NCBI GenBank assembly: GCA_963712745.1
Contig: CAVQJC010000012.1
Location: forward strand, 13,319 to 77,318
DNA length: 64,000 nucleotides
Direction: 5' to 3'
Source: an uncultured Chloroflexia bacterium
Lineage (GTDB): Bacteria > Chloroflexota > Limnocylindria > Limnocylindrales > CSP1-4
Part shown: positions 1 to 64,000 of the stretch, in pieces
How the letters are laid out: every line of letters begins with the position of its first letter
Position numbering within the stretch: position 1 is the first letter of the stretch
Position numbers and translations under genes: made by a program
Notes under the pieces: generated by a model
Database searches by the model: none
The model's input: the letters and a program-made list of their open reading frames with translations, nothing else
Told to the model about the DNA's origin: nothing

Positions 1-245
1 ACTTCAGGTCGAGGTCGAGGTTTCGTCGCCCGGCCCCCCGGGGCGGGGCGGCGGGAGGGGGGGGATCTCGACTCAAGGTCGGGTCGGCCCTAGAGCGGGC
101 GCGTGGGAGCGCCGTCTTTCTCACGGGTTTCCACCTTCTCTGCACAGGCCCCGTCAGCCGCAGAGCCCTGTTCCATGCGGGTCACCCCTCCCTAAGGGGG
201 CCATAGGACTATGCGATTCCGGTCACGCGCCGCGGGGCCGGCGGC

Positions 246-289
246 CTGTCCATTCCCTGTCCATTCTCCGTCCACGCGCTGTCCACCGA
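246..289. promoter_or_regulatory. four 11-bp direct repeats (C[T/C]GTCCA core), putative regulator binding site
   Basis: ctgtccattcc/ctgtccattct/ccgtccacgcg/ctgtccaccga in exact 11-nt phase, upstream of the sigma-like gene. Confidence 0.4.
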
Positions 290-659
290 CGGCGCGATGT
301 CAGCGCACGGGACACGTCGTCGGCGGGCACCGGCACCTCGAGGGGTTGACACATGGGTGGCACGTCGCAGCTCGATGCCGCCCCTGTCGACCGCAGGAGC
401 GCGAGGCCAACCGGCGGCGGCCAATGGAGGCTCTGGTTCCTGCACCCCGCGCTGTGCGGAGGGTCGAACCGGCGCGAAGGATGACGAGACGCGGTCCCAT
501 GCCGTCGCCCGCGGCATGCGGTGCACCTCCGATCGGGAAGGCCTTCGCCCCCGCGCAATCGCACAGGAGTCGTTCACGGGCCGAGCGGGCCCCGTTGATC
601 GCGATCTCCGTCACCCAGTGGCCCTCGCCCGTTGGCACAATGGCGTTGAGGTGCTTCGC

Positions 660-1322
660 ATGGTGGGAGACCGCGGTTGTGTGGTTGGAGGCCGGTCTCC
701 AAACCAGGCTCGCCTGGATGAAGGGGAGTGGGCAGCGCTCGATCGGTGGGCGGACTTCGTCGCGAGGCGGTTGGCCACGCACTCCGGGTTCGATGAGCAC
801 GTGGCGAGGGACGTCAAGCAGGCTGCGCTCCTGAATCTGCTGCGAGGCCGCGAGGACCAGGGGCTCAGGATCCGGAGCACCAAGGCCTGGGTCCGGTGCG
901 TGATGAAACGCGGCTTCCACGACATCCACCGCGGCCGGCCCGGCGCCTGCGGGCCCGCGCGGTGCCCACAAGTCACCGACCTGGACGATCTGCCATCGCC
1001 GGGCGCAGACGGGCCAGAGGCCCGGGCGACGCGGCGCGACCTCATGGAGGAGGCCCAACGCCTGCTCGGCAGCCTCCCACCTCCTCACCGCGAGATCGCC
1101 TGTCTGCGGTTTCGAGAGGATTGGTCGCGCCGCGAGGTCATCGCGTGGCTGCGTCTGTGGCGCCCCGTTGGCGAGGAGTGCGCCCGCAAGTTGTTGCGTC
1201 AGACGAACCGCATGCTCTGGGCCCTGGGTCATGGTGTAGACGTCCGAGGGCGTTGGCCGGGTCGGTTTTCGGCGAAGAGAAACCGGTTTCTGCGTACCCC
1301 TCCCCCGCCGTTGCGCGACTAG
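660..1322 (+). CDS. ECF-type sigma-70 family factor (divergent)
   Basis: Region 2-like DVKQAALL...AWVRCVMKR and region 4-like LGSLPPPHREIACLRFREDWSRREV. ATG 660 has GAGGT upstream; the ORF is open from 297, so the start is uncertain. Confidence 0.65.
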   Translation: MVGDRGCVVGGRSPNQARLDEGEWAALDRWADFVARRLATHSGFDEHVARDVKQAALLNLLRGREDQGLRIRSTKAWVRCVMKRGFHDIHRGRPGACGPARCPQVTDLDDLPSPGADGPEARATRRDLMEEAQRLLGSLPPPHREIACLRFREDWSRREVIAWLRLWRPVGEECARKLLRQTNRMLWALGHGVDVRGRWPGRFSAKRNRFLRTPPPPLRD

Positions 1323-1418
1323 GGCTGTAGGGGCGCCGCGCAACGAGGAACGCAATCCTCGGAAGCCGGCCCGCCGGGCGGCACTCCACCCCGGTGGGCT
1401 CCGGACCCGGAGGACAGG

Positions 1419-1745
1419 ATGGAGATCCGTTCCCAGTTCGAGACCCCGGGCCAGCCCGAGGAGGGCGGGAGCCGGCCCAAGCCTGCTGCCCGGACCGAGG
1501 CTGGTGCCACGCGTCCCGCCGTGCTGCGCATCGACGTTCGCAGCGCCGTGACGGGCGAGACCTGCACGGTCGACTTGCAGCTCGGCAGCGAGGACGAGAA
1601 GGACTGGGTGGCGCTCCAGAGCGCGGAGATCGACCCCACCATCCGCCAGGTCAGATGGCCGGTCCCACCCGTTCCGGCCCGGCGACTGCGGCTCCAGCTC
1701 GAGCCGCACGGCGACACGGAGATCCGCCCGTGGCTCGAGTCGTGA
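1419..1745 (+). CDS. small beta-sandwich (galactose-binding/discoidin-like) hypothetical protein
   Basis: GGAGG RBS; VDLQLGSEDEKDW...PARRLRLQL resembles the S-x-D-x-x-x-W...R-x-x-R-L pattern of jelly-roll domains. Confidence 0.55.
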   Translation: MEIRSQFETPGQPEEGGSRPKPAARTEAGATRPAVLRIDVRSAVTGETCTVDLQLGSEDEKDWVALQSAEIDPTIRQVRWPVPPVPARRLRLQLEPHGDTEIRPWLES

Positions 1746-1786
1746 TCCGTCTGGCGCGCACCGGCATCCGTCTGGCGCGCACCGGC
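1745..1786. repeat. perfect 21-bp tandem duplication
   Basis: atccgtctggcgcgcaccggc x2. Confidence 0.9.
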
Positions 1787-1896
1787 TCGCTGCACCCGGG
1801 GACAACATCCCTGGCGGCGACCCATCCTCGGCCTCGGCGCCACCGGGCGATCGACGGCGGACCCGGGTACGTCATCTCCGATCGGACCGGTGCCCG

Positions 1897-2331
1897 ATGA
1901 GAGTGGCCAGCCGAGCCCAGCACGGCGTCCTGATCGCCTCGGCATCCGCCACGGCGCTGCAGTCCTCGGCGCCGACCCCCGGCCTCATCCCGCTCCTGAA
2001 GAGCCTCCCCTACGCGGCCGACGTGAACCAGCCGTTCCGCACCGACTGGGTCGCCTGCGATCCCCAGCACGAGAACGCGACCATCCACGTCCACTGCCAG
2101 ACGCTCTCGCCGGCCACCCTCGCCTTCGGGATCGGTGTCAAGATCCACAGCTCCTTCGACACCGTCGAGGCCTATCAGGTCGGTAGCAACATTGGCGTGA
2201 CCGGCGTGGGCAGCTACAGCACCGCCATCACGGCCGACCTCGGCCCGTGGCTGCGCGTCGAACTCATCAACGGCGAGGTCGTGCCGCTCTACGCCGTCCT
2301 CAGCGTCTGGCTCCAACCCAAGAGCAACTGA
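1897..2331 (+). CDS. HVHCQT-family small protein, paralogue 1
   Basis: DW...NATIHVHCQT...SSFD...GPWLRV...LSVWLQPKSN; has an N-terminal extension, start uncertain. Confidence 0.8.
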   Translation: MRVASRAQHGVLIASASATALQSSAPTPGLIPLLKSLPYAADVNQPFRTDWVACDPQHENATIHVHCQTLSPATLAFGIGVKIHSSFDTVEAYQVGSNIGVTGVGSYSTAITADLGPWLRVELINGEVVPLYAVLSVWLQPKSN

Positions 2332-2349
2332 ATCAGGAGGAGAACTGCA

Positions 2350-2700
2350 ATGGGACCGCTCGTTCTTGCGAAGAACTTCACGATCGCCATGGGCGTCGGC
2401 CAGACTTTCGTCGGCGATTGGATCGGGATGGACAGCCAGTTCCAGAACGGCACCATCCACGTCCACTGCCAGACGGTCACCCCGACGGCCGGAGGGGGCA
2501 TCGACGTCCAGGTCGAGACCTCCTACGACACGGTGGAGGCCAACCAGATCGGGGCCACCGTCACCGTCAACTCGACCGGGAGCCAGAGCCAGGGAATCAC
2601 TCAGGACATCGCCGCGATGGTGCGCCTGAAGCTGGTGAACTCCCAGGGTGCGGACATCTGGGCGACCTTGAGCGTCTGGCTCCAGCCCAAGAGCACGTAG
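2350..2700 (+). CDS. HVHCQT-family small protein, paralogue 2
   Basis: AGGAGG RBS; MGPLVLAKNF...GDW...NGTIHVHCQT...LSVWLQPKST. Confidence 0.9.
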   Translation: MGPLVLAKNFTIAMGVGQTFVGDWIGMDSQFQNGTIHVHCQTVTPTAGGGIDVQVETSYDTVEANQIGATVTVNSTGSQSQGITQDIAAMVRLKLVNSQGADIWATLSVWLQPKST

Positions 2701-2728
2701 CGCCTTTGGCGGGGAAGGGCTGTGCGCG

Positions 2729-3091
2729 ATGGGGGCGATCCTCCTGGCCAAGAACTTCTCGTTCGTGGCGGCCTCGGGCCAGTTCGTCTACGGGGACTGG
2801 GTCGAGGTCGACAGCCGATGGCTGCAGGGGAACATCCACGTCCACTGCCAGACGCTGTCGCCGCCGGGCGCGGGCAACGTGCTCGCGGTCGGCGTCCAGA
2901 CCTCGGCCGACGGCGTCGAGAGCAACGAGACCGTGTCGCCGATCAACGTCAATCAGCCAGGCTCGTACGACCAGCCGATTCCGGGGCCGGGCGCGAGCAT
3001 CGAGCGATTGGTGCGTCTCAAGCTCCAGGACAACACCGGCTCGTTCGTGATGGGCATCCTGAGCGTCTGGCTGGATCTCGAGACCGCGTAG
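2729..3091 (+). CDS. HVHCQT-family small protein, paralogue 3
   Basis: MGAILLAKNF...GDW...GNIHVHCQT...QTSADG...VRLKL...LSVWL. Confidence 0.9.
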   Translation: MGAILLAKNFSFVAASGQFVYGDWVEVDSRWLQGNIHVHCQTLSPPGAGNVLAVGVQTSADGVESNETVSPINVNQPGSYDQPIPGPGASIERLVRLKLQDNTGSFVMGILSVWLDLETA

Positions 3092-3119
3092 TACTGCGGA
3101 AGGGAAGGACAGGCAGCCG

Positions 3120-3473
3120 ATGGGTCCGCTGGTCCTGGCGAAGAACTTCCTGATGGTGGCGCACCAGGGGCAGCGGTTCCTGGGCGACTGGACGCCCATG
3201 GACAGCGAGTTCCAGAACGCCGAGATCCACGTGCACTGCCAGACGATCTCGCCCACGGGCCTGGGCAGCGGATTCACCACGTCGGTGGAGAGCTCGTTCG
3301 ACAGGGTAGAGAACTACCAGCTCGGCGGGGCGCTCGCGGTCAATGCGCCGTTCAGTCAGACCGCGCCGGTGACGTCCGACATCGGACCCTGGGTCCGGCT
3401 GCGCATCGAGAACGTGGAGGCGGTTCCGGTGGTCGGGATCCTCAGTGTCTGGCTGCAGGCGAAGAGCACATGA
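3120..3473 (+). CDS. HVHCQT-family small protein, paralogue 4
   Basis: MGPLVLAKNF...GDW...NAEIHVHCQT...SSFD...GPWVRL...LSVWLQAKST. Confidence 0.9.
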   Translation: MGPLVLAKNFLMVAHQGQRFLGDWTPMDSEFQNAEIHVHCQTISPTGLGSGFTTSVESSFDRVENYQLGGALAVNAPFSQTAPVTSDIGPWVRLRIENVEAVPVVGILSVWLQAKST

Positions 3474-3501
3474 TGCGCTTGAATACAGGTAGGAACGATG
3501 C

Positions 3502-4884
3502 ATGGGGCCGCTCACAGGATGGAAGTGCGCGCCATCAGTGCCAGCCTTGCCTAGTTCTGCTCCGACGCCTGCAACGGGCACATTGTCTGCCGCCCAAGGT
3601 CGTGCATTGTTCTGCTGCGCAGAGCGTCGAGGAATGACGAGAAGGGAGCATGGAGTGAGCTGCAAATGCCGGAGTGGATGTCTACATCGCGCCGAGCCTG
3701 AGCGAAAACTAGAGGGTCCGTCGAACTACGCCGCACGGTCCTCCACGCCTGTCCTGGGGCAATTCGTGGACCAGTCCGCCTATGCGACGCTCTCTCAGCG
3801 CTCCACGGACACACCGGCAACTGTTCTACCTGCAGGTGCCTCTTGCGGTAGTCCGGCGGCGCCTGGAGTCCAGCCGCGGTTCCGGCCCCTCGTTGCGCCA
3901 ACTCTGGGATCCGTGTGGGCCCCAGAAGGAGGTGTTGGCCACCTCGTCTACGGCGCGGGCCTGCCGCCTGCGACCTTTCGTGCGTCCGATGATGGCGATG
4001 ACGGAGTCAATGGGGGAAGTGGGATAGGTGCGGGCAGTGAGAATGGTGGGGGCGAGCCGCCGGCTCCCGTGATACGCAAGAGCACCAGCGTTGCGCCGGC
4101 TCCGCCCATCTGCTGTCCGAAGCTTTATTACCCCCTCAATCTAGATGGCCCAACGGTAGGCAAGAAGGGGGCCGCGCGCCTGCCTCAGTATAAGAGGCCC
4201 CTACACAAGAAGTTCCCCCACTGTAGGGAAATCAGCTTCAGCTTCTCGTGGAAGGCCAAGTTCGATCCCGCGCCGTCGCCCTGTCGTTGCTCCTGCTGTG
4301 AATTCCGCCAGATACTCCTCAAGAACGACGTGACTTTGGAGCAACAGGGACTGGGAAGTGGCAGTGGCAGCGGCGGGGAGAGTTGGAATCGCACATACCC
4401 AGATCCCGGAGCTGGCAAGGAGGACTGTCGCTGGACCTATCAGATCCACGAACTCAGGCCACCACACATGCCGATCAAGGATGCCACATATGTGAGGTTT
4501 GGAGGGCCGGACAGAGAGCCGGGTCCCTACTCTCCCCCCCCGCCATCGACGTTGCTCAAGGGACCCGAGTGCTATGGACATCGAAGGAAGGGAGCTGACG
4601 GAACGGGGCCCGATCCCGATCCTGGCTACCCGGCGGGTGATGACTGCCTGTACAGTGGAAAGGACACTCCCACGGTCATCATTCCCCCGAAGTGCACCTT
4701 CACCTGGATCTGGAAAGCAAAGGCGTTCATTCTTGACACGTGCTCTGGTGGTGAACATGAGGTGCGCTTCCTTGACGTCAAGGTGACGGGCGAGACGGAC
4801 TCAACGGGCGGCGTGGACAATCTGCACCTCACGCAAACTGTGACACAGTACCACAGTAGGCCTGCATACCCTGGTGAACGATGA
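3502..4884 (+). CDS. hypothetical protein with low-complexity N-terminus and Cys-rich C-terminal domain (putative polymorphic effector)
   Basis: 460-aa ORF with visibly lower GC than the upstream genes; CC, CRCSCCEFRQ, CYGHR, CLYSGKDTP, ILDTC; true start may be downstream (MTRREHG). Confidence 0.65.
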   Translation: MGPLTGWKCAPSVPALPSSAPTPATGTLSAAQGRALFCCAERRGMTRREHGVSCKCRSGCLHRAEPERKLEGPSNYAARSSTPVLGQFVDQSAYATLSQRSTDTPATVLPAGASCGSPAAPGVQPRFRPLVAPTLGSVWAPEGGVGHLVYGAGLPPATFRASDDGDDGVNGGSGIGAGSENGGGEPPAPVIRKSTSVAPAPPICCPKLYYPLNLDGPTVGKKGAARLPQYKRPLHKKFPHCREISFSFSWKAKFDPAPSPCRCSCCEFRQILLKNDVTLEQQGLGSGSGSGGESWNRTYPDPGAGKEDCRWTYQIHELRPPHMPIKDATYVRFGGPDREPGPYSPPPPSTLLKGPECYGHRRKGADGTGPDPDPGYPAGDDCLYSGKDTPTVIIPPKCTFTWIWKAKAFILDTCSGGEHEVRFLDVKVTGETDSTGGVDNLHLTQTVTQYHSRPAYPGER

Positions 4885-5489
4885 CGCTTTCAAGCGAATT
4901 GCGGCTTCCTCCCATTCGAGAACTGGGCGGATCGCCATCTTGGTCGACCGGGGCCTGTCGACTCGCACTGACGCTGCTCGCGATGGCCTTCAGTGCTGGC
5001 GCCTGCGGAGCGGAGAAGCCGAGCGCGAAGACTGCAACAGGCAGGAGCGCGATGCTCTCCACTACGGAGTGCTACTCGTGGAGCCGAAGAGGACTGCATC
5101 GCAACCAAGGGCCTGACACCCAGGGTGTTGATATTGCTCTGCACGCGAGCGGACAGTACGAGGCAGCGATCCACAGTCTGATGCTCGAGTCACTTTATGA
5201 ATCCGGCAGGTGGACCTCCGAACGTGGGAGAGTTCTGTTTCATCCTGCCGCTGACAGTGCCTACGTCCCGGCGTACCGTAGTCTCTACGCAGTTGCATGG
5301 GAGCCTGGTGAGTCACTCGGATGGGTTGTTGATGAGACTGCGGTGAAGGATCCACGCGACGGGCAGTCGCCGACATGGGAGACTGTCCAAGTTCAGTTCG
5401 TCAGGGCTAGCGCGACTGACTGCCACAGCGTGCAGGATGCTCTTAGGCGCGCTGTGGGTGCGAGCGGAAGCAGCGGAGAAACCAAGTAG
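4881..5489 (+). CDS. putative lipoprotein (candidate immunity partner)
   Basis: ATGA overlap with the upstream stop; hydrophobic stretch ending in lipobox-like AGA-C. Confidence 0.6.
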   Translation: MTLSSELRLPPIRELGGSPSWSTGACRLALTLLAMAFSAGACGAEKPSAKTATGRSAMLSTTECYSWSRRGLHRNQGPDTQGVDIALHASGQYEAAIHSLMLESLYESGRWTSERGRVLFHPAADSAYVPAYRSLYAVAWEPGESLGWVVDETAVKDPRDGQSPTWETVQVQFVRASATDCHSVQDALRRAVGASGSSGETK

Positions 5490-5508
5490 CTCGACCTCGT
5501 AGGTCGAG
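5490..5508. terminator. short hairpin after the lipoprotein gene
   Basis: ctcgacct-cgt-aggtcgag, 8-bp stem, no U tract. Confidence 0.3.
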
Positions 5509-5533
5509 AGGATCGACGGGAGGATCAGGTGTT

Positions 5534-5638
5534 GGTGACAACCGACATCGGACCCTGGGTCCGGCTGTGCTCGAGAACACGGAGGCATTCCCGGTGGTCG
5601 GGATCCTCAGTGTCTGGCTGCAACTGAGGAGAACCTAG
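5534..5638 (+). repeat. degenerate copy of the 3' end of paralogue 4 (3368-3473)
   Basis: Shares ccgacatcggaccctgggtccggctg and ccggtggtcgggatcctcagtgtctggctgca exactly; one 1-nt deletion; stop codon at the equivalent position. Confidence 0.92.
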
Positions 5639-5653
5639 GGCAGAGGAGGAAGT

Positions 5654-6284
5654 ATGGCGACGGATCCCTTGGGAGACTGTGCCTGCCAGAATGTGCAGCA
5701 TCCGGCGAGTGTGGCCGTACCTCGGCCGTCAGTCCTTTCGCCTCATGAGCTTGTGTATGTGACTCCCGGAACTCTACCCGGAGCACCGACAAGCGCCGCT
5801 TGGCGGCCGGGCGGCCTGCCTCTGCCAGCCTCGCACCCGCTTCAGAAACTGCCTTCGGAGTTCTTGGAGTCGTTAGTCGATGAGGTTCAGCGTAGCGGCA
5901 ACCTCCTAGAGGTTGCCTTGAGGGTGCGCGAGCCTCAAGGCTCGCCGGCGAACGCAACGCTGGTTGCTCAGCAGACGCTCGCCAGCGCCGGCCGACCATC
6001 TGCGTGCGAGGCGCTTGGCGCTTCCGAATCCTCCAGACTGGAACGAGTGGACCATGGCAAGTGGAGGGCCAACGGGCGGCCCGAGTGGGATGCGTGTGGT
6101 TCTTGACGGCACCATGGATGTGGCAGACGGCGAGACAGGTACGATTGGGTTTTCAACGAACTCGCATATCGAGGGGGCGGCGCCCAACAGCTGGGTCATG
6201 CAGGAGGTGAGGTGGTGGGAGTATGGCCTAGATCCCACTTGCGGGAAGCTCACATGGGAGACCGCATCCGTCTCCGACGCCTAG
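5654..6284 (+). pseudogene. second cassette ORF, apparently frameshifted and/or truncated
   Basis: GAGGAGG RBS before ATG 5654 (MATDPLGDCAC). Protein-like text continues in another frame (5964-6284: ...SWVMQEVRWWEYGLDPTCG) and then ends. Confidence 0.45.
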
Positions 6285-6322
6285 CTGACCCCCGCCAACC
6301 TGCACCGGCAGCTGGAGCTAGA

Positions 6323-6637
6323 TCAGCGACCATCCCAGGTGTAGACAAGGGTGAGACCGCTTGCCGGTCGACCATCCCAGGTGTAGTCAAGGGTGAGACC
6401 GCTTGCCGGTCGACCATCCCAGGTGTGGACAACGGTGAGACCGCTTGCCGGTCGACCATCCCAGGTGTGGTCAAGGGTGTCATCGCTCGCCAGTCGGCCA
6501 GCCCAGCTGGGGTCAGGCGCGGCGATCGTGAACGTGGGCGAGATCTCGGCCAGACCTCCCCGCGCGGCCGTCATGCCCGGCAACATCGTTGCCAGAAGAC
6601 CGCCCGCAACGAGGGCCATGATGAATCGCCTCTTCAC
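6323..6637 (-). CDS. secreted repeat peptide (signal peptide + TWDGRPASGLT repeats)
   Basis: AGGAGG RBS, GTG start, Sec-type signal MKRRFIMALVAGGLLATMLPG, 14-aa in-frame repeats. Confidence 0.75.
   Translation of the reverse strand: MKRRFIMALVAGGLLATMLPGMTAARGGLAEISPTFTIAAPDPSWAGRLASDDTLDHTWDGRPASGLTVVHTWDGRPASGLTLDYTWDGRPASGLTLVYTWDGR
6327..6479. repeat. 42-bp tandem repeat, about 3.6 copies (coding)
   Basis: cgaccatcccaggtgt[a/g]g[a/t]caa[g/c]ggtgagaccgcttgccggt at 6327, 6369, 6411, partial at 6453. Confidence 0.95.
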
Positions 6638-6901
6638 GAAGCATCCTCCTAGTCCCCCTGGACGGTCACGCGGTGTTGTAGCGGGGATCGCTGCTCGGCG
6701 CGACCGCAGGCCTGAAATGTACAGCGTGGTGGTATGCGTTGTCTAGCCACGGCCAAGAGATTCTCGGGGTCGCCGTTCTATGTCTATGTGGCGAGGCTCC
6801 GGCCCCAGGCTTCCCCGACGCGCAGGAGATGCTTGCTTCTGTCCCGGAGATGCTCGCCGACCAGTAGCCGCCCGGGCGGCACCTCGGCTGCCGGCATCGA
6901 G

Positions 6902-6976
6902 GCCGATGTCCATGCTGGAGGCGGACTCTGACTCCCGCCCAGCAGCACAGGGGTTCCGAATCCCCCCTTCGGCACC
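6902..6976 (+). ncRNA. tRNA-like element / tRNA 3'-end remnant
   Basis: GGGG-TTCCGAAT-CCCC T-arm followed by CTTCGGC-ACC; GCCGATG at 6902 can pair with CTTCGGC; central hairpin with CTCTGAC loop; no D-arm. Confidence 0.4.
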
Positions 6977-7070
6977 GCCAGCACACGACACCTGGGACGC
7001 TCGGGCGCGGGTGCTCGGTGCATACTGCAGCCATCGACCCTGCGCCGGGGCCGTCGACAGAGGGTGAACC

Positions 7071-7454
7071 ATGACGCGCGTACTTGTCGTCCATCACGAT
7101 ATCGACCTCGCCGACCAGGAGGTCGAGTCGCTCCGCCGGCTTGGCTATGAACCTGTCGAGTGCGCGGGACCCTCCGGTTCCGCCTGCCCGGTCCTGCGCG
7201 GTGAGCATTGCCCTGACGTCTACAACGCTGACGTGCTCCTCTACGACGTCTGGTCCACGACCGAGTCGGGCGGCGGCCGGACGCTGATCGAGGGACTGCG
7301 TGAGATGCACCCCGAGATCCCCATCGTGCTCACGGCCCCTGGCATGGAGCTCGACTGGGTCGAGACCGAGGGCCTCCACAAGGTCGTACCGCTCGTTGGA
7401 CCACCAACGGCCGAGAAGCTGGATGCGGCCATCAAGGAGGCCCTCGCGCAATAG
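7071..7454 (+). CDS. atypical single-domain response regulator (receiver-like) with Cys-rich insert
   Basis: RVLVVHHD...LRRLGY...DVLLYD...HPEIPIVLT receiver pattern; CAGPSGSACPVLRGEHCP. Confidence 0.75.
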   Translation: MTRVLVVHHDIDLADQEVESLRRLGYEPVECAGPSGSACPVLRGEHCPDVYNADVLLYDVWSTTESGGGRTLIEGLREMHPEIPIVLTAPGMELDWVETEGLHKVVPLVGPPTAEKLDAAIKEALAQ

Positions 7455-7475
7455 CCCCGACCTCAGCGTCCAGGC

Positions 7476-8246
7476 TCAGTCGAAGAGGGTCGCCAGCCAA
7501 CGCCACCGATCACGCTTCGGTGCACGCGCGTCAGCCTCAGCGTTCCGCGCGGGTAGCGAGGCCGAGACGACGTCCTCGAGTCGCCTGCTCAGCTCTCGGG
7601 CGCGATCCCTTCCCTCAGCGGTGAACGGATCGACGACGGCCGGCCCGGTCTCGAGGGCGGTGAGGACGTCCAGGCTGAAGGTGGAGCCACGTACGATGTG
7701 ATGGGTACCAGCCACCACGACCGGGACCACGGGCGCACCCGAGCGCAAGGCGAGGTAGGCGAAGCCGGCCGAGATCGGGCGTGGCCGGTTCACCGGAGAG
7801 GGCGGCCCGACCTCCGGAAAGACCGCCAGGGCGAGGCCTCGCTCCAGTACCGCCGACGCGAGCTCGGCATAGCGCCGAGGGCCGCCGACGTCTCCCTCGA
7901 TGGGGATCACACCCAGTCGCGGCAGCAAGCGGCGTCGCCACCACGAGCGGGTGACCGTGCGACCGTCGGCCAGCCACACGAGGCGAGCCGCTTCAGGGGG
8001 CCAGGCTGCCATGAGCAGGAACGGCTCCACCCAGGCGCGATGCGGCGCGGCCGCGACCACGCAGCCCGATCCCGGCAGCTCGCCGACCCGCGGCAAGTCC
8101 CCGTGGTGCTTGATCTCGACGTGCCAGGCCATGACCCAGCACCAGCCGCGGACGACCAGGCGCAGCAGCCGCTCGAACCGACCCTGGCGCGCGGACAGCC
8201 CTCCGAGGGCGCGCTCGAACCGCTGTCGGGCGGCGGGGACGCTCAT
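7476..8246 (-). CDS. PlsC-family acyltransferase
   Basis: PHRAWVEP (HxxxxD variant), FPEVG, GFAYLA, APVVPV. Confidence 0.75.
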   Translation of the reverse strand: MSVPAARQRFERALGGLSARQGRFERLLRLVVRGWCWVMAWHVEIKHHGDLPRVGELPGSGCVVAAAPHRAWVEPFLLMAAWPPEAARLVWLADGRTVTRSWWRRRLLPRLGVIPIEGDVGGPRRYAELASAVLERGLALAVFPEVGPPSPVNRPRPISAGFAYLALRSGAPVVPVVVAGTHHIVRGSTFSLDVLTALETGPAVVDPFTAEGRDRARELSRRLEDVVSASLPARNAEADARAPKRDRWRWLATLFD

Positions 8247-8575
8247 CGGCCGTCCCGGTAGCGCTCCAACGTCGCCAGCTCGAGTTCGAGGTCGGCCACG
8301 TCGTGGCCGGCCGCGCGGTACGTGATGATGGCCCGGCGTCGCTCTTCGACCTCGCGCTCGACGAGTGTGGCGACCTCGTCCGGCCCCAGCTCCCGGCGCG
8401 GGACGTCGGCACTACCCTCGACTAGCGCGAACGGCCGCTCCTCGACCGGCACGGCCTCCGCGTTCGCCAGGGCCGTCTTGAGCGAAGCGATGGCCGCGAC
8501 CACCGCTCCACGACGGCCGCGACGAGCCCCCAGCAGGTCGGCCTCGAGTCGCGCCTGCAGCTCAGCGGGCTTCAC
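8243..8575 (-). CDS. GatB/YqeY-like small protein
   Basis: LQARL...AAIASLKTALANAEA...VPRREL...EREVEERRRA; overlaps both neighbours. Confidence 0.65.
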   Translation of the reverse strand: MKPAELQARLEADLLGARRGRRGAVVAAIASLKTALANAEAVPVEERPFALVEGSADVPRRELGPDEVATLVEREVEERRRAIITYRAAGHDVADLELELATLERYRDGR

Positions 8576-9474
8576 CGGGGGTCGTCCGCGGCAAGGTTCT
8601 CGTCCATCCAGTGCACTCCGAACTCGACCACGTCGGCAGCATCGAGGAGTTCGCTCGGCGCATCCCCGACCACGCCCGCACGATGTCGGCCGAGCGCGAG
8701 GTAGTCACGCAGGAGGTCTTCGAAGTAGTCCTTGCCCGGGTAGTCGACGATGCCCTCTGCGTCGTCGAGGCACTCGACGGTGCGGACGACCGGTCCTTCG
8801 CGTGTCGTCACCAGCCGATGCCGTCGCACACGCCGCTTGGGCGACACCGAGCAGAGGTACTCGGCGTGGTGGAGGGCAGTGACCGTGTCGAGGTCTGCGC
8901 CCAGTCGCAGGACGAGACCATCCCGCAGCAGCAGGCGCTCGAGCGGTGAGCCGGGACCGAAGTAGTCGTCCCAGGGCACGTCCGAGAGGAGCTCACCGGC
9001 CAGCGGGCCGGCGGCAGCGAAACGTGCCTCGGGATGGTCGCTGACCCTTGTCCCGGGCCGCCGACGGAAGACCTCAGCCAGCGTGCCGACCTCGGAGGCG
9101 GCGGGCGTACGTGCGGCGTCGAACGGCTCGGCGTCGGCCAGGAGAACGACACGGTCGGCCTCCGGGCGCTCGTTGACCCAGGCATGCCTGTCCTCCGCGC
9201 CCAGGACCATCAGCATCGTGCCCTCCTCGCCGAGGACATCACGGATGGCATCGATGACGCCGTCGGCGCCGCCCCAGACCGGCCCGAGCTTGCGCAGCGA
9301 GGCGTGGACCATCACGAGGTCGCCCGCTGAGAGGCCAAGGTGGCGAAGTCCGTCGGCGATGGCGCCTGGCGAGCGAGGTGTCACGTCCACGCACGTATCC
9401 TGCCATCGGCGGAACCCATCGGGGAGTACTGGCCGTTCCCGACCTCGATCCCACGGCAACGGTCCGCTCCGCAT
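8572..9474 (-). CDS. aminoglycoside N3-acetyltransferase (AAC(3)) family protein
   Basis: GDLVMVHASLRKLG, GGADGVIDA, RVSDHP, FGPGSPL, VLRLG, TALHHAEY; start uncertain. Confidence 0.85.
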   Translation of the reverse strand: MRSGPLPWDRGRERPVLPDGFRRWQDTCVDVTPRSPGAIADGLRHLGLSAGDLVMVHASLRKLGPVWGGADGVIDAIRDVLGEEGTMLMVLGAEDRHAWVNERPEADRVVLLADAEPFDAARTPAASEVGTLAEVFRRRPGTRVSDHPEARFAAAGPLAGELLSDVPWDDYFGPGSPLERLLLRDGLVLRLGADLDTVTALHHAEYLCSVSPKRRVRRHRLVTTREGPVVRTVECLDDAEGIVDYPGKDYFEDLLRDYLALGRHRAGVVGDAPSELLDAADVVEFGVHWMDENLAADDPR

Positions 9475-9677
9475 CGCGGGAACGCTCGCCCCGATACACC
9501 TGCTCGGCCTTTCGTACCGCTGACGAACGGCGGCCAGGCGGGCACCATCAGTCCCGGCTCGAAGACGAGCCCGCTATCAGTGTCAAGTGCGAGGCCCGTC
9601 GAGGAGGCGGGCCTCGCCCGTTGTTTGCCGCAGGCGTCGCGCCGAGTCGGCTCTGCCCGCTACGATTACGGCCCGTG

Positions 9678-10388
9678 ATGCCGCGACCGTACGTCTTCGT
9701 GAACATGGCCATGACCGCTGACGGCAAGATCGACACCGTCGCGCGGCGGGGTGCGCGTATCTCGGGAGTGGCCGACACCGCCCGCGTCGACCGCCTGCGG
9801 GCCGAAGCGGACGCGGTCATGGTCGGCGGCCATACGTTGCTCGCGGAAGACCCGCGATTGACCGTCCGCGACCCCCATCTCGTTGCCCAGCGCGTCCGGA
9901 ACGGGAGGTCGCCTCAGCCCATGAAGGTGGGGGTCGTCTCGCACGTCTCCGACACTGGTCCCGACGCGCTCGATGACGCGGGCGCATTCCTGCACGAGGG
10001 TGATGGCCGCGTCCTCGTCTGTACTTCCTCCAGGACCGGCAGTGCCGCCATCGGACGACTGCAGGGGCACGGGGCGGAGGTCATCGTCACGGGCGAGGAG
10101 CGCGTCAACCTGGCGGACGCACTGTCAGCGCTGGCCGAGCTCGGCGTCGAGCGCCTCATGGTCGAAGGCGGCAGCACGCTTGTGGCCGCGCTGCTCGAAG
10201 CCGGCCTCGTGGACGAGCTGCAGCTGGCAGTGGCTCCGCTGGTCTTCGGCGGCGAGTCCGCGCCGACGCCGGTCGGCGGCCCGGGCTGGACGCGTGAAGA
10301 GGCCATCCCGCTCCGGCTTTCCGAGACCGCCACCAGCGCCGATGGCGATGTCATCCTGCACTACCTCGTGGGCAGGGACGGCCCATGA
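9678..10388 (+). CDS. RibD C-terminal/Rib7-type pyrimidine reductase (dihydrofolate reductase-like)
   Basis: RPYVFVNMAMTADGKI, DAVMVGGHT, DPRLTVR, LMVEGG, LVDEL. Confidence 0.88.
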   Translation: MPRPYVFVNMAMTADGKIDTVARRGARISGVADTARVDRLRAEADAVMVGGHTLLAEDPRLTVRDPHLVAQRVRNGRSPQPMKVGVVSHVSDTGPDALDDAGAFLHEGDGRVLVCTSSRTGSAAIGRLQGHGAEVIVTGEERVNLADALSALAELGVERLMVEGGSTLVAALLEAGLVDELQLAVAPLVFGGESAPTPVGGPGWTREEAIPLRLSETATSADGDVILHYLVGRDGP

Positions 10389-12886
10389 GCGCGGGCATCG
10401 AGGCCATCGAGGCCCTGCCGCCGACGCCCGAGACAGGCCTGACCGACGCCGAGGCCGCTGAACGACGCAAGCAGGGGCTGGCCAACAGCGCACCACCTTC
10501 GACCACGCGCACCTACTGGGCCATCGTCCGCGAGAACGTCTTCACCTTCATCAACAACGTCCTCTTCCTGCTGGGCATCGCGCTGGTCATCGTGGGCCGT
10601 CCCTTCGACGCCTTCGTGTCCCTGCTCGTCATCGGCACCAACATCGCCGTGGGCATCTTCCAGGAGTTCCGGGCCAAGCGGGCCCTCGACGAGATCGTGC
10701 TCCTGACACGGCCGACCGCGACGGTCGTACGGGACGGCGAAGTGCGCACCGTGAACCCCGAGGAGCTCGTGGTCGGTGACCTCATCGAGGTCCAGGCCGG
10801 TGACCAGATCGTGGTCGACGGTGAGCTGGCCGAAGGTCGTATCGATGTGGATGAGTCCCAGCTCACCGGCGAGTCGGACATGGTGCCCAAACGCGTCGGG
10901 GACGAGGTCTACTCCGGCAGCTACCCGACGGCTGGACGCGGCCGCTACGTGGCCCAGACGGTGGGCGATGCCAGCCTGGCCGGCCGAATCACCGCCGGCG
11001 CCAAGACGTTCCGGCGCACGCTGACGCCGCTCCAGCGACAGATCCAGACGGTCATCCGCGTGACGCTTGGCGTCGTGCTGTACCTGCAGCTGCTGCTGGT
11101 GGTCAAGAACGTGGTCGAGGACACGCGCCTCGACGAGGCCATCATCGAGGCCACCGTCCTCATCGGCCTCGTGCCCAACGGACTGTTCGTCTCGATCGCC
11201 ATCGCCTACGCCCTCGCGGCCGTGCGCATGTCACGCTACGGCGCTCTCGTGCAGCAGGCCAACGCGGTCGAGTCACTCTCCCACGTGGACACGCTCTGTG
11301 TCGATAAGACGGGCACGCTCACGGCCAACCAGCTCGAGCTCGACCAGGTGCTGCCGCTCGAGGGCGATGAAGCCAGCGCACGGGCCAAGGTCGGCGTGAT
11401 GGTCTCGAGTGGGCGCGCGCTCAACAAGACCAGCGAGGCCATCGCCGAAGCCACCCACGCCACCCCACGCACACCCCTGGCCGAGGTGCCCTTCTCGTCC
11501 AAGCGCAAGTGGAGCGCGGTGGCGCTACCGTCCGGCGTCTCGCCCAGCCAACCGCCGGAGGGGACGTACTCGATGGGCGCGCCGACGTTCATCAAGCAGT
11601 ACCTCGACATCGGTGATGCGCAGTGGCGCAACATCCAGGCCCTCGTGGCTCACCACGCCTCGCGCGGCATGCGTGTGCTGCTCGCCGCCTACAGCCCCTC
11701 GACCACCTTGAGCGACGAAGGCGACGCCTCCACCATGCCCAGCGACTCCAAGCCCTATGCCATCGTGGTGCTGCGCGACCTGCTACGCCCGGAGGCGGCG
11801 GAGACGCTGACCAGCTTCCGTCAGATGGGGGTCGACGTCCGCGTCATCTCGGGCGATGACCCCGAGACGGTGGCCACGCTGGCCAGGCAGGCCGGTCTCG
11901 ATGTCAGTGGCGGGGTCGTCTCGGGTCCGGAGCTCGAGGAGATGGACGAGCCACACTTCGACGCCGCGGTCGAGACGACCGCTGTCTTCGGCCGCATCAC
12001 ACCCGAGCTCAAGGAACGCCTGGTGGGCAAGCTGCGCGAGCAGGGCCGATACGTGGCCATGACCGGTGACGGCGTCAACGACGTGCTCTCGCTGAAGCGC
12101 TCGAACCTGGCCATCGCCATGGGTTCGGGCACCCAGGCTGCCCGCGGTGTGGCCGATCTCATCCTCATCGATGATGGCTTCAGCGCCCTCGCCTCCGCCA
12201 TCGGCGAGGGCCAGCGCATCCTCAATGGCATGCAGGACATCCTGCGCGTGTTCCTGACTCGCATCCTGACCCTGGGCATGCTCATCCTCGTGCTCATGAC
12301 CAGCGGCTTCTTTCCAGTCGACCTGCGCAACGCCTCGGCCATCACGCTGTTCACGGTGGGCATCCCGACTGCCCTGCTGGCCATCTGGTCGAGGCCAGGG
12401 CGGATTCCCCGCGAGACGCTGCTGCGCACCCTGGGCCGGTTCGTCATCCCGGCGGCCGGGCTGGCCTCGGTCATCGGCCTGCTGGTGGTGACCGGCATCT
12501 TCCTCATGGGCGATGCGGACTACGAGGCCGGACTGACCACGCAGCGGGAGGTGGAGAACGCAGCCAAGACCTCGGTCACGGCCTTCCTCATCCTCGTGGG
12601 CATGCTCGTGCTCGTCTTCGTCGAGCCACCCATCAAGCTCTTCGCGGTCATCGAGCCGATCTCGCCCGACTGGCGCCCGACCTACCTGGCCATCGCGCTG
12701 ACGGCGGCCTTCACTGTGGTCATGCTGGTGGCGCCCTTCCGCCAGTTCTTCAACCTGTACCCGGTCTCCCTGCGCGATGCTGCCATCGTCTTCGCTGGCG
12801 TGGTCTCGTGGGCCGTGCTGGTCTGGGTCTTCTGGCGCTGGCGCTTCGTCGAGCGCTTCCTGGGCACCGACCTGAGCGACTCGTAG
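10385..12886 (+). CDS. cation-transporting P-type ATPase (CtpE-like)
   Basis: DESQLTGES, DKTGTLT, ISGD, MTGDGVND, multiple TM segments. Confidence 0.93.
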   Translation: MSAGIEAIEALPPTPETGLTDAEAAERRKQGLANSAPPSTTRTYWAIVRENVFTFINNVLFLLGIALVIVGRPFDAFVSLLVIGTNIAVGIFQEFRAKRALDEIVLLTRPTATVVRDGEVRTVNPEELVVGDLIEVQAGDQIVVDGELAEGRIDVDESQLTGESDMVPKRVGDEVYSGSYPTAGRGRYVAQTVGDASLAGRITAGAKTFRRTLTPLQRQIQTVIRVTLGVVLYLQLLLVVKNVVEDTRLDEAIIEATVLIGLVPNGLFVSIAIAYALAAVRMSRYGALVQQANAVESLSHVDTLCVDKTGTLTANQLELDQVLPLEGDEASARAKVGVMVSSGRALNKTSEAIAEATHATPRTPLAEVPFSSKRKWSAVALPSGVSPSQPPEGTYSMGAPTFIKQYLDIGDAQWRNIQALVAHHASRGMRVLLAAYSPSTTLSDEGDASTMPSDSKPYAIVVLRDLLRPEAAETLTSFRQMGVDVRVISGDDPETVATLARQAGLDVSGGVVSGPELEEMDEPHFDAAVETTAVFGRITPELKERLVGKLREQGRYVAMTGDGVNDVLSLKRSNLAIAMGSGTQAARGVADLILIDDGFSALASAIGEGQRILNGMQDILRVFLTRILTLGMLILVLMTSGFFPVDLRNASAITLFTVGIPTALLAIWSRPGRIPRETLLRTLGRFVIPAAGLASVIGLLVVTGIFLMGDADYEAGLTTQREVENAAKTSVTAFLILVGMLVLVFVEPPIKLFAVIEPISPDWRPTYLAIALTAAFTVVMLVAPFRQFFNLYPVSLRDAAIVFAGVVSWAVLVWVFWRWRFVERFLGTDLSDS

Positions 12887-13008
12887 CCGCGCTCCTTGCC
12901 GCCGAGGGAACTGCTGCGCTCTAGACTGCGTCCAATGCGTACTACCCAGTCCAGTCTTGCCTGCGCACGCCCCAGGGCATGCCGGGCCACCATGGAGGTC
13001 TCTACCCG

Positions 13009-13830
13009 ATGATCAAGCTCCGAACCGCGGTCGCGACACTCGCGGCCCTGGCCCTGACCGCCGGCCTTGGCGCGTCGGCGCTGGCCGAGGATGAGCCCGA
13101 AGCGCAGCCGCTGGGCGTGTACGTGATCGAGGGCATCACCTGGATCCTCACCAGCCAGGCCATCGATGGCGAGCTTGTCGAGGTGCCTGACGGCGTGACC
13201 GTTTCGCTGCTCATGGAGGACGGCCGGGCCGGCGGCAGCGGCGGCTGCAACAGCTACTTCACCGACTACGAGCTCGACGGTTTCGACCTCTCGTTCGGTC
13301 CCGTGGGCTCGACCCTGATGGCCTGCCTGCCGCGCGTCTCGGACGTGGAGCAGGCCTTCTTCGCCAACCTGGGCCAGGTCGCGGCCTACCAGTCCGGCGG
13401 CATCCAGATGGCCTTGCTCGATGCCGCCGGGAACTCCATCCTCGGGTTCGACGCGGCCCCACCCGCCAGCGTGGTCGGCGCCTGGGTCGCCACCGGCATC
13501 AACAACCAGCTGGGCGAGAACGCCGGCGTGGTCAGCTCCGCCATCACCATGGAGGTGACCGCCGAGTTCAGGCCCGATGGGGACCTGACCGGTTTCGATG
13601 GCTGCAACAACTACTTCACGACCTACGAGGTCGACGGCGAGAGCATCGCCATCGACCCGATGATCGGCCAGACGATGATGGCCTGCCCATCCGACGAGCA
13701 CGCCGTGCAGGCACAGTGGTACATCGGGGCCTTGACCAAGGCCGCGACCTGGTCGATCGATGCCGGTGGCAACCTCGAGCTGCGCGATGCCGATGGCTCG
13801 CTGCAGGTGAGCTACTCGGCGGCGCCATAG
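13009..13830 (+). CDS. secreted tandem META-domain protein
   Basis: Signal peptide; two GxxGCN-Y...T-x-MAC repeats; GGAGG RBS. Confidence 0.88.
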   Translation: MIKLRTAVATLAALALTAGLGASALAEDEPEAQPLGVYVIEGITWILTSQAIDGELVEVPDGVTVSLLMEDGRAGGSGGCNSYFTDYELDGFDLSFGPVGSTLMACLPRVSDVEQAFFANLGQVAAYQSGGIQMALLDAAGNSILGFDAAPPASVVGAWVATGINNQLGENAGVVSSAITMEVTAEFRPDGDLTGFDGCNNYFTTYEVDGESIAIDPMIGQTMMACPSDEHAVQAQWYIGALTKAATWSIDAGGNLELRDADGSLQVSYSAAP

Positions 13831-13966
13831 GTCACTCGCGCGGACATCACGACGCCGGGACGCGGGCATCTGTCCCGGCGTCGATCGGGGCCGTGTTGCG
13901 CTACGATCGGCGCGTCGTCGAGCGTCGTCGCCGGGTGCCCGAGCCCGGGCAACAGGAGGATCCAGG

Positions 13967-14665
13967 GTGAACTCCAGCAGGGACAGCGAGCCGGTCTACA
14001 CCGCAGCCGAGGAGCAGCGCACGCGCCGTCAACTGCTCACGGCCGGAGGCGCGGCGGCCATCGCTGCAGCCCTCGGCGCCATCGGTATCTCTACCACCGT
14101 CGAAGCCAGGAACGGCCAGCCCGTCCGGGCCGGGACCAAGAACGCCGCCTCCAAGCCGACGACACTGATCGCGACGAAGGGGCCCGGGCTGCTGGCCAAG
14201 GTCACAGGCGGCGGCCGCACTGCCGCCGTGCGCGGAGTCTCCACCATCGCCAAGGGCATCGGCGTGCAGGGTGCTGCGGATGCCAAGAAGGGGCCGACGA
14301 TCGGCGTTTCCGGCACGACACGTTCGGCCGAGGGCAAGGCCGGCTCGTTCGTTGCCGACAACGGCGGCACCGCGCTCGAGGCCCGCTCCCCCCAGAAGAA
14401 GGGCGTCGCGCTGCGCACGGAAGGTCAGTTGCAGTTCACCGAACGCTCGGGCTCGTCGTCGGTCTCGGGCGGGGCGGAGTTCGTCATCCCGGTGGCCGGT
14501 GGACTGTCGGAGAAATCGCTGGTGCTGGCCACCCTGCAGGATCACTTCCCCGGCGTCCACGTGGAGGCGGCCTCCGTCCTTGATGCGGCCGATGGTCTCA
14601 TCGTGGTCCGCCTCAACCAGGCCGTGCCCGAGGCAGCGCGTGTGGCCTGGATCGTCCTCGATTGA
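13967..14665 (+). CDS. Tat-signal hypothetical protein with GVxG beta-repeat segment
   Basis: AGGAGG RBS; TRRQLL twin-Arg motif; AVRG/GVQG/GVSG repeats. Confidence 0.7.
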   Translation: MNSSRDSEPVYTAAEEQRTRRQLLTAGGAAAIAAALGAIGISTTVEARNGQPVRAGTKNAASKPTTLIATKGPGLLAKVTGGGRTAAVRGVSTIAKGIGVQGAADAKKGPTIGVSGTTRSAEGKAGSFVADNGGTALEARSPQKKGVALRTEGQLQFTERSGSSSVSGGAEFVIPVAGGLSEKSLVLATLQDHFPGVHVEAASVLDAADGLIVVRLNQAVPEAARVAWIVLD

Positions 14666-14721
14666 CGGCCGACTCCGGATAGGCGGCCGGCGACAGGTCG
14701 ACGTCCCGCGGTAGCGGGCCC

Positions 14722-17700
14722 CTACGCCAGCTGTAGCTGCAGCAGGCCGCCGAAGCGGCGGCCAACCTCCGAAAGCAGCTCGGCGTCGTAGGCGATGCCG
14801 ACCCCCAGCCGCATCTCCTGCGACCGCCCGGGCCCAGCCGGGATGTGCAGCACGATGGGCGTGCTCCCTGGGCGCGCGCGGATGAGCCCCTTGAGCTCGC
14901 CGAAGGCGCTGACGATCCGTTCGTCGGGCGCCTGCCCGAAACGGATGTGCAGGACCTGGTCCGGCCCAGCCTCGGCCGGTGAGGTGGCGGCTCGCTCCGC
15001 TGAAGCGACGGCTGCACCGGCCTCATCCGGCAGCGGCGGCTCGTCGGAGCCGGCGGGCGCCAGGCCGTCGAAGGCCGGAGGGGCGGCCGGTCCGGAGATC
15101 GGCTCGAGCGGATCCTGGGGAGGCAGGTCGAGCGGCGGTGGCAGGTCCGTGCGACCCCCCTCAGAGCTCGCCTGAGCGGCCGGCCCGGCCCGACGTGCGG
15201 GCGCGCCACCGATGGTGATGGTGACGGTGCCCTCGGGCTGGCTGCCTCGCAGCGGCGAGACACGCGGCACGACCAGGGTCTCCGTGGGGGAAGCTGCGGC
15301 CACGGTCATCGCGCCCGGCGGACCCCCGGGCGGGCGAACCGGGTCCTGCCCGTCCCCGCCCCGGCCCCCGCCGTTGCGTCCGCGGCCACGCCGTCCCCGC
15401 TCGCCGGCAGCGAACTCCTGCGCGAACGCGGCCTCGCCCAGGGCCGTGACTTCGTCCCAGGCCCAGACCGCGTCGGCCAGGATGACCGTCTCATCACCCT
15501 TGTGGTCGACCCGGCCGGCGAAGAGGAGCACCGCGTCATCGGCCAGCTTGGCAGCCACACCGGCATCAGCGTAGGTGCGCGGGAAGATGACCACATCGAC
15601 CGAGCCCTGCAGGTCCTCCAGGGTGACCACGGCCATCGATTCCTTGTTGCGGGTCAGGACCCGCCGGATGCCGACGGCCATGCCCCCGACGACGACCCGC
15701 TGCTGATCGAGACCTTCTCCGATATCGCCCGACCAGGCGTTCACATAGCGGCCCATCTCGGCGGCCATCTCGCCCAATGGATGATCGGAGAGGTACAGCC
15801 CCAGCAGTTCCTTTTCCCAGCGCAGCCGCTCACGCGAGGGTGCCTCGGTCGTCACCGGCAGACGCTGCTCGAGCCCGGCCCCGTCCTCGGCCATCATGTC
15901 GAAGAGCGAACCCTGGCCGGTGGCCCGGTCGCGCGCCTGCGCCTGGCCGTAGGCCATGGCTTCGTCGAGTCCCGCCAGCAGCTGCGCGGGATGGCCCAGG
16001 GTCTTGAGCGCATCGACCTTGATGAGCGCCTCCATGACGCGCTTGTTGACCAGACGCAGATCGACGCGTGCACACAGGTCGGCCAGCGACTTGAACTCGC
16101 CTCCGTCGTCGCGTGCGTCGATGATGGACCCGATGGCGCTCTCGCCCACGTTCTTGATGGCCAGCAGGCCGAAACGGATGGAATCGCCCTCGACGGTGAA
16201 GTCCACGAAGCTGCGGTGTACGTCCGGGCCCAGCACCTCGATACCGAGGCGGCGGCATTCGGCGATGGCGCCGGCGACCTTGTCGGTGTTGTCCTTGAAG
16301 GCGGTGAGCACACTGGTCATGTACTCGACCGGGTAGTTCGCCTTGAGGTAGGCGGTCTGATAGGCGATCAGGCCGTAGCAGGTGGCGTGGGCCTTGTTGA
16401 AACCGTAGCGCTCGAAGGGCTCGAAGGCCTTGAAGATGGCGTCGATGACGCCGGGTTCGACCCCCCGCTCGGCGGCCTGCCGCACGAACCTGTCCTTCTG
16501 CGCGCGCAGCACGTCCGACTTCTTCTTGCGGATGGCGTAGCCGAGCGTGTCGGCCTCGGGACCGGTGAATCCGCCGAGGGCGATGGCGGCGGCCATGATG
16601 TCCTCCTGGTAGACGAAGATCCCGTAGGTCTTCTCCAGGTACGGCTCCAGGAGCGGGTGCAGGTAGGTGACCTGCTCCTGCCCGTGTTTGCGCCGGATGT
16701 AGGCAGGGATGTTGTCCATGGGCCCGGGCCTGAAGAGCGCCACCATGGCCGCGAGGTCGTAGACCGAGGTGGGCCGCAGCTCCTTGATGTAGCGGCGCAT
16801 GCCCGCGGACTCCAGCTGGAAGACGCCCGTAGTCTCGCCGCTCGAGAGCAGCTTGAACGTCCTGGCGTCATCGAGCGGGATGGTGTCGAGGTCGATCCTG
16901 ACGCCGGCATGCTGGTCGATGAGGTCCACCGCCTGGCGCAGGATGGTGAGGTTGGAGAGGCCCAGGAAGTCGAACTTCAAGAGGCCCAGGGCCTCCACCC
17001 CGTGCATCTCGTACTGGGTCATGAGCGCATCGGAGTTGGTGGCCTTCTGCAGCGGCATCAGCTCCGTCAGCGGCTCGCGGCTGATGACGATGCCGGCGGC
17101 GTGGGTGGAGGCGTTGCGGGCCACGCCTTCGAGCTGCTTGGCGATGTCGATCAGCCTGTGGATGCCTTCGTCGCCCTCGTACATGTCGCGGAACGCCGGC
17201 GCCTGCTGGAGGGATTCGTCAAGCGTGATGCCGAGCGTCGTGGGGATGGCCTTGGCGATGCGGTCGACCTCGCCGTAGCCGTAACCCATGACCCGGCCGA
17301 CGTCGCGCACGGCTGCGCGGGCAAGCATCGTGCCGAAGGTGATGATCTGGGCCACGCGGTCCTGGCCGTACTTGCGGGTGACGTAGTTGATGACCTCGTC
17401 GCGGCGCGCGTCCTCGAAATCGACGTCGATATCCGGCATGGTCACGCGGTCGGGGTTGAGGAAACGCTCGAAGGGCAGGCCGTAGAGGATGGGGTCTACC
17501 GGCGTGATGCCCAGCGTGTAGGTCACGATCGAGCCCGGTGCCGAACCACGACAGGTGGTGGCGATGCCTTGCTCCTTGGCGTAGCGCACGAAGTCGGCCA
17601 CGATGAGGAAGTAGGCCGCGTAGTCCATGCTGATGATGACGCCGAGCTCGTAGTCGAGGCGCTCCTGGAGCGCGTCGGTGACCTCGCCGTAGCGCTGGCG

Positions 17701-18630
17701 CAGGCCGCGCTGGCACTCTTCACGGAGCCACGATTCCACGGTGTAGCCCTCGGGCACCGGGAAGTGCGGCAGACGCAGCTCGCCGAAGGTGATCTGCAGG
17801 TCGGTCATCTCGGCGATGCGCTTGGAGTTGGTCAGCGCCTCCGGCACGTCCTTGAAGAGCAGCTCCATCTCCGCCGCGGTCTTGAGGTAGAACTCGTCGG
17901 TCTCGAAGCGGAGCCGGTTCTGGGTATCGAGGTTGGCACCGGTGCCGACACAGAGCAGCACGTCGTGCGCTTCGTGCTGGTCCTTGCGCACGTAGTGGAG
18001 GTCGTTGGTGGCCACCACCCCGGCGCCGGTCTCCTTGCTCAGTCGCAGCAGCTTGGGGTTGAGCGCGGACTGCTCCGGGAGCCCGTGGTCCATCATCTCG
18101 AGCCAGAAGCCCTCGGGGCCCAGGATGTCGCGGTACTCGCCGACGATGCGGCGGGCGTTCTCGAAGTCGTCCACCTCGAGCGACTTGGCCACCTCGCCGC
18201 CAAGGCAGGCGGACATCCCGATGATGCCCTCGCGGTACTTGTTCAACAGTTGGCGATCGAGGCGCGGCTTGTAGTAGTAGCCGTCGAGGTGGGCCTCGGT
18301 GATGATGCGGCAGAGGTTCTGGTAGCCGGTCCAATCCTGGGCCAGCAGCGTGACGTGGTAGTAGTTCTGCTCCGCCCGGCCCTCACGGTCATACATGCTG
18401 CGCCGGGCGACGTAGGCCTCGACCCCGATGATGGGCTTGATCTGCTTGGCCTTGCAGGCCTGGTAGAACGCCATCGCGCCGTAGAGCGAGCCGTGGTCAG
18501 TCACCGCGAGCGCGTCGAAGCCGTGTGCCGATGCCTCGCTGACGAGGTCGTTGATGCGACCGAGTCCGTCGAGGAGGCTGAACTCCGAGTGCAGGTGCAG
18601 GTGGACGAAGTCGTTGGGAGCGATGGGCAC
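14722..18630 (-). CDS. dnaE: DNA polymerase III alpha subunit
   Basis: FVHLHLHSEFSLLDG (PHP), RGSAPGS, FERFLNPDR, PDIDVDF, YGFNKAH, WEKELLGLY. Confidence 0.98.
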   Translation of the reverse strand: MPIAPNDFVHLHLHSEFSLLDGLGRINDLVSEASAHGFDALAVTDHGSLYGAMAFYQACKAKQIKPIIGVEAYVARRSMYDREGRAEQNYYHVTLLAQDWTGYQNLCRIITEAHLDGYYYKPRLDRQLLNKYREGIIGMSACLGGEVAKSLEVDDFENARRIVGEYRDILGPEGFWLEMMDHGLPEQSALNPKLLRLSKETGAGVVATNDLHYVRKDQHEAHDVLLCVGTGANLDTQNRLRFETDEFYLKTAAEMELLFKDVPEALTNSKRIAEMTDLQITFGELRLPHFPVPEGYTVESWLREECQRGLRQRYGEVTDALQERLDYELGVIISMDYAAYFLIVADFVRYAKEQGIATTCRGSAPGSIVTYTLGITPVDPILYGLPFERFLNPDRVTMPDIDVDFEDARRDEVINYVTRKYGQDRVAQIITFGTMLARAAVRDVGRVMGYGYGEVDRIAKAIPTTLGITLDESLQQAPAFRDMYEGDEGIHRLIDIAKQLEGVARNASTHAAGIVISREPLTELMPLQKATNSDALMTQYEMHGVEALGLLKFDFLGLSNLTILRQAVDLIDQHAGVRIDLDTIPLDDARTFKLLSSGETTGVFQLESAGMRRYIKELRPTSVYDLAAMVALFRPGPMDNIPAYIRRKHGQEQVTYLHPLLEPYLEKTYGIFVYQEDIMAAAIALGGFTGPEADTLGYAIRKKKSDVLRAQKDRFVRQAAERGVEPGVIDAIFKAFEPFERYGFNKAHATCYGLIAYQTAYLKANYPVEYMTSVLTAFKDNTDKVAGAIAECRRLGIEVLGPDVHRSFVDFTVEGDSIRFGLLAIKNVGESAIGSIIDARDDGGEFKSLADLCARVDLRLVNKRVMEALIKVDALKTLGHPAQLLAGLDEAMAYGQAQARDRATGQGSLFDMMAEDGAGLEQRLPVTTEAPSRERLRWEKELLGLYLSDHPLGEMAAEMGRYVNAWSGDIGEGLDQQRVVVGGMAVGIRRVLTRNKESMAVVTLEDLQGSVDVVIFPRTYADAGVAAKLADDAVLLFAGRVDHKGDETVILADAVWAWDEVTALGEAAFAQEFAAGERGRRGRGRNGGGRGGDGQDPVRPPGGPPGAMTVAAASPTETLVVPRVSPLRGSQPEGTVTITIGGAPARRAGPAAQASSEGGRTDLPPPLDLPPQDPLEPISGPAAPPAFDGLAPAGSDEPPLPDEAGAAVASAERAATSPAEAGPDQVLHIRFGQAPDERIVSAFGELKGLIRARPGSTPIVLHIPAGPGRSQEMRLGVGIAYDAELLSEVGRRFGGLLQLQLA

Positions 18631-19059
18631 GGGAGGCCATGGTAGCGACGTTTGGATGGCCCCGCCGGGGCTGGATCTGGGCTGAGAACCGCTACCCCTG
18701 CGGACCCGAGACGTCTTGCGAGCGCTGGCTCGTGGGCGACTGGCGCCGAGGTCCGGCCTGATCGTCCTGTATGGTTTGCATCGCGTCCAAGTGGCGCCCC
18801 GGTCATGGCCACATCGTGTGGTGGACGGTCACCAGCCTCTACCTACATCCTAACCAACCGCCCAGCCGTGACCTGAGGCCCGACCCAGGGAGGGCATGCT
18901 CTGCCCCTGCACGCCTCGCCATCGCGACCCGCCGCCTCTAGCGTCGCGGTCCCGCGCGCTTCGGAGGTGGCCCTCGCACGCCAGGCGCATGCCAGGAACG
19001 CGGACCGTGGGGCCGATGTCCGTGCGGCTGCGGCCACGCGCTGCGCCGAAGGTCGACCA

Positions 19060-20829
19060 ATGGCTGGGACAGGAGCCCGCCGCCGGCCACGTTGGCGCAC
19101 GTCGATGGCTGTCGCAGTCCTGCTGCCGCTGCTGCTCGGCAGCCTGGGGTTCGCTCCACTCCGCGCCGCCCAGCGAGACCTCCCGGCCGAGCCACTCACG
19201 TCCGTAGTGGCCGCCGAGGCCGAACCCACTCCCGAGCCGACGCCGACCCCCACTCCCGAGCCGACGCCGTGGCCGACGCCAGCCGGCCTCAAGGGTGTGG
19301 ACCTCAGCCACTGGAACGGCCATCCGGACTTCACCAAGCTGCAGGACAAGGGAGTGCACTTCGTCATCTCGAAGGCGACGCAGGGCACGTCCTTCGTGGA
19401 CGACACCTACCGCCGCCATACGCGAGACGCACGAGCGGCCGGCCTGCTGACCGGCGCCTACCACTTCTTCGACTACAACCGCAGCGGCATCAAACAGGCC
19501 CGGCACTTCCTCTCGACGCTGCGCGGCACGACGGGTCTGGGCTCGCATCTGCCCCTCGTGGTCGACGTCGAGACGCTGAAGTCCCTGGGCACGCCGGACA
19601 CGGCCAAGGCGCGGGCACGGCTCCAAGACCTGCTCGACGAGCTCTACCGCCAGACCGGCCGCTACCCGATGATCTACACCAGCCGCTACATGTGGCAGAA
19701 GGTGGTCGGCGCACCGACGAGCTTCGGGCAATACCCCCTCTGGGTGGCCTGCTGGGGGTGCGACACCGTGCATCTGCCCAGGGGCTGGAGCGGCTGGCAG
19801 TTCTGGCAGTACGGTCAGGCCAAGTTCGGCTCCGGCCACAAGCTCGACGCCAACGTCTATCGAAGCGCCCGCGCCAAGCTCGAGCTCGAACAGGAACGGC
19901 CGATGCAGCTGGACCGGGGTTCCAGCTGGACGTCGGACCGGGTCATCGAGGCCGACCTGCGCGGCTTCGACGGCACGCAGGTCCGCTACGGCATCGACAG
20001 CGACACGTTCGGGCCGTGGCTGCCGTATGAGCGACGACTCGACCTGAAGCTCAAGAGCCGCCAGGGCAAGCAGGGCGTACGCCTGCAGCTGCGCAGCTTC
20101 CGCGGCGTCAAGTCCCCGGTCCTGCGCAGCAACATCCAACTCGACACGGTGGCGCCGACGGTGAACGGGCCCAAGGTCAAGCTGCGCGCGAACGCACGTG
20201 TGCCGCTCGGCGGGAAACGGGTCCCCACGGTCGTGACGATGGACGCCCGCGACGCGACCTCGGGCCTCAAGTCGGCCGGGCTCTCCGTCATCTGTGACGG
20301 CAAGGTGCGAGCTTCCAGCCGGGGGCTGGCTGCCGGCGACGGGCTCTCCGTCGAACTGGACCGGCGAGGTTGCACGCTCAGGGGCTCCGCCAAGGACGCA
20401 GTCGGCCATCGCACCACGCGCAAGCTCTCGCCCCGGGTGGGCGTCTACGACATCCGCCGGAACACGGGCCGCGCTACCTTCTCCGGACGCTGGCAGATAG
20501 GCAACAGCAAGGACGCCATCGGTCGGAGCGTGGCACGGGCATCCGAACGTGGCGCGACCGCCAAGGTCCGCTTCGAGGGCACGCAGTTCGCCGTCGTGGC
20601 CAAGCGCGGCCCTGCCGGCGGTCGGTTCCGGGTCATCGTGGACGGCCGCGAGGTCGGTGTCGTAGATCTGTACGCCTCGAAGCCCACGACCCGCCGCGTG
20701 GTCTACGTGGCCAAGGTGCCCACGGGCAAGCACATGGTCAAGCTGGTGGCCACGGGCACCAAGCGCAAGAACGCCGCGGGTACGAGCGTCTGGCTCGACG
20801 CGGTCGTCGTCCTCGACCGCCACAAGTAG
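19060..20829 (+). CDS. secreted GH25 muramidase-family protein with C-terminal beta domains
   Basis: GVDLSHWN, KATQG, GAYHF, VVDVE, YPLWVA, FWQY; signal peptide and PT linker; start uncertain. Confidence 0.88.
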   Translation: MAGTGARRRPRWRTSMAVAVLLPLLLGSLGFAPLRAAQRDLPAEPLTSVVAAEAEPTPEPTPTPTPEPTPWPTPAGLKGVDLSHWNGHPDFTKLQDKGVHFVISKATQGTSFVDDTYRRHTRDARAAGLLTGAYHFFDYNRSGIKQARHFLSTLRGTTGLGSHLPLVVDVETLKSLGTPDTAKARARLQDLLDELYRQTGRYPMIYTSRYMWQKVVGAPTSFGQYPLWVACWGCDTVHLPRGWSGWQFWQYGQAKFGSGHKLDANVYRSARAKLELEQERPMQLDRGSSWTSDRVIEADLRGFDGTQVRYGIDSDTFGPWLPYERRLDLKLKSRQGKQGVRLQLRSFRGVKSPVLRSNIQLDTVAPTVNGPKVKLRANARVPLGGKRVPTVVTMDARDATSGLKSAGLSVICDGKVRASSRGLAAGDGLSVELDRRGCTLRGSAKDAVGHRTTRKLSPRVGVYDIRRNTGRATFSGRWQIGNSKDAIGRSVARASERGATAKVRFEGTQFAVVAKRGPAGGRFRVIVDGREVGVVDLYASKPTTRRVVYVAKVPTGKHMVKLVATGTKRKNAAGTSVWLDAVVVLDRHK

Positions 20830-20869
20830 CCGGCTCGGGGGCGGGCCAGCGAGCGGACGCCCCGTCTGG

Positions 20870-21607
20870 CTAGCGAGAGTTCTCCGCGAAGGAGTCCTTG
20901 GTCCCTTCGAGCCACGGTCGCTCGTTGAAGGCCTCCGAGATGGTGCGTCCGAACCAGCCGGGGGGCTCACGGTCCTCCACGCCCTCGAGCAGGGCGACGA
21001 GCCGCGCTTCGACCACGTCGGTCATGGCCCGGGCTCCGACCTTGCCTCGCCCGAACTCGTCGGGGTACACCGGCTGGCCCGCGGTGATGGTCACCCGGCT
21101 GCCGAACGAGATCCAGCGTGAACCCACGATGGCAACGGGCAGGATGGGCGAGCCGGTCATGCGCGCAAAATGGGCCAGACCGGTCTCCAGCGGCAGGATC
21201 TCTCCCTCGTGGTCGCTGAGCCGGCCTTCGCCCGCGATGGCCAGGCAGGCGTCGCGTCCGAGCACGGTCACGGTCCGGCGAGTGACGTCGACGATGTCCC
21301 GGGCCTGGGGCTTGAATGGCACCCCGCGGCGAGTCCAGGTGATGAGCCGGTTGCGGATGCCGGTACTCATGTCCTGTTCGCGCGGACCGAAGATGTAGAG
21401 ATCGCGGTCGCGATCGGGCCAGTAGGCGGCGAAGAAGACGGGGTCGAGCCACGAGGGGTGGTTGAAGCAGATGATGTATGAGCCGCCAGCCGGGATGTGC
21501 ATGCTGCCGCCGACGCTGGTGCGCACGTAGGCGCTGGTCACAGCCTTGAGCACCAGGCGCACCGCGTGGTACCGGAGACGGCTCGGCGGGTCCTGGCGGT
21601 AGGTCAT
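20870..21607 (-). CDS. PlsC-family acyltransferase
   Basis: NHPSWLD, AGEG, GLAHFA, PILPVAI. Confidence 0.85.
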   Translation of the reverse strand: MTYRQDPPSRLRYHAVRLVLKAVTSAYVRTSVGGSMHIPAGGSYIICFNHPSWLDPVFFAAYWPDRDRDLYIFGPREQDMSTGIRNRLITWTRRGVPFKPQARDIVDVTRRTVTVLGRDACLAIAGEGRLSDHEGEILPLETGLAHFARMTGSPILPVAIVGSRWISFGSRVTITAGQPVYPDEFGRGKVGARAMTDVVEARLVALLEGVEDREPPGWFGRTISEAFNERPWLEGTKDSFAENSR

Positions 21608-21635
21608 GTGCCGACTCCTACCCGCGCAGGCGGGT

Positions 21636-22715
21636 CTAGCGAACGCGCGCGGCCGCGGCGCCGCCGGGAGCACCGGTCACGATCGGAGTCTCCCGGCCGA
21701 GCAGTGCGGCCGGCGGCAGCTCCACGCTCGGCGCGATGCCCGACTCGAGCCGGTCCGATTCCTCGATGAACAGCGGCACGAGGCCGGGGTCGAACTGCTT
21801 GCCACTATGCTTGCGCAGCTCCTCGAAGGCTTCTTCGACCGAGCGCGGTGCGCGGTAGGGTCGGCCACGGACGATGGCGTCGAAGGCATCGGCAAGCGCC
21901 ACGATGCGCGCCCCCAGCGGGATCTCCTCGGCCTTGAGGCCGTCGGGATAGCCCGTACCGTCCCAGCGCTCGTGGTGATGGCGGATGATGGGCGTGAAGT
22001 CGCGCGACATGCGCAGCGGGTCGCAGATGCGCTCACCGATCTCGGGGTGCTCGCGCATGATGCGGAACTCGTCCTCGGTCAGCGGCCCGGGCTTGTGCAG
22101 GACGTGCTCACTGATGCCGATCTTCCCGATGTCGTGCAGCAGCGCGCCGTAGGCCACACCCTCGAGCGCGCCGTCACGAAGCCCGACATAGGCGGCCAGA
22201 CGAGCCGATCGATAGGCCAGGTAACGGCAGTGGTCCTTGAGTCCGATGTCCTTGGCCTCGACGGCGTTGGCCAGGGCTACCACGATGTCGTGGGCCTGCT
22301 CCATGCGGCGGATGACCTCACGCGTGCGGAACGAGCTGCGCAGCCGGGCCAGCAGCTCCACCTGCTGGAACGGCTTGGTCACGAAGTCGTCCGCGCCGGC
22401 GTCGAGCGCGGCCACCATGTCGCTGGTGGAGGTGTGGGCGGTGAGGACGATGATGGGCAGCGTCACCGTGCGCGCGTCGGCACGCAGGCGCCGGCAGATC
22501 TCGAGCCCGTCCATGCGCGGCAACGTCAGGTCGAGGATGAGCATGTCCGGCTGGTGTTCGGCGACCGCGCGCAGTCCAAGCTCGCCATCAGCGATGGCGA
22601 TGACGCTGTATCCGGCGTCCTCGAGGATGCGACTCAGGACGCGCCGAACGGCGGCATCATCCTCGATGACTGCCACGCGGGGACGTGTCGAACCCCGGTG
22701 GGCAGTGTCCTGCAA
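21636..22715 (-). CDS. response regulator with HD-GYP phosphodiesterase domain (RpfG-like)
   Basis: Receiver (IEDD, ILD, KPF) plus HDIGK, HHERWDGTGYP, RPYR; TTG start at 22715 after GGAGGGAG. Confidence 0.92.
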   Translation of the reverse strand: MQDTAHRGSTRPRVAVIEDDAAVRRVLSRILEDAGYSVIAIADGELGLRAVAEHQPDMLILDLTLPRMDGLEICRRLRADARTVTLPIIVLTAHTSTSDMVAALDAGADDFVTKPFQQVELLARLRSSFRTREVIRRMEQAHDIVVALANAVEAKDIGLKDHCRYLAYRSARLAAYVGLRDGALEGVAYGALLHDIGKIGISEHVLHKPGPLTEDEFRIMREHPEIGERICDPLRMSRDFTPIIRHHHERWDGTGYPDGLKAEEIPLGARIVALADAFDAIVRGRPYRAPRSVEEAFEELRKHSGKQFDPGLVPLFIEESDRLESGIAPSVELPPAALLGRETPIVTGAPGGAAAARVR

Positions 22716-22884
22716 CGCTCTCCCTCCACTGCGCCACGACGACTTGACGCGGGTCAGCCGTGAGTATACCGAGCGTTGACAGTTGTCACCACGCGCGCGT
22801 GTTCTTCTCGACGACGGATGCCCGGTCGCGAGGTGTACATCCGGGCCAGCGAGCCGAAACTGAGGGGAGTGATAGCGTGTGCGC

Positions 22885-23721
22885 ATGGCCAGCAACCCTC
22901 GGCCGGCTCGGCGCCGCCGCTCGATGGGCCGCATCGCCCGCACAGGCGCCTCGTTCGCTCTGGCGGGGACCTTCGCGCTCGCCCTGCCCGTCCTCGGCAC
23001 CATCACGGCGACCGGGCGGGGGATCGCGCCGGTCGCGGCGGCCGAAGACGTCCGCCTCGACAAGGGCTCCATACCGGTCCGGATCCAGGTGCCCAGTGCC
23101 GGCATCGACCTGCCGGTGGTCTCGAGCCAGCGGACGGTACCGGGCAACGCCGGCAGCTATCCGCTCTGTGACGTGGCCCAGTACTGGACCATCTACGACC
23201 TGCCGGGCAAGCCGGGGACAGCCTGGATCTACGCTCACGCGCAGCCGGGCATGTTCCTGCCGCTGTTCACCATCTCCGAAGCGACGAACGGCCAGGGGCT
23301 GATCGGGGACAAGGTCAAGCTGCAGCTGAAGGACGGCCGTCTGCTGACGTACCGCATCACCGAGGTCCGCGAGCGTGCCACCCGGCGATCCATCGCCCAG
23401 CGCGACAAGCCCAACGAGCATCGCCTGGTCCTCCAGACCAGCACGGGCCCGCCCGGCACCGTGCCCAAGCTCCAGGTCGCGGCCAAGCTCGTGGACGCCA
23501 CGCGTACCGACGCGAAGCCGCCCAGGGCCCAGCCACGGGCCTGCTGGCAGCCGAAGCCCAGGCCGACGCGCAAGGGCGCCAAGCCCAGGCCGACACCAGA
23601 GCCGGTCGAGGTGGTCGAGCCCGGCGAACCGTTCGATGCCATGGCGCTTGTGCTCGGGAGCGGGGCCGTACTGATCGGGGCCACCATCGTGTCGGTCTAC
23701 ATCATCCGTCGCGGTCCCTGA
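22885..23721 (+). CDS. sortase-fold protein with non-canonical active site
   Basis: RIQVPSAGIDLPVV, PGKPGTAWIYAHA...F, GDKV, YRI, LVLQTS; N-terminal hydrophobic segment and C-terminal TM. Confidence 0.75.
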   Translation: MASNPRPARRRRSMGRIARTGASFALAGTFALALPVLGTITATGRGIAPVAAAEDVRLDKGSIPVRIQVPSAGIDLPVVSSQRTVPGNAGSYPLCDVAQYWTIYDLPGKPGTAWIYAHAQPGMFLPLFTISEATNGQGLIGDKVKLQLKDGRLLTYRITEVRERATRRSIAQRDKPNEHRLVLQTSTGPPGTVPKLQVAAKLVDATRTDAKPPRAQPRACWQPKPRPTRKGAKPRPTPEPVEVVEPGEPFDAMALVLGSGAVLIGATIVSVYIIRRGP

Positions 23722-23809
23722 CCCCTCCCCCTCTCCCGCGGGGGAGGTCCACAGGACTCGCCTGCCCTGATCACGGGCGGACGCGAATGCGATGACGCGA
23801 CACACGAAG

Positions 23810-23844
23810 ACGACGGCCGGGTCCTTGAGGGACCCGGCCGTCGT
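23810..23844. terminator. bidirectional terminator-like hairpin between convergent genes
   Basis: acgacggccgggtcc-ttgag-ggacccggccgtcgt, perfect 15-bp stem. Confidence 0.8.
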
Positions 23845-23870
23845 ACCGGTTGCGAAAGGCTGGTGTTCGT

Positions 23871-26800
23871 CTAGCGGCGGTTGCGCACCTCTGCGAGACG
23901 CTGGTGGCGGATGATCCAGCCGGCGCTGACGATGGTCAGAGCGCTGAGCATCAGCCAGATGGCCCAGTTGAAGGGACCGCCGAAGGGCTCACCGTCGTCC
24001 GTGGCAGCCGAGAGGCTGTCGGTCACGAGCAGCATGTCCGTCGGAGGCTGGCTCTTGCCACCACCCGTGCTCTTGCCACCGCCGCCGATGAACTTGACCG
24101 TGGCATCGTCCTTGGCCTCAGCGAAGCGAGGGGTGATGCCCGGAGGCGGTACCAGCGGGTTGACGTCGGTCACCTTGATGTGGGCCGTGTCCTTGTGCGG
24201 CGTGTCGAGGTCACCCACGAGCTCCACCGTGAACTGACACTTGTGGTCCACGTTCGGTTCAACGACCGTGCCGTAGAGGCCTTCACAAGTATTGTCCTTG
24301 ATGTTGGGGTTGTTGCTGTCGAGCAGGTTGTCGTCCTCGGGATCATCCCACAGCTCGTACAGGTAGATGGGCGTGCTAGTGACCGTGTGGCTGAAGGTGA
24401 GGACGAACGTCACCTCGGTGCCGGACTCGACCGAGTCAACGACCTCCCCGTCGACGAACGGGACCTTCTTCAGCGTGATGTCGATCTCTTGCGTCGAGCG
24501 CTTCGGGACCTCGACGGCCTTTTCGTCCTTGTCGGTCGCGGTGCGCTTCTTGGCGTCCGTCACGATCACCTCGGCGGTGTTCGGATAGATGCCCGTGTCC
24601 CAATGGTCAACGGAGTAGTTGCAGGTGGCCGTGTCGCCATCGTCGCCGTAGGGCTCAAGGATGGTGCCCATCAGCCCCGGGTCGCAGGCGGCGAAGCCGT
24701 CCGCGATCCCACTCTGGGTATCGGTCAGTGTCGTGATCTCCACGGGCACGACAGACAGGTTCTGGATGGTCAGGGTGTAGTTGAACGTGCCGCCCGGCCA
24801 CGGGAGACCGTTCTTGTCGACGTCCTTGATGAGGTCGACGGCGATGCGGTCGACGGTGACCTCATCGCAGATCAGATCGGGAGCATCCCCGACCTGGTCT
24901 GAGTCGACGCAAGCCTGGTTGTAGACCTGGCCGTTCTCGACGTCGGTTGGAGTGGTGGTGTAGGTAGCGGTGCATTCGATGGCCTGACCGCTGAGCAGCT
25001 TGTCCACCGGCAGCGTCACCTCGTCGGACCCGACCGTGCATGTCCACGGAAGCCCGTCGAGCAGCGAGTCGGTGATATCGACGTCGGTGAGCGCAGCCAC
25101 ACCGATGTTGGTGGCGGTGATGGTGTACTCGATCTTCTCGCCAGCCTCGGCATACTGATCGGTCGAGGCTTCCTTGACGATCTTGAGCTTGGCGACCGGG
25201 GTCTCGACGTCGTCACAGACCTTGGCGGTCTCGACGCTGTCAGCACAGGCCGCGTTCAGGACCTTGCCTGGCGGGACATCCATGTCGCCGGCCACGATGG
25301 TGTAGCTGGCGGTACAGATGATCTGGTCAGCGATGGCCAGGGTCGGCACGGGGAACGACAGCGGAGCGCCCGCGCCGTTCAGCTTGCAGACCCAGTTGTC
25401 CAGGTCACCCACGGCCGTCAGGTCGTCGGTGACATCGACCTTCGTGAGGGCGGTCTTGCCCGCGTTGGTGGCCGTGACCGTGTAGTTGATCACGTCGCCA
25501 ACTGCGCTGTAGTACTCACGGTCGGCCTTCTTGACGATGGTCAGCTGTGAGCGCAGGACGGTCTCGTCGTCGCAGACCTCGTCCCGGACCTCGTCGGCGT
25601 CGGCACAAGCCTGGTTGTAGACCTGGCCGGCCTCGAGATCGGCTTCGGTGATGGAATGGGTGGCCGTGCAGATGACCGAGTCACCCACGCCCAGCTCGAC
25701 GGGCAGGTCGACCTTGTCGCCAGGTGCATCGTCGAGCACACAGCTGAAGTCGTCCAGTCCACCGGGGAACTTGTCGGTCACGTCCACATCGGTCAGCTTG
25801 GTCTGCCCGACGTTGGTGGCCGTGATGGTGTACGTGATGAGGTCGTCGACCTCGTCGTAGAACTCCGGATCAGCCGTCTTCGTGATCTTCAGGGCTGCGT
25901 GGTAGTTCGTGACCTCACAGGTGAGCTCGTCGCCCACCGCAAGCGTCACGGTGCCGTCGGCCGCACAGGCGCCCGTCCAGTCGCCAGCCACGTAGTCGGG
26001 GATGTCCATGACCTCGGAGGCGGTGTACTCGACACCGGCCTTGAGCTCGTTGGCCACGGCCCACTCGACCTCATCCTGGTCGATGTAGGGGATGAAGTCC
26101 TCGAGCTCGCCGGGGCCGCCGACGATGGCCTTGGTGAGGGTCAGCTTGGGTGCGATGTCCTGGTTGGTGATGATGCACTCGACGTCGTCACCCGGCTTGA
26201 GGGTGACGGTGCCCTTGAGGGCATCGGGGCAGGCGTCGTCGCCGGTGAGGGAGACGAACTCGTAGCCCTTGAGGCCGACCTCGTCGAGGACCAGGGCCTT
26301 GTTGGCCGTGTACGTGTTGGCCACGCCACTGGTGACGGGCGTGCCGTCGACGCTGATGCCGAACTGGTCAGGGGTGGCCTTGCCACCGTGGTTGTTGTCG
26401 ACCTTCTTGGTGAGCGTCAGCTTCGGACCGATGTCCTGGTTGACGATGGTGCAGTCGACGTCGTCACCGGGCTGCAGGGTGACCGTGCCCTTGAGGGCGT
26501 CCGGGCAGACCTGGTCGCCGGTGATCTCGACGAACTCGTAACCCTTGAGGCCGACCTCGTCGATGACGAGGGCCTTGTTGGCCACGTAGGTGTTCGTGGC
26601 GCCACTGGTCACAGGGGTGCCGTCGACGCTGATGCCGAACTGGTCGGGCTTGGCGTCGCCACCGTTGTTGTTGTTGACCTTCTTGGTGAGGGTCAGCTTG
26701 GGTGCGATGTCCTGGTTGGTGATGATGCACTCGACGTCGTCACCCGGCTTGAGGGTGACGGTGCCCTTGAGGGCATCGGGGCAGGCGTCGTCGCCGGTGA

Positions 26801-29800
26801 GGGAGACGAACTCGTAGCCCTTGAGGCCGACCTCGTCGAGGACGAGGGCCTTGTTGGCCGTGTACGTGTTGGCCACGCCACTGGTGACGGGCGTGCCGTC
26901 GACGCTGATGCCGAACTGGTCGGGCTTGGCGTCGCCACCGTGGTTGTTGTCGACCTTCTTGGTGAGCGTCAGCTTCGGACCGATGTCCTGGTTGACGATG
27001 GTGCAGTCGACGTCGTCACCGGGCTGCAGGGTGACCGTGCCCTTGAGGGCGTCCGGGCAGACCTGGTCGCCGGTGATCTCGACGAACTCGTAACCCTTGA
27101 GGCCGACCTCGTCGATGACGAGGGCCTTGTTGGCCACGTAGGTGTTCGTGGCGCCACTGGTCACAGGGGTGCCGTCGACGCTGATGCCGAACTGGTCGGG
27201 CTTGGCGTCGCCACCGTTGTTGTTGTTGACCTTCTTGGTGAGGGTCAGCTTGGGTGCGATGTCCTGGTTGGTGATGATGCACTCGACGTCGTCACCCGGC
27301 TTGAGGGTGACGGTGCCCTTGAGGGCATCGGGGCAGGCGTCGTCGCCGGTGAGGGAGACGAACTCGTAGCCCTTGAGGCCGACCTCGTCGAGGACGAGGG
27401 CCTTGTTGGCCGTGTACGTGTTGGCCACGCCACTGGTGACGGGCGTGCCGTCGACGCTGATGCCGAACTGGTCGGGCTTGGCGTCGCCACCGTGGTTGTT
27501 GTCGACCTTCTTGGTGAGCGTCAGCTTCGGACCGATGTCCTGGTTGACGATGGTGCAGTCGACGTCGTCACCGGGCTGCAGGGTGACCGTGCCCTTGAGG
27601 GCGTCCGGGCAGACCTGGTCGCCGGTGATCTCGACGAACTCGTAACCCTTGAGGCCGACCTCGTCGATGACGAGGGCCTTGTTGGCCACGTAGGTGTTCG
27701 TGGCGCCACTGGTCACAGGGGTGCCGTCGACGCTGATGCCGAACTGGTCGGGCTTGGCGTCGCCACCGTTGTTGTTGTTGACCTTCTTGGTGAGGGTCAG
27801 CTTGGGTGCGATGTCCTGGTTGGTGATGATGCACTCGACGTCGTCACCCGGCTTGAGGGTGACGGTGCCCTTGAGGGCATCGGGGCAGGCGTCGTCGCCG
27901 GTGAGGGAGACGAACTCGTAGCCCTTGAGGCCGACCTCGTCGAGGACGAGGGCCTTGTTGGCCGTGTACGTGTTGGCCACGCCACTGGTGACGGGCGTGC
28001 CGTCGACGCTGATGCCGAACTGGTCGGGCTTGGCGTCGCCACCGTGGTTGTTGTCGACCTTCTTGGTGAGCGTCAGCTTCGGACCGATGTCCTGGTTGAC
28101 GATGGTGCAGTCGACGTCGTCACCGGGCTGCAGGGTGACCGTGCCCTTGAGGGCGTCCGGGCAGACCTGGTCGCCGGTGATCTCGACGAACTCGTAACCC
28201 TTGAGGCCGACCTCGTCGATGACGAGGGCCTTGTTGGCCACGTAGGTGTTCGTGGCGCCACTGGTCACAGGGGTGCCGTCGACGCTGATGCCGAACTGGT
28301 CGGGCTTGGCGTCGCCACCGTTGTTGTTGTTGACCTTCTTGGTGAGGGTCAGCTTGGGTGCGATGTCCTGGTTGGTGATGATGCACTCGACGTCGTCACC
28401 CGGCTTGAGGGTGACGGTGCCCTTGAGGGCATCGGGGCAGGCGTCGTCGCCGGTGAGGGAGACGAACTCGTAGCCCTTGAGGCCGACCTCGTCGAGGACG
28501 AGGGCCTTGTTGGCCGTGTACGTGTTGGCCACGCCACTGGTGACGGGCGTGCCGTCGACGCTGATGCCGAACTGGTCAGGGGTGGCCTTGCCACCGTGGT
28601 TGTTGTCGACCTTCTTGGTGAGCGTCAGCTTGCCTTCGGTGGGCTCGTTGCGGAAGGTGCAGGTGATGACGTCGTTGTTGCCGAGCGTCAGCTTGACGCC
28701 GTTGTCTGCCGCGTTGTTGTCGACGGTGACATTCGCGCCCTGGTTGGTCACGCACTTGGCGTTCTTATCGCCGGCCCAGGTGACGAGCGACCAGCCGTTG
28801 CCGAGCCGGGCGTCCGTCTCCTTGACGGTGGCTGTGACGTCGCCCGTAAGGGCGAAGTTGAAGTTGACGGCGCCGCCGCCGTTGGTCTTGCCGTTGGCCG
28901 GTTCGGAGGTGATCGCCACGGCCGGGTTAGAGGAGGCCTCGTACTGCCAGCCTGATTCGGGTGTCCAACCACCCTTGCCGTCAGGGACTTCCTTGACGAC
29001 GGTGATCGAACCGCCACAGAGCTCCAGAGCGATCTTCTTCAGTGCCTGGCCAAGCTCGTCCCAGTCGCCGACTGCGTAGGCGTCGCCGGGGCCGGACACG
29101 AGCACAAGGTTCGTCGGATTGCTGACGGCCTGGCCCACACCGATCGCGAGGATCGTGGGCTTGCTGGGCAACGCCTTGAGCGAGTTGGCGGACAGGATGC
29201 CGGCCTCGACGTCAGCGAGGTGGACGGTGCCACCCTCGTAGTTCTGGCTGTCACCGTAGGTCGTCGGATTGCCGTCAGAGACCTTGACGACGACCTGGGC
29301 ATCCGGGGCCAGCGCCGCGACCGTGCGGAAGGCGCTGTCCCAGTTGGTGCCGCCGTCGGGATTGTTGACCTTGTCGATGTCCTGGTGGACGGCGGTAGTG
29401 CTGCTCAGCACGCTGTCCCAGGAGCCATCTGACTCCTCGCGGCCAAGCCAACTGAAGCTGAAGACACGGAACTCCGTGGGCGTGCCCTTGAACACGTCGA
29501 CGAAGTCCTTGGCGGCACTCCGCAGGGTTCCGTTCTCTTCGCTCGTGGAACCGGACTCGTCCAGCAGGAGCGCGATCTTCAGGCCGCACGCCTTCGGGAC
29601 GGTGTTGTTGTCCTTGCGGTTGACGAAGACCGGCGTCGTCGTGGTCTGGCCCGACTGGACGACGGCATCGTAGTGATACGTTTGGTTGCTCTGGTTCGTG
29701 TTCGAGCCGCTGCCATAGGCAATGGCCGGAATGATGTTCCAGCCGCTTGGCGCGGTCTTCTCCGTGACCGTGTAGGTATCGGGATCGAGGTTCACAGAGA

Positions 29801-31139
29801 CCTGGCCACCGACCGTCTGGCCGGTCGTGGTGGTCGAACCGTTCTTGACCTCGAAGGTAGCGCCATCGAGCGGCTTGGCGATGTTGGTCCGGCTGGTGCC
29901 GTTCCTGTAACCACCCTTCCTGACTACGAGTTGACCCTGCTCGACGGCGGCCGGGGCGACTCGCGTGGCCTTCGTCGCCTTGGGCGCTGCGGGTGCTTCG
30001 ACGATGGGCTCTTCGGTCGCCTCAGGCTGGGCGAGGGCATCTGCGAGCGGGTCGACGACGCACTCGCCGGTGATCAGATCGATGATGCAGTCGTTGGCCG
30101 GCTCTTCGGCGACCGGCTTCCCTTCGGCCGGGGCCTCGGTGGGCTCCTCGACCACGGTGTCTTCGGCCGGGGCCTCGGTGGGCTCCTCGACCACGGTGTC
30201 TTCGGCCGGGGCCTCGGTGGGCTCCTCGACCACGATGTCTTCGGCCGGGGCCTCGGTGGGCTCCTCGACCACGATGTCTTCGGCCGGGGCCTCGGTGGGC
30301 TCCTCGACCACGATGTCTTCGGCCGGGGCCTCGGTGGGCTCCTCGACCACGATGTCTTCGGCCGGGGCCTCGGTGGGCTCCTCGACCACGATGTCTTCGG
30401 CCGGGGCCTCGGTGGGCTCCTCGACCTTGGGCAGCTCGACCTTGGGCAGCTCGACCTGGGGCAGGTCGCTGACGACCAGCTCGTCAACGGCCGGAGCGAC
30501 CGCAGTCTCGGCTGCGCGGATCTTGATCTTGATCTTGGCCTTCATATCGCCGCGCTTGGCGATGAGGCGGGTGCGGCCGGGCTCGTCGCCGGCGAAGACG
30601 CGGATCTTCTTGGCCTTGTCCTTGGAGGCCCGCGCGACGGACTCGTCACGCATGATCCAGTCGACATTCACGACCTTGCAGAGGTCATCGGCGCTGGGCT
30701 TGCTGTCGGCGCCAAAGGGAGAGGCATCCCCGGCGGGACATTCGTAGGCACGGACCTTCTTCTTGACCCCGCCCACCTCAAGCTTGATGACCTTGGGGTG
30801 GATGACGAGCACCATCTCGGGCTCGACCGGCTCAGCCTTGGGCTCGACCTTGAGCGGCTCGAGGGCCGGTGCGGCCTTCTTGGGCTCAGCCGTCCTGGGC
30901 GCGGGCTCGGACTTCTCGGCCTTCTTGACCGTGGGTCCGGGCTCCTCTGGTTCAGCTGGTTGCTCCGGCGCCGGATCGGACTGCTGCTCGGCAGCGGCCG
31001 GGTCGTGGGATGCAAGTGCATCCTCTTGGGCCAGTACCGACAACGGCGCAAAGACCAGCGTTGTCAGCAATAGGATCGCCTGCAGCACAGCCAGCAAGGC
31101 CATGCGCGAACGACCCCCACGGTTCGTGGACGAATACAT
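23871..31139 (-). CDS. giant surface adhesin: vWA domain, CnaB/SpaA-like repeats, DUF11-like Ig domains, C-terminal sorting signal
   Basis: Signal peptide; MIDAS DESGS...GGTNW...SDGNP; nine 92-aa KLTLTK...NQD repeats; ITYTITATNxG domains; QPPTD + TM + RNRR. Confidence 0.9.
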   Translation of the reverse strand: MYSSTNRGGRSRMALLAVLQAILLLTTLVFAPLSVLAQEDALASHDPAAAEQQSDPAPEQPAEPEEPGPTVKKAEKSEPAPRTAEPKKAAPALEPLKVEPKAEPVEPEMVLVIHPKVIKLEVGGVKKKVRAYECPAGDASPFGADSKPSADDLCKVVNVDWIMRDESVARASKDKAKKIRVFAGDEPGRTRLIAKRGDMKAKIKIKIRAAETAVAPAVDELVVSDLPQVELPKVELPKVEEPTEAPAEDIVVEEPTEAPAEDIVVEEPTEAPAEDIVVEEPTEAPAEDIVVEEPTEAPAEDIVVEEPTEAPAEDTVVEEPTEAPAEDTVVEEPTEAPAEGKPVAEEPANDCIIDLITGECVVDPLADALAQPEATEEPIVEAPAAPKATKATRVAPAAVEQGQLVVRKGGYRNGTSRTNIAKPLDGATFEVKNGSTTTTGQTVGGQVSVNLDPDTYTVTEKTAPSGWNIIPAIAYGSGSNTNQSNQTYHYDAVVQSGQTTTTPVFVNRKDNNTVPKACGLKIALLLDESGSTSEENGTLRSAAKDFVDVFKGTPTEFRVFSFSWLGREESDGSWDSVLSSTTAVHQDIDKVNNPDGGTNWDSAFRTVAALAPDAQVVVKVSDGNPTTYGDSQNYEGGTVHLADVEAGILSANSLKALPSKPTILAIGVGQAVSNPTNLVLVSGPGDAYAVGDWDELGQALKKIALELCGGSITVVKEVPDGKGGWTPESGWQYEASSNPAVAITSEPANGKTNGGGAVNFNFALTGDVTATVKETDARLGNGWSLVTWAGDKNAKCVTNQGANVTVDNNAADNGVKLTLGNNDVITCTFRNEPTEGKLTLTKKVDNNHGGKATPDQFGISVDGTPVTSGVANTYTANKALVLDEVGLKGYEFVSLTGDDACPDALKGTVTLKPGDDVECIITNQDIAPKLTLTKKVNNNNGGDAKPDQFGISVDGTPVTSGATNTYVANKALVIDEVGLKGYEFVEITGDQVCPDALKGTVTLQPGDDVDCTIVNQDIGPKLTLTKKVDNNHGGDAKPDQFGISVDGTPVTSGVANTYTANKALVLDEVGLKGYEFVSLTGDDACPDALKGTVTLKPGDDVECIITNQDIAPKLTLTKKVNNNNGGDAKPDQFGISVDGTPVTSGATNTYVANKALVIDEVGLKGYEFVEITGDQVCPDALKGTVTLQPGDDVDCTIVNQDIGPKLTLTKKVDNNHGGDAKPDQFGISVDGTPVTSGVANTYTANKALVLDEVGLKGYEFVSLTGDDACPDALKGTVTLKPGDDVECIITNQDIAPKLTLTKKVNNNNGGDAKPDQFGISVDGTPVTSGATNTYVANKALVIDEVGLKGYEFVEITGDQVCPDALKGTVTLQPGDDVDCTIVNQDIGPKLTLTKKVDNNHGGDAKPDQFGISVDGTPVTSGVANTYTANKALVLDEVGLKGYEFVSLTGDDACPDALKGTVTLKPGDDVECIITNQDIAPKLTLTKKVNNNNGGDAKPDQFGISVDGTPVTSGATNTYVANKALVIDEVGLKGYEFVEITGDQVCPDALKGTVTLQPGDDVDCTIVNQDIGPKLTLTKKVDNNHGGKATPDQFGISVDGTPVTSGVANTYTANKALVLDEVGLKGYEFVSLTGDDACPDALKGTVTLKPGDDVECIITNQDIAPKLTLTKAIVGGPGELEDFIPYIDQDEVEWAVANELKAGVEYTASEVMDIPDYVAGDWTGACAADGTVTLAVGDELTCEVTNYHAALKITKTADPEFYDEVDDLITYTITATNVGQTKLTDVDVTDKFPGGLDDFSCVLDDAPGDKVDLPVELGVGDSVICTATHSITEADLEAGQVYNQACADADEVRDEVCDDETVLRSQLTIVKKADREYYSAVGDVINYTVTATNAGKTALTKVDVTDDLTAVGDLDNWVCKLNGAGAPLSFPVPTLAIADQIICTASYTIVAGDMDVPPGKVLNAACADSVETAKVCDDVETPVAKLKIVKEASTDQYAEAGEKIEYTITATNIGVAALTDVDITDSLLDGLPWTCTVGSDEVTLPVDKLLSGQAIECTATYTTTPTDVENGQVYNQACVDSDQVGDAPDLICDEVTVDRIAVDLIKDVDKNGLPWPGGTFNYTLTIQNLSVVPVEITTLTDTQSGIADGFAACDPGLMGTILEPYGDDGDTATCNYSVDHWDTGIYPNTAEVIVTDAKKRTATDKDEKAVEVPKRSTQEIDITLKKVPFVDGEVVDSVESGTEVTFVLTFSHTVTSTPIYLYELWDDPEDDNLLDSNNPNIKDNTCEGLYGTVVEPNVDHKCQFTVELVGDLDTPHKDTAHIKVTDVNPLVPPPGITPRFAEAKDDATVKFIGGGGKSTGGGKSQPPTDMLLVTDSLSAATDDGEPFGGPFNWAIWLMLSALTIVSAGWIIRHQRLAEVRNRR
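26141..28633. repeat. nine 276-bp coding repeats alternating A/B (552-bp period)
   Basis: Near-identical blocks; shadow ORFs recur every 552 nt (26269, 26821, 27373, 27925, 28477). Confidence 0.97.
30122..30426. repeat. 39-bp coding tandem repeat, about 8 copies (EEPTEAPAED[I/T]VV)
   Basis: cttcggccggggcctcggtgggctcctcgaccacg[a/g]tgt at 39-nt spacing. Confidence 0.95.
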
Positions 31140-31567
31140 CGATGCCTCTCCTTCTCGGGCTAGGGACCTGCCCGGCGCCAGACCATTGGCCTGACCGATG
31201 AATGCGCTCCGCTTGTTCTGACCCGGAGCTGCTGCAGTTGGCGACCGATAGGCTCGGAACGGTCGCCGACCGCAGGAGAGTCAGTCTCAGGTCCGGGTTA
31301 CTTATTGACAAGTGGTCCCAGGACCTTCGGGCTAGAAACGGTGACCGACGGCAACGTCAAGCCCGCACAAGACCTCACGGGACCACACGTCTGCACAGCG
31401 GACCACCCTGTTCCCCCCGATCCTGCATAGGGGTCACCCGGACCCGTCGCCACCGCCAGCACCAGCCCGGGCCAGCCCGGGGGCCCGATCAGCCGAAAGT
31501 ACTACCCGCCACCGCGCGCGTTCGCCATCGACATCCTCGTCGTCCAGACACGTAGCATGGATGCGCA

Positions 31568-33160
31568 ATGCGCCGAATCGCCACCCTCTCACTCGCGCTG
31601 CTGGCCATGGCCACGCTGGCCATGCCTGCCCATGGCGCCGACTACCCCGCCAAGGACAGCGGCTACCACTCCTACAAGGAGATGGTCAGGCACATCAGGT
31701 CCGTCGCCGCCAAGTACCCCAACATCGTGCGTGTCTTCTCCATCGGCCTGAGCCACGAAGGCCGCAAGTTGTGGGCGGCGGAGGTGAGCGACAAGGTGGG
31801 CAAGGATGAGGGCGAACCCGAGGTCCTCTTCGACGGGCTGCACCACGCGCGGGAGCATCTGAGCGCCGAGATGCCCATCTACATCCTCGACCTGCTCACG
31901 AAGCAGTACGGCAAGTCCTCCGACTTGGGCCGACGCGTCACCAGGCTGGTCGATACGCGGCGGACCTGGCTCGTGTTCATGGTCAACCCCGACGGCCTGC
32001 AGTACGACCTGACCGGCGCTCCCTACCGCCACTGGCGCAAGAATCGCCAGCCGACGTCGGGTTCGGGCAATGTCGGCACGGATCTCAACCGAAACTATGG
32101 GTACAGGTTCGGCTGCTGCGGGGGCTCGTCGGGCGATCCGGCAGCCTGGGACTACCGCGGGCCGCGCGCCTGGTCCGCACCCGAGACCCGCGCCCTGCGC
32201 GGCTTCATCGAGGGCCGGCGGATCGGTGGCCAACAGCGGATCCGCGCACACATCACCTTCCACACCGCCGGCGAACTGGTGCTCTGGCCCTATGCCTACA
32301 CCCGGACCGGCCTGCCCTCGGACATGACCGACCTCGATCTGCGCACGTTCCGGGCACTGGGCAAGGCCATGGCCAAGCGGAGTGGGTACACGCCGATGCA
32401 GTCGAGCGCGCTGTATCGAAGCGACGGCGACATGATCGACTGGACGTACTCGCAACAGCGCATCTTCTCGTTTACGGTCGAGCTGTACCCGACGGGCGGG
32501 AACACGCCCCAGAACCACTACCCGCCCGACGACATCATCAGCCGCGAGACCAAGCGGAACCGCGAGATGGTCCTGTACCTCATCAAGAAGGCTTCATGTC
32601 CCTATGCCGTCCTCGGTGCGACCGAGGCCCGGGTCAACTGCGGACCCTTCTTCGATGACCTTGAGGTGTGGCGGGGGTGGCGCGCCGACCCCCAGGGCAC
32701 CGACAGCGCCTCCGACGGCACCTGGCAGCGCGGCGACCCGCAGGGCGATGTCCTGCAGCTGGGCTCGGCCGTGTCCGGGCGGTCGGCCCTGGTTACCGGC
32801 CGCAAGGCGGGTCACGACGTGGACGGTGGTCGCACCAGCGTTCGTTCCCCGCTGTTCACGCTGCCGACCGGCCGGAAGGCCACGCTGAAGCTGCGCTACT
32901 GGGTGGGCCTGTCCAAAGGCGCCGGCGACGACGACGGATTCGCCATCTACCTGGTGGGCAAGGACGGCAAGCGACTGAGCCGGCTGCTGGAGGTCTCGGG
33001 CACGGGCCGGAAGCGGACGCCGGCCTGGAAACGCCTTCAGAGGACGCTGCCCAAGAGCCTGCGGGGCAAGCGCGTGGCTATCGAGCTGGCGGCCTACGAC
33101 AAGGGCAAAGGCGCCATCGTCGAGGCCGGCGTCGACCAGGTCCGCGTGTATCTCGACTGA
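31568..33160 (+). CDS. secreted M14 zinc carboxypeptidase (carboxypeptidase T-like) with C-terminal beta domain
   Basis: HHARE, NPDG, WRKN, DLNRNY, TFH, ELYP. Confidence 0.92.
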   Translation: MRRIATLSLALLAMATLAMPAHGADYPAKDSGYHSYKEMVRHIRSVAAKYPNIVRVFSIGLSHEGRKLWAAEVSDKVGKDEGEPEVLFDGLHHAREHLSAEMPIYILDLLTKQYGKSSDLGRRVTRLVDTRRTWLVFMVNPDGLQYDLTGAPYRHWRKNRQPTSGSGNVGTDLNRNYGYRFGCCGGSSGDPAAWDYRGPRAWSAPETRALRGFIEGRRIGGQQRIRAHITFHTAGELVLWPYAYTRTGLPSDMTDLDLRTFRALGKAMAKRSGYTPMQSSALYRSDGDMIDWTYSQQRIFSFTVELYPTGGNTPQNHYPPDDIISRETKRNREMVLYLIKKASCPYAVLGATEARVNCGPFFDDLEVWRGWRADPQGTDSASDGTWQRGDPQGDVLQLGSAVSGRSALVTGRKAGHDVDGGRTSVRSPLFTLPTGRKATLKLRYWVGLSKGAGDDDGFAIYLVGKDGKRLSRLLEVSGTGRKRTPAWKRLQRTLPKSLRGKRVAIELAAYDKGKGAIVEAGVDQVRVYLD

Positions 33161-33354
33161 GTCGAGCGCCGGCGCAGGGCTGCCCCGCCGGGAATCGTGG
33201 TGGCCAGCGGGCGCCGCCAGCGGGGACGGCTTCCACCCGCTGCGGGAACCCGCTACGATGCCTGTAGTGCCCGTCCCGCGGTGTGGCGCTGGACGGTTCA
33301 GACCCGTCTTGGGGGGCGACGTTTTCATGCGCCCCTGGACCGAAGGAGGAATGC

Positions 33355-34440
33355 ATGCGCAGGTTCACTACCGCATCCTTGGCGCTCACGCTCGCCGCCA
33401 CCAGTGCCTTCGCCGGCGCTGCCGCTGTCATGGCCCAGGATGGCTCTGACCTCAAGATCGGCCTCGTCACCGACGTCGGAACGATCAACGACCGTAACTT
33501 CAACCAGTTCTCCTGGGAGGGCACGCTCGCCGGCGCGGAGGCCGTAGGCGCGCCCGAGCCGCAGTACGCCATCAGCCAGGCGTCCGCCGACATCGCGCCC
33601 AACATCCAGGCGTTCGTCGACCAGGGCTACGACATCGTCGTGACCGTCGGCAACGCCGCCGGCGACGACACGCTGGCAGCCGCCGAAGCCAACCCCGACA
33701 CCTGGTTCGTAGGTGTCGACCAGGCCCCGCCCGAGGGCGTGGAGAACTACATCGGTCTCCAGTGGCTCGAGGATCAGCCCGGGTATCTGGCCGGCGTCGT
33801 GGCGGCATCGATCAGCGAGACGGGCCACGTCGCCGCGATCGGCGGCACCGCCGTCATCCCCGCCGTGGTCAACTACATCGAGGGCTACGCCAACGGCGCA
33901 CGCTCGGTCAACCCCGACGCCGAGGTCATGGTCGCCTACGTCTCCGAGGCAGCGGACGCGACGGCCTTCGCTGACCCGGCCGGTGGCACCACCTTCACCC
34001 AGCAGCTGCTGGCGCAGGACCCCGACATCGACGTCGTGTTCCAGGTCGCCGGCCTCACCGGCAACGGCGTGCTGCAGGCCGCCTGCGACGCGAACATCAA
34101 GGCCATCGGCGTCGACGTCGACCAGTACCTCTCCACCCCTGAGACGGCGCAGTGCACCATCACCAGCGCTGAGAAGAAGCTCACGAACAGCGTGAACAGC
34201 GCTATCGTCGGCATCGTCAGTGGCAACCCCGGTGCCGACGGCACCCCCAGCGTCGGCAGGAACATCCTTGGCATCGACACCCAGGACGTGGGCCTGGCCC
34301 CGTTCCACGAGTTCGAGGACCTCATCAGCGATGAGACCCGCGCGGCCATCGCCGCTGCTGAAGCCGGCCTCGCCGACGGGTCGCTCACGGCCTGCGAGCA
34401 GGACGAGACCACCGGGTACTGCGCGCAGACGCTGCCCTAA
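33355..34440 (+). CDS. BMP-family ABC substrate-binding protein (nucleoside-type)
   Basis: LVTDVGTINDRNFNQ, GYLAG, VFQVAGLTGNG, IGVDVDQ; AGGAGG RBS. Confidence 0.92.
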   Translation: MRRFTTASLALTLAATSAFAGAAAVMAQDGSDLKIGLVTDVGTINDRNFNQFSWEGTLAGAEAVGAPEPQYAISQASADIAPNIQAFVDQGYDIVVTVGNAAGDDTLAAAEANPDTWFVGVDQAPPEGVENYIGLQWLEDQPGYLAGVVAASISETGHVAAIGGTAVIPAVVNYIEGYANGARSVNPDAEVMVAYVSEAADATAFADPAGGTTFTQQLLAQDPDIDVVFQVAGLTGNGVLQAACDANIKAIGVDVDQYLSTPETAQCTITSAEKKLTNSVNSAIVGIVSGNPGADGTPSVGRNILGIDTQDVGLAPFHEFEDLISDETRAAIAAAEAGLADGSLTACEQDETTGYCAQTLP

Positions 34441-34470
34441 CCCAAGCGCAAGTCAACCGCTAGCGAGTTC

Positions 34471-34498
34471 AGCGGGCCGGCCGGTAGGCCGGCCCGCT
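34471..34498 (+). terminator. intercistronic hairpin after the binding-protein gene
   Basis: agcgggccggcc-ggta-ggccggcccgct, 12-bp stem. Confidence 0.6.
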
Positions 34499-34553
34499 AC
34501 TCTTAGCCAGTACAGACAGTTCCGAGGGACGCCAGCAGGGAGGCCAGACCGAC

Positions 34554-36135
34554 GTGACGGTCCCATCCGCGGACCTGCCGCCGGAGCAAGTCTCGGCACC
34601 GGCACTGGAGATGCGGGGCATCACCAAGCGATATCCCGGAGTCGTCGCGAACGACAGGATCGACCTCGAGATCAAGCCCGGTGAGATCCATGCCCTGCTG
34701 GGCGAGAACGGCGCCGGCAAATCCACCCTCATGAACGTCCTCTACGGGCTGGCCCGGCCGGACGAGGGCCAGATCCTGCTCGACGGCGAGGTCGTCGAGA
34801 TCGACCGATCCGACCGACGCTATCGAGCGTGGCATCAGCATGGTCCACCAGCACTTCATGCTCGTGCCGGTGTTGACGGTGGCCGACAACGTCCTCCTGG
34901 GCAAGGAGGCCATGCGCAATCGCATCTTCCTCGACAAGGGGGAGGCCCACCGTCGCATCCTCGAACTGGGACAGCGGTTCGGCTTCGACCTCGACCCGGA
35001 CGAGAAGGTAGGCGATCTCTCCGTCGGCTGGCAGCAGCGCGTGGAGATCCTCAAGGCGCTCTACCGGGAAGCGCGGATCCTGGTGCTCGACGAGCCCACG
35101 GCCGTGCTGACCCCACAGGAGACCGTCGAGATCTTCGCGGTCCTGCGGCGGCTCGCCGCCGAGGGTCACAGCATCATCTTCATCAGCCACAAGCTCTACG
35201 AGGTCCTGGAGGTCGCCGACCGCATCACGGTCATCCGGCGCGGCAAGGTGGTGGGCAGCCGCATCCCGGGCGAGACCGACGAGGACGACCTCGCCGAACT
35301 GATGGTCGGGCGAGAAGTCCAGCTGACGGTGGATCGCGGGGAGAGCCATCCGGCGGAGCCCATGCTCAAGGTCGAGGACCTCCGTGTGACGGGCGGTCAT
35401 GGCGGCGACGTCGTCGACGGCGTGAGCTTGGAGGTCAGGGCCGGCGAGATCCTCGGCGTGGCAGGGGTCGCCGGCAACGGCCAGGACGAGCTCGTCGGGG
35501 CCATCACCGGGCTGCGCCAGCCCCGGTCCGGCACCATCACCCTCGACGGCGAGGACGTGACCGGTGACGGTCCGCGTGCCCTACACGGCAAGAAGGTTGC
35601 CTATGTCCCCGCCGACCGGCATCGCTTCGGCCTGGTGCTCTCGTTCCCGCTCACCGACAACGTGGTGCTCACCGATTACTACATGGAGCCCTACTCACAC
35701 GGCATGATCCGCGACGAGAGCGCGATCGCCAAGCGAGCGGAAGAGGCCATCGCCCAGTACGACGTGCGGACGCCGGACGCCGGCGTCACCGCCGGCACGC
35801 TTTCTGGCGGCAACCAGCAGAAGCTCATCGTGGCCCGCGAGTTCGACCGCGACCCCAAGCTGCTCGTGCTCGACCAGCCCACGCGCGGCCTCGACGTGGG
35901 CAGTATCGAGTTCATCCACAAGCAGGTCATCCGCAAGCGTGACGCGGGGACCGCCGTGCTGCTGGTCAGCGCCGAGCTCGACGAGGTCCTGGAGATCTCC
36001 GACCGCATCGCGGTCATGTACCGCGGGCGGATCGTGGCCGTGATCGACGGCCGTACGGCCAACAAGGAGGAGGTTGGCCTGCTCATGGCCACCGGTGGAC
36101 GCGAAGGCGACGCGGGCCAGGAGGCGGTCTCGTGA
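34554..36135 (+). CDS. CUT2/nucleoside ABC ATP-binding protein (frameshift near 34806)
   Basis: GENGAGKST in one frame; [18 protein letters not shown] in the next. Confidence 0.9.
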
Positions 36136-37313
36136 TCAACAGGCTCCTCAGCCGCTCGCTTCGAGGTCAGCTGGCCATCACCACCGGCGCCATCGTCCTG
36201 GCCCTGGTGGTGGGCGCGGTGATCATGGTGCTGACCAGTCCCATCATCACCGGCAGCTTCGACCCGTGGCTGTGGGTGGACGCCTACCTCGCGCTCATCC
36301 AGGGCGCGACCGGCATCGCCATCACGCTGGACCCCATCTCCATCGAATTCCTCGGGCTCAACGGCGTCATCGACACGCTGGTGCGGGCGACGCCGTACAT
36401 CCTCGGCGGCCTGGCGGTCGGCATCGGCTTCAAGGCCGGCCTCTTCAACATCGGCGCGCAGGGCCAGTTCCTGATGGGCGCGCTGGGCGCGGTCACGGTG
36501 GGCGTCTTCCTGGCCGAGGCACCCACCTTCATCGCCGTCCCCCTCGCCCTCCTGGGTGGCGTCATCGCCGGCGCGGCCTACGGCTTCGTCCCCGGATGGC
36601 TGAAGGCCAACACCGGGGCCCACGAGGTGGTCGTCACCATCATGCTCAACTACGTGGCCCTGGCCATCGTGTCCTGGGCCGTGACCGGGCCGTTGCGCTC
36701 CGCCACGGCATCGTTCGCGCGGACCGACGACGTGGGCAATGCCGCGCTGCCCTTCCTCGCCTTCGGCGGCCGCGAGCTGCACCTTGGTGTGCTCATCGCC
36801 TTCGTCGCGGTCCCCATCGTGTGGTGGGTCCTCTACCGCACGACCGTCGGCTTCGAGGTCCGCACCGTCGGCGCGAACCCCGACGCGGCCCGCTATGCGG
36901 GCATGCGGCCCAAGCTGCTCATCACGGGCACGATGGCGGCCGCCGGCCTGCTTGCGGGGCTCGCCGGCGCCATCGAGATCCTCGGCGTGCAGAACAACCT
37001 GCCCGCGACCTACGCCACGACCGTCGGCTTCGACGCCATCACAGTGGCGCTCCTCGGGCGCGCCAACCCGTTCGGCATCCTCTTCGGCGGCATCCTGCTG
37101 GGTGCCCTGCGCGCAGGCGCGCCGCTGATGCAGATCCAGGCCGGCGTGCCCATCCAGATGGTCGACATCCTACAGGGCGTCATCCTCTTCTTCCTGGCGG
37201 CCGACCTCATCGTCCGCTGGGTCTTCCGCATCCGCGACGCCAAGGGCGCGGACGTGGATGAGCTCAAGACCGTGACCAGCAGTTACGGCGGATCGACCGC
37301 CTCAGGGTCGTGA
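36132..37313 (+). CDS. nucleoside ABC permease
   Basis: GLFNIGAQGQ, HEVVVTIMLNY, GFDAITVALLG. Confidence 0.92.
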   Translation: MINRLLSRSLRGQLAITTGAIVLALVVGAVIMVLTSPIITGSFDPWLWVDAYLALIQGATGIAITLDPISIEFLGLNGVIDTLVRATPYILGGLAVGIGFKAGLFNIGAQGQFLMGALGAVTVGVFLAEAPTFIAVPLALLGGVIAGAAYGFVPGWLKANTGAHEVVVTIMLNYVALAIVSWAVTGPLRSATASFARTDDVGNAALPFLAFGGRELHLGVLIAFVAVPIVWWVLYRTTVGFEVRTVGANPDAARYAGMRPKLLITGTMAAAGLLAGLAGAIEILGVQNNLPATYATTVGFDAITVALLGRANPFGILFGGILLGALRAGAPLMQIQAGVPIQMVDILQGVILFFLAADLIVRWVFRIRDAKGADVDELKTVTSSYGGSTASGS

Positions 37314-37323
37314 GGGCCTAGCC

Positions 37324-38400
37324 ATGGACCTGCAGCCGCTGTTCGACATCCCCATCGCCGGGATCCTCTTCCAGCTCATCGACTACATGGTCCGGGTGCT
37401 GACGCTCAACGGCGCGGTCATCCTGGCCCTGGCGGCGCCGATCGCCCTGGGGTCGTACTGCGGCTTCATGAACGAGCGCTCCGGTGTCGTCAACATCGGC
37501 ATCGAGGGCATGATGATCGCGTCCGCCTTCTCCGGCTGGTTGGTGGCCACTGCGGTCGTGCAGTTCTTCCCCGAGCAGCCCAAAGCCGACTTCTTCTTCG
37601 GCGCCAGCCCGGCCCTGCTGCTGGGCGTCGTCGCCGCCATCGCCACCGGCATGCTCGTGTCGACGGTGCACGCCTGGCTTTCGATCACGGTGAAGGCCGA
37701 CCAGATCATCAGCGGCGTGGTCATCAACATCGTGGCGCTGGGCGTGACCGGCTACCTCATCATCATCATCAGCCGCACGGCGCCGCTCTCGGCGGGCAAG
37801 TTCACGCCCTACACGCCACCCGAGTTCCTGACCGATCTGCCCTTCGTGGGCTGGATCTTCAACATGTTCCTCAACCACGGGCCTATCACGATGAGCGTGA
37901 TCATCTTCGCCATCGTCCTGCAGATCCTGCTCTTCCGGTCCCGCTGGGGTCTTCGTACGCGATCGGTGGGCGAGCATCCCAAGGCCGCCGAGACCGTGGG
38001 CATCGACGTCATCCGGCTGCGCTACCGAAATGTCATCCTCGGCGGCATCTTCGCCGGCCTCGCGGGCGCCTGGTTCACGCTCGACTTCGGCAACTCCTTC
38101 CAGGCGGGCATGACGGCGGGACGAGGCTTCATCGCGCTGGCTGCACTCATCTTCGGACGCTGGATGCCGCTGGGCTCCTTCGGGGCAGCCTTGCTCTTTG
38201 CCACCGCGAGCTCGCTCAGCATCGCTCTGCGCACGATCCCGCCGACGGGCGAGCTGGGCGACATACTGACCGCGCTGCCCAACCAGTTCTGGGCGGCCCT
38301 GCCCTACCTGGTGACCATCATCATCCTGGCGGGTGCGGTCGGCCGCAGCGTGGCCCCGGCGGCGGTGGGCAAACCGTACGAGCGCGAGAGCGCCTCGTAG
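37324..38400 (+). CDS. nucleoside ABC permease
   Basis: ERSGVVNIGIEG, GEHPKAA, GRGFIALAA, ALPY. Confidence 0.92.
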   Translation: MDLQPLFDIPIAGILFQLIDYMVRVLTLNGAVILALAAPIALGSYCGFMNERSGVVNIGIEGMMIASAFSGWLVATAVVQFFPEQPKADFFFGASPALLLGVVAAIATGMLVSTVHAWLSITVKADQIISGVVINIVALGVTGYLIIIISRTAPLSAGKFTPYTPPEFLTDLPFVGWIFNMFLNHGPITMSVIIFAIVLQILLFRSRWGLRTRSVGEHPKAAETVGIDVIRLRYRNVILGGIFAGLAGAWFTLDFGNSFQAGMTAGRGFIALAALIFGRWMPLGSFGAALLFATASSLSIALRTIPPTGELGDILTALPNQFWAALPYLVTIIILAGAVGRSVAPAAVGKPYERESAS

Positions 38401-38526
38401 GCAGGACCGCGACGCCCCGGAGTGACGGGGCTGACGGCAGGACACGGCATCCGCGCTACGCTGGCCGCATGAACGCTACCGACAGGATCCACTTCGTCGA
38501 CGAGGCCCGAGGCCCTCGAGACGCCG

Positions 38527-38958
38527 GTGCCGCTGCTCGACCCCAGTGCCGCCCTCGACGTGCTGCGGACGGCCAAACGGATCGCCATCGTCGGTGCTTC
38601 TTCTCATCCCTGGCGCGCCTCCAACTCGGTCATGGGCTACCTGCTGGGCCAGGGCTACGAGTGCGTCCCGGTCACGCCCAAGCGGCGCGAGGTGCTGGGC
38701 CGGGCGTGCTACGCCAGCCTGGAGCAGGCCGTGGCCGCGACCGGCGGGCCGTTCGACATCGTCGATGTCTTCCGCCGGCCGCAGTACACGCCCGACATCG
38801 CTCGCTCGGCGGTCGCCCTCGGCTGCGGCACCCTCTGGCTCCAGCAGGGCGTCGTCGACTGGGACGCGGCGCGCATCGCCCACGAGGGCGGGCTGGGCGT
38901 GGTCATGGATCGATGCACCGCCGTGGAGCACCGGCGACTGCGCGGGCTCTACGAGTAG
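38527..38958 (+). CDS. CoA-binding protein (YccU-like)
   Basis: IAIVGAS, DIVDVFR, LWLQQG, VMDRC. Confidence 0.9.
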   Translation: MPLLDPSAALDVLRTAKRIAIVGASSHPWRASNSVMGYLLGQGYECVPVTPKRREVLGRACYASLEQAVAATGGPFDIVDVFRRPQYTPDIARSAVALGCGTLWLQQGVVDWDAARIAHEGGLGVVMDRCTAVEHRRLRGLYE

Positions 38959-38991
38959 TCGCGGAGGCGAGTCGTGCGCATCGGCGGCGCG

Positions 38992-39034
38992 CGGATGTGG
39001 GGTCGCACTCAGGTGACCCAGGGCCCCACATCCG
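38992..39034. terminator. hairpin downstream of the CoA-binding gene
   Basis: cggatgtggggtc...ggccccacatccg, 13-bp stem. Confidence 0.45.
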
Positions 39035-39155
39035 GGACCACACCGCAGTGCACACGAAGGTCCGTCTTCGACCCACGCAAAGGTCCTGCAGCACGCTTGG
39101 CGCGGGACTCGTACCATGCCCTCGTCGTCGACGAGCCTGCCTAGGAAGGAACCTC

Positions 39156-40349
39156 ATGCGCAGAAACCCCATGGCCAGGACCATCATCGGGGCCTCGGCG
39201 CTGGCGCTGCTGACCACGAGCGCGGTGGTCGCCCAGCCGGCCACCCCGCCTCCCGACGAGTACGGACCGACACTCCAGACCGCGGTCGTCACCAACGCGC
39301 TCGACGATGCCTCGATCAACCAGCTCATCGAGGACACCGTGCGCGAGTACCACCTCGACCTCGGCGGCAAGGTCAGCAGCAAGAAGAACAACGGCTGGTT
39401 CCCCGTGCCACCGCTGACTGGCACCGACGCGGTCGTGCAGGGCGTGCTGGAGCAGGCCCAGGAGGACCGGACCGTGGTGGTCATCTCCGGCGGCGATGCG
39501 CAGTCGAACGTGGGCCTCGCCGGCAACTTCGACGCCACGGTCTTCATCGACCTGGGCCAATCGCTGCCCTGTGTCACGGAGGACGGCCAGGCTGATCCAT
39601 CAGGAACCTGCGCGGGTGGAGCTGCCGGCATCCCCTACAACTACGCCGCTGTCGATTTCGCCGTCGAGGACGGGGCCTACCTCACCGGCGTCCTGGCCGC
39701 CGCTGCCAGCCGCATCGGCAATGAGCGCATCGCCGTCGTGAGCGGTACGCCCGAGTGCCGCCAGTGCAACCGCTATGTGCAAGGGTTCGTAGAGGGCGCT
39801 CGTGCGACCAACCCGAACATCAGCATCGAAGTGGCCTATCTGGCAGACGACGAGGTCTCCGGCTTCAGCGACCCGGCCACGGCCAAGACGTTCACCAGCG
39901 CCTTCGTCGAGGTCTTCCAGCCGGATGTCGTGCTGGCGGTCGGTCGCGCGGCCACGCCGGGCATCGTGGAGGCGGTCTGCGAGGCCGGCAAGCTCGCGGT
40001 CGGCACGCACATCGATGTCAGCGTCATGCACGACGACCTCGATTGCGTGCTGGCCAGCGTCACCACCGACATGGCCACGGCCATCGAGGAGGCGCTGTAC
40101 GCGTTCGCCGACGCAGACACGGTCCTCGAGCCAGCCGTCAGCTACGATCTCGCGAACGACCGCGTACGGGTCACCGAGGAGTGGAAGGGACCGCGCTCCC
40201 GAAGCCTGCCGGTCGACACCGCCGAGCGCTACCTGAACGCGGTACAGGCGGTGCTCACGGGGCAGGTCAACACCTGTCCCGGCGATTGCGGAGAACCGCT
40301 GGACCGCCACGGAGAGCCGCTGCCGGACGAACCGGCCGAGGACGCGTAG
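39156..40349 (+). CDS. divergent BMP-family substrate-binding protein
   Basis: Signal peptide; DFAVEDGAYLTGVLAA, GFVEGARATNP, FSDP; AGGAAGGA RBS. Confidence 0.8.
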   Translation: MRRNPMARTIIGASALALLTTSAVVAQPATPPPDEYGPTLQTAVVTNALDDASINQLIEDTVREYHLDLGGKVSSKKNNGWFPVPPLTGTDAVVQGVLEQAQEDRTVVVISGGDAQSNVGLAGNFDATVFIDLGQSLPCVTEDGQADPSGTCAGGAAGIPYNYAAVDFAVEDGAYLTGVLAAAASRIGNERIAVVSGTPECRQCNRYVQGFVEGARATNPNISIEVAYLADDEVSGFSDPATAKTFTSAFVEVFQPDVVLAVGRAATPGIVEAVCEAGKLAVGTHIDVSVMHDDLDCVLASVTTDMATAIEEALYAFADADTVLEPAVSYDLANDRVRVTEEWKGPRSRSLPVDTAERYLNAVQAVLTGQVNTCPGDCGEPLDRHGEPLPDEPAEDA

Positions 40350-40383
40350 GCCCACGCCTCTGCACCCGGGGGAGGCGACCAGA

Positions 40384-40665
40384 CTAGAGGTTGAGCAGCC
40401 CCACCAAGACCGAGACCGCGCCGGCGGCGATGACGACGCCCCAGACGATGAGCCGCTGCCGCATCTGGGCGCGCATCTCGTCCGCACCGGTGGGACCGTC
40501 GGCCTCGACCCCGCTGCGCTTGCCTCGCCACGTCTCGTAGCGATCGAGGTTGGCCTGGGTCGCGTCCAGCTGGCGGATCACGTTCAGCGGCCCGCGCGCC
40601 TGCATCGCGCCCACCGCGATGGCCACGATGCCGCCGATGACGAGCACGAGCGCCACGAGTCCCAC
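40384..40665 (-). CDS. small two-TM membrane protein
   Basis: Hydrophobic ends; abuts the gatB stop. Confidence 0.7.
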   Translation of the reverse strand: MGLVALVLVIGGIVAIAVGAMQARGPLNVIRQLDATQANLDRYETWRGKRSGVEADGPTGADEMRAQMRQRLIVWGVVIAAGAVSVLVGLLNL

Positions 40666-40666
40666 T

Positions 40667-42142
40667 TCAGTCGACCCCCAGCGTCTCGCGGATGAGCTGC
40701 TGCACCACGCCGGCGTTGGCCTGACCGCGCGTCTTCTTCATGACCTGTCCGGTGAGGAACCCGATGGCCTTGGTGGTACCGGCTCGCACGTCGGCCACGG
40801 CCTCCGGGTTGCCGGCGATGACCTCGTCCACCGCGGCCTGAAGCGCACCCTGGTCGCTGATCTGCTTGAAACCGGCTTCGGCCACGATCTCGGCCACGGG
40901 ACGACCGCTGCGCCCGACGCGGAGCAGCACCTCCTTGGCGTTGGTGCCGCTGATCTGGCCATCTTCGACGAGCCGGACCAGTGCGGCGATCTCGCCACCA
41001 CCGATGCGCCCGAGGTCGACCCCCTCTTCGTCTCCCTTGGCCAGGCGCAGGTACTCGCCGGTGACCCAGTTGGCCAGCTTCTTGGTGGGCAAACGGGGCT
41101 CCGCCGCCCTGGCCGCCTCGAAGACTGCCGTGGCCCCGGCATCGGCCACGAGCACGTCGGCGTCGTAGGCCGAGAGGCCGAGCTCATCGCGATAGCGGGC
41201 CCGGCGGGCGGCCGGCAGCTCCGGCAGGGAGATCCGGATCTCGTCGAGCCAGGCGGGGTCCACTCGCAGCGGCGGCAGGTCGGGCTCGGGGAAGTAGCGG
41301 TAGTCGTCCGAGGTTTCCTTGGTGCGCATGTGGTAGGTGAGACCGCGGTCGTCGTCCCAACCCCTGGTCTCCTGGATGAGCGGCTCCCCTGCTCGCAGCG
41401 CGGCCGCCTGGCGGGTGATCTCGAACTCGATGGCACGTTCGACCGAGCGGAACGAGTTCATGTTCTTGACTTCGACACGCGTGCCGAAGGCCCTGGTCCC
41501 GGCCGGGCGCAGTGAGACGTTGGCCTCCACGCGCATCTGGCCACTCTCCATGGCCGCGTACGAGGCACCGATGGTCATCAGCAGCAGGCGCAGCTCCTCG
41601 GCATAGCGGCGGGCGGTCTCGGCGTCGTGGATGACGGGGTCGGTGACGATCTCCAGCAGCGGTGCGCCTGATCGGTCGTAGTCGAGCAGGCTGACGGGAC
41701 GCCCCTCCACGCGCGTGTGCTGGAGGCGGGCAGTGTCCTCCTCGAGATGGGCGCGGGTGATGCCCACCTCCACCGGACCGTGCGAGGTCTCGACGCTGAG
41801 CGAGCCATGCGCGGCGAGAGGCAGCTCGTACTGGCTGATCTGGTAGCCCTTGGGCAGGTCCGGGTAGAAGTAGTTCTTGCGGTCCCAGCGGGTGACCTCG
41901 GGCGTGGTCGCGCCGATGGCCACCCCGACTGCCAGCACGTGGCGGACGGCCTCGCGGTTGATGACCGGCAGTGCGCCCGGAAGCCCCAGGCAGACCGGGC
42001 AGGTGATCTCGTTGGGTTCCGCGCTGCCGATGTCGTTGGAACAGCCGCAGAACATCTTGGAGGCCGTGCGCAGCTGCACATGGATCTCGATGCCGATGAC
42101 CGGCTCGTACGTCACCTCTGCCGGTGAGGTCGCCACGGACAT
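40667..42142 (-). CDS. gatB: Asp/Glu-tRNA amidotransferase subunit B
   Basis: IGIEIHVQL, PGALP, RKNYFYPDLPKGYQISQ, EVKNMNS, DYRYFPEPDL. Confidence 0.98.
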   Translation of the reverse strand: MSVATSPAEVTYEPVIGIEIHVQLRTASKMFCGCSNDIGSAEPNEITCPVCLGLPGALPVINREAVRHVLAVGVAIGATTPEVTRWDRKNYFYPDLPKGYQISQYELPLAAHGSLSVETSHGPVEVGITRAHLEEDTARLQHTRVEGRPVSLLDYDRSGAPLLEIVTDPVIHDAETARRYAEELRLLLMTIGASYAAMESGQMRVEANVSLRPAGTRAFGTRVEVKNMNSFRSVERAIEFEITRQAAALRAGEPLIQETRGWDDDRGLTYHMRTKETSDDYRYFPEPDLPPLRVDPAWLDEIRISLPELPAARRARYRDELGLSAYDADVLVADAGATAVFEAARAAEPRLPTKKLANWVTGEYLRLAKGDEEGVDLGRIGGGEIAALVRLVEDGQISGTNAKEVLLRVGRSGRPVAEIVAEAGFKQISDQGALQAAVDEVIAGNPEAVADVRAGTTKAIGFLTGQVMKKTRGQANAGVVQQLIRETLGVD

Positions 42143-43320
42143 CAGAGGGTATCCATGAACCGCTCGATACGGACCAGCGCCTCCTCGAGCTGCTCGTAGG
42201 AGGTGGCGAGCGTGGCGCGCACGTAGCCTTCACCGGATGGCCCGAAGGCCGTACCCGGGACCACGGCCACTTCAGCGTCGTGGAGGAGGCGAGCGCAGAA
42301 CTCCTCCGAAGAGAGTCCGCTGGCGCTGATGTCGGGGAAGGCGTAGAAGGCACCGCGGGGCTCGACCGTGGGCAGGCCGATGCGCTCGAGGCCGGCCACG
42401 AACATGCGGCGCCGCCGGTCGTACTCGGCGACCATGCGCTGGACGTCGGGCTCCGCCCGCTCCAGGGCCACGACCGCCGCATCCTGGGCCGTGGTGGGGG
42501 CGGTCATGATGACGTACTGGTGCACCTTCATGAGCCCGTCGATGAGGTCCCCCGGGCCACAGGCGTAGCCGACCCGCCAGCCGGTCATGGCGTAGGCCTT
42601 GGAGAAGCCACCGAGCAGGATGGTTCGGTCACGCATGCCCGGCAGGGCGCTGAAGGCCTCGTGCTCGTGGCCGCCATAGACGAGCCGGTCGTAGATCTCG
42701 TCGCTGATGACGAGCAGGTCGTGGCGCTCGGCGATGGCCGCCAGAGCCCGGATGGTGTCGGGCTCCAGCACCGCCCCGGTGGGATTGCAGGGATAGCCCA
42801 GGAACAGCACCTTGGTTCGCGGCGTGATGGCCGCTTCCACCGCCTCGGGATCAAGCTGCCAGCCGTCCTCGGGGCGCGTGGCCACGAAGACGGGTACGCC
42901 GCCGGCGAACATCAGGTCCGGCACGTAGGAGGAGTACGAGGGTTCGGCCAGCACGACCTCGTCACCGGGGTCGACCACGGCCGTCATGGCGATGGCCAGT
43001 GCCTCTGAGACACCGACCGTGATGAGGACCTCTCGCTCAGGGTCGTAGTCGACGCCATAGAGCCCCGAAAGGTGGGCCGAGACGCCGCGCCGCAGCTCGA
43101 TCGTGCCGTAGTTGCTGGTGTAGTGGGTCCGGCCCTCCCGCAGGGAACGGATGCCGGCCTCCACCACCAGCTCCGGAGTGTCGAAGTCAGGCTCGCCCAC
43201 GCCGAGGCTGATCACATCCGGCATCGATGCCAGCACGTCGAAGAACTTGCGGATGCCGCTTGGCGGCACGTCCTGGACGCGCTGCGAGAGACGTGAACGA
43301 GTCGTGGGTTCGATGGTCAT
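42142..43320 (-). CDS. PLP-dependent aminotransferase class I/II
   Basis: GEPDF, PCNPTG, SDEIY, FSKAYAMTGWRVGY. Confidence 0.95.
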   Translation of the reverse strand: MTIEPTTRSRLSQRVQDVPPSGIRKFFDVLASMPDVISLGVGEPDFDTPELVVEAGIRSLREGRTHYTSNYGTIELRRGVSAHLSGLYGVDYDPEREVLITVGVSEALAIAMTAVVDPGDEVVLAEPSYSSYVPDLMFAGGVPVFVATRPEDGWQLDPEAVEAAITPRTKVLFLGYPCNPTGAVLEPDTIRALAAIAERHDLLVISDEIYDRLVYGGHEHEAFSALPGMRDRTILLGGFSKAYAMTGWRVGYACGPGDLIDGLMKVHQYVIMTAPTTAQDAAVVALERAEPDVQRMVAEYDRRRRMFVAGLERIGLPTVEPRGAFYAFPDISASGLSSEEFCARLLHDAEVAVVPGTAFGPSGEGYVRATLATSYEQLEEALVRIERFMDTL

Positions 43321-43398
43321 CTCGGCCTCGGGTCGAGTGGCGGGTGGCTTGGAGTGTGGCGAGTATACGGGGGCCGGCCCGTGACCCGCCCAAGAGCT

Positions 43399-43596
43399 GG
43401 TGAAGTGACGGGTAGGCGTGGGTGAAGTGACGGGTAGGCGTGGGCGAAGTGGCGGGTAGGCGTGGGTGAAGTGGCGGGTAGGCGTGGGTGAAGTGACGGG
43501 TAGGCGTGGGTGAAGTGACGGGTAGGCGCGAGTGAAGTGACGGGTAGGCGTGGGTGAAGTGACGGGTAGGCGTGGGCGAAGTGGCGGGTAGGCGCG
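43399..43596. repeat. 22-bp tandem array, 9 copies
   Basis: gg[t/c]gaagtg[a/g]cgggtaggcg[t/c]g, head to tail, non-coding. Confidence 0.97.
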
Positions 43597-43625
43597 AAGG
43601 GAGCCGCTCCTGCCACGCTGACGCC

Positions 43626-44345
43626 ATGGACGATATGCGTGTGGGCGCCGCTTTCCGAGCCGTTCGCCTTCGCCGCCGCTGGCGCCAGCTGGACGTGGCA
43701 GCCCGGGCCGGCGTGGCGCGGTCGGTCGTCTCGGAGATCGAGCGCGGGCACTTCGGCTCGATGCCGCTGCGGCGGGTTAGGGCCGTCGCCGCGACCCTGG
43801 ACATCCGCATCGACCTCATCCCTCGATGGCGCGGAGGCGAGCTGCCGAGGCTGCTGAACGCCCGGCACTCGGCGCTGCACGAGTCGGTAGCAAGGACCTT
43901 CGAGCGGTTCGCAGGCTGGCACGTCGCGCCGGAGGTCTCATTCTCGATCTACGGTGAGCGCGGTAGCATCGACATCCTCGCTTACCACGCCAGAAGTGGG
44001 TCGCTGCTGGTCATCGAGCTCAAGACCGAGATCGTGGACGTAAACGACTTGGTGGGCACGCTCGATCGCAAGGCCCGGCTGGGGCCGACCATCGCCAAGG
44101 ACCGTGGCTGGCTTCCGTCCGCGGTCAGTCGCTGGGTAATCGTTTCGCGGGACCGCACGAACCAGCGGCGGATCGAGGAGCACCGTTCGATGCTGCGCGC
44201 CGCCTTCCCTGCCGACGGCCATGCGATGCGCGCGTGGCTGGTCCGTCCAGTGGGGTCGATGTCGGCCCTGTCGATGTGGTCGTCCGTCGCCCCCACCGAC
44301 GGTAGTCGCACTCGTAGACAGCGAATCCGCATTCCCGGTGGCTGA
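43626..44345 (+). CDS. XRE-family HTH fused to PD-(D/E)XK nuclease-like domain
   Basis: RAVRLRRRWRQLDVAARAGVARSVVSEIERG; PEVSF...GSIDIL...VIELKT. Confidence 0.85.
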   Translation: MDDMRVGAAFRAVRLRRRWRQLDVAARAGVARSVVSEIERGHFGSMPLRRVRAVAATLDIRIDLIPRWRGGELPRLLNARHSALHESVARTFERFAGWHVAPEVSFSIYGERGSIDILAYHARSGSLLVIELKTEIVDVNDLVGTLDRKARLGPTIAKDRGWLPSAVSRWVIVSRDRTNQRRIEEHRSMLRAAFPADGHAMRAWLVRPVGSMSALSMWSSVAPTDGSRTRRQRIRIPGG

Positions 44346-44431
44346 CGGCCACGATCCGGAGCGTGTGGTTCCGTCGGACCGGAGTCGAGCTGCGCTACGA
44401 GAGTGAGAAACGGGGTTCGGAGTGCGACTAC

Positions 44432-44703
44432 CGTCGCGCGCAGCGACTCCTGGCTACGACGAACGCCGGGCTGGGCCGATAGCGTCGCGCGCAGCGACTC
44501 CTGGCTACGACGAACGCCGGGCTGGGCCGATAGCGTCGCGGGGGGCGACTCCTGGCTACGACGAACGCCGGGCTAGGCCGATAGCGTCGCGGGGGGCGAC
44601 GCCTGGCTAGGACGAAGGCCTGGCTACGACGAAGGCCTGGCTACGACGAAGGCCTGGCTACGACGAAGGCCTGGCTACGACGAAGGCTTGGCCAGGACGA
44701 ACG
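44432..44703. repeat. compound tandem array: 3x51 bp then 6x17 bp
   Basis: 51-mers at 44432, 44483, 44534; cctggctacgacgaagg-type 17-mers at 44602-44703. Confidence 0.95.
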
Positions 44704-44709
44704 CCGGGG

Positions 44710-46284
44710 TCAACCGGGCGCCACTCCTGCCGGTGGCGGGGTGGCCGGATCGGCGGCGCGGACGAGGTCGGCGGGCTCGAGCCGGCGCCAGTCGGCCGTG
44801 GCCGTGATGGCTTCCCAGGCCCGCCCCAGCTGCAGCAGGCGAGCCTCGTCCCAGGCCTTGCCGATCAGCTGCAGCCCGACGGGCAGGCCTCCAGACAGGC
44901 CGGCAGGCACGGACAGGCCGGGCAGGCCGGCCACGCTCACCGGCAGCGTGCAGGCGTCGACGAGGTACATCGCCACCGGGTCGTCGAGCCGTTCACCAAG
45001 CGGGAACGCGACGGTGGGGCTGACGGGCGCCACCAGCGCATCGACCGAGGCGAAGGCGGCGTCGAAGTCAGACTTGATGAGGGTGCGCACCTTCTGAGCC
45101 TTGATGTAGTAGGCATCGCGATAGCCGGCGGAAAGCGCGTACGTCCCCAGCATCAGGCGGCGCTTGACCTCCGCACCGAAGCCCCGATCGCGGGTGGCCT
45201 TGTAGTTGGCGATGACGTCGCCGTCGCGCACGGCCAGCCCGTAGCGGATGCCGTCGTAGCGGGCCAGATTGGCCGAAGCCTCCGCGGGAGCCACGATGTA
45301 GTAGGTGGCCAGACCGTAGTCAGTGTGCGGCATGTCGACCTCAACCACCGACGCCCCCGCCGCTTCAAGAGCGGCTACGGCTTCGCGGACACGCGCCTCG
45401 ACGCCCGGCTCCATGCCCTCGACGAAGTACTGGCGCGGCAGACCCAGCCTGATGCCGTGCAAGGACGCGGCGGCCTCGTCGTCGTCGGCCGACAGAGCCG
45501 CGGCGAAGTCGGGCACCTCCATGGGGGCCGAGGTGGAGTCCCGCTCGTCGTGGCCCGCGACCGTGCCCAGAAGCAGAGCCGCATCGCGTACGTCGCGGGC
45601 GAACGGTCCTACCTGGTCGAGGGAGGAAGCGAAGGCGATGATGCCGTAGCGGCTGACCCGACCATAGGTGGGCTTGATGCCGACCGTGCCGGTGAGCGAG
45701 GCTGGCTGGCGGATGGAGCCGCCGGTATCGGTGCCGATAGCGAGCGGGACGTGGTACGCGGCCACGGCCGCTGCGGAGCCGCCGGACGATCCGCCGGGCA
45801 CTCGGGAGAGGTCCCACGGGTTGGCGGTCGGGCCGAAACCCGAGTGTTCGGTCGACGAGCCCATGGCGAACTCGTCCATGTTGGTCTTGCCCACGATGAC
45901 CGCCCCGGCGGCGTCGAGCTGCTCGACGATATGCGCGTCGTAGGGCGAGATGAAGCCCTCGAGGATGCGGCTGCCGGCGGTGGCCTGCCGACCCCTGGCG
46001 ATGACGAGGTCCTTGAGCCCGACCGGGATGCCCAGCAGGGGCGGCAACGCGGCCGATGCGCCCTGCCCTCCCCTACGAGCGGCGAGGAAACGGGCATCGG
46101 CGGCCGCAGCTGCAGTCCGCGCCCCCTCGGCGTCGACGGCCAGCCAGGCATGGATGGCAGTGTCCGTGGCCTCGATGGCGGCGAGGTGGGCCTCGGTCAG
46201 TTCGACGCTGCTGAGCTCACCTGCACGCAGGTGGGCCGCCATCTGATGGGCGTGGAGGCGCGTGAGCGCCGGTTCGGCGGCCAA
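44710..46284 (-). CDS. gatA: Asp/Glu-tRNA amidotransferase subunit A
   Basis: GKTNMDEFAMGSSTE, PGGSSGGS, GTDTGGSIRQPA, NLARYDG. Confidence 0.98.
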   Translation of the reverse strand: MAAEPALTRLHAHQMAAHLRAGELSSVELTEAHLAAIEATDTAIHAWLAVDAEGARTAAAAADARFLAARRGGQGASAALPPLLGIPVGLKDLVIARGRQATAGSRILEGFISPYDAHIVEQLDAAGAVIVGKTNMDEFAMGSSTEHSGFGPTANPWDLSRVPGGSSGGSAAAVAAYHVPLAIGTDTGGSIRQPASLTGTVGIKPTYGRVSRYGIIAFASSLDQVGPFARDVRDAALLLGTVAGHDERDSTSAPMEVPDFAAALSADDDEAAASLHGIRLGLPRQYFVEGMEPGVEARVREAVAALEAAGASVVEVDMPHTDYGLATYYIVAPAEASANLARYDGIRYGLAVRDGDVIANYKATRDRGFGAEVKRRLMLGTYALSAGYRDAYYIKAQKVRTLIKSDFDAAFASVDALVAPVSPTVAFPLGERLDDPVAMYLVDACTLPVSVAGLPGLSVPAGLSGGLPVGLQLIGKAWDEARLLQLGRAWEAITATADWRRLEPADLVRAADPATPPPAGVAPG

Positions 46285-46286
46285 GC

Positions 46287-46592
46287 TCAGTCGTCGCTCT
46301 CGTCGCCCAGGACGGCCGGCACGACGAAGTGCGAGCCCAGGCGCTCTGGTGCGTCGGCCAGGGCCGTCTCCAGGTCGAGGCCGGGTCGCACGACGTCCTC
46401 ACGCAGGACGCTCTCCAGCTCGATGACGCGAGCGGTCGGTGCGATGGCGTCCGTGTCGAGCTCGCTGAGCACGGCGAACTGCTCGAGGATGTGGTTGAGC
46501 TGGCCTTCGAGCTCGGTCACTTCCTGCTCGGTCAGGCCGAGGCGTGCGAGGTGGGCGACGTGCACGACGTCGCTACGTGAGAGTGTGGCCAC
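46287..46592 (-). CDS. gatC: Asp/Glu-tRNA amidotransferase subunit C
   Basis: VVHVAHLARL, LREDVV, FVVPAV; upstream of gatA. Confidence 0.95.
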   Translation of the reverse strand: MATLSRSDVVHVAHLARLGLTEQEVTELEGQLNHILEQFAVLSELDTDAIAPTARVIELESVLREDVVRPGLDLETALADAPERLGSHFVVPAVLGDESDD

Positions 46593-46620
46593 GGAGCAAG
46601 GATACCGATGCCGGCGTGAG

Positions 46621-50297
<3,677 letters not shown>

Positions 50298-50317
50298 GGG
50301 GTGCGGGTCAGCCCCGG

Positions 50318-51488
50318 TCAGCCCCGGGTCAGGCTGCGGCGCAGACCCCAGGTGCCGATACCCACCATCAGGGCCGCATAGAGCGCCAGCACCGCCAGCT
50401 GAGTCACGATGTCCGTCACCGTGGCCTTGTAGAAGACCAGCTCGCGGAAGCTGTCGATGGCCCAGAAGTGGGGCGTCAGCATGGAGATGGTCGAGATCGG
50501 TTCGTCGAACAGCTCGCCAGGCACCATGGCTCCGCCGAGCGCGGCCAGGATCATGCCCCCGACCACGCCCACGGCGCCGGCCTGGTCGGGGTTGCGGGCG
50601 AGGACGCCGACGACCATGGCAGCGCCGGTGCCTACGAGGGCGAAGAGGACGATGACCAGCAGTGCGGCAGGCAGATCGCCCCAGCTGACCGCGAACAGGA
50701 CCGACGAGGCGACCACGATGAAGAGGCCCTGCATCATGGCGATGCCGAAGCGACCCAGCAGCTCACCGAGCAGGATGGAACGGACCGGCGTCGGCGTGGC
50801 CAGCATCCGTCGCGAGACGCCGAGCTGGCGGGTGAGCAGCAGCTGCGTGGCGGCCGTCATAGAGGTCAGGAACATGAACAGCACCGTCTGGCTCTGAGCG
50901 CCCAGCGCGAAGGGGTTGCCGATGCTGGGGAAGATCGACTCGCCCAGCGTGACCTCATCGATGGCGATGCCGTCCAGCGTGTCCTGGGCCGCGCGTGCAC
51001 CCTCGAGCGCCTGCGTCGAAGTCGATCTCCGCGAACTCCGCGGCCACGCGTGCCGCGCGGACCCGAGCGGACTGCTCGGCGACGGCAGCCTCGATGCCCT
51101 GGCCCAACGCGGCGAACAGGCCTTCGGGCCGGGCCACGATCGTGAGCTCCGCGGCTTCACCTGCTCGTAGCGCCTCGTCGTAGCCGGGCGGGATGAGCAG
51201 GCCGAACTCGAGGTCCCCGTCCTCGACGCCGGCCTGGAGCTCCTCGAGCGAGTCGCGCTCGCGGACGTCGACATCGACATCGCCCGCCTCGATGATGCGC
51301 ACGAGCTCATCGCCGAGGGGACCTGCCCCGGACAGGACCACGCCGAGGCGGCTGGTGCCGGCACCGCCGAAGGCCGCACCGAGCGCGATGATGATGATGA
51401 GCGGCAGCAGGAAGACGAAGAAGAGGTTGGTGCGGTCGCGCAGAGCACGCAGCAGGTTGACGCGGGCGATCTCGAACGCGGCCCTCAC
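50318..51488 (-). CDS. ABC-2 exporter permease (frameshift near 51015)
   Basis: RDRTNLFFVFLLP in one frame; RRMLATP, LGGAMVP, TPHFWA in another. Confidence 0.85.
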
Positions 51489-52669
51489 CGGAGCACCATC
51501 CGCTTGGCGCGCAAGCAGGCCCAGGCCGCCGCGTCACCAGCCCGATGGCAGCGAGCACCGCCACCGGCGACAGGGCCGATCCGAGGTCGCCGCCGGTGGA
51601 GAGGTCATCGATGCCATCGAGGAACCAGGCGTGAGGGGTGAGCATGCTCAACTGCGACAGCAGCTCCGGGCCCTGGTTGGCGGGGAAGAAGGAGCCGCCG
51701 ATGACCGCCAGCGAGAGCGAGACGATGGCGATGGCCGAGCCCGCCTGCTCCTCGTTCCTGGTGAAGGCCACGGTCAAGCAGCGAGATGCCGGTGGCGGCC
51801 ATGGCCGCCGCCAGGGCGAGCGCGACGATGCCGACCGGATCGCCCCAGGTGGCCCCGAGCAGGAGAGCCGGTGCCCACGATGATGACGCCCAGTGAGACC
51901 AGTGCCAGCACCATCGAGACCATGAGCTTGCCGGCCACGATCGACCACCAGTGCAGCGGCGCCGCCAGCATGCGTGCGAGGGTGCGGGCGCGACGCTCGG
52001 CATGGATGCTGACGACGCCGAACTGGGCTGCCAGGAAGACGAAGAGGATGGCCATGGCCGCCGCGTAGTAGGTGGCGTAGCCGGCCTGGCGGTTGGCCGC
52101 GGCCATGTCGGCGATAGCCACTGGAGCGGCCATGGCCCTGGCCCGCTCGGCGAGGGCAGCCGTGGTCGCGGCATCGGGATCCGCCCGTCCGCGATGAGGG
52201 CCGTGGCCACTGACAGCTGTACCGCGTCGATCTCGGCGGCGAAGCCGTTGAGCACCGAGCGCGCGACCTGGCCGCTGATGGCAGCATCGGGGTCCACGAT
52301 GAGCTCCACCGTGCCGCCGCCCCCGGACATGGAGGCGCTCGTGAAGCCGTCGGGCACGATGATGACGGTCTCGACCTCGCCGGCCCTCACGGCCTCACGC
52401 GCCTCCTCGGCCGTCTCGTAACGCTCGAGGCTGATGACGCCCTCTGCCTCCATGGCGCTCAGGGGTCCCGTAGCGAGCGCGGACGCGATCTCGCCCCCGT
52501 CGAGATCCGCGAAACCCCAGCGCGCGTCGAAGTCTTCGTCGAGCCCGCCGAGGATCATCGAGAACAGCGCTGCGAGGGCGAAGGGGGCGACGACGCTGAT
52601 GAGCAGCGCCGAGCGGTCACGGACCTTCTGACGAAGGTCCTTGAGGGCGATGTCGAGGGCAGCGCGCAC
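51485..52669 (-). CDS. ABC-2 exporter permease (several frameshifts)
   Basis: KDLRQKVRDRSA; ERRARTLARMLAAP; IGGSFFP, TPHAWFLDG spread over different frames. Confidence 0.8.
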
Positions 52670-52679
52670 GAGCGGTCAC

Positions 52680-53627
52680 CTAGTCCCGCAAGGCCTTGCC
52701 GGTGAGATGGAGGAAGACGGCCTCCAGGTCGGGCTCGGTGACCTCGACGGCCCCGACCTCGGCGCCGGCCTCGGCGGCGGCGCGGATGATCTCGGGCAGC
52801 AGGGTCCGGGCATCCGTCGCGGTGACCTCGATTCCGGCATCGGTAGTGGTCACGGCCTGCACGCGCCCGATGGCCGCGAGTGCCTCCGCGGCCTCCGCCA
52901 GCGCGCCCGTAGCGGTCAGGGTCACGTGGTCCATCTGGCCCACCATGCTCACCAGCTCCGAGCGCGTGCCCTCTGCCAGGATCCTGCCCTCGTCGATGAC
53001 CCCGATGCGGTCACACAGTCGCTCGGCCTCTTCCATGTAGTGCGTGGTGTAGAGGATGGACATGCCGCCACGACGCAGGTCGTCCACGGCTTCGAGGATG
53101 GCATTCCGGCTCTGCGGGTCCACGCCCACCGTGGGTTCGTCGAGGACCAGCAGCTGGGGCTCGTGCAGCAGGCCGATACCGATGTTGAGACGGCGCTTCA
53201 TGCCACCCGAGTAATCGTCGGTCCGGTCGTCGGCCCGCTCGTCGAGGCCGGTCAGCTCGAGCACCGCCGTCACGCGCTCGTCGAGCCGCGAGCCCGACAT
53301 GCGCTGGAGCTTGCCGAAGAAGCGCAGGTTCTCGCGCGCCGAGAGGTCCGGGTAGATGGCCAGGTCCTGGGGCACGTAGCCGATGGCCGCCTTGGCCTCG
53401 GTGGCGTCGATGTCCACGGGCAAGCCCGCCACAGAGACCTCCCCGCCGTCCCGCTCGAGGAGGCCGCAGATCATGGAGATGCTGGTGGTCTTGCCGGCGC
53501 CGTTGGGACCGAGCAGTCCATAGGTCTCCCCTCGTGCGATGTGGAAGCTCACACCGTCGACCGCGGTGCGCTGACCGAAGCGCTTGCGCAGGTCTCGGCA
53601 CACCAGCAGCTGCTCGACCTCGGCCAT
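52680..53627 (-). CDS. ABC exporter ATP-binding protein
   Basis: [39 protein letters not shown]. Confidence 0.95.
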
Positions 53628-53686
53628 GCACTCCCTCCCCGCTGCTGTCCACACGGCTGGGCCGCGTCAAGTACTCACTAGTATCC

Positions 53687-53706
53687 ACATGCCCTGGGTA
53701 TGTCAA
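53687..53706 (-). promoter_or_regulatory. TTGACA -35-like hexamer overlapped by an imperfect palindrome (possible operator)
   Basis: Minus strand TTGACATACCCAGGGCATGT upstream of the ABC operon; no clear -10. Confidence 0.3.
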
Positions 53707-53839
53707 CTGCCGTCAGGACATGCATCGTAGGCTCTCCTACCAGTTGGGCTGCGAGCGGAAATATAACGCCGCGACTCTCGCCACGTGGGTGGCGCCGCAA
53801 GCGATGCCCCCAGACTCGGGGCTCGACTGCCCGGCCCGG

Positions 53840-56665
53840 TCAGCTCGAGACCTCGAGACCGGCCAGGCTGGCCATCAGTTTCTTGATGCCCTGCTTGGGG
53901 AAGGCGACCGTGACCTCCTCGTCGTCGCGGGTCAGCTTGGAGGATACGACCTGGCCCTCGCCGAAGATCTTGTGACGCACCTTCTGACCGTCACGATAGC
54001 GGTGTTCGCCGGGCACGGTCGCGTCCGGAGGCACACGCCATTCGTCCGCCGGCGGCGCCGGCTCCTCGACCAGGTCCGCCCCCTCGCTGGCGTCGCCGCC
54101 GGTCCGGCCGTAGTAGGCCTCCCGCCTGGCTGCTAGGTCGCGCGAGGTACGGAAGGTCTGACCGGCCCGGGGTGCACCGGGCGCGGCCGTGAAACCCCCA
54201 CCCGGTGGCAGGCGACGGCCGCCTCGCGGGCCGACCGGGGGGCGTCCGACCAGGCGCGAGTCGCCGACGCGCCGGCCGATGACCGCGCTGAGGTCGTAGC
54301 CCTCGAGTCGTTCGTCGTAGGGCCGCTGGTCGTCGTCCTCGTCACGGGCCACCAGGCGCGGTCCATGCATCAACTCCTCGGGGATCTCCAGCAGGAAGCG
54401 GCTGGGCACGCTGAAGCCGGATCGGCCCCAGGTGGCACGCTGGGCCGCATGGGTCAGGTAGAGCCGCCGGCGGGCCCGCGTCAGGCCCACGTAGGCCAGG
54501 CGCCGCTCCTCCTCCATCTGGCGCGGATCGTCGAGGGCACGGGCATGGGGGAACACGCCCTCCTCCAGCCCGGAGATGAAGACGACGTCGAACTCGAGTC
54601 CCTTGGCCGCATGGAGCGTGATGAGCGTGACCTTGTCGGCGTCGCCGGCGTAGGCGTCCTGGTCGGCCACCAGCGCGGTCTCCTCGAGCAGCCGGTCGAG
54701 GGCATCGGCGGGGTCGAGGTCGCCGTAGCGGTCGACGACCTCGCGCAGCTCGATGAGGTTGCCCCAGCGGTCCTCGCCATCCTGTGAGCCGTCCATGAGC
54801 ATGGCCCGGTAGCCGCTCTCCTCGAGCACCGTGTCGAGCAGCTCCGGCAGGGCCACCAGGCCGACCCTCCGACGCAGTCGTTCGATGAGCGTGCGAAGGG
54901 CGATGAGCGAGTTGCGGGCGCGCGATGTGAGCTCCCCGGCCCCGCGCTCGACATCGGTGAGTGCGGCCCAGTAGTCGCTCCCACGGTCCTCTGCGAGCGA
55001 TCGCAGAGCCTCGAGCGAACGCTGGCCGATGCCCCGGGGCGGGACGTTGACGATGCGCTCGAAGGCGGCCACGTCGTGATCGTTGCGCAGGGTACGCAGA
55101 TAGGCCAGCGCGTCCTTGACCTCTCGGCGCTGGTAGAAGCGGGTGCCGCCCACGAGCTGGTAGCGCAGCCCGTAGCGCAGGAACGACTCCTCCAGGGCGC
55201 GGCTCTGGGCGTTGGTGCGGTACATCACCGCGATGTCCTGGAGCCGGTACTCCTCGTCGTCGCCATCGTCCGCCCGGCGCGAAAGGACGGAGCCACGGCT
55301 GCCCCGGCCGGCCACGAGAGCCTCGATCTGGCGCGCGACCCACTCCGCTTCCTCGTCCTCACGGTCGGCCTCGAAGCGCTCGATGAGCTGGCCGCGCGGG
55401 TTGTCGGTCCAGAGCTTCTTGTCCGTGCGGTCCTCGTTGCGCGCCACCACCGCGTGGGCAGCGTCGAGGATGAGCTGGGTGGAGCGGTAGTTCTGCTCCA
55501 GCTTCACCACCGCAGCCTCGGGATAGTCGGTCCCGAAGTCGAGGATGTTGCGCAGGTCCGCGCCACGCCAGCTGTAGATCGACTGGTCGTCGTCACCCAC
55601 GACCGCCAGATTGCGGTGCTCCTGCGCGAGCAGCTTGACCCACAGGTATTGGGCCCGGTTGGTGTCCTGGTACTCGTCGATATGGAGGTAGCGCCAGCGC
55701 TGCTGGTAGTGGGCCAGCACCGCGGGGGCCCCTTCGAACAGGCGCACGGCCTCCAGCAGCAGATCGTCGAAGTCGAGCGCATTGGCCGCCTTCAGGCGGG
55801 TGGCGTAGCGGGCGTAGGCCGTGGCGTACTGGGACTCGAGGTAGCCACGCGCCTCGTCGTCCGCCTCGGCCGGGCTGACCATCTCGTTCTTCCAGCGGCT
55901 GATGGCCGAGAGTACCGCGGCCGGCCGGAGCTCCCCGGTGCCCTGCAGCTCGAGGTCCCGCAGGACGGCCTTGACGATGCCGGTCTGGTCGTCGGTGTCG
56001 TAGATGGCGAAGCGCGGGTCGATGCCGATGGCCGCGCCATCGCGGCGCAGCACGCGGGCGCAGAGCGCATGGAAGGTGCCCATGGCCACCTTGCTGCCCT
56101 CTTCGCCGACGAGCGCCAGGATCCGTTCGCGCATCTCGGCCGCGGCCTTGTTGGTGAAGGTGACCGCCAGGATCTGCCACGGCTTCACGTCCTCCACCCC
56201 CACCAGGTAGGCGATGCGGTGTGCCAGCACGCGGGTCTTGCCGGAACCGGCGCCGGCCAGGATGAGCAGCGGGCCCTGCGTGGTGGTGACCGCCCGTGCC
56301 TGCTCGGGGTTCAGGCGCTGGACGATCGACCTGGCCAGCTTCTTCGCATCGGCCCGGTGCCTGGCCTCTGCTGCCGGGTCGCGAGCCGGACGTGCGGCCG
56401 CCGTCTCGCCTGCGGTGGCGGCCACCATCGAGAACCACTCGGCGTCATCATCAGGCTCCGGCGCCGGCGAATGGGCGAATGGTGGGGCGGCCTCGGCCGA
56501 GCCGACCTCGACGTCGAACGAGGCCCCGCCGGGACCAGTGGGGACGTCCGCGTCCTGTGGCGGAGGCGCCAGCTCATGGGGCGCGAAGAAGCCGTCGGAC
56601 GTGGAGACCTGGGAGTCGGGCCGCAGCGGCGGATCCGCCTGCGCGCCATCTTTCGGATCCGGCAC
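53840..56665 (-). CDS. pcrA: ATP-dependent DNA helicase PcrA/UvrD
   Basis: AGAGSGKT, TFTNKAA, DEYQD, QNYRS, HAAKGLEF, EERRLAYVGLTRA, C-terminal Tudor-like domain; start uncertain. Confidence 0.96.
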   Translation of the reverse strand: MPDPKDGAQADPPLRPDSQVSTSDGFFAPHELAPPPQDADVPTGPGGASFDVEVGSAEAAPPFAHSPAPEPDDDAEWFSMVAATAGETAAARPARDPAAEARHRADAKKLARSIVQRLNPEQARAVTTTQGPLLILAGAGSGKTRVLAHRIAYLVGVEDVKPWQILAVTFTNKAAAEMRERILALVGEEGSKVAMGTFHALCARVLRRDGAAIGIDPRFAIYDTDDQTGIVKAVLRDLELQGTGELRPAAVLSAISRWKNEMVSPAEADDEARGYLESQYATAYARYATRLKAANALDFDDLLLEAVRLFEGAPAVLAHYQQRWRYLHIDEYQDTNRAQYLWVKLLAQEHRNLAVVGDDDQSIYSWRGADLRNILDFGTDYPEAAVVKLEQNYRSTQLILDAAHAVVARNEDRTDKKLWTDNPRGQLIERFEADREDEEAEWVARQIEALVAGRGSRGSVLSRRADDGDDEEYRLQDIAVMYRTNAQSRALEESFLRYGLRYQLVGGTRFYQRREVKDALAYLRTLRNDHDVAAFERIVNVPPRGIGQRSLEALRSLAEDRGSDYWAALTDVERGAGELTSRARNSLIALRTLIERLRRRVGLVALPELLDTVLEESGYRAMLMDGSQDGEDRWGNLIELREVVDRYGDLDPADALDRLLEETALVADQDAYAGDADKVTLITLHAAKGLEFDVVFISGLEEGVFPHARALDDPRQMEEERRLAYVGLTRARRRLYLTHAAQRATWGRSGFSVPSRFLLEIPEELMHGPRLVARDEDDDQRPYDERLEGYDLSAVIGRRVGDSRLVGRPPVGPRGGRRLPPGGGFTAAPGAPRAGQTFRTSRDLAARREAYYGRTGGDASEGADLVEEPAPPADEWRVPPDATVPGEHRYRDGQKVRHKIFGEGQVVSSKLTRDDEEVTVAFPKQGIKKLMASLAGLEVSS

Positions 56666-56771
56666 TGCCGCCGATTCTAGGGCTCCCGCGCGAAGGCATC
56701 AGGAACGGCCGTGGCGGCAAGGCCACGGCCGTTCTTGGTGGTGGTCAGAGCCCGCCGCCACGGGCCCGCCG

Positions 56772-57224
56772 TCAGTGAGCCGGTCCGGCCGCCTCGAGCG
56801 AGTCGCCCACCGAGACGGTGGCGGTGGCGCGGACCTCGGTGCCCAGCAGCTCGGCGCGGATGGCCGCACGCTGGAGATACACCATGGCCGCGATGCAGCC
56901 GATCGAGGGCGCCACGGCCGAGGCGAAGTTGGAGGCCAGGCCCGAGAGGAACAGGTTGGTCACGAACAGCGTCGCGAAGACGGCGATGGCCCCGTTCCAG
57001 GACCATGCCTTGCGTGTCCACAAGCCGAAGCCGACGGCGTAGGCAGCCGCGGTAAGGCCCAGGAAGACAGCGCCGGTGATGAGCGTGACGGCAGCGACGA
57101 GAGAGCCGGCGACCGTGAAGACCGAGCCGGTCAGGAGCAGGGAGACGGCAGCGTACTGGCTGTAGAACGCCACCATGACGGCGCTGAAGGCCAGGGCGGT
57201 GACGCCGAGCGAACGTTGCTTCAT
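56772..57224 (-). CDS. four-TM membrane protein
   Basis: GGAGG RBS; R-x-x-GVT-x-LA start; GLW...W. Confidence 0.75.
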   Translation of the reverse strand: MKQRSLGVTALAFSAVMVAFYSQYAAVSLLLTGSVFTVAGSLVAAVTLITGAVFLGLTAAAYAVGFGLWTRKAWSWNGAIAVFATLFVTNLFLSGLASNFASAVAPSIGCIAAMVYLQRAAIRAELLGTEVRATATVSVGDSLEAAGPAH

Positions 57225-57897
57225 GGTCGGTGGTTCCTCCGATTCGGTCGGGCCCCTGCGTGCGTTCCCGCGGGTCGTGGGCTCCGGCAGCGCGCCGGGC
57301 GTGGCCGCGGCTCGGATAGGAGCACTGTGCCCGCCGACCGGCGGTAGTGCTACTCGCCCGGTGGTCCTGGCCCACATGGGGCACGATGTGATCATGGGAT
57401 GCGGTCACAGGGAATACCGCGCGGTCCGGTGCGCTGAAATCACCCAGACCCCGATGCGACATGTGGCGACGCACCCGACGTCCGACTGGGCCGTGGTCTC
57501 GACGCCCGCGGGCGCTTCCATGAGCCGCACACGTGCAAGATGGTCCCACTTGGGACCCTCGAGGAGCGGTCCTACCTCACCGGCAAGCCTACGGTCACCA
57601 ACACCACCAGCATACTCGAACTCGACTACCCGACGCTAGGCCCGACGCATGGGTTCGGTGTCGAGAAGGGGGGCTGAGACGGCCCGCTGACCGAGGCCCG
57701 TATCGCGGCCCGGTACGACGTCGCGCCGAGACTGATGGGAGCGGGCTGAGGTTGGACGGAGAGCGGCGAGAAGCCCAACGGAAGGGTGAGATCGCCCAGT
57801 CACGGCCACAGTGGAGCGTATGGGCGTTCTTGTGCGTCTGGAGGAACCGAGTGGTCTGCGAGACAGCAACGCGGTGGGCTACCGCTCCGAGTCCTCA

Positions 57898-59079
57898 TCA
57901 GATATAGTGCTCGTCAAGCGGCCGGAAGCCATTGAAGCCAACCGATGAGCACGTGGCGGTATAGGCACCGGCACTACGAATCAGCACCTTATCGCCGATG
58001 GCCAGATCGAGCGGCAGTTCGTAGTCGGATTTCTCGTACAGGATGTCAATCTCGTCGCACGTAGGGCCAGCAATCGTGACCGGGCCCGTCGGGCCACCGC
58101 TGCGTGGGGCCTCGATGCGATACTTGATGGCCTCGTCCATGACCTCGACGAGCCCGCTGTAGCGGCCCACGTCAAGGAACACCCATCGGCGCTCGTCGCC
58201 CTTCGACTTCCGCGAGATCAGCACAACCTCACTGAGGATCACGCCTGCATCGCCAGGTAGCACGCGGCCCGGCTCGATCGATCAGCTCCGGCACGCGAGA
58301 GCCGAAGTGGCGATCCACTGCCGCAGCGATGCTCCGGCCGTAGGCGTCCAGGCTCGGCACGTCGCCCCGATATCGTGCCGGGAACCCGCCGCCGAGGTTG
58401 ACCATCCTCAACTCGATGCCGGCGTCCTCCAGCGTGGAGAAGATCGACGCGGACTCGAGCCAGGGCGAGATCCCCACTGGTCGATGTCACGCTGCTGTGA
58501 GCCGACGTGGAACGACACGCCATAGGGCTCGAGGCCCAGATCGGAAGCGCGCAGAAGCAGGTCACCCGCCATGTCGAGGTCGCAGCCGAACTTCTTCGAG
58601 AGTGGCCAATCGGCGCCGTCCCCTTCCATCAGGAAGCGGCAGAAGACCCGCGCGCCGGGAGCCTCAGTGGCAAGCTTGTACAGTTCGGCCTCGCTGTCGA
58701 ACGCGAACAACCGGATACCAGCTTCGTGTGCGTGGGCGATGTCGCGAGTCTTCTTGACGGTGCTGCCGAAGGAGATGCGCCCAGGATCGATGCCAAGGTC
58801 GAGGCACTGCTCTACCTCGCCGGCGCTGGCTGCATCGAAGTTCGATCCGAGGTCGGCCAGGCGGGATATCAGGACAGGTGCCGGGTTGGCCTTCATCGCG
58901 TAGAAGACCGTGGCCTCGGGGAGAGCACGCCGAAGACTCTCATAGCCCTGCTCCACCATGTCAAGATCCACGATTAGGCAGGGAGTGTCGGGGGCTTGGT
59001 CATCGATGAACCGGCGAATCCTGTCGCTCATCTTGGCTTGTCCCTGGTCATCGGCGGGATTACGCGTGGGAGTCAACAT
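57898..59079 (-). pseudogene. type III PLP ornithine/lysine decarboxylase, three apparent frameshifts
   Basis: FYAMKAN, FDAAS, KKFG, SFHVGSQ, NLGGGFP, IEPGR, GPTCD, GAYT, GFNGF; frame breaks near 58474, 58455 and 58280. Confidence 0.85.
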
Positions 59080-59222
59080 GGCCGCAGTTGCCTGCCTCGC
59101 GAAGCGTTCCGTTCATCGGCCTTTCGGGCCGTGCCACGTCCGTCTACGAAATGGCGGTCATGCGGGGGGATCGACTGGATCGGGTGGTTCGCATGAGGTG
59201 CTGTGCGGGTAAGGGTGCTCAT
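59073..59222 (-). CDS. putative leader peptide (49 aa) upstream of the decarboxylase
   Basis: MSTLTRTAPHANHPIQSIPPHDRHFVDG...RPC*; its last codons overlap the decarboxylase ATG (ATGTTGA). Confidence 0.45.
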   Translation of the reverse strand: MSTLTRTAPHANHPIQSIPPHDRHFVDGRGTARKADERNASRGRQLRPC

Positions 59223-59869
59223 GACCACTAGCCTAGGCCCAGCCAGGAGATGTGGGAATTACCCTATCCGGACCAGACCGCCATTTCGTGGCCGACCAAG
59301 TCAGGAGAGAGGGGAGCCATGGCGGTCGTCAGGCATGCCGGAGGGGCCACTCCTCGCCGAACCTGCAACACGAGAAACCCTTGGCTTGTCACAATAGGCT
59401 GAACCCGGACCGCTGTAATGGGCGCAGGCCGAAGCGTCTGGGCCTCCAAGAAGGCGATGGCGACCGTCCCAGTGGTCGGGAGCGGTTCGAGCGTGTTGCA
59501 GTCGGCGAACTCGTTCGAAACGAAGTAGAGATGATGCCCCAAACCGGCCACGGCGCAGACGACGAAGCAAGTGAAGCCAATCGCGTCCGCCCACGGGGTC
59601 TGACTGCCGGCATTGAACCAGGTGCCGATTTGACTGATCCAATCGGCCAGCCGGACGCGGAGTCGACGGCCAGCGCGCCTGTTGCTCTCCGCGCGGAGGT
59701 TCGGTTTCGTACCGTCGAACGTGATGCCAGCCGAGGCCGCGACAAGCGCGGTGATGCCTTCGATGAGGATGTCAGTGCAACGGGTCATACGACACGAGCT
59801 CGACGCCACCAAGTCAAGGCAAGTAACGCGACGTGGCGGCGTCCGAGGCCGGCGGTGGACTCCTCTGCA

Positions 59870-60496
59870 TCACTCGTAGGCGGCGGGCAGGTTCTCCCAG
59901 ATCGGCGAGGAGGTCGCACCGCGCGCCGTGCCGATGACATGGTGGGAACGACAGCGAGCCTCGTAGCGGTCGTCGTTCATACCCCCGACCACGATGAGCG
60001 GATCGTCGGCGGCCGCAGGTCGTCCACCGACCAGGCGCTGGGTACGGGTGGCCTCGGCGCCGCAGACGGTGCAGATCGCGGTCAGCTTGGTGACCTCGTC
60101 GGCCAGGGCCAGCAGCGTGGGCATGGCGTTGAAGGGGCGGCCGAGGAAGTCCTGGTCAAGGCCGCTGATGAGGACCGAGCGGCCCTCCGCCGCGAGCAGC
60201 TCCGCGATCTCGGGCAGGCCCTCGTCGAAGAACTGGGCCTCGTCGATGGCCACGACCGAGGCACGCATGGCCGTGACCAGCGGCGGGATCTCGCTGCTGT
60301 CTGTGACCGACTCGGCCTGCCACGTCACGCCCGAGCGCGATTCGACCGCCCCAGCCTCGGTACGGTCGTCCATGGCCGGGCGCACGAGCAGCACACGGCG
60401 ACCGGCGATCTCCGCCCGTCGGATGAGGCGCAGCATCTCGTCGGTCTTGCCGCTGAACATGCAGCCTGTGATGAGGTGGATCCAGCCGCCGACCAT
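59870..60496 (-). CDS. tdk: thymidine kinase
   Basis: GCMFSGKT, IDEAQFF, GLDQDF, AICTVCG, YEARCR. Confidence 0.95.
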   Translation of the reverse strand: MVGGWIHLITGCMFSGKTDEMLRLIRRAEIAGRRVLLVRPAMDDRTEAGAVESRSGVTWQAESVTDSSEIPPLVTAMRASVVAIDEAQFFDEGLPEIAELLAAEGRSVLISGLDQDFLGRPFNAMPTLLALADEVTKLTAICTVCGAEATRTQRLVGGRPAAADDPLIVVGGMNDDRYEARCRSHHVIGTARGATSSPIWENLPAAYE

Positions 60497-60527
60497 CGGG
60501 ACAGTCTAGTGAACCGCGCGGCCACGC

Positions 60528-61895
60528 TCAGGCGTCGGCTGCAGCGGCATCTGTCGTCGGCTCTGGCGCTTCCGAGTCGACCGCCTCGGGCGGCGGCACC
60601 AACCAGGGGATGCAGGCACCGATGCCCTCGCCGGCCACCAGCCCGGCACGCTTGGTCGAGCGGAACGGCGGCACCGCTTCGAGGATGGCGTCGGTCGCCC
60701 GTTCGAGCCAGGCGTCGAACACGTCGTCGTCAGTGAGCTCGGGCTCGAAGTCACGCAACACGTTGAACCCACGCCGGGTCAGCCCCAGCTCCAGCGCCAG
60801 TAGCGCTCCGTCGCCCTCCAGCCCGACCTCCAGCTCGGAGCGCTGACGGATGACCACGCCGTCCTCGAAGAGGTTGACCCAGGTGGGAATGGCGATGCGT
60901 CCGTCGCCGTCCTCGTCGGCCGCGTCGATGACGGCCTCGAGCGCGGAGCGCGTCCCTTCGTCGAGAGGCAGGCGCACCCCGCCACGCCACGATGCGGGGG
61001 CCTCCACGTCCCGAAGGGTCTGTCCGTTTTCGACCAGTCGCGGGACCACGAAGGCCTCGTCCGTGACCGACCCTTCGAGGCAGCTCGGCACCAGACCCAG
61101 GCGGCCGCTGGCGGGGATGTCCGCGAGGCCGACGCCGACCGCGTCGTAGCCGCCGTCGGGTCCGGCCACATGCGTGACTACCCGGAACTCGTCGCCGAAC
61201 GCGCGTGGAGCGATGAGCACGTCGAGCACGTTGGGCGCGGCCCAGTGAGCCGCGAACGGGCCCTTGGACTTGTACCAGCCCTTGGCCAGGTCACTGCGGA
61301 GCAGGCGGGTCTTGCCGGTGGTCGCCGCCCAGGTCGTGGAGTAGACGTCCTGGGAGCCGGCGAAGGGATGGCTCGGTGCAGTCACCGCGGTCGGCGAGTC
61401 ATTGCGTCGCGACCCGTCGATGTCGGTAGCCACGTGGACGCTGGCGTGGCCGCCTGTGACCTGGTCGAGTGGGCGGTCGAGCACGACCCTGACCAGCACG
61501 TTCCGGCCATCCCGCACGGCCTTCTTGGCCGTGCCCACCTTGAGCAGATGATCCTGATCATCCGATCTGCGCACCGCCGGGGCCTCGCGCACATCGACTT
61601 CAGCGAGACCGACAGCGATGATATCGAGCCCATCAGGGGACACGTCCCCGACCTCGTCCTCGATCCAGACGGTGCCCTCGAGCGGCCCGAAGAGGCTGGG
61701 CAGGTCCTGCTGCTCGGCCTCCGACCAGTCCGGCAGGACGCAGTCGAACGACCGTTCATCGCCGCACCTGGGCAGGTCCTGCGCAGCGACTGGGGCGGCG
61801 ATGACACCGGCCACCAGGCCGAGCGAGACCGCCAGGGCCAGGGCTCGCCGCGCGAGAGGACGCGGGCGAGACGGGAGGAAGAGACGACGACTCAT
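60528..61895 (-). CDS. secreted hypothetical protein
   Basis: Signal peptide (..PVAA-Q); DEDGDG Ca-binding-like loop; typical high-GC codon usage. Confidence 0.7.
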   Translation of the reverse strand: MSRRLFLPSRPRPLARRALALAVSLGLVAGVIAAPVAAQDLPRCGDERSFDCVLPDWSEAEQQDLPSLFGPLEGTVWIEDEVGDVSPDGLDIIAVGLAEVDVREAPAVRRSDDQDHLLKVGTAKKAVRDGRNVLVRVVLDRPLDQVTGGHASVHVATDIDGSRRNDSPTAVTAPSHPFAGSQDVYSTTWAATTGKTRLLRSDLAKGWYKSKGPFAAHWAAPNVLDVLIAPRAFGDEFRVVTHVAGPDGGYDAVGVGLADIPASGRLGLVPSCLEGSVTDEAFVVPRLVENGQTLRDVEAPASWRGGVRLPLDEGTRSALEAVIDAADEDGDGRIAIPTWVNLFEDGVVIRQRSELEVGLEGDGALLALELGLTRRGFNVLRDFEPELTDDDVFDAWLERATDAILEAVPPFRSTKRAGLVAGEGIGACIPWLVPPPEAVDSEAPEPTTDAAAADA

Positions 61896-61971
61896 CGCGG
61901 CGGAGTCTAGAACGGTGCGAACGAACCCGCCCACCGCGCAGCTGCGGGCCGGCTCCGAGCAGGAATCGAAA

Positions 61972-61996
61972 GACCCGGGCCTCATCAACCCGGGTC
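61972..61996 (-). terminator. terminator downstream of groEL
   Basis: gacccggg/cccgggtc stem followed by TTT on the minus strand. Confidence 0.55.
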
Positions 61997-62044
61997 CCTC
62001 GGACTGAAGTGGGAGGCTGACCGAAGTGCGGTCAGCAGCGACGA

Positions 62045-63721
<1,677 letters not shown>

Positions 63722-63736
63722 TCAGTACGTCTCTGA

Positions 63737-64000
63737 CTAGCCCTCGACGACGGCGAGGATGTCCTTCTGACTGACGATGAGGAGTTCCTCGTCGTCGATC
63801 TTGAACTCGGTGCCGGCGTACTTGGCATAGAGGACCTTGTCCCCGACCTTGACGTCCATCGGCTCGCGGTCGCCATCGTCATTCAGCCGACCGGGCCCGG
63901 CGGCGATGATCTCGCCCTCCTGGGGCTTCTCCTTGGCCGTGTCCGGTAGGACGATGCCGCTCTTGGTCATCTCCTCACGGGCCATGGGCTGGACGACGAC
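63737..64000 (-). CDS. groES: co-chaperonin GroES (5' end outside window)
   Basis: [29 protein letters not shown]. Confidence 0.97.

Follow-up and report, generated by a model that had tools for sequence, protein, structure and literature searches.

Several described systems resemble the locus reported here. Bbp16 (PDB 3j4u chain H; PF21190), a cement protein of Bordetella phage BPP-1, is a jelly-roll protein of ~140 aa and is said, as in the title of its entry, to work on an HK97-type head. In PirA/PirB, a jelly-roll gene of ~110 aa is located directly upstream of a ~440-aa partner on mobile DNA, and Rhs/CDI-type polymorphic toxin loci carry displaced 'orphan' cassettes. XepA of PBSX (6i56) and YomS of SPbeta (6i5o), both assigned to PF27453, are described in PMC6834076 as homopentamers, XepA being cytotoxic. 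DUF6385 (PF19912) is presented in PMC13700489 as a domain of archaeal virus proteins with a jelly-roll fold, and integrase / PrimPol / PriCT-DUF3987 elements are reported in PMC11724360 to have exchangeable cargo. The gene array described below makes up the cargo-bearing end of an integrative mobile element of ~13 kb.

The gene array and its jelly-roll paralogues

The following features were located in the window (the whole stretch of 64,000 nt that was analysed):

660..1322, + strand: divergent sigma-70/ECF-like ORF; start uncertain, frame open from 297; GC3 0.79
1419..1745, + strand: ORF108, 108 aa, first gene of the array; GC3 0.89
1746..1787: 21-nt unit in two tandem copies directly 3' of ORF108, read from the sequence
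1897..2331, + strand: jelly-roll paralogue P1, 144 aa, extended by 28 aa at the N terminus; GC3 0.92
2350..2700, + strand: jelly-roll paralogue P2, 116 aa, used for the AF2 model
2729..3091, + strand: jelly-roll paralogue P3, 120 aa
3120..3473, + strand: jelly-roll paralogue P4, 117 aa; a second copy of the final 105 nt lies downstream
3502..4884, + strand: ORF460, variable cargo, 460 aa, 19 Cys; GC3 0.64
4881..5489, + strand: ORF202, putative lipoprotein, 202 aa; 4-nt overlap with the ORF460 stop; GC3 0.62
5534..5638, + strand: pseudogene relic of the P4 3' end, 105 nt; matches 3368-3473 with a 1-nt deletion
5654..6284, + strand: overlapping short ORFs, 5654-6106 (150 aa) and 5964-6284 (106 aa), candidate older displaced cargo
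6285..6360: approximate right edge of the island; match to the genus genomes resumes at 6358

The four paralogues are all encoded on the + strand with gaps of 18-28 nt (1897-3473). P1, P3 and P4 share 43-53% identity with P2, and 28 columns are invariant across all four, including those of IHVHCQT, DW, S-x-D, R and LSVWL. The tandem, co-oriented group with common motifs noticed in a previous sequence-only reading of this DNA was therefore confirmed. The similarity greatly exceeds chance expectation: each paralogue scored between E 3e-60 and 9e-56 against a four-sequence profile, which was made from these very proteins, and no further copies were detected with this profile in the rest of the 4.2-Mb assembly at the threshold of P1-P4. 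The GC3 of 0.92-0.94 found in each of them represents a strong coding signal. The lack of a signal peptide, also claimed previously, agrees with the absence of an N-terminal hydrophobic leader and with the position of the first beta strand, which is formed by residues 4-14 in the model.

About 63 small members of this family were found among 1.84 billion representative proteins, and 54 members were included in the family alignment. Searches of Pfam, NCBIfam, PHROG and PADLOC gave no match to the family, which is unnamed, and the previous statement that no named family or system is involved stood up to these searches. PADLOC models matched none of the 15 proteins tested from the window and other loci, and the family was not found in 50,697 phage records or by IMG/VR pattern scans. 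The best partners of P1-P4 are P1-P4 of locus L007, in the same order (57, 63, 51 and 56% identity, respectively); for P4, the L007 proteins P4 and P2 are equally close (56%) and L008_Pb is closer still (60%). This positional orthology makes distinct, non-redundant roles for the four paralogues plausible.

The AF2 model of P2 (pLDDT 92.9, pTM 0.83) contains eight strands, and the fold is confidently predicted to be an eight-stranded single jelly roll; the model and its structural neighbours bear out the fold proposed in the previous reading. Bbp16 was the best structural match among 48,161 chains (Z 10.7, rmsd 2.8 Å, 110 of 116 residues aligned), followed by the N-domain of XepA (Z 10.4), although scores of Z ~10 exceed the generic jelly-roll background by just 2-3 units. 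Other matches were IBDV VP2 (Z 9.9), YomS (Z 9.1), PirA (Z 8.8 and 7.7) and STNV (Z 7.7). The closest ESM Atlas clusters are 80-94% viral, the closest named ones being those of Bbp16, DUF6385 and XepA, and many uncharacterised Caudovirales proteins of 105-130 aa were found in BFVD with TM 0.6-0.76. A profile search of PDB sequences gave nothing under E 0.8. The nearest neighbours by structure and by language model are small accessory proteins of tailed phages (Bbp16, XepA/YomS, DUF6385).

ORF 660-1322 was matched through residues ~36-180 by ten NCBIfam sigma models (E 7.7e-6 to 0.06), all far under their cut-offs; TIGR02983 gave E 7.7e-6 with 25.9 bits (cut-off 141.55) and TIGR02937 gave E 1.4e-4 with 21.5 bits (cut-off 42.9). 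Values for Sigma70_r2 were E 0.036 and 14.3 bits (cut-off 24), and phrog_1740 matched with E 6.4e-5. One homologue, 92% identical, was found. The previously proposed link between a sigma factor and the array did not hold, since the sigma-like gene occurs only in the window among five loci with an identifiable upstream gene. ORF108 had been absent from the earlier gene list. It is unrelated to the jelly-roll family (hhalign probability 1.1%), and neither this ORF nor ORF460, ORF202 or the short ORFs matched any family in the Pfam, NCBIfam, PHROG and PADLOC searches. The 21-nt tandem repeat at 1746-1787 is a possible regulatory site, judging by its sequence.

Variable cargo and the host element

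Ten loci were compared, i.e. the window and nine others (the contig-left copy, L007, L008, L012, L014, L015, L016, L029 and L030). One to four family genes are present in each of the nine, and four in the window. In all 10 loci the last family gene is followed by a co-oriented non-family ORF, often Cys-rich, and this is usually followed by a lipobox protein, although L008 lacks a lipoprotein after the payload. This gene order (jelly-roll gene, variable ORF, usually lipobox ORF) is constant. Across 27 neighbouring ORFs, just 4 pairs were alike. Of 10 candidate ORFs scored, 8 have a hydrophobic stretch followed by a lipobox-like motif. In four loci, the ORF immediately 3' of the final jelly-roll gene contains the CxC motif, whereas a scan of the other 29 non-family ORFs did not reveal it; in the payloads, which are often Cys-rich and have no signal peptide, it takes the form C-x-C-x(1-5)-C. 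Genes upstream of the module vary by locus (sigma-like, DNA methylase, IstB, radical SAM, 85-aa ORF), and no head, tail or lysis genes were seen beside the family in the five loci with an identifiable upstream gene; head genes were absent from every locus read. The expectation of the sequence-only reading that the paralogues would be tied both to a sigma gene and to variable ORFs held in part: single copies (L012, L014, L029) and loci with no sigma gene exist, whereas a variable downstream ORF is present in every locus.

In the window, GC drops from 0.65-0.68 across the paralogues to 0.59-0.61 across the cargo, and the cargo GC3 (0.62-0.72) is below that of both the paralogues and the island backbone (0.79-0.92). 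The cargo composition is foreign relative to the paralogues. ORF460 contains a CKCRSGC motif at residue 54, and its single homologue (P0096) is 61% identical across residues 159-460, the C-terminal ~300 aa forming a conserved domain. The AF2 model of ORF460 was unusable (pLDDT 32). In ORF202, a hydrophobic stretch ends at residue 42 in AGAC, which resembles a lipobox. Pfam, NCBIfam and PADLOC revealed no recognisable domain for toxicity, binding or immunity in the payloads or lipoprotein of the window; payloads and lipoproteins of the other loci had no Pfam match, and six of them also had no PADLOC match.

The 105-nt relic, overlooked in the previous reading, aligns with the P4 3' end in gapless blocks of 37 nt (92% identical) and 64 nt (84%), with a 1-nt gap that leaves it frameshifted, and it is matched by the family HMM in two frames. 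It marks an older, displaced cassette (5654-6284), in which ORF 5654-6106 is preceded 8 nt upstream by GGAGG. The jelly-roll 3' end is thus shown to move together with the cargo, and cassettes to have been replaced by recombination for which the end of the final jelly-roll gene serves as anchor. No further relics above noise were found by HMM scan of L005, L007, L008, L012, L014-L016, L029 and L030. The variable cargo cassettes proposed previously were thus upheld across loci, and the relic adds support.

The backbone of the element lies on the same contig within ~7 kb, just upstream of the window, and encodes a tyrosine integrase (Phage_integrase E 6e-17; phrog_1 E 4e-37), an HTH_17 excisionase-like protein (E 8e-8) and a DUF3987 helicase (E 1.5e-61). 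The 438-aa neighbour gave no hit for an AEP PrimPol domain. At the beginning of the contig is an Rhs core (TIGR03696 E 6.3e-22), and a lipobox protein with HEAT repeats comes next. Sequence left of window position 6358 had no match longer than ~100 nt in the 48 genus relatives searched; the syntenic core starts at ~6951, and a host ORF occupies 6323-6637 on the - strand. None of 100 relatives and none of 400 genomes sampled from the phylum contained the family, and the island too is absent from them. A tRNA gene or an integrase is often near the family loci, with a tRNA gene 0.3-0.7 kb past the last module ORF in L012, L015 and L030; the latter also encodes a post-module protein with HEAT repeats. 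The L007 array sits in a 6.7-kb insert in which no replication gene was recognised. These data show that the module is rare and mobile. Pfam models for HK97-type capsid, TerL and portal had no match in the assembly, which is 84.6% complete, and contractile-sheath systems were not enriched in family-bearing genomes (2 of 6, compared with 83 of 400, of which one, G323, is unpublished).

Possible role of the module

The gene set has the look of a conflict module, composed of carrier and payload, more than that of a regular prophage component. Our preferred reading, put forward tentatively, is that of a platform-payload-protector conflict module, in which a jelly-roll platform is combined with an exchangeable exported payload and a protective lipoprotein. 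The conserved operon core would be a platform of small, cytoplasmically made single-jelly-roll proteins, with the exchangeable payload gene immediately downstream and usually then the lipoprotein gene. The jelly-roll proteins would oligomerise, like their nearest structural neighbours (the XepA and YomS pentamers), and the oligomer may carry or present the payload. This payload would act outside the cytoplasm as a toxin or binding protein, whereas the lipoprotein would shield the producer as an immunity or exclusion factor. The Rhs core and HEAT lipoprotein on the contig, together with the HEAT repeats at L030, were counted as toxin context for the conflict module. Counted against it were the lack of a recognisable toxin or immunity domain and of an evident export route for the payload, the L008 payload without lipoprotein, Z scores of ~10 near the generic background and the absence of sheath-system enrichment. 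Adjacency at an att-proximal hotspot can also occur without a functional link, and the jelly-roll genes, unlike the cargo, match the backbone composition, which fits a last backbone gene next to a hotspot. In a bolder and distinctly improbable version, the paralogues would form a small capsid- or penton-like hetero-oligomeric particle that exports exchangeable disulfide-rich proteins docked through their C-x-C motif, the lipoprotein being the producer's antidote.

The paralogues might instead be phage or satellite accessory proteins, either Bbp16-like cement or decoration proteins or XepA/YomS-like late lysis-associated pentamers, encoded by a satellite-like element with the sigma-like gene as late activator and unrelated morons downstream at an att-proximal hotspot. 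This explanation, which we regard as somewhat unlikely, gains from the closest structures and language-model neighbours, which are exactly such phage proteins, and from the Caudovirales proteins of BFVD; the integrase and helicase backbone resembles that of satellites and small integrative elements, and codon usage is common to paralogues and backbone but not to the cargo. P4-like satellites, in which a decoration gene (psu) adjoins a variable hotspot and integrase, were also counted in its favour. However, neither the five loci with an identifiable upstream gene nor the capsid, TerL and portal searches of the assembly provided the expected phage genes, L029 has a host radical-SAM gene directly upstream, the family was not found in the phage records and IMG/VR scans, and the relic shows a jelly-roll 3' end moving with cargo. 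An integrated tailless virus-like replicon, with a pseudo-symmetric capsid of four paralogues, the Cys-rich protein as spike and the lipoprotein as membrane component, appears highly improbable. Viral pentons and capsids are known from single jelly rolls of this size, IBDV VP2 and STNV are among the matches, the four paralogues keep positional orthology and replication and transcription genes are part of the island; XepA is noted in PMC8812541 as a near neighbour of a portoglobovirus capsid protein. Nevertheless, loci with one or two copies exist, a replication gene was not recognised in the L007 insert, neither a packaging ATPase nor a set of membrane proteins was seen, and bare jelly rolls of 116 aa lack the arms usual in capsid proteins.

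Anti-phage defence or counter-defence, in which the jelly rolls would mimic phage and serve as sensors or decoys for membrane-directed effectors (the variable proteins), is an improbable function. The module is rare and patchy, it resides at the att-proximal end of mobile elements, its jelly rolls resemble phage structural proteins, and frequently exchanged defence cargo of integrase / PrimPol / DUF3987 elements is reported in PMC11724360. Against this, PADLOC had no match in the 15 proteins tested, the usual effector domains such as nucleases and NTPases are absent, and the Cys-rich payloads suggest an extracytoplasmic site, which is unusual for defence effectors. A role as small metal-binding (cupin-like) proteins or enzymes using HVHC is the hardest to credit. 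IHVHCQT is invariant in P1-P4 and nearly so in L007, L008 and P0002, and H37 and H39 would lie on one face of strand 33-44 according to the model. However, the His-x-His-Cys motif, once read as a defining metal site, proved to be limited to the closest subfamily: most of the 54 members have hydrophobic residues there instead (e.g. LVVIVKS or LWVDAKT), and the Cys is a Ser in L007 P3. Furthermore, no cupin is among the listed structural matches, and the cupin-type spacing of Gly, His and Glu is absent as judged by eye.

If the platform-payload-protector reading is true, it describes a modular conflict system on a phage-type jelly roll, with the delivery part kept as separate small genes and the payloads swapped at a defined recombination anchor. 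This would be a new architecture for the polymorphic toxin and effector repertoire, and a handle on what small phage jelly-roll proteins do, a large and uncharacterised class (XepA/YomS, DUF6385, many BFVD entries). The exporting particle, if real, would be a mobile-element device for protein delivery with no relationship to known secretion systems, tailocins or compartments. Should the proteins be plain virion or lysis accessories, they would still be a new family with a cargo hotspot in Planctomycetota islands. The rarity of the family limits its ecological weight.

Comparison with known systems

Bbp16 is, like P2, a single jelly roll, and is the annotation on 11% of the members of the closest named ESM Atlas cluster. 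PF21190 gave no sequence match at E up to 1 (P1-P4) or up to 10 (54 members), and the family is not encoded in a head module beside an HK97-type capsid gene, no head genes being present at the loci read. XepA and YomS resemble the family as small beta-sandwich or jelly-roll units without signal peptide, and they belong to a neighbouring ESM cluster; PF27453 matched neither P1-P4 nor the 54 members. They differ in being part of a 'lytic cassette' of Bacillus prophages, whereas the family occurs in Planctomycetota-type MAGs with no holin or endolysin nearby, and as 1-4 paralogues followed by variable ORFs and lipoproteins. DUF6385, likewise a single jelly roll in a neighbouring ESM cluster, was hit by 3 of the 54 members at a best E of 0.082, far below significance; no other Pfam family was hit by two or more.

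P4 and ORF460 resemble PirA and PirB in size and order, with the PirA Z scores within the generic jelly-roll range; ORF460 differs in being Cys-rich and had no Pfam match at E up to 1, PirB- and Cry-type families included. An integrase and a replication module of its own in a small island are shared with phage satellites of the P4 / PICI type, and the capsid, TerL and portal models revealed no helper prophage head genes in the assembly. The integrase and DUF3987 backbone, the tRNA-type site and the gain and loss of cargo recall the integrase / PrimPol / PriCT-DUF3987 elements; the cargo here is a jelly-roll module and not pAgo, and no AEP PrimPol was detected.

Rhs/CDI-type loci differ in that no known toxin or immunity domain is present here. 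They are similar in the hypervariable payload followed by a small, protective-looking gene, with an Rhs core and HEAT lipoprotein on the same contig, and in the relic of a conserved 3' end that precedes an older displaced cassette, found here at 5534-5638. The conserved part is, however, a separate gene or array, whereas in those loci it is the toxin's N-terminal body: the TGA stop of P4 is followed after 28 nt by the start of ORF460 in another frame, and hence conserved body and payload are encoded as separate proteins and not as a conserved-body/toxin fusion.

The paralogue array and its family

The four tandem paralogues (P1 to P4) are real ORFs and clearly paralogous, and are arranged as follows:

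1897–2331, plus strand: P1, ORF, family paralogue
2350–2700, plus strand: P2, ORF, family paralogue
2729–3091, plus strand: P3, ORF, family paralogue
3120–3473, plus strand: P4, ORF, family paralogue

The ORFs are separated by 18–28 nt and each has a GC3 of 0.92–0.94. P1, P3 and P4 are 46, 43 and 53% identical to P2, and the four-sequence alignment contains 28 invariant columns, within which all the motifs listed for the paralogues by the earlier sequence-only reading are included. When the four-sequence profile was run against the 4.2-Mb assembly, it matched at the places of P1 to P4 and at no others. One ORF of 108 aa (ORF108, 1419–1745, GC3 0.89), overlooked in that reading, sits between the sigma-like ORF (660–1322) and P1. 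It was ruled out as a fifth paralogue (hhalign probability 1.1%), and its single weak match to Fn3-II_PB4 (E 0.23) was taken as chance. Straight after the ORF108 stop, about 110 nt before P1, a 21-nt unit occurs twice in tandem (1746–1787, 20/21 identical); this pair is a possible operator or promoter element. Residues ~36–180 of the sigma-like ORF matched ten NCBIfam sigma models, Sigma70_r2 and one PHROG with E values of 7.7e-6 to 0.06, all under the curated cut-offs, which is weak evidence for a sigma identity, and a single homologue, 92% identical, was retrieved from a 5.8-billion-sequence collection. The promoter and terminator scan found no plus-strand terminator within 300–7000, and thus no more than in shuffled sequence. 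Farther downstream, a 42-nt tandem repeat spans 6285–6536 (three full copies 90–100% identical, both ends degenerate). In the minus-strand ORF 6323–6637, whose small product has an N-terminus resembling a signal peptide, these units encode 14-aa repeats (TWDGRPASGLT...); comparable sequences are present at several sites in this genome and also in other members of the genus.

Searches of the paralogues with Pfam, NCBIfam, PHROG and PADLOC models gave nothing above chance-level matches, so the initial statement that the architecture corresponds to no named system stands. The weak single matches of P2 to phrog_2175 (E 0.0086) and HadB (E 0.0017) were likewise taken as chance, and no paper describing the jelly-roll family or the module was found in the limited literature collection searched. 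Among 1.84 billion representative proteins, the family profile gave 74 matches at E up to 0.001, 63 of which were proteins of 64–184 aa. The other 11 were giants of 609–6941 aa with 6–31 partial stretches each; since the five that were checked carried fn3, Kre9 or Reelin-type repeats, or nothing relevant, all eleven were treated as compositional and left out of the family count.

In the 54-member alignment W24 is the only invariant residue, and conservation reaches 90% or more at D60, R92, S108 and K114. The IHVHCQT block is limited to the closest relatives, its place being taken elsewhere by LVVIVKS, LWVDAKT and similar stretches, and even in P3 of L007, a Planctomycetota locus, the Cys of HVHC is replaced by Ser. 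The His-x-His-Cys metal site that had been proposed thus does not characterise the family as a whole; within the IHVHCQT subfamily such a site may still exist.

Modelling of P2 (116 aa) by AlphaFold2 with a 54-row alignment yielded eight strands with a pLDDT of 92.9 and a pTM of 0.83. Foldseek against the PDB returned generic jelly rolls (Cry domain III, IBDV VP2, CBMs, GOLD domains, PirA; E ~1e-4, TM 0.45–0.61). In a Foldseek-independent scan of 48,161 chains, where just 21 chains reached Z 8 or above and Z 7–8 is background according to the tool's note, the BPP-1 cement protein (3j4u_H) came top with Z 10.7, followed by the XepA N-domain (10.4), IBDV VP2 (9.9) and YomS (9.1) and, lower, by PirA (8.8) and Ena2A (8.1). 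The BFVD gave 181 matches (E up to 0.001), among them numerous uncharacterised Caudovirales proteins 105–130 aa long, with TM up to 0.76. Independently, the neighbouring clusters in the ESM Atlas were 80–94% viral, the nearest named ones carrying Bbp16, DUF6385 and XepA; DUF6385 was also the sole Pfam family matched by more than one member (3/54, best E 0.082). No solved structure related by sequence was found. Taken together, the model, the structure scans and the ESM Atlas indicate that the jelly-roll fold had been inferred correctly, and that the paralogues come closest, by predicted structure, to small jelly-roll accessory proteins of tailed phages. Of these, XepA and YomS form pentamers, and XepA has a cytotoxic effect of unknown mechanism (PMC6834076). 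A four-chain complex prediction (P1 residues 29–144, P2, P3 and P4, each with its own family alignment) scored 0.02 against a mark of 0.32 and weighs neither way. Pattern scans of IMG/VR did not detect the family, nor did tblastn or pattern searches of 50,697 phage records or 72,556 plasmids; distant relatives would escape such searches.

The integrative element and exchange of its cargo

The window begins at contig base 13,319, and the backbone genes of the same island lie upstream of it:

Upstream of the window, minus strand: tyrosine integrase (Phage_integrase-type match E 6e-17; phrog_1 E 4e-37)
Upstream of the window, minus strand: excisionase-like ORF (HTH_17)
Upstream of the window, minus strand: DUF3987 helicase (E 1.5e-61; phrog_2373)
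Upstream of the window, minus strand: two ORFs of 438 and 488 aa, no family match

A TubC_N docking-domain-like stretch (~8546–8684, minus strand, in the contig part left of the window, E 4.9e-11) sits in a small ORF flanked by the DUF3987 helicase and HTH_17 genes, an unexpected feature for an integrative element. In the same part of the contig (6299–6349), 320 nt from the integrase stop, a tRNA-Gly(CCC)-like 3' piece was read by eye, consisting of the anticodon arm (CCC), the T arm and the acceptor 3' strand plus CCA, with no matching 5' half. ARAGORN called no tRNA there, and a second copy of the piece is absent from the island and the genome. Against 48 genomes of the same genus, sequence left of window position 6358 gave no match longer than ~100 nt, the syntenic core starting at ~6951, and the family was found in none of 100 relatives and none of 400 sampled genomes of the phylum. 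By this gene content and distribution, the array is the distal cargo end of a ~13-kb integrative element.

GC3 is 0.62–0.72, without periodicity, in the Cys-rich payload ORF460 (3502–4884), in the putative lipoprotein ORF202 (4881–5489) and in the short ORFs beyond, and 0.79–0.92 in the backbone genes, the sigma-like ORF and ORF108. A second feature previously overlooked is a relic at 5534–5638 that repeats the 3'-terminal 105 nt of P4 in gapless blocks 92% and 84% identical to the original; a 1-nt deletion between the blocks breaks the frame, and the relic ends in its own stop codon. Fifteen nt past this stop, after GGAGG, starts the ORF 5654–6106. An incoming segment of ~2.1 kb containing the P4 3' end, ORF460 and ORF202 may thus have recombined within P4 and, on the simplest reading, would have pushed the older cassette downstream. 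In one soil DNA run, 0.05 of the sampled words were present, and two identical contigs (164 and 183 nt) lay inside ORF202, covering no joints. The C-terminal ~300 residues of ORF460 form a real domain; one homologue is 61% identical across it and keeps all the cysteines of that stretch. This domain could be assigned to no family and had no usable ESM Atlas match, and AlphaFold2 with the two-sequence alignment gave an unusable model (pLDDT 32).

Gene order at other loci

Nine further loci were read and checked for Pfam domains and tRNA genes:

L007, Planctomycetota MAG: four paralogues in window order, payload cut by a Mutator-family transposase, lipobox ORF; in a 6.7-kb insert
L008, Planctomycetota MAG: at least two copies (one frameshifted), 516-aa Cys-rich ORF
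L012, Planctomycetota MAG: one copy, 186-aa ORF, 293-aa ORF, integrase fragment, tRNA-Leu
L014, Planctomycetota MAG: DNA methylase, 139-aa ORF, one copy, 252-aa ORF, two lipobox ORFs
L015, Planctomycetia MAG: two copies and a third, partial and inverted, 287-aa ORF, lipobox ORF, tRNA-Ser
L016, 'Eisenbacteria' MAG: IstB, 122-aa ORF, two copies, 397-aa Cys-rich ORF
L029, metagenome contig: radical-SAM gene, one copy, 274-aa ORF, lipobox ORF
L030, metagenome contig: copy cut at the contig start, 175-aa ORF, HEAT-repeat secreted protein, tRNA-Met
L005, the window's own contig, left of the window: 110-aa ORF (3150–3482), 160-aa CxC ORF (3502–3984)

The constant order is one or more jelly-roll genes, an unrelated co-oriented ORF and usually a lipobox protein. 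A lipobox-like motif after a hydrophobic stretch was present in 8 of the 10 candidate ORFs scored; the 293-aa ORF of L012 begins with a hydrophobic leader that has Cys residues at its end, and shows no lipobox motif under the scoring rule used. The downstream ORFs are mostly unrelated (four similar pairs among 27 neighbouring ORFs), which, together with the GC3 of the cargo and the P4 relic, upholds the proposal of polymorphic cargo cassettes. The upstream gene is different at every locus, and, of the five loci with an identifiable upstream gene, the window alone has a sigma-like one, so that the suggested link of the module to a sigma factor is not conserved. Homologues do occur as single copies (L012, L014 and L029); loss of the downstream variable ORF, the other departure considered at the outset, was not observed.

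When P1 to P4 of the window were compared with P1 to P4 of L007, the diagonal was best (57, 63, 51 and 56% identity, respectively). The 56% match of P4 ties with that to L007 P2 and is exceeded by the 60% match to L008_Pb, and the best partner of L015 Pa is L016 Pa (57%). Positional orthology is thus kept across loci, which speaks for distinct, retained roles of the paralogues and makes this earlier suggestion plausible. Apart from the four paralogues, the Mutator-family transposase and a RuvC-like gene (E 3e-13), the 6.7-kb insert of L007 contains little. It is flanked by perfect 300-nt direct repeats (8262–8561 and 14968–15267), each within a short array of 125–127-nt tandem units, an arrangement that points to an unusual site of integration or else arose in assembly. 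Its P1 (9568–9978) holds an internal 8-aa tandem duplication (FTSFDTVE twice). In L008 the first family copy (437–847) is split across two frames, via a frameshift or a sequencing error.

Leads on function

A C-x-C-x(1-5)-C motif occurs at residue 54 of ORF460, 6 of the L008 ORF, 140 of the L016 ORF and 32 of the 160-aa ORF of L005. The four bearers are the Cys-rich or CxC ORFs directly after a jelly-roll gene, and none of the 29 other non-family ORFs scanned has the motif; the ORF460 homologue P0096 has CAC at a similar place. That these Cys-rich proteins have no signal peptides suggests release by an unconventional route.

Left of the window, L005 contains an Rhs core (566–1327; TIGR03696, E 6.3e-22, 80 bits); the C-terminal domain behind it, ~180 aa long, matched no family. 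Because YD-repeat-like peptides upstream of the core lie in three different frames, the gene looks frameshifted or poorly assembled. Straight after its C-terminus, in the position of an immunity gene, comes a lipobox protein (ASGC) with HEAT repeats (~2070–2831; HEAT_2, E 6e-12). HEAT repeats are also found in the protein that follows the module at L030. The 110-aa ORF of L005 (GC3 0.81, family-like composition) gave an HMM E value of 0.18 and an hhalign E value of 9e-4 (probability 23%), and is possibly a distant family member; 19 nt after it starts the 160-aa ORF, which carries CECATC, and the two (3150–3984) may represent a further, highly diverged module of this contig. The CxC motif and the Rhs/HEAT setting fit, and do not prove, a conflict module that pairs either a toxin with an immunity factor or a binding protein with an exclusion factor. 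No toxin, immunity or defence domain was recognised in any payload or lipoprotein tested.

Contig C20 of the source assembly carries a sheath gene (346490–346903; Phage_sheath_1, E 4.9e-26) and a PAAR gene (353299–353499) 6.4 kb apart. No VipB was detected in the assembly, and the pair may belong to an extracellular contractile injection system. A tie between the family and such a system was rejected for lack of sheath enrichment: the sheath gene is present in one of five other family-bearing genomes (2/6 with the source assembly counted) vs 83/400 in the phylum sample, a count that takes in the unpublished genome G323.

The initial observation is thus confirmed and extended, and its interpretation is partly right and partly wrong. 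We tentatively favour, at somewhat short of an even chance, a platform-payload-protector module borne as cargo by integrative elements, with the constant gene order and the exchanged downstream ORFs on its side. The main rival, to which we give a rather low probability, is that the paralogues are a phage- or satellite-type accessory protein array merely adjoining a moron hotspot. It accommodates the structural kinship with tailed-phage proteins; against it, Pfam models detected no HK97 capsid, TerL or portal in the assembly, which is 84.6% complete. Below both come the defence, capsid and metalloprotein readings: the payloads and lipoproteins tested showed no defence domain, single- and two-copy loci exist, and the candidate metal motif is confined to the closest relatives.

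The proposed platform-payload-protector module is rare and has to date turned up in no more than a handful of MAGs and metagenomes. The backbone of its element is similar to that of the integrase/PrimPol/DUF3987 elements with exchangeable cargo (PMC11724360), and the module itself is akin to two known kinds of system, the jelly-roll accessories of phages and the cassette-swapping conflict loci.

What the first reader, a model, noticed from the sequence alone, without database searches (positions are those of the whole stretch)
3368..5638. 3' end of paralogue 4 is duplicated as an anchor before each variable cassette
Seen: 3368-3473 recurs at 5534-5638 with long exact blocks, one 1-nt deletion and an equivalent stop (QAKST* vs QLRRT*). 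Each copy is followed within about 30 nt by a purine-rich RBS-like stretch and the ATG of a different ORF. Inference: recombination between anchors could insert, excise or swap the roughly 2.1-kb ORF+lipoprotein cassette directly behind the operon. This resembles orphan-module exchange in Rhs/CDI loci, but here the homology lies in the upstream gene rather than in the toxin.
Basis: partly seen in the sequence, partly recalled or inferred. Interest (0 to 1): 0.76.

Follow-up and report, generated by a model that had tools for sequence, protein, structure and literature searches.

The report
Dead gene stump marks toxin-module insertion
The repeated 105 bases are real: the second copy is a broken leftover of the last gene of a four-gene operon, stranded when a foreign toxin-like gene and its lipoprotein partner were recombined in behind that operon, so it looks like a one-off scar and not a working swap site.

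Summary
Window 3368-3473 recurs at 5534-5638: 89 of 106 aligned columns are identical, with exact blocks of 26 and 32 nt and one 1-nt deletion. There are only these two copies in the 4.2-Mb assembly.

Copy A is the 3' end of P4, the last of four tandem ~117-aa jelly-roll paralogues with no Pfam match. Copy B is a frameshifted stump with no 5' part.

The 2.0 kb between them has foreign codon composition. It carries a Cys-rich all-beta protein and a lipobox protein. The Cys-rich domain also occurs directly behind an RHS core in a metagenome contig and inside a contractile-injection cluster of another genome. That marks it as a polymorphic-toxin-type module.

Three related loci in one planctomycete family each carry a different ORF behind the last paralogue, so this operon end is variable. 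None of them carries a stump, and no reads show excision.

An 11-nt paralogue start motif sits exactly 28 nt after P4. A fifth paralogue may therefore have been gutted by the insertion.

Verdict: this is a one-off recombination scar at a variable toxin-module site. It resembles Rhs/CDI orphan formation, but the retained homology lies in a separate upstream gene. Interest is moderate.

The parts
1990..2331 (+). P1, first jelly-roll paralogue (longest ORF starts at 1897; family homology begins near 1990)
   Evidence: GC3 0.93
2350..2700 (+). P2 paralogue, 116 aa
   Evidence: GC3 0.92
2729..3091 (+). P3 paralogue, 120 aa
   Evidence: GC3 0.94
3120..3473 (+). P4 paralogue, 117 aa; AlphaFold2 gives a jelly-roll beta sandwich at pLDDT 92.9
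3368..3473 (+). copy A of the repeat: codons 84-117 of P4 plus the TGA stop
3474..3513 (+). 28-nt spacer followed by ATGGGGCCGCTC. The first 11 nt are the paralogue start motif, at the same 28-nt distance as the P2-P3 and P3-P4 spacers. Possible 5' relic of a fifth paralogue
   Evidence: 3 matches in the window against 0.17 expected; 0 of 100 shuffles reach 3
3514..5533 (+). about 2.0 kb module of foreign composition lying between the two paralogue relics
   Evidence: GC about 0.60 and GC3 0.52-0.67, against 0.92-0.94 in P1-P4; unique in the genome
3634..4884 (+). toxin-like ORF, 416 aa from M45. The longest ORF starts at 3502 and gives 460 aa. The choice of start is inferred from the homologues' lengths of 381-422 aa
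4069..4884 (+). conserved Cys-rich all-beta domain (my label: CCEF domain)
   Evidence: homologues P0013-15; G621 members; found behind an RHS core in L042; found in an eCIS cluster of G411; model at pLDDT 74
4881..5489 (+). lipobox protein, 202 aa; its start overlaps the stop of the toxin-like ORF (ATGA). Putative immunity partner (inferred)
   Evidence: no homologue found
5534..5638 (+). copy B: frameshifted 3' stump of a P4-type gene, ending in TAG
   Evidence: an independent public contig spans 5463-5701 without a difference
5654..6106 (+). ORF150, behind copy B with a strong GGAGGA site. It is an orphan ORF and may be the remnant of the earlier downstream gene
   Evidence: 0 homologues; GC3 0.65

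Best explanation
Copy B is the dead 3' end of a P4-type gene. It was cut off from its 5' part when a foreign module of about 2 kb was recombined into the end of the P1-P4 operon. The module consists of a polymorphic-toxin-type Cys-rich protein and a lipoprotein that is probably its protecting partner. Shown: the repeat itself; the frameshift; the absence of a 5' part; the foreign composition of the insert; the toxin-type contexts of its domain; and the variability of this position among related loci. Inferred: that the stump and ORF150 are the former end of the locus; that the event was recombination using homology in the paralogue on one side and an illegitimate joint at 5533/5534 on the other; or, alternatively, that the interior of a fifth tandem paralogue was replaced, a paralogue whose first 12 nt would survive at 3502-3513. 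Either way it is an evolutionary scar of a single event. The exact blocks of 26 and 32 nt could still allow rare RecA-type deletion of the module, but nothing shows that this happens or is selected.
For: (1) Only two copies exist in the assembly. Copy B is split over two frames by a 1-nt deletion, and homology starts abruptly at 5534. (2) GC3 is 0.92-0.94 in P1-P4, matching the window's host genes (median 0.89 for the 22 ORFs of 300 aa or more with GC3 above 0.8). It is 0.52-0.72 across the ORFs from 3502 to 6637. By hand count from the codon table, the stump has GC3 of about 0.81. It therefore sits as a paralogue-like islet between two foreign-looking segments. (3) The ORF in the insert has real homologues, P0013-15, at 68/48/44% identity over residues 190-460. 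Its domain also lies directly after an RHS repeat-associated core in contig L042 (TIGR03696, 41.3 bits against a cut-off of 32.5; tblastn E 1e-6 over residues 52-260; hhalign 94%). It also lies in a 327-aa ORF inside an eCIS cluster of G411 (hhalign 95%, 127 columns). (4) The next gene overlaps by ATGA and has a lipobox. A downstream ORF with a lipobox pattern follows in 5 of 6 such ORFs tested across the loci. (5) Behind the last paralogue, L008 has ORF119 + IS256 + ORF235 + lipoprotein, G621:C69 has ORF516, and G585:C119 has ORF252 + lipoprotein. These are unrelated to each other and to the window's ORF. (6) Between the copies there are 4 synonymous changes, 7 replaced codons, 1 frameshift, and a stop kept as a stop (TGA to TAG). 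This fits a once-functional gene end that then decayed. (7) ATGGGNCCGCT occurs 3 times in 64 kb: at the starts of P2 and P4, and at 3502, exactly 28 nt after the P4 stop. Only 0.17 matches are expected. (8) A public contig from another assembly covers 5463-5701 with no difference, so the junction of module, stump and ORF150 is not peculiar to this assembly.
Against: No strain or relative with the 'before' state (P4 joined directly to ORF150) could be found. The operon was not found in 24 same-genus, 16 same-order or 400 same-phylum genomes. ORF150 has no homologue at all and weak coding signal, so calling it the former downstream gene is only an inference. The two sub-models (displaced P4 end, or gutted fifth paralogue) cannot be separated. 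The four-gene arrays of L008 and G041 have no fifth copy. The 28-nt spacer before 3502 does not resemble the P3-P4 spacer, at about 9 of 28 positions by eye on the alignment. Toxicity of the ORF and protection by the lipoprotein are untested. The P4-to-module junction at 3473/3474 is supported only by the assembly itself.
Confidence: 0.6

Rival explanations
1. Working anchor. The P4 3' end is a reusable landing pad, and homologous recombination between copies repeatedly inserts, excises or swaps toxin-plus-lipoprotein modules, as proposed for the VENN-encoding repeats of cdi loci.
For: The layout is anchor, module, anchor, alternative ORF. Exact blocks of 26 and 32 nt remain. The position is variable among relatives. 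The module is of polymorphic-toxin type. Both segments behind the anchors look foreign. Poole et al. 2011 (PMC3150448; abstract and passages read) describe orphan modules that keep varying amounts of upstream cdiA sequence, and they discuss recombination between the conserved VENN-encoding sequences.
Against: There is one stump only, frameshifted and about 16% diverged. No stump appeared in the 20 related loci scanned by profile. No joints appeared in the contigs laid (very thin cover). ORF150 has no toxin domain, no partner gene and no homologue. The paralogue start motif at 3502 is not predicted by this model.
Confidence: 0.17
2. Purely local duplication. A tandem duplication within the paralogue array (unequal crossing-over) produced an extra P4 copy that simply decayed. 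The ORFs between and behind are old residents, and no module was acquired.
For: Tandem paralogues are prone to unequal crossing-over. G621:C69 shows an array reduced to a frameshifted or hybrid copy plus P4. The start motif at the regular 28-nt spacing fits a fifth array member.
Against: GC3 is 0.52-0.67 in the 2 kb between the relics, against 0.92-0.94 in the array. The domain of the intervening ORF occurs in Rhs and eCIS contexts in unrelated organisms. About 237 nt of the presumed fifth gene are missing exactly where the foreign DNA lies.
Confidence: 0.1
3. Assembly artefact. Two strain variants of the locus end (P4 to module, and P4' to ORF150) were strung together by the metagenome assembler through shared k-mers.
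For: The genome is a 20-contig assembly at 84.6% completeness and 5% contamination. The shared 32-nt block is as long as common k-mers.
Against: A contig from a public run spans 5463-5701 with no difference. It covers unique module sequence, the whole stump with its private variants, and the start of ORF150. This run may be the source sample, so it may not be independent. A P4-like fragment behind the module is needed in any case.
Confidence: 0.05

Closest known systems
Orphan cdiA-CT/cdiI and rhs-CT/rhsI modules behind CDI and Rhs loci (Poole et al. 2011, PMC3150448; abstract and passages read)
   Same: A current toxin-type gene with a small partner gene is followed by a fragment that repeats the conserved sequence lying in front of the variable part. 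The fragment precedes a different downstream ORF. The toxin-type domain here is itself found on an RHS core elsewhere. IS elements sit in related loci.
   Different: The repeated conserved sequence is the 3' end of a separate small upstream gene (P4), not part of the toxin gene. The toxin-like ORF has its own start. There is one stump, not an array. The distal ORF has no recognisable toxin domain or partner. No delivery protein (CdiA/CdiB, Rhs core, PAAR, VgrG) is encoded at the locus.
Homology-facilitated illegitimate recombination in natural transformation (recalled from de Vries and Wackernagel 2002; not read here)
   Same: There would be one homologous end (within the paralogue operon) and one abrupt non-homologous joint (5533/5534). 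This would give foreign DNA flanked by a retained piece of the recipient gene.
   Different: This is only an inference from the final structure. No donor, no transformation data and no microhomology of note were found at the joints.
PirA/PirB-type binary arrangement: a small jelly-roll protein encoded just upstream of a larger toxin
   Same: P4's model aligns to PirA with Z 9.0 (rmsd 2.9 A, 97 residues) and Z 7.5. A small jelly-roll gene directly precedes a larger toxin-like gene.
   Different: The Z values lie among many unrelated jelly rolls: XepA 10.2, phage cement protein 9.9, and CBMs about 9. There is no sequence similarity. Here there are four paralogues. The large protein shows no PirB/Cry-like fold; its best match is Z 5.6.
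Integron gene cassettes
   Same: Promoterless modules are added at a fixed place behind a conserved element.
   Different: No integrase and no attC-like imperfect inverted repeats are present. The repeat is a direct coding fragment.

Membership tests
Rhs/CDI-type orphan toxin-immunity array | The variable toxin is the C-terminal tip of a large conserved delivery protein (Rhs core or CdiA) | tested here: not met
   The toxin-like ORF is a separate gene of 416-460 aa. No RHS, filamentous haemagglutinin or other Pfam or NCBIfam family was found in it or in P1-P4.
Rhs/CDI-type orphan toxin-immunity array | The orphan keeps a piece of the conserved sequence that precedes the variable part | tested here: met
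   Copy B repeats 105 nt of the conserved gene end that precedes the variable ORF. This conserved part is, however, another gene.
Rhs/CDI-type orphan toxin-immunity array | The toxin domain is shared with established polymorphic toxins | tested here: met
   The domain follows an RHS repeat-associated core (TIGR03696, over its cut-off) in L042. It also occurs in an eCIS cluster of G411. No toxic activity was tested.
Rhs/CDI-type orphan toxin-immunity array | A cognate immunity gene lies immediately downstream and binds the toxin | tested here: inconclusive
   An overlapping lipobox ORF is present, but it has no homologue, and binding could not be assessed.
Rhs/CDI-type orphan toxin-immunity array | Several orphans, or the same module at different ranks in related strains | tested here: not met
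   There is one stump in this genome and none in the related loci. No strains of the species were available.
Transposon or IS insertion with target-site duplication | Short exact direct repeats, terminal inverted repeats and a transposase | tested here: not met
   The repeat is 105 nt and 84% identical. No inverted repeats flank 3474-5533. There is no transposase in 1-9000.
Integron cassette | A tyrosine recombinase IntI and attC sites | tested here: not met
   No recombinase family was found in the ORFs of 1-9000. There is no attC-like palindrome; the only hairpin, at 5490-5510, has z -1.5.
Pseudogene remnant of a tandem paralogue | A fragment of a family member with a disrupted frame, in array position | tested here: met
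   The C-terminal profile matches at E 2.8e-10, split over two frames. The start motif lies at the array spacing.

The most novel reading that the evidence does not exclude
The four jelly-roll paralogues may be a so far undescribed presentation or delivery scaffold for polymorphic toxins, shared between one planctomycete family and an actinobacterium. On this reading, the end of its last gene acts as the recombination landing pad at which toxin-plus-lipoprotein modules are exchanged. That would be the functional counterpart of the VENN or PxxxxDPxGL boundary, but placed in a separate gene. The window would show one captured exchange, with the old module stranded behind a stump.
Probability: 0.15. 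Interest if true: 0.75.

Novelty: new variant of a known kind. Interest (0 to 1): 0.45.

Why it matters
If the reading is right, the locus shows that the logic of polymorphic toxin loci (new module in front, old one stranded behind a retained piece of conserved sequence) also works when the conserved sequence is a separate small gene and not the body of the toxin gene. It also flags two uncharacterised families. One is a four-paralogue jelly-roll array found in one planctomycete family and in one genome of a second, probably actinobacterial phylum. The other is a Cys-rich all-beta domain that turns up behind an RHS core, in an eCIS cluster and behind this array, which is the usual signature of an exchangeable toxin or effector domain. 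The repeat itself is a single decayed scar, so its direct value is as a pointer to this system and not as a mechanism in its own right.

Tried and rejected
- Pfam, PHROGs and NCBIfam on P1-P4, the toxin-like ORF, the lipoprotein, ORF150 and the relatives' downstream ORFs gave no family. The only exceptions were IS256, IS3/IS481, a RuvC-like protein and weak sub-threshold ECF-sigma matches for 297-1322.
- The ESM Atlas gave no usable hit for the toxin-like ORF.
- Fold search of the Cys-rich domain gave only weak rows. Staphylococcal leukocidin/haemolysin chains filled the Foldseek list at E about 1e-3, but with TM about 0.22. The best VIA-align 2 (the in-house structural aligner) Z was 5.6. I treat this as no clear fold match.
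- Fold search of P4 gave a generic jelly roll: XepA Z 10.2, phage BPP-1 cement protein 9.9, CBMs, PirA and Ena pilins about 8. No function follows from this.
- Complex prediction of the Cys-rich domain with the mature lipoprotein gave no verdict (score 0.02). This is evidence neither for nor against binding.
- Public runs yielded three runs with 6-7% of the sampled words. Only contigs of 150-240 nt could be laid, and no joints were seen. The cover is too thin to say anything about excision.
- A viral-contig scan for the paralogue family found nothing. The scan for the Cys-rich domain gave one locus (L034). It and the metagenome locus L044 are an antisense frame of the same phage-like sequence, and I rejected both as spurious.
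- A metagenome-contig scan for the paralogue family found nothing.
- I tested whether the 104-aa protein upstream of the G621:C119 toxin-like gene (also present in L043) is related to the paralogues. hhalign gave 0.2%, so no relation was detected.
- I compared the first 60 residues of ORF460 with the N-termini of P0013-15. Scores fell below the shuffle means, so translation of 3502-3633 is unsupported.
- A shared Cys-x-Cys motif near the N-terminus occurs in ORF150, G621 ORF516, the window ORF and P0013-15. A 10-of-16 match links the first residues of P0014 and the G585 ORF252 (E 0.003 in a tiny search). I kept these as leads only, because they are too short to test.
- The hairpin behind the lipoprotein gene (5490-5510) is not better than shuffles, at z -1.5. 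No terminator or promoter pattern of note was found, and no tRNA lies in the window.
Full report
**Observation.** The repeat is real.
- The repeat finder lists 3368-3404 / 5534-5570 at 92% and 3406-3469 / 5571-5634 at 84%. The start-to-start spacings are 2166 and 2165 nt, so there is a 1-nt indel.
- With the gap placed, 89 of 106 columns are identical. The exact blocks are 26 nt (3376-3401) and 32 nt (3426-3457).
- A short-word blastn of 3474-6700 against 1800-3473 finds this pair at E 5.5e-24 and nothing else better than E 0.07.
- A DNA search of the whole assembly (4.2 Mb, 20 contigs, 84.6% complete) finds just these two places.
- Both copies end in a stop (QAKST-TGA, QLRRT-TAG). Each is followed by a purine-rich stretch and an ATG, after 28 nt for copy A and 15 nt for copy B.

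**What the copies are.** Copy A is codons 84-117 of P4 (3120-3473).
- P4 is the last of four tandem paralogues: P1 about 1990-2331, P2 2350-2700, P3 2729-3091 and P4. They are 41-53% identical to one another.
- The paralogues have no Pfam, PHROGs or NCBIfam family. P4 folds with high confidence (pLDDT 92.9) as a jelly-roll beta sandwich.
- The structural neighbours are generic: XepA Z 10.2, a phage cement protein 9.9, carbohydrate-binding modules and PirA about 9, and Ena pilins about 8. No function follows from these.
- Copy B is not a gene end in working order. Its first 12 codons and its last 21 lie in different frames because of the 1-nt deletion. Homology to the family begins abruptly at 5534, right behind the stop and a short hairpin of the preceding gene.
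- The differences from copy A are 4 synonymous changes, 7 replaced codons, the frameshift, and a stop that stayed a stop through two base changes. This fits a gene end that was once functional and then decayed.

**What lies between the copies.** The codon composition changes at the P4 stop.
- GC3 is 0.92-0.94 in P1-P4, like the host genes of the window (median 0.89 for 22 long ORFs). It is 0.52-0.72 from 3502 to about 6640.
- The stump has GC3 of about 0.81 by my hand count. It is therefore a paralogue-like islet between two foreign-looking segments.
- The long ORF 3502-4884 has three real homologues (P0013-15) of 381-422 aa. They are 68, 48 and 44% identical over residues 190-460, where a Cys-rich domain is conserved.
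- The first 60 residues are not conserved, and 3502-3633 has no coding signal in that frame. I therefore think the gene starts at 3634 (416 aa), but this is an inference.
- The domain model (pLDDT 74) is all-beta and has no clear fold match.
- The next gene (4881-5489) overlaps by ATGA and has a lipobox. It has no homologue in the 5.8-billion-protein collection.
- The whole 3474-6700 stretch is unique in the genome, apart from the repeat and an 80-nt match elsewhere.

**What kind of module this is.** Distant members of the Cys-rich domain turn up in three informative places.
- In planctomycete genome G621 there are two stand-alone genes (hhalign 97% and 96.5%). One is followed by a small ORF with a hydrophobic, Cys-containing N-terminus (no lipobox pattern) and lies next to an IS3-like gene start (my reading of the translated contig end; no family search was run on it).
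- In metagenome contig L042 the domain lies directly behind an RHS repeat-associated core (TIGR03696, 41.3 bits against a cut-off of 32.5). tblastn gives E 1e-6 over residues 52-260, and hhalign gives 94% on the core motif.
- In a same-phylum genome, G411, the domain ends a 327-aa ORF (hhalign 95%, 127 columns). That ORF lies among eCIS_core (PF13699) proteins and baseplate-like genes (the latter named from my reading of the ORF translations; only eCIS_core and the sheath were tested).

A domain that occurs on an Rhs tip, in a contractile-injection cluster and as a free gene with a small partner behaves like an exchangeable toxin or effector domain. That it is toxic, and that the lipoprotein protects, is inferred. 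A complex prediction gave no verdict.

**Relatives of the operon.**
- The paralogue family is rare. There are 10 hits in 5.8 billion proteins, of which three are the window's own.
- It was not found in 24 same-genus or 16 same-order genomes, nor in 400 same-phylum genomes.
- It was found in 5 of 401 sampled Planctomycetota. All of these belong to one family, in which 7 of 29 genomes match.
- The window itself is an ordinary chromosome stretch with DnaE, GatA/B, a sortase and a SpaA-type protein. Those genes suggest an actinobacterium. The operon's homologues lie in another phylum.
- L008 (G041) has the same four genes in one-to-one correspondence. They are followed by ORF119, an IS256 transposase, ORF235 and a lipoprotein.
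- G621:C69 has a frameshifted copy plus P4, followed by an unrelated ORF516.
- G585:C119 has one copy followed by ORF252 and a lipoprotein. On the other strand it has an ORF235 relative with its own lipoprotein.
- None of these downstream ORFs resembles the window's ORF or each other, apart from the ORF235 pair.
- None of the 20 related loci scanned with a C-terminal profile has a stump.

**A detail the anchor model does not predict.** ATGGGNCCGCT, the start of P2 and P4, occurs a third time at 3502.
- That position is exactly 28 nt after the P4 stop, and 28 nt is also the P2-P3 and P3-P4 spacing.
- There are three matches in 64 kb against 0.17 expected, and 0 of 100 shuffles reach three.
- With copy B, this looks like the two ends of a fifth paralogue whose middle (about 237 nt) was replaced by the 2.0-kb module.
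- Against a recent duplicate of P4, the spacer before 3502 does not resemble the P3-P4 spacer, and the planctomycete arrays have four genes.
- The alternative is that an incoming piece carrying a P4 end plus the module recombined by homology upstream and joined illegitimately at 5533/5534, stranding the resident P4 end. I cannot separate the two. Both are single events that leave a scar.

**Activity.**
- Only three public runs hold small parts of the stretch. The contigs that could be laid are 150-240 nt long.
- One contig spans 5463-5701 without a difference, which confirms the junction of module, stump and ORF150 outside this assembly. The run may, however, be the source sample.
- No joint was seen, but the cover is far too thin to count against excision.
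- ORF150 behind the stump has a strong ribosome-binding site. It has no homologue among 1.84 billion representatives, weak coding signal, and no partner gene. Its role as 'the older module' is conjecture, helped only by a short Cys-x-Cys motif shared with other downstream ORFs.

**Comparison with what is known.**
- The closest parallel is the orphan cdiA-CT/cdiI and rhs-CT/rhsI modules. Poole et al. 2011 (PMC3150448; abstract and passages read) describe orphans that keep varying amounts of the conserved upstream sequence. They also discuss recombination between the conserved VENN-encoding sequences as a way to change the toxin.
- The same features here are the retained conserved piece, the toxin-type module with a small partner, and IS elements in sister loci.
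- The differences are several. The conserved piece belongs to a separate small gene. There is one stump and not an array. The distal ORF is not a recognisable toxin. No known delivery protein is encoded at the locus.
- Transposon target duplication and integron cassettes fail their defining features.

**Verdict.** The best explanation is a one-off scar of a module insertion at a variable operon end (confidence 0.6). A working, reusable anchor remains possible at about 0.17. As a variant of orphan formation the repeat is of moderate interest (0.45). The more interesting lead is the uncharacterised four-paralogue array with its exchangeable toxin-type neighbours.

Noticed in passing
window 6285-6536 (repeat) and 6323-6637 (-): Five to six tandem copies of a 42-nt unit. 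On the minus strand they encode 14-aa repeats (HTWDGRPASGLT-like) in a 104-aa ORF with a signal-peptide-like N-terminus. It lies at the far edge of the low-GC3 segment. An 80-nt piece at 6619-6700 has a 79% match on contig C17 of the same genome.
   Followed up: partly
L008 10767-12008: An IS256-family transposase (344 bits) sits between ORF119 and ORF235 behind the planctomycete operon. It may split a single downstream gene. A RuvC-like gene follows the lipoprotein at 13373-13915 (-).
   Followed up: partly
L008 about 5540-5640, 7700-7800, 13950-14480: The same roughly 30-aa N-terminal peptide (MSARVLAPHRAYITRTLPRG...) heads several overlapping ORFs around the island. This suggests a repeated DNA element flanking it.
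   Followed up: no
L023 283-460 and L026 1-400 (G621 contigs C69 and C60): Two nearly identical upstream regions each lead into a paralogue gene. C60 breaks off inside the gene. In C69 the first paralogue is split over two frames and only two copies remain. This is either two copies or two strains of the locus in that assembly.
   Followed up: partly
L032 1354-1668 (-) and L043 1-462 (+): A different small beta-rich protein of about 104 aa (ending ...APxWRPY) lies directly upstream of a Cys-rich toxin-like gene in two independent loci. No relation to the jelly-roll paralogues was detected by hhalign.
   Followed up: partly
L041 3901-5563 (-), L028 3960-6268 (-), L029 3883-5454 (+): More distant relatives of the paralogue family (ending ...LSAWLTPKST) lie next to integrase-like genes. 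In G701 one forms the C-terminal part of a 524-aa ORF in a region that reads as prophage-like (integrase-like and prophage-like are my reading of the translations, no family search).
   Followed up: no
G000 contig C20 about 346-361 kb (outside the window): The window's own genome carries a contractile-sheath gene (PF04984, 92.8 bits) and two eCIS_core (PF13699) proteins. The three planctomycete genomes with the paralogue operon that were tested show neither.
   Followed up: no
window 297-1322 (+) and 1419-1745 (+): Upstream of the operon lie an ORF with weak, sub-threshold ECF-sigma similarity (best 24.5 bits) and a 108-aa ORF with host-like GC3 (0.89). Neither has a counterpart next to the planctomycete operons.
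   Followed up: partly
window 8572-9474 (-): An aminoglycoside 3-N-acetyltransferase family protein (PF02522, E 8e-53) lies about 3 kb beyond the locus. It has host-like composition.
   Followed up: no

Follow-up and report, generated by a model that had tools for sequence, protein, structure and literature searches.

Organization of the locus

The window, a 64,000-nucleotide stretch of DNA from an uncultured Chloroflexia bacterium, contains a convergent gene pair that encodes a protein of the sortase fold, here called the enzyme, and a large surface adhesin. A terminator-like hairpin separates the two genes, and a divergent response-regulator gene provides the context on the other side. Enzyme residue numbers (His120, Ser188, Lys197 and others) are counted from the GTG at 22879, whereas the ATG at 22885 is the likely start because homologues begin with MA. 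The features of the locus are as follows.

21636-22700 (upper end approximate), minus strand: response-regulator and HD-GYP gene, divergent, context (Pfam and synteny)
22885-23721, plus strand: serine-type sortase-fold enzyme gene, 278 aa from the ATG at 22885 (280 aa from the GTG at 22879 in the ORF listing)
22912-23013, plus strand: N-terminal Arg-rich signal or membrane helix, residues 12-45 (helix 12-45 of the AF2 model, and sequence)
23056-23553, plus strand: sortase-fold catalytic domain, residues ~60-225 (pLDDT, Foldseek, VIA-align)
23167-23169, plus strand: Cys97 (TGT) in the family-specific insertion YPLCDVAQYW (invariant; an insertion relative to the canonical sortase)
23236-23238, plus strand: His120 (CAC) in WIYAHAQ, catalytic His position (alignment to the canonical sortase His)
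23440-23442, plus strand: Ser188 (AGC) in LVLQTS, at the sortase catalytic Cys position, LQTS replacing TLxTC (profile alignment)
23467-23469, plus strand: Lys197 (AAG) in VPKLQV, at the sortase catalytic Arg position (profile alignment)
23542-23544, plus strand: Cys222 (TGC) in the conserved PRACWQP of the C-terminal extension (conservation)
23638-23709, plus strand: C-terminal transmembrane helix of the enzyme, residues 254-277 (AF2 helix; kept in close orthologues)
23812-23842, no strand assigned: terminator-like perfect hairpin of 13 bp with a 5-nt loop, between the convergent genes (read from sequence)
23871-31139, minus strand: surface adhesin gene, 2422 aa, putative substrate, convergent with the enzyme gene (ORF and Pfam)
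23874-23909, minus strand: basic cytoplasmic tail of the adhesin, RHQRLAEVRNRR (sequence and tail alignment)
23910-23966, minus strand: transmembrane segment of the adhesin tail (sequence and tail alignment)
24030-24050, minus strand: core sorting motif QPPTDML, with QPPTD at 24036-24050 (sequence and tail alignment)

The Pfam domains Response_reg and HD_5 match residues 158-455 of the ORF at 21636-23147 on the minus strand, and this gene is syntenic at orthologous loci. The C-terminal membrane segment and RR tail originally ascribed to the enzyme are both present, in that helix 254-277 of the AF2 model is directly followed by a basic IIRRGP end. In the lipoprotein-type paralogues, the protein stops no more than a few residues past Cys222. 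The adhesin has an N-terminal signal peptide and SpaA-like, DUF7507/DUF11 and weak VWA domains (Pfam counts: SpaA_2, ten; DUF7507, four; DUF11, three). Its C-terminus is built as predicted, in that QPPTD is followed by a spacer of 23 residues, then by a hydrophobic stretch and RHQRLAEVRNRR.

The enzyme has a sortase fold

The Pfam Sortase model PF04203 matches residues 69-193 of the enzyme at 37.8 bits (cut-off 26.6), and scores it at 39.4 bits in a genome-wide scan. A PDB sequence search with the single enzyme protein returned two chance matches and no sortase, so that a fold search was needed. The AF2 model has a mean pLDDT of 83.2 overall, and ten-residue blocks over residues 61-230 average 82-98, mostly 93-98. 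With this model, all top Foldseek matches were sortases (E 1.5e-8, probability 1.00), and VIA-align superimposed it on Streptococcus pyogenes SrtA with Z 13.9 and rmsd 3.5 over 139 aligned residues. The sortase fold of the original prediction is therefore sustained by the sequence profile and by both structural comparisons. The nearest solved structures are class E sortases of T. fusca and Streptomyces and the class A enzyme of S. pyogenes, and the solved sortases matched by the model are described as cysteine enzymes. A homologue (P0082) scored at best 0.83 to sortase clusters in the ESM Atlas, which we treat as a lead only.

No named NCBIfam sortase class covers the enzyme; the best model, class F, gave 21.2 bits against a cut-off of 166. 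The same class models gave 16-26 bits with the paralogues and yielded no name, and the neighbour at one examined locus was likewise unnamed by NCBIfam.

Serine and lysine occupy the positions of the catalytic cysteine and arginine

Profile-profile alignment (hhalign) of the enzyme with the cysteine sortase encoded in its own genome had a probability of 95.9 and matched His120 with the catalytic His, Ser188 with the LTLQTC Cys and Lys197 with the PRFVV Arg. Of the three positions that the original prediction had read as a catalytic set, the His of IYAHA is thus retained, the Lys of PKLQV stands on the Arg, and the Ser of VLQTS, encoded by AGC at 23440, replaces the Cys of TLxTC according to both translation and profile alignment. 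In other words, the enzyme carries the catalytic His of sortases and has neither the Cys in TLxTC nor the catalytic Arg.

Since AGC is one base away from TGC, and some related copies in metagenome-assembled genomes (MAGs) contain frameshifts, the serine could in principle be a miscalled cysteine in an ordinary sortase. This reading is refuted. Contigs from three other sequencing runs (X2, X3 and X10) span position 23440 with no difference listed there. Among 58 copies of the family (57 from other MAGs plus that of the window), codon 188 is AGC or AGT in 56 and TCC in the other 2, and the homologues described below have Ser rather than Cys. We therefore reject a sequencing error at 23440, and the caveat attached to the original prediction is removed.

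Conservation was assessed in two sets, one of 121 close homologues and the other of the best 150 of 458 representative clusters, which share 50% identity or less with one another. Ser188 is present in 121/121 close homologues and in 130 of the 136 aligned among the best 150 of 458 representatives, the outcome anticipated for LQTS if the serine were genuine. The corresponding counts for His120 are 121/121 and 139/143. Position 197 is K in 111 and R in 10 of the 121, and K in 120 and R in 3 of the 134 aligned among the best 150 of 458. Two cysteines are conserved to a similar degree, Cys97 in 121/121 and 143/143 aligned and Cys222 in 121/121 and 110/114 among the same sets, and are predicted to form a disulfide. 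Two exceptions at position 188 are informative. The two sequences with Gly188, from sister taxa, also lack His120 (Q/N) and Lys197 (V/N). The sole sequence with Cys188 lies 15 nodes deep inside the Ser clade, which means that Ser and Cys can replace one another at this position.

The original prediction had allowed for either an active His-Ser-Lys transpeptidase or a catalytically dead chaperone. The second would be a pseudo-sortase that keeps the fold and the peptide groove but is inert, and that serves as a membrane receptor, chaperone or retention factor for tailed adhesins. Replacement of both the nucleophile Cys and the Arg speaks for it, as does the genomic pairing described below, which is equally expected of a binding partner. 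Dead enzymes, though, usually let their former catalytic residues drift, whereas hardly any variation is seen at His120, Thr187, Ser188 and Lys/Arg197 between clusters that share no more than 50% identity, and the sole sub-clade that has exchanged Ser188, for Gly, is also without His120 and Lys197. We consider an inert protein unlikely; at the level of sequence comparison, an active His-Ser-Lys enzyme is better supported than a dead chaperone by a triad that is near-invariant and lost as a unit in the Gly188 sub-clade.

The putative sorting signal of the adhesin

The C-terminus of the adhesin has the makeup expected of a cognate sortase substrate: an LPXTG-like motif precedes a hydrophobic segment, and a basic tail ends the protein. 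Asp stands in the place of Gly here, and tails of the wider family have Asp, Ser or Ala. In 18 orthologous tails the Thr and the Leu two residues past the Asp are invariant. The pattern [PK][PS]T[DN][MTL]L occurs in 52 of 56 unique tails, 37 of which read PPTDML. Spacers of typical LPXTG signals are shorter than those found here, which measure 14-23 residues between motif and helix in the window's tail type and 9-16 in the paralogue type. The xPPTD signal that had been proposed is thus present, but proved too narrow a description; across the wider family it reads [L/P/Q]P-x-T-[D/S/A] and is LPXTG-like. The passenger domains are conserved far less than the tail. DUF7507/DUF11 domains, typical of Gram-positive sortase substrates, occur in 10/10 tail proteins examined, with SpaA_2 also in 3/10.

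NCBIfam -CTERM models did not match the adhesin tail at E up to 10, nor the whole proteins, and the enzyme's own tail reached 14.4 bits with GVDTG_CTERM (cut-off 29). A GEPF sequence shared by enzyme and adhesin shortly before their membrane segments had also been pointed out. It is present in this pair but is not conserved in the homologues of either protein: the enzyme consensus is weak (G38 E40 P45 I25 of 121), and tails at this position read roughly G-G-P-x-x-G. We have rejected it as a shared functional motif and treat it as chance or low complexity.

Enzyme and tail occur together

The enzyme family is confined almost entirely to MAGs of the Limnocylindria (Chloroflexota). Tails were sought with two profiles, A3 for the window-type (QPPTD-type) tail and A4 for tails of the wider family. 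Of 21 genomes that encode the membrane-tailed enzyme, 20 gave an A3 tail match, in most cases in the convergent adjacent gene, compared with 0/12 genomes that have only a paralogue. In a 201-genome sample of the class, the genome of the window supplied the single full-length enzyme match as well as the single strong A3 match. The pair lies in a shared syntenic block (DnaE...GH25-acyltransferase-RR/HD-GYP-[pair]-M14-Bmp); the adjacency of enzyme and adhesin is one orthologous syntenic locus, and the 20 genomes are therefore not independent.

One weak A3 match, in genome G029, had no motif, was not C-terminal and was discarded. Another, in genome G023, was a real tail and led to the wider-family search; the G023 tail as a single query gave many low-complexity matches, and the wider-family results rest on profile A4 and inspected loci. 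Lipoprotein-type Ser paralogues are present in 59/60 sampled genomes of the same bacterial family, and A4 tails, composed of [L/P]P-x-T-[D/S/A], spacer, helix and Arg-rich end, in 54/60, with 1-8 proteins each. The motif was seen in 39 unique tails from 29/30 inspected loci, with Asp following Thr in 27. In three other larger families A4 tails were found in 0/7, 2/66 and 8/66 genomes (all weak) and in a fifth family in 1/1 (weak). The family-level co-occurrence is essentially that of one clade set against its sisters. No A4 tail was seen in 6/60 genomes with the enzyme, nor in 4/7 small genomes from a sister family.

An active enzyme need not act on these tails. It could be a hydrolase or transpeptidase with another job, for instance on stem peptides of peptidoglycan or on envelope proteins other than the adhesin, the tail being an uncleaved anchor. 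Consistent with this are the GH25 muramidase and M14 carboxypeptidase cell-wall genes within the syntenic block, the single inherited arrangement that underlies the adjacency, and the long spacer. Against it, the tail outconserves its passenger domains, and the Thr of its P-x-T-D core, a counterpart of LPXTG, does not vary. Tails and enzyme type also co-occur when unlinked: the genome-wide count that had been suggested as a check gave 1-4 tail-bearing proteins per genome in the window's clade (one only in 11/20 genomes) and 1-8 in sampled sister genomes. In addition, a tail gene lies within 5 kb of the paralogue at two loci. A function apart from the tails thus appears quite unlikely.

Canonical cysteine sortases and other sorting enzymes

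The genome of the window has one canonical sortase domain (C5:198045-198407, LTLQTC), and it could be supposed that a cysteine sortase of this canonical kind, or a different sorting protease encoded elsewhere, processes the tails, with the Ser protein as an accessory. The canonical sortases of the class also adjoin proteins with similar ends, LP[RN]T[SD]TLP followed by a helix and RR (clear at four loci). Cysteine sortases of the class seem to recognise a comparable signal, LP[RN]T[SD], and the motif alone cannot discriminate between the enzyme types. In the canonical-sortase neighbourhoods of eight sister-family genomes, a heuristic found few clear tails.

The distribution of canonical sortases argues against such a division of labour. 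A clear canonical sortase (46 bits or more) was detected in 5/21 genomes with the QPPTD-type tail, and a canonical sortase was found in 13/60 sampled same-family genomes, compared with tails in 54/60; in 42 of the 54 tail-bearing same-family genomes no canonical cysteine sortase was detectable. Moreover, the adjacent proteins at the canonical loci are the canonical enzyme's own substrates, and the canonical sortase of this genome is fused to its substrate and lacks both membrane segments. Exosortase PF09721 gave 0 matches in this genome (84.55% complete). The competing prospect that a canonical sortase elsewhere is the processor did not come to pass, and we regard it as very improbable. The 42 genomes also count against an inert Ser protein, in that they hold no other sortase for the chemistry.

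Discussion

In this study, we examined a convergent enzyme-adhesin pair and its relatives. We conclude that the enzyme is probably an active, serine-nucleophile variant of sortase that processes LPXTG-like signals. We infer catalysis by Ser188, cleavage past the Thr and the kind of acceptor. The enzyme points to a serine version of a cysteine enzyme class that has not been described; our search of the literature found no description of a sortase of this type. On the wider scale, the chances are about even that a His/Ser/Lys sortase class with an extra disulfide has taken over from cysteine sortases as the sole surface-protein sorting enzyme across one Limnocylindria family, that it reads an LPXTG-like signal with Asp, and that the membrane-tailed form in the window is a branch dedicated to giant DUF11/SpaA adhesins with QPPTDML.

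In the mechanism that we propose, the enzyme would be exported and membrane-tethered, with Ser188 as nucleophile, His120 kept and Lys197 at the Arg site, and would be dedicated to an LPXTG-like C-terminal signal in which the Thr is followed by Asp or, in some cases, by Ser or Ala. The adhesin would be secreted and kept in the membrane by its tail. The enzyme would then bind P-x-T-D, and Ser188, activated by His120, would attack the Thr carbonyl, which would release the helix and tail and form an acyl (ester) enzyme. Finally, the adhesin could be handed to an envelope amine, resulting in cell-wall anchoring, or to water, resulting in release. Staphylococcus aureus SrtA loses its activity when the Cys is replaced and tolerates Lys poorly in the place of Arg, so that a Ser/Lys pair would need compensating changes in order to work. 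A C184S variant appears in one paper, which employs it solely as a background free of cysteine and does not comment on its activity.

Sortases are known from textbooks as cysteine transpeptidases and are in wide use as tools for protein ligation. If the proposal is true, the sortase fold supports oxy-ester chemistry, and the family is a natural experiment on the changes around a swapped nucleophile. It could also be a source of ligases that are insensitive to oxidation and recognise a new motif, P-x-T-D, would explain the display of large adhesins in abundant, uncultured Chloroflexota of sediment and water, and would add a new sorting signal to the genome-annotation catalogue. If the protein is inert instead, the family would be one of conserved pseudo-sortases, and likewise new.

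Comparison with known systems

The enzyme resembles sortases of classes A-F in its beta-barrel fold, in the aromatic-x-H surroundings of its catalytic His and in the Thr that immediately precedes the nucleophile position (LQT-S compared to TLxT-C). It shares with them an extracytoplasmic membrane tether and paired surface proteins with a Pro/Thr motif, hydrophobic helix and basic tail. In contrast to those classes, its putative nucleophile is Ser rather than Cys and most members have Lys at the Arg site. It adds a 9-residue insertion with Cys97 and a C-terminal extension with Cys222, and its signal has Asp, Ser or Ala after the Thr, with Gly in none of the tails seen, and a longer spacer.

Class C (pilin-polymerising) sortases combine an N-terminal signal with a C-terminal membrane anchor. 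The enzyme has the same topology, and its gene likewise adjoins SpaA-type, VWA-containing surface proteins. It differs in its catalytic residues and in that no lid motif was identified; there is also no sign of pilin polymerisation. The tested genomes of the window's clade mostly have one or two tail proteins.

The exosortase/PEP-CTERM, archaeosortase/PGF-CTERM and rhombosortase/GlyGly-CTERM systems are other dedicated sorting pairs, listed in the abstract of bioRxiv 10.1101/2023.06.07.544157. The same logic holds here, as a short tripartite C-terminal domain on several proteins per genome tracks one enzyme that is often encoded nearby. Rhombosortase uses a serine nucleophile, but the enzymes of those systems are polytopic and of unrelated folds, whereas the present one is a soluble sortase barrel on a tether.

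An exchange of Ser and Cys nucleophiles is exemplified by the D,D- and L,D-transpeptidases (abstract of PMC6391942). There, as proposed here, one type of reaction is served by Ser in one lineage and by Cys in another. The difference is that the folds of those two groups are distinct, whereas in the present case the exchange would have taken place within one fold and is accompanied by the change from Arg to Lys.

The Ser enzyme has a sortase fold

The sortase-fold protein considered here, the Ser enzyme, has the following features, with residues counted from the GTG at 22879.

22879 (GTG) or 22885 (ATG) to 23721, +, Ser enzyme ORF, 280 or 278 aa
residues 12-45, +, Arg-rich N-terminal helix (sequence and AlphaFold2 model)
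residues about 60-225, +, confidently modelled domain (AlphaFold2 model)
between the modelled domain and the C-terminal helix, +, Pro/Lys-rich linker (sequence)
residues 254-277, +, C-terminal helix, then RRGP (sequence and AlphaFold2 model)

The ATG at 22885 is the likely start because homologues begin MA. Pfam Sortase recognizes the protein (37.8 bits, cut-off 26.6), and none of the NCBIfam sortase class models claims it, the best being class F (21 bits, cut-off 166). An AlphaFold2 model from 99 homologues has a mean pLDDT of 83, with blocks over residues 61-230 averaging 82-98, mostly 93-98. The top Foldseek matches in the PDB were exclusively sortases, led by T. fusca sortase E (E 1.5e-8), and VIA-align to S. 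pyogenes SrtA gave Z 13.9 and an rmsd of 3.5 A over 139 residues; the sortase fold of the original prediction is thus borne out.

Alignment by hhalign of the family profile with the genome's own canonical sortase (probability 95.9) equates WIYAHAQPGMF with LYGHAREGAF, LVLQTS with LTLQTC, and PKLQV with PRFVV, and therefore places His120, Ser188 and Lys197 at the sortase His, Cys and Arg positions, as had been proposed. Cys97 lies in an insertion relative to the canonical sortase, YPLCDVAQYW. Because Cys97 and Cys222 are both invariant, the protein is exported, and the secondary-structure string of the model has isolated beta-bridges at residues 97 and 220, we infer a Cys97-Cys222 disulfide.

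Serine at position 188 is genuine and conserved

It had been cautioned that the Ser188 codon, AGC at 23440-23442, might be a one-base error for TGC. Contigs from other public sequencing runs contradict this: those from X2 (spanning 23380-23814) and X3 (23341-23601) have 0 differences from the window, and one from X10, an RNA library (23320-23567), has a single difference, at 23485, with none listed at the codon, one run of this set possibly being the source sample itself. Homologues also have serine. A word-indexed protein search supplied 119 homologues of 47-72% identity, which were aligned with the query and the database's own copy of it; Ser188, His120, Cys97 and Cys222 each occur in 121/121 of these sequences, and Lys197 is kept in 111 and replaced by Arg in 10. 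A profile search without word index of 1.84 billion cluster representatives returned 458 proteins at E<=1e-3; among the 136 alignable of the best 150, position 188 is Ser in 130, Gly in 2, and Cys, Pro, Gln or Glu in 1 each, the Gln and Glu rows being fragments or misaligned. Serine holds in close homologues and, with few exceptions, in diverse ones. Counting the window's own copy and 57 from related loci, the family encodes position 188 by AGC in 53, AGT in 3 and TCC in 2 of 58 copies; the patterns that retrieved the related loci contained LQTS, so that search taken alone would be biased toward Ser, a bias from which the word-indexed and cluster-representative searches are free.

In both Gly188 sequences, sisters in the tree, His120 is likewise gone (Gln, Asn), as is Lys197 (Val, Asn). 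The sole Cys188 sequence reads LVLQTC, retains His and Lys, and lies 15 nodes deep within the Ser clade; it is a reversion or a record error, not an intermediate. Thr187, directly before the nucleophile position as in TLxTC, is invariant. This joint loss and retention of His, Ser and Lys, together with Thr187, shows signs expected of catalytic residues, unlike relics.

The family has two forms

Ser enzymes are either membrane-tailed, with a C-terminal helix (the window's form), or of the commoner lipoprotein type, which begins with lipobox-like signals and stops a few residues past Cys222, leaving PRxC at the very C-terminus. Some copies carry further domains at the N-terminus or a tandem pair of catalytic domains. 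FastTree (133 sequences, 163 columns, rows with <125 aligned residues dropped, the cysteine sortase of the window's genome as root) recovered the Ser family as one clade on a long branch, with modest support values, and most, not all, membrane-tailed forms, the window's included, group in one sub-clade. By taxonomic label, 53 of 55 related loci from species-representative genomes lie in Chloroflexota, Chloroflexi, Chloroflexia, Anaerolineae, Anaerolineaceae, Limnocylindria or Limnocylindrales MAGs; the remaining two are labelled Firmicutes and Dormiibacterota (1 each).

Locus L036 (9467-12903) encodes a 312-aa protein between two Ser-type enzymes, one with two domains in tandem and one with a single domain; its C-terminal helix is of a different kind, its tail is RRR, and no P-x-T-D motif was seen in it. 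Enzyme genes are split across frames in the MAG loci L012, L029, L033 and L044, and tail (adhesin) genes in L011 and L017, reflecting either assembly indels or pseudogenes.

The membrane-tailed enzyme is paired with a tailed adhesin

The enzyme gene lies in the following neighbourhood.

18967-20829, +, GH25 muramidase gene, flanking the enzyme/adhesin pair, syntenic in relatives
21636-22700, -, response-regulator and HD-GYP (c-di-GMP phosphodiesterase-type) gene, divergent from the enzyme gene
23812-23842, unstranded, perfect 13-bp hairpin between the stop codons of the two genes
23871-31139, -, adhesin ORF, 2422 aa, convergent to the enzyme gene
24036-24050, -, QPPTD motif of the adhesin (sequence)
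31568-33160, +, M14 zinc carboxypeptidase gene, flanking the pair on its other side, syntenic in relatives

Besides a signal peptide, the adhesin has ten SpaA_2 prealbumin-like domains and DUF7507/DUF11 repeats, and it matches VWA weakly. As originally described, it ends in QPPTD; MLL comes next, then an acidic, Gly-rich spacer of 23 residues, a hydrophobic segment and the basic end RHQRLAEVRNRR. Tandem arrays lie in its gene at 26130-28632 and 30122-30426. One has a 276-bp period (9.1 copies, 86% matches) and, to judge from the ORF pattern, probably consists of almost identical double units of 552 bp that encode SpaA_2 domains; the other, of 39-bp units (7.8 copies, 99%), codes for an acidic 13-residue repeat. 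Such arrays are prone to assembly collapse.

At loci with a membrane-tailed enzyme, the convergent downstream gene has the same C-terminal domain of about 58 residues. The alignment of 18 such tails behind the profile A3 is invariant at the Thr of PTD, the Leu two residues later, the Trp opening the helix, one Ile and one Arg. The tail profile added 47 further database proteins, for 56 unique tails in all; [PK][PS]T[DN][MTL]L occurs in 52 (PPTDML in 37), and the other 4 resemble frameshifted gene calls. Passenger parts run from about 200 to 2422 aa, with DUF7507/DUF11 in 10/10 tail proteins examined and SpaA_2 also in 3/10; their database names go no further than 'hypothetical' or 'TIGR01451 repeat protein'.

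Searched against whole genomes, A3 found a tail in 20/21 genomes with a membrane-tailed enzyme, the sole miss being G207, where the enzyme is on a 5-kb contig, and in 0/12 genomes having the lipoprotein-type paralogue only; tails number 1-4 per genome, some unlinked to the enzyme. A3 was built from the same syntenic loci, and these genomes are not independent of one another. Among 201 genomes sampled from the class, the sole full-length enzyme match and the sole strong A3 match both fall in the window's genome. Gene order is shared across genomes (DnaE, GH25, acyltransferase, response regulator/HD-GYP, convergent enzyme and adhesin(s), M14 carboxypeptidase, Bmp), and enzyme-adhesin adjacency is therefore one inherited arrangement.

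The antisense ORF at 21636-23147 (-) is a genuine response-regulator/HD-GYP gene in its 3' two thirds only and does not overlap the enzyme gene; its placement is kept in orthologous loci. In C. difficile, c-di-GMP has reportedly been linked to sortase substrates (PMC4591827). The GH25 and M14 enzymes possibly act in wall remodelling or tail trimming. Metatranscriptome contigs from X10 overlap part of the enzyme gene and the intergenic region (23320-23567, 23662-23845), which hints at expression without proving it, as such libraries can contain DNA.

A wider LPXTG-like signal and the canonical sortases

In G023, a genome with lipoprotein-type enzymes only, a weak A3 match proved a genuine tail, in which a shorter spacer separates LPPTDTL from a helix and the end is rich in Arg. 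Nine tails of this kind made up a second profile, A4, which we ran against the same 201 genomes.

A4 matches by bacterial family
f1 (the window's own): 54/60 genomes, 1-8 per genome
f2: 0/7 genomes
f3: 2/66 genomes, all E > 3e-5
f4: 8/66 genomes, all E > 3e-5
f5: 1/1 genome, E 9.1e-4

The best 30 loci inspected yielded 39 unique tails with [LPQVIT]P[PASNT]T[DSAT], in 29/30 loci (LPPTD 10, LPATD 6, PPPTD 5, PPPTS 4, PPNTA 3); Asp follows Thr in 27, Ser in 6, Ala in 5 and Thr in 1, and a gap of 9-16 residues separates the motif from a helix, beyond which the end is basic. To judge from these tails, the signal is of the LPXTG type with Asp, Ser or Ala replacing Gly. The signal is broader than the xPPTD motif first proposed.

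A profile search placed a Ser-type enzyme in 59/60 f1 genomes; the sixtieth match, in G161, is that genome's canonical sortase, and G161 is also without tails, A4 tails being absent from 6/60 f1 genomes. In G089 and G047, a lipoprotein-type enzyme gene has a tail gene less than 5 kb away. Four f2 genomes of 1.0-1.4 Mb (G011, G044, G056, G158) have Ser-type profile matches (E 1e-13 to 1e-20) and no tail by A3 or A4. Sister-family tallies of the Ser-enzyme and canonical-sortase searches, and only these, depend on six genomes flagged unpublished (G112, G067, G106, G151, G096, G123).

Alternatively, a canonical cysteine sortase might handle the tails, and the window's genome does encode one such domain (contig C5, LTLQTC and PRFVV). 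Yet PF04203 at E<=1e-9, with coordinates compared with Ser-enzyme matches, hit 18/60 f1 genomes, 5 of them through the Ser enzyme itself, leaving canonical sortases in 13; none was detectable in 42/54 tail-bearing f1 genomes, and just 5/21 genomes with a QPPTD-type tail have a clear canonical match (46 bits or more). Where present, canonical sortases adjoin a small Ig-like protein whose C-terminus consists of LP[RN]T[SD]T, a helix set off by a short spacer, and RR (4/4 further loci and G135), and the cysteine enzyme therefore has its own substrate cassette. A canonical sortase is thus unlikely to account for these tails. The relatedness of the motifs suggests a sortase already reading LP-x-T-[D/S] as ancestor of the Ser enzymes. 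Exosortase (PF09721) was not found in the window's genome, which is 84.55% complete.

G000 C5:198033-198923 (L001 1486-2379, -), fused canonical sortase ORF of the window's genome, 297 aa

This ORF joins an Ig-like N-terminal part with LPRTST to the sortase domain, both intervening membrane segments missing; in relatives the two parts are separate neighbouring genes, the first ending in LP[RN]T[SD]T, helix and RR. The joining may reflect fusion of substrate and enzyme, a deletion or an artefact of assembly.

Discussion

The Ser enzyme combines a sortase fold, corresponding and conserved residues, and export and tether signals, and is paired, at the gene and genome level, with a tripartite LPXTG-like tail. 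In the mechanism we propose, Ser188 would attack the Thr carbonyl with His120 as general base, Lys197 would fill the role of Arg, and the acyl-ester intermediate would be resolved by an envelope amine or water. The Cys97-Cys222 bridge would pin the C-terminal extension close to the groove, and the long linker of the enzyme may match the long spacer of the substrate. Against this mechanism, engineered sortase A variants with Cys-to-Ser and Arg-to-Lys changes are poor or dead.

Databases name the homologues 'sortase' or 'hypothetical protein', NCBIfam 20.0 models neither the Ser-enzyme subgroup nor the tail, and full-text searches of literature open without subscription found no description of a serine sortase or QPPTD-type tail. 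The Ser enzyme is homologous to sortases but departs from them in two defining catalytic features, and for these reasons together we file it as a new sortase variant.
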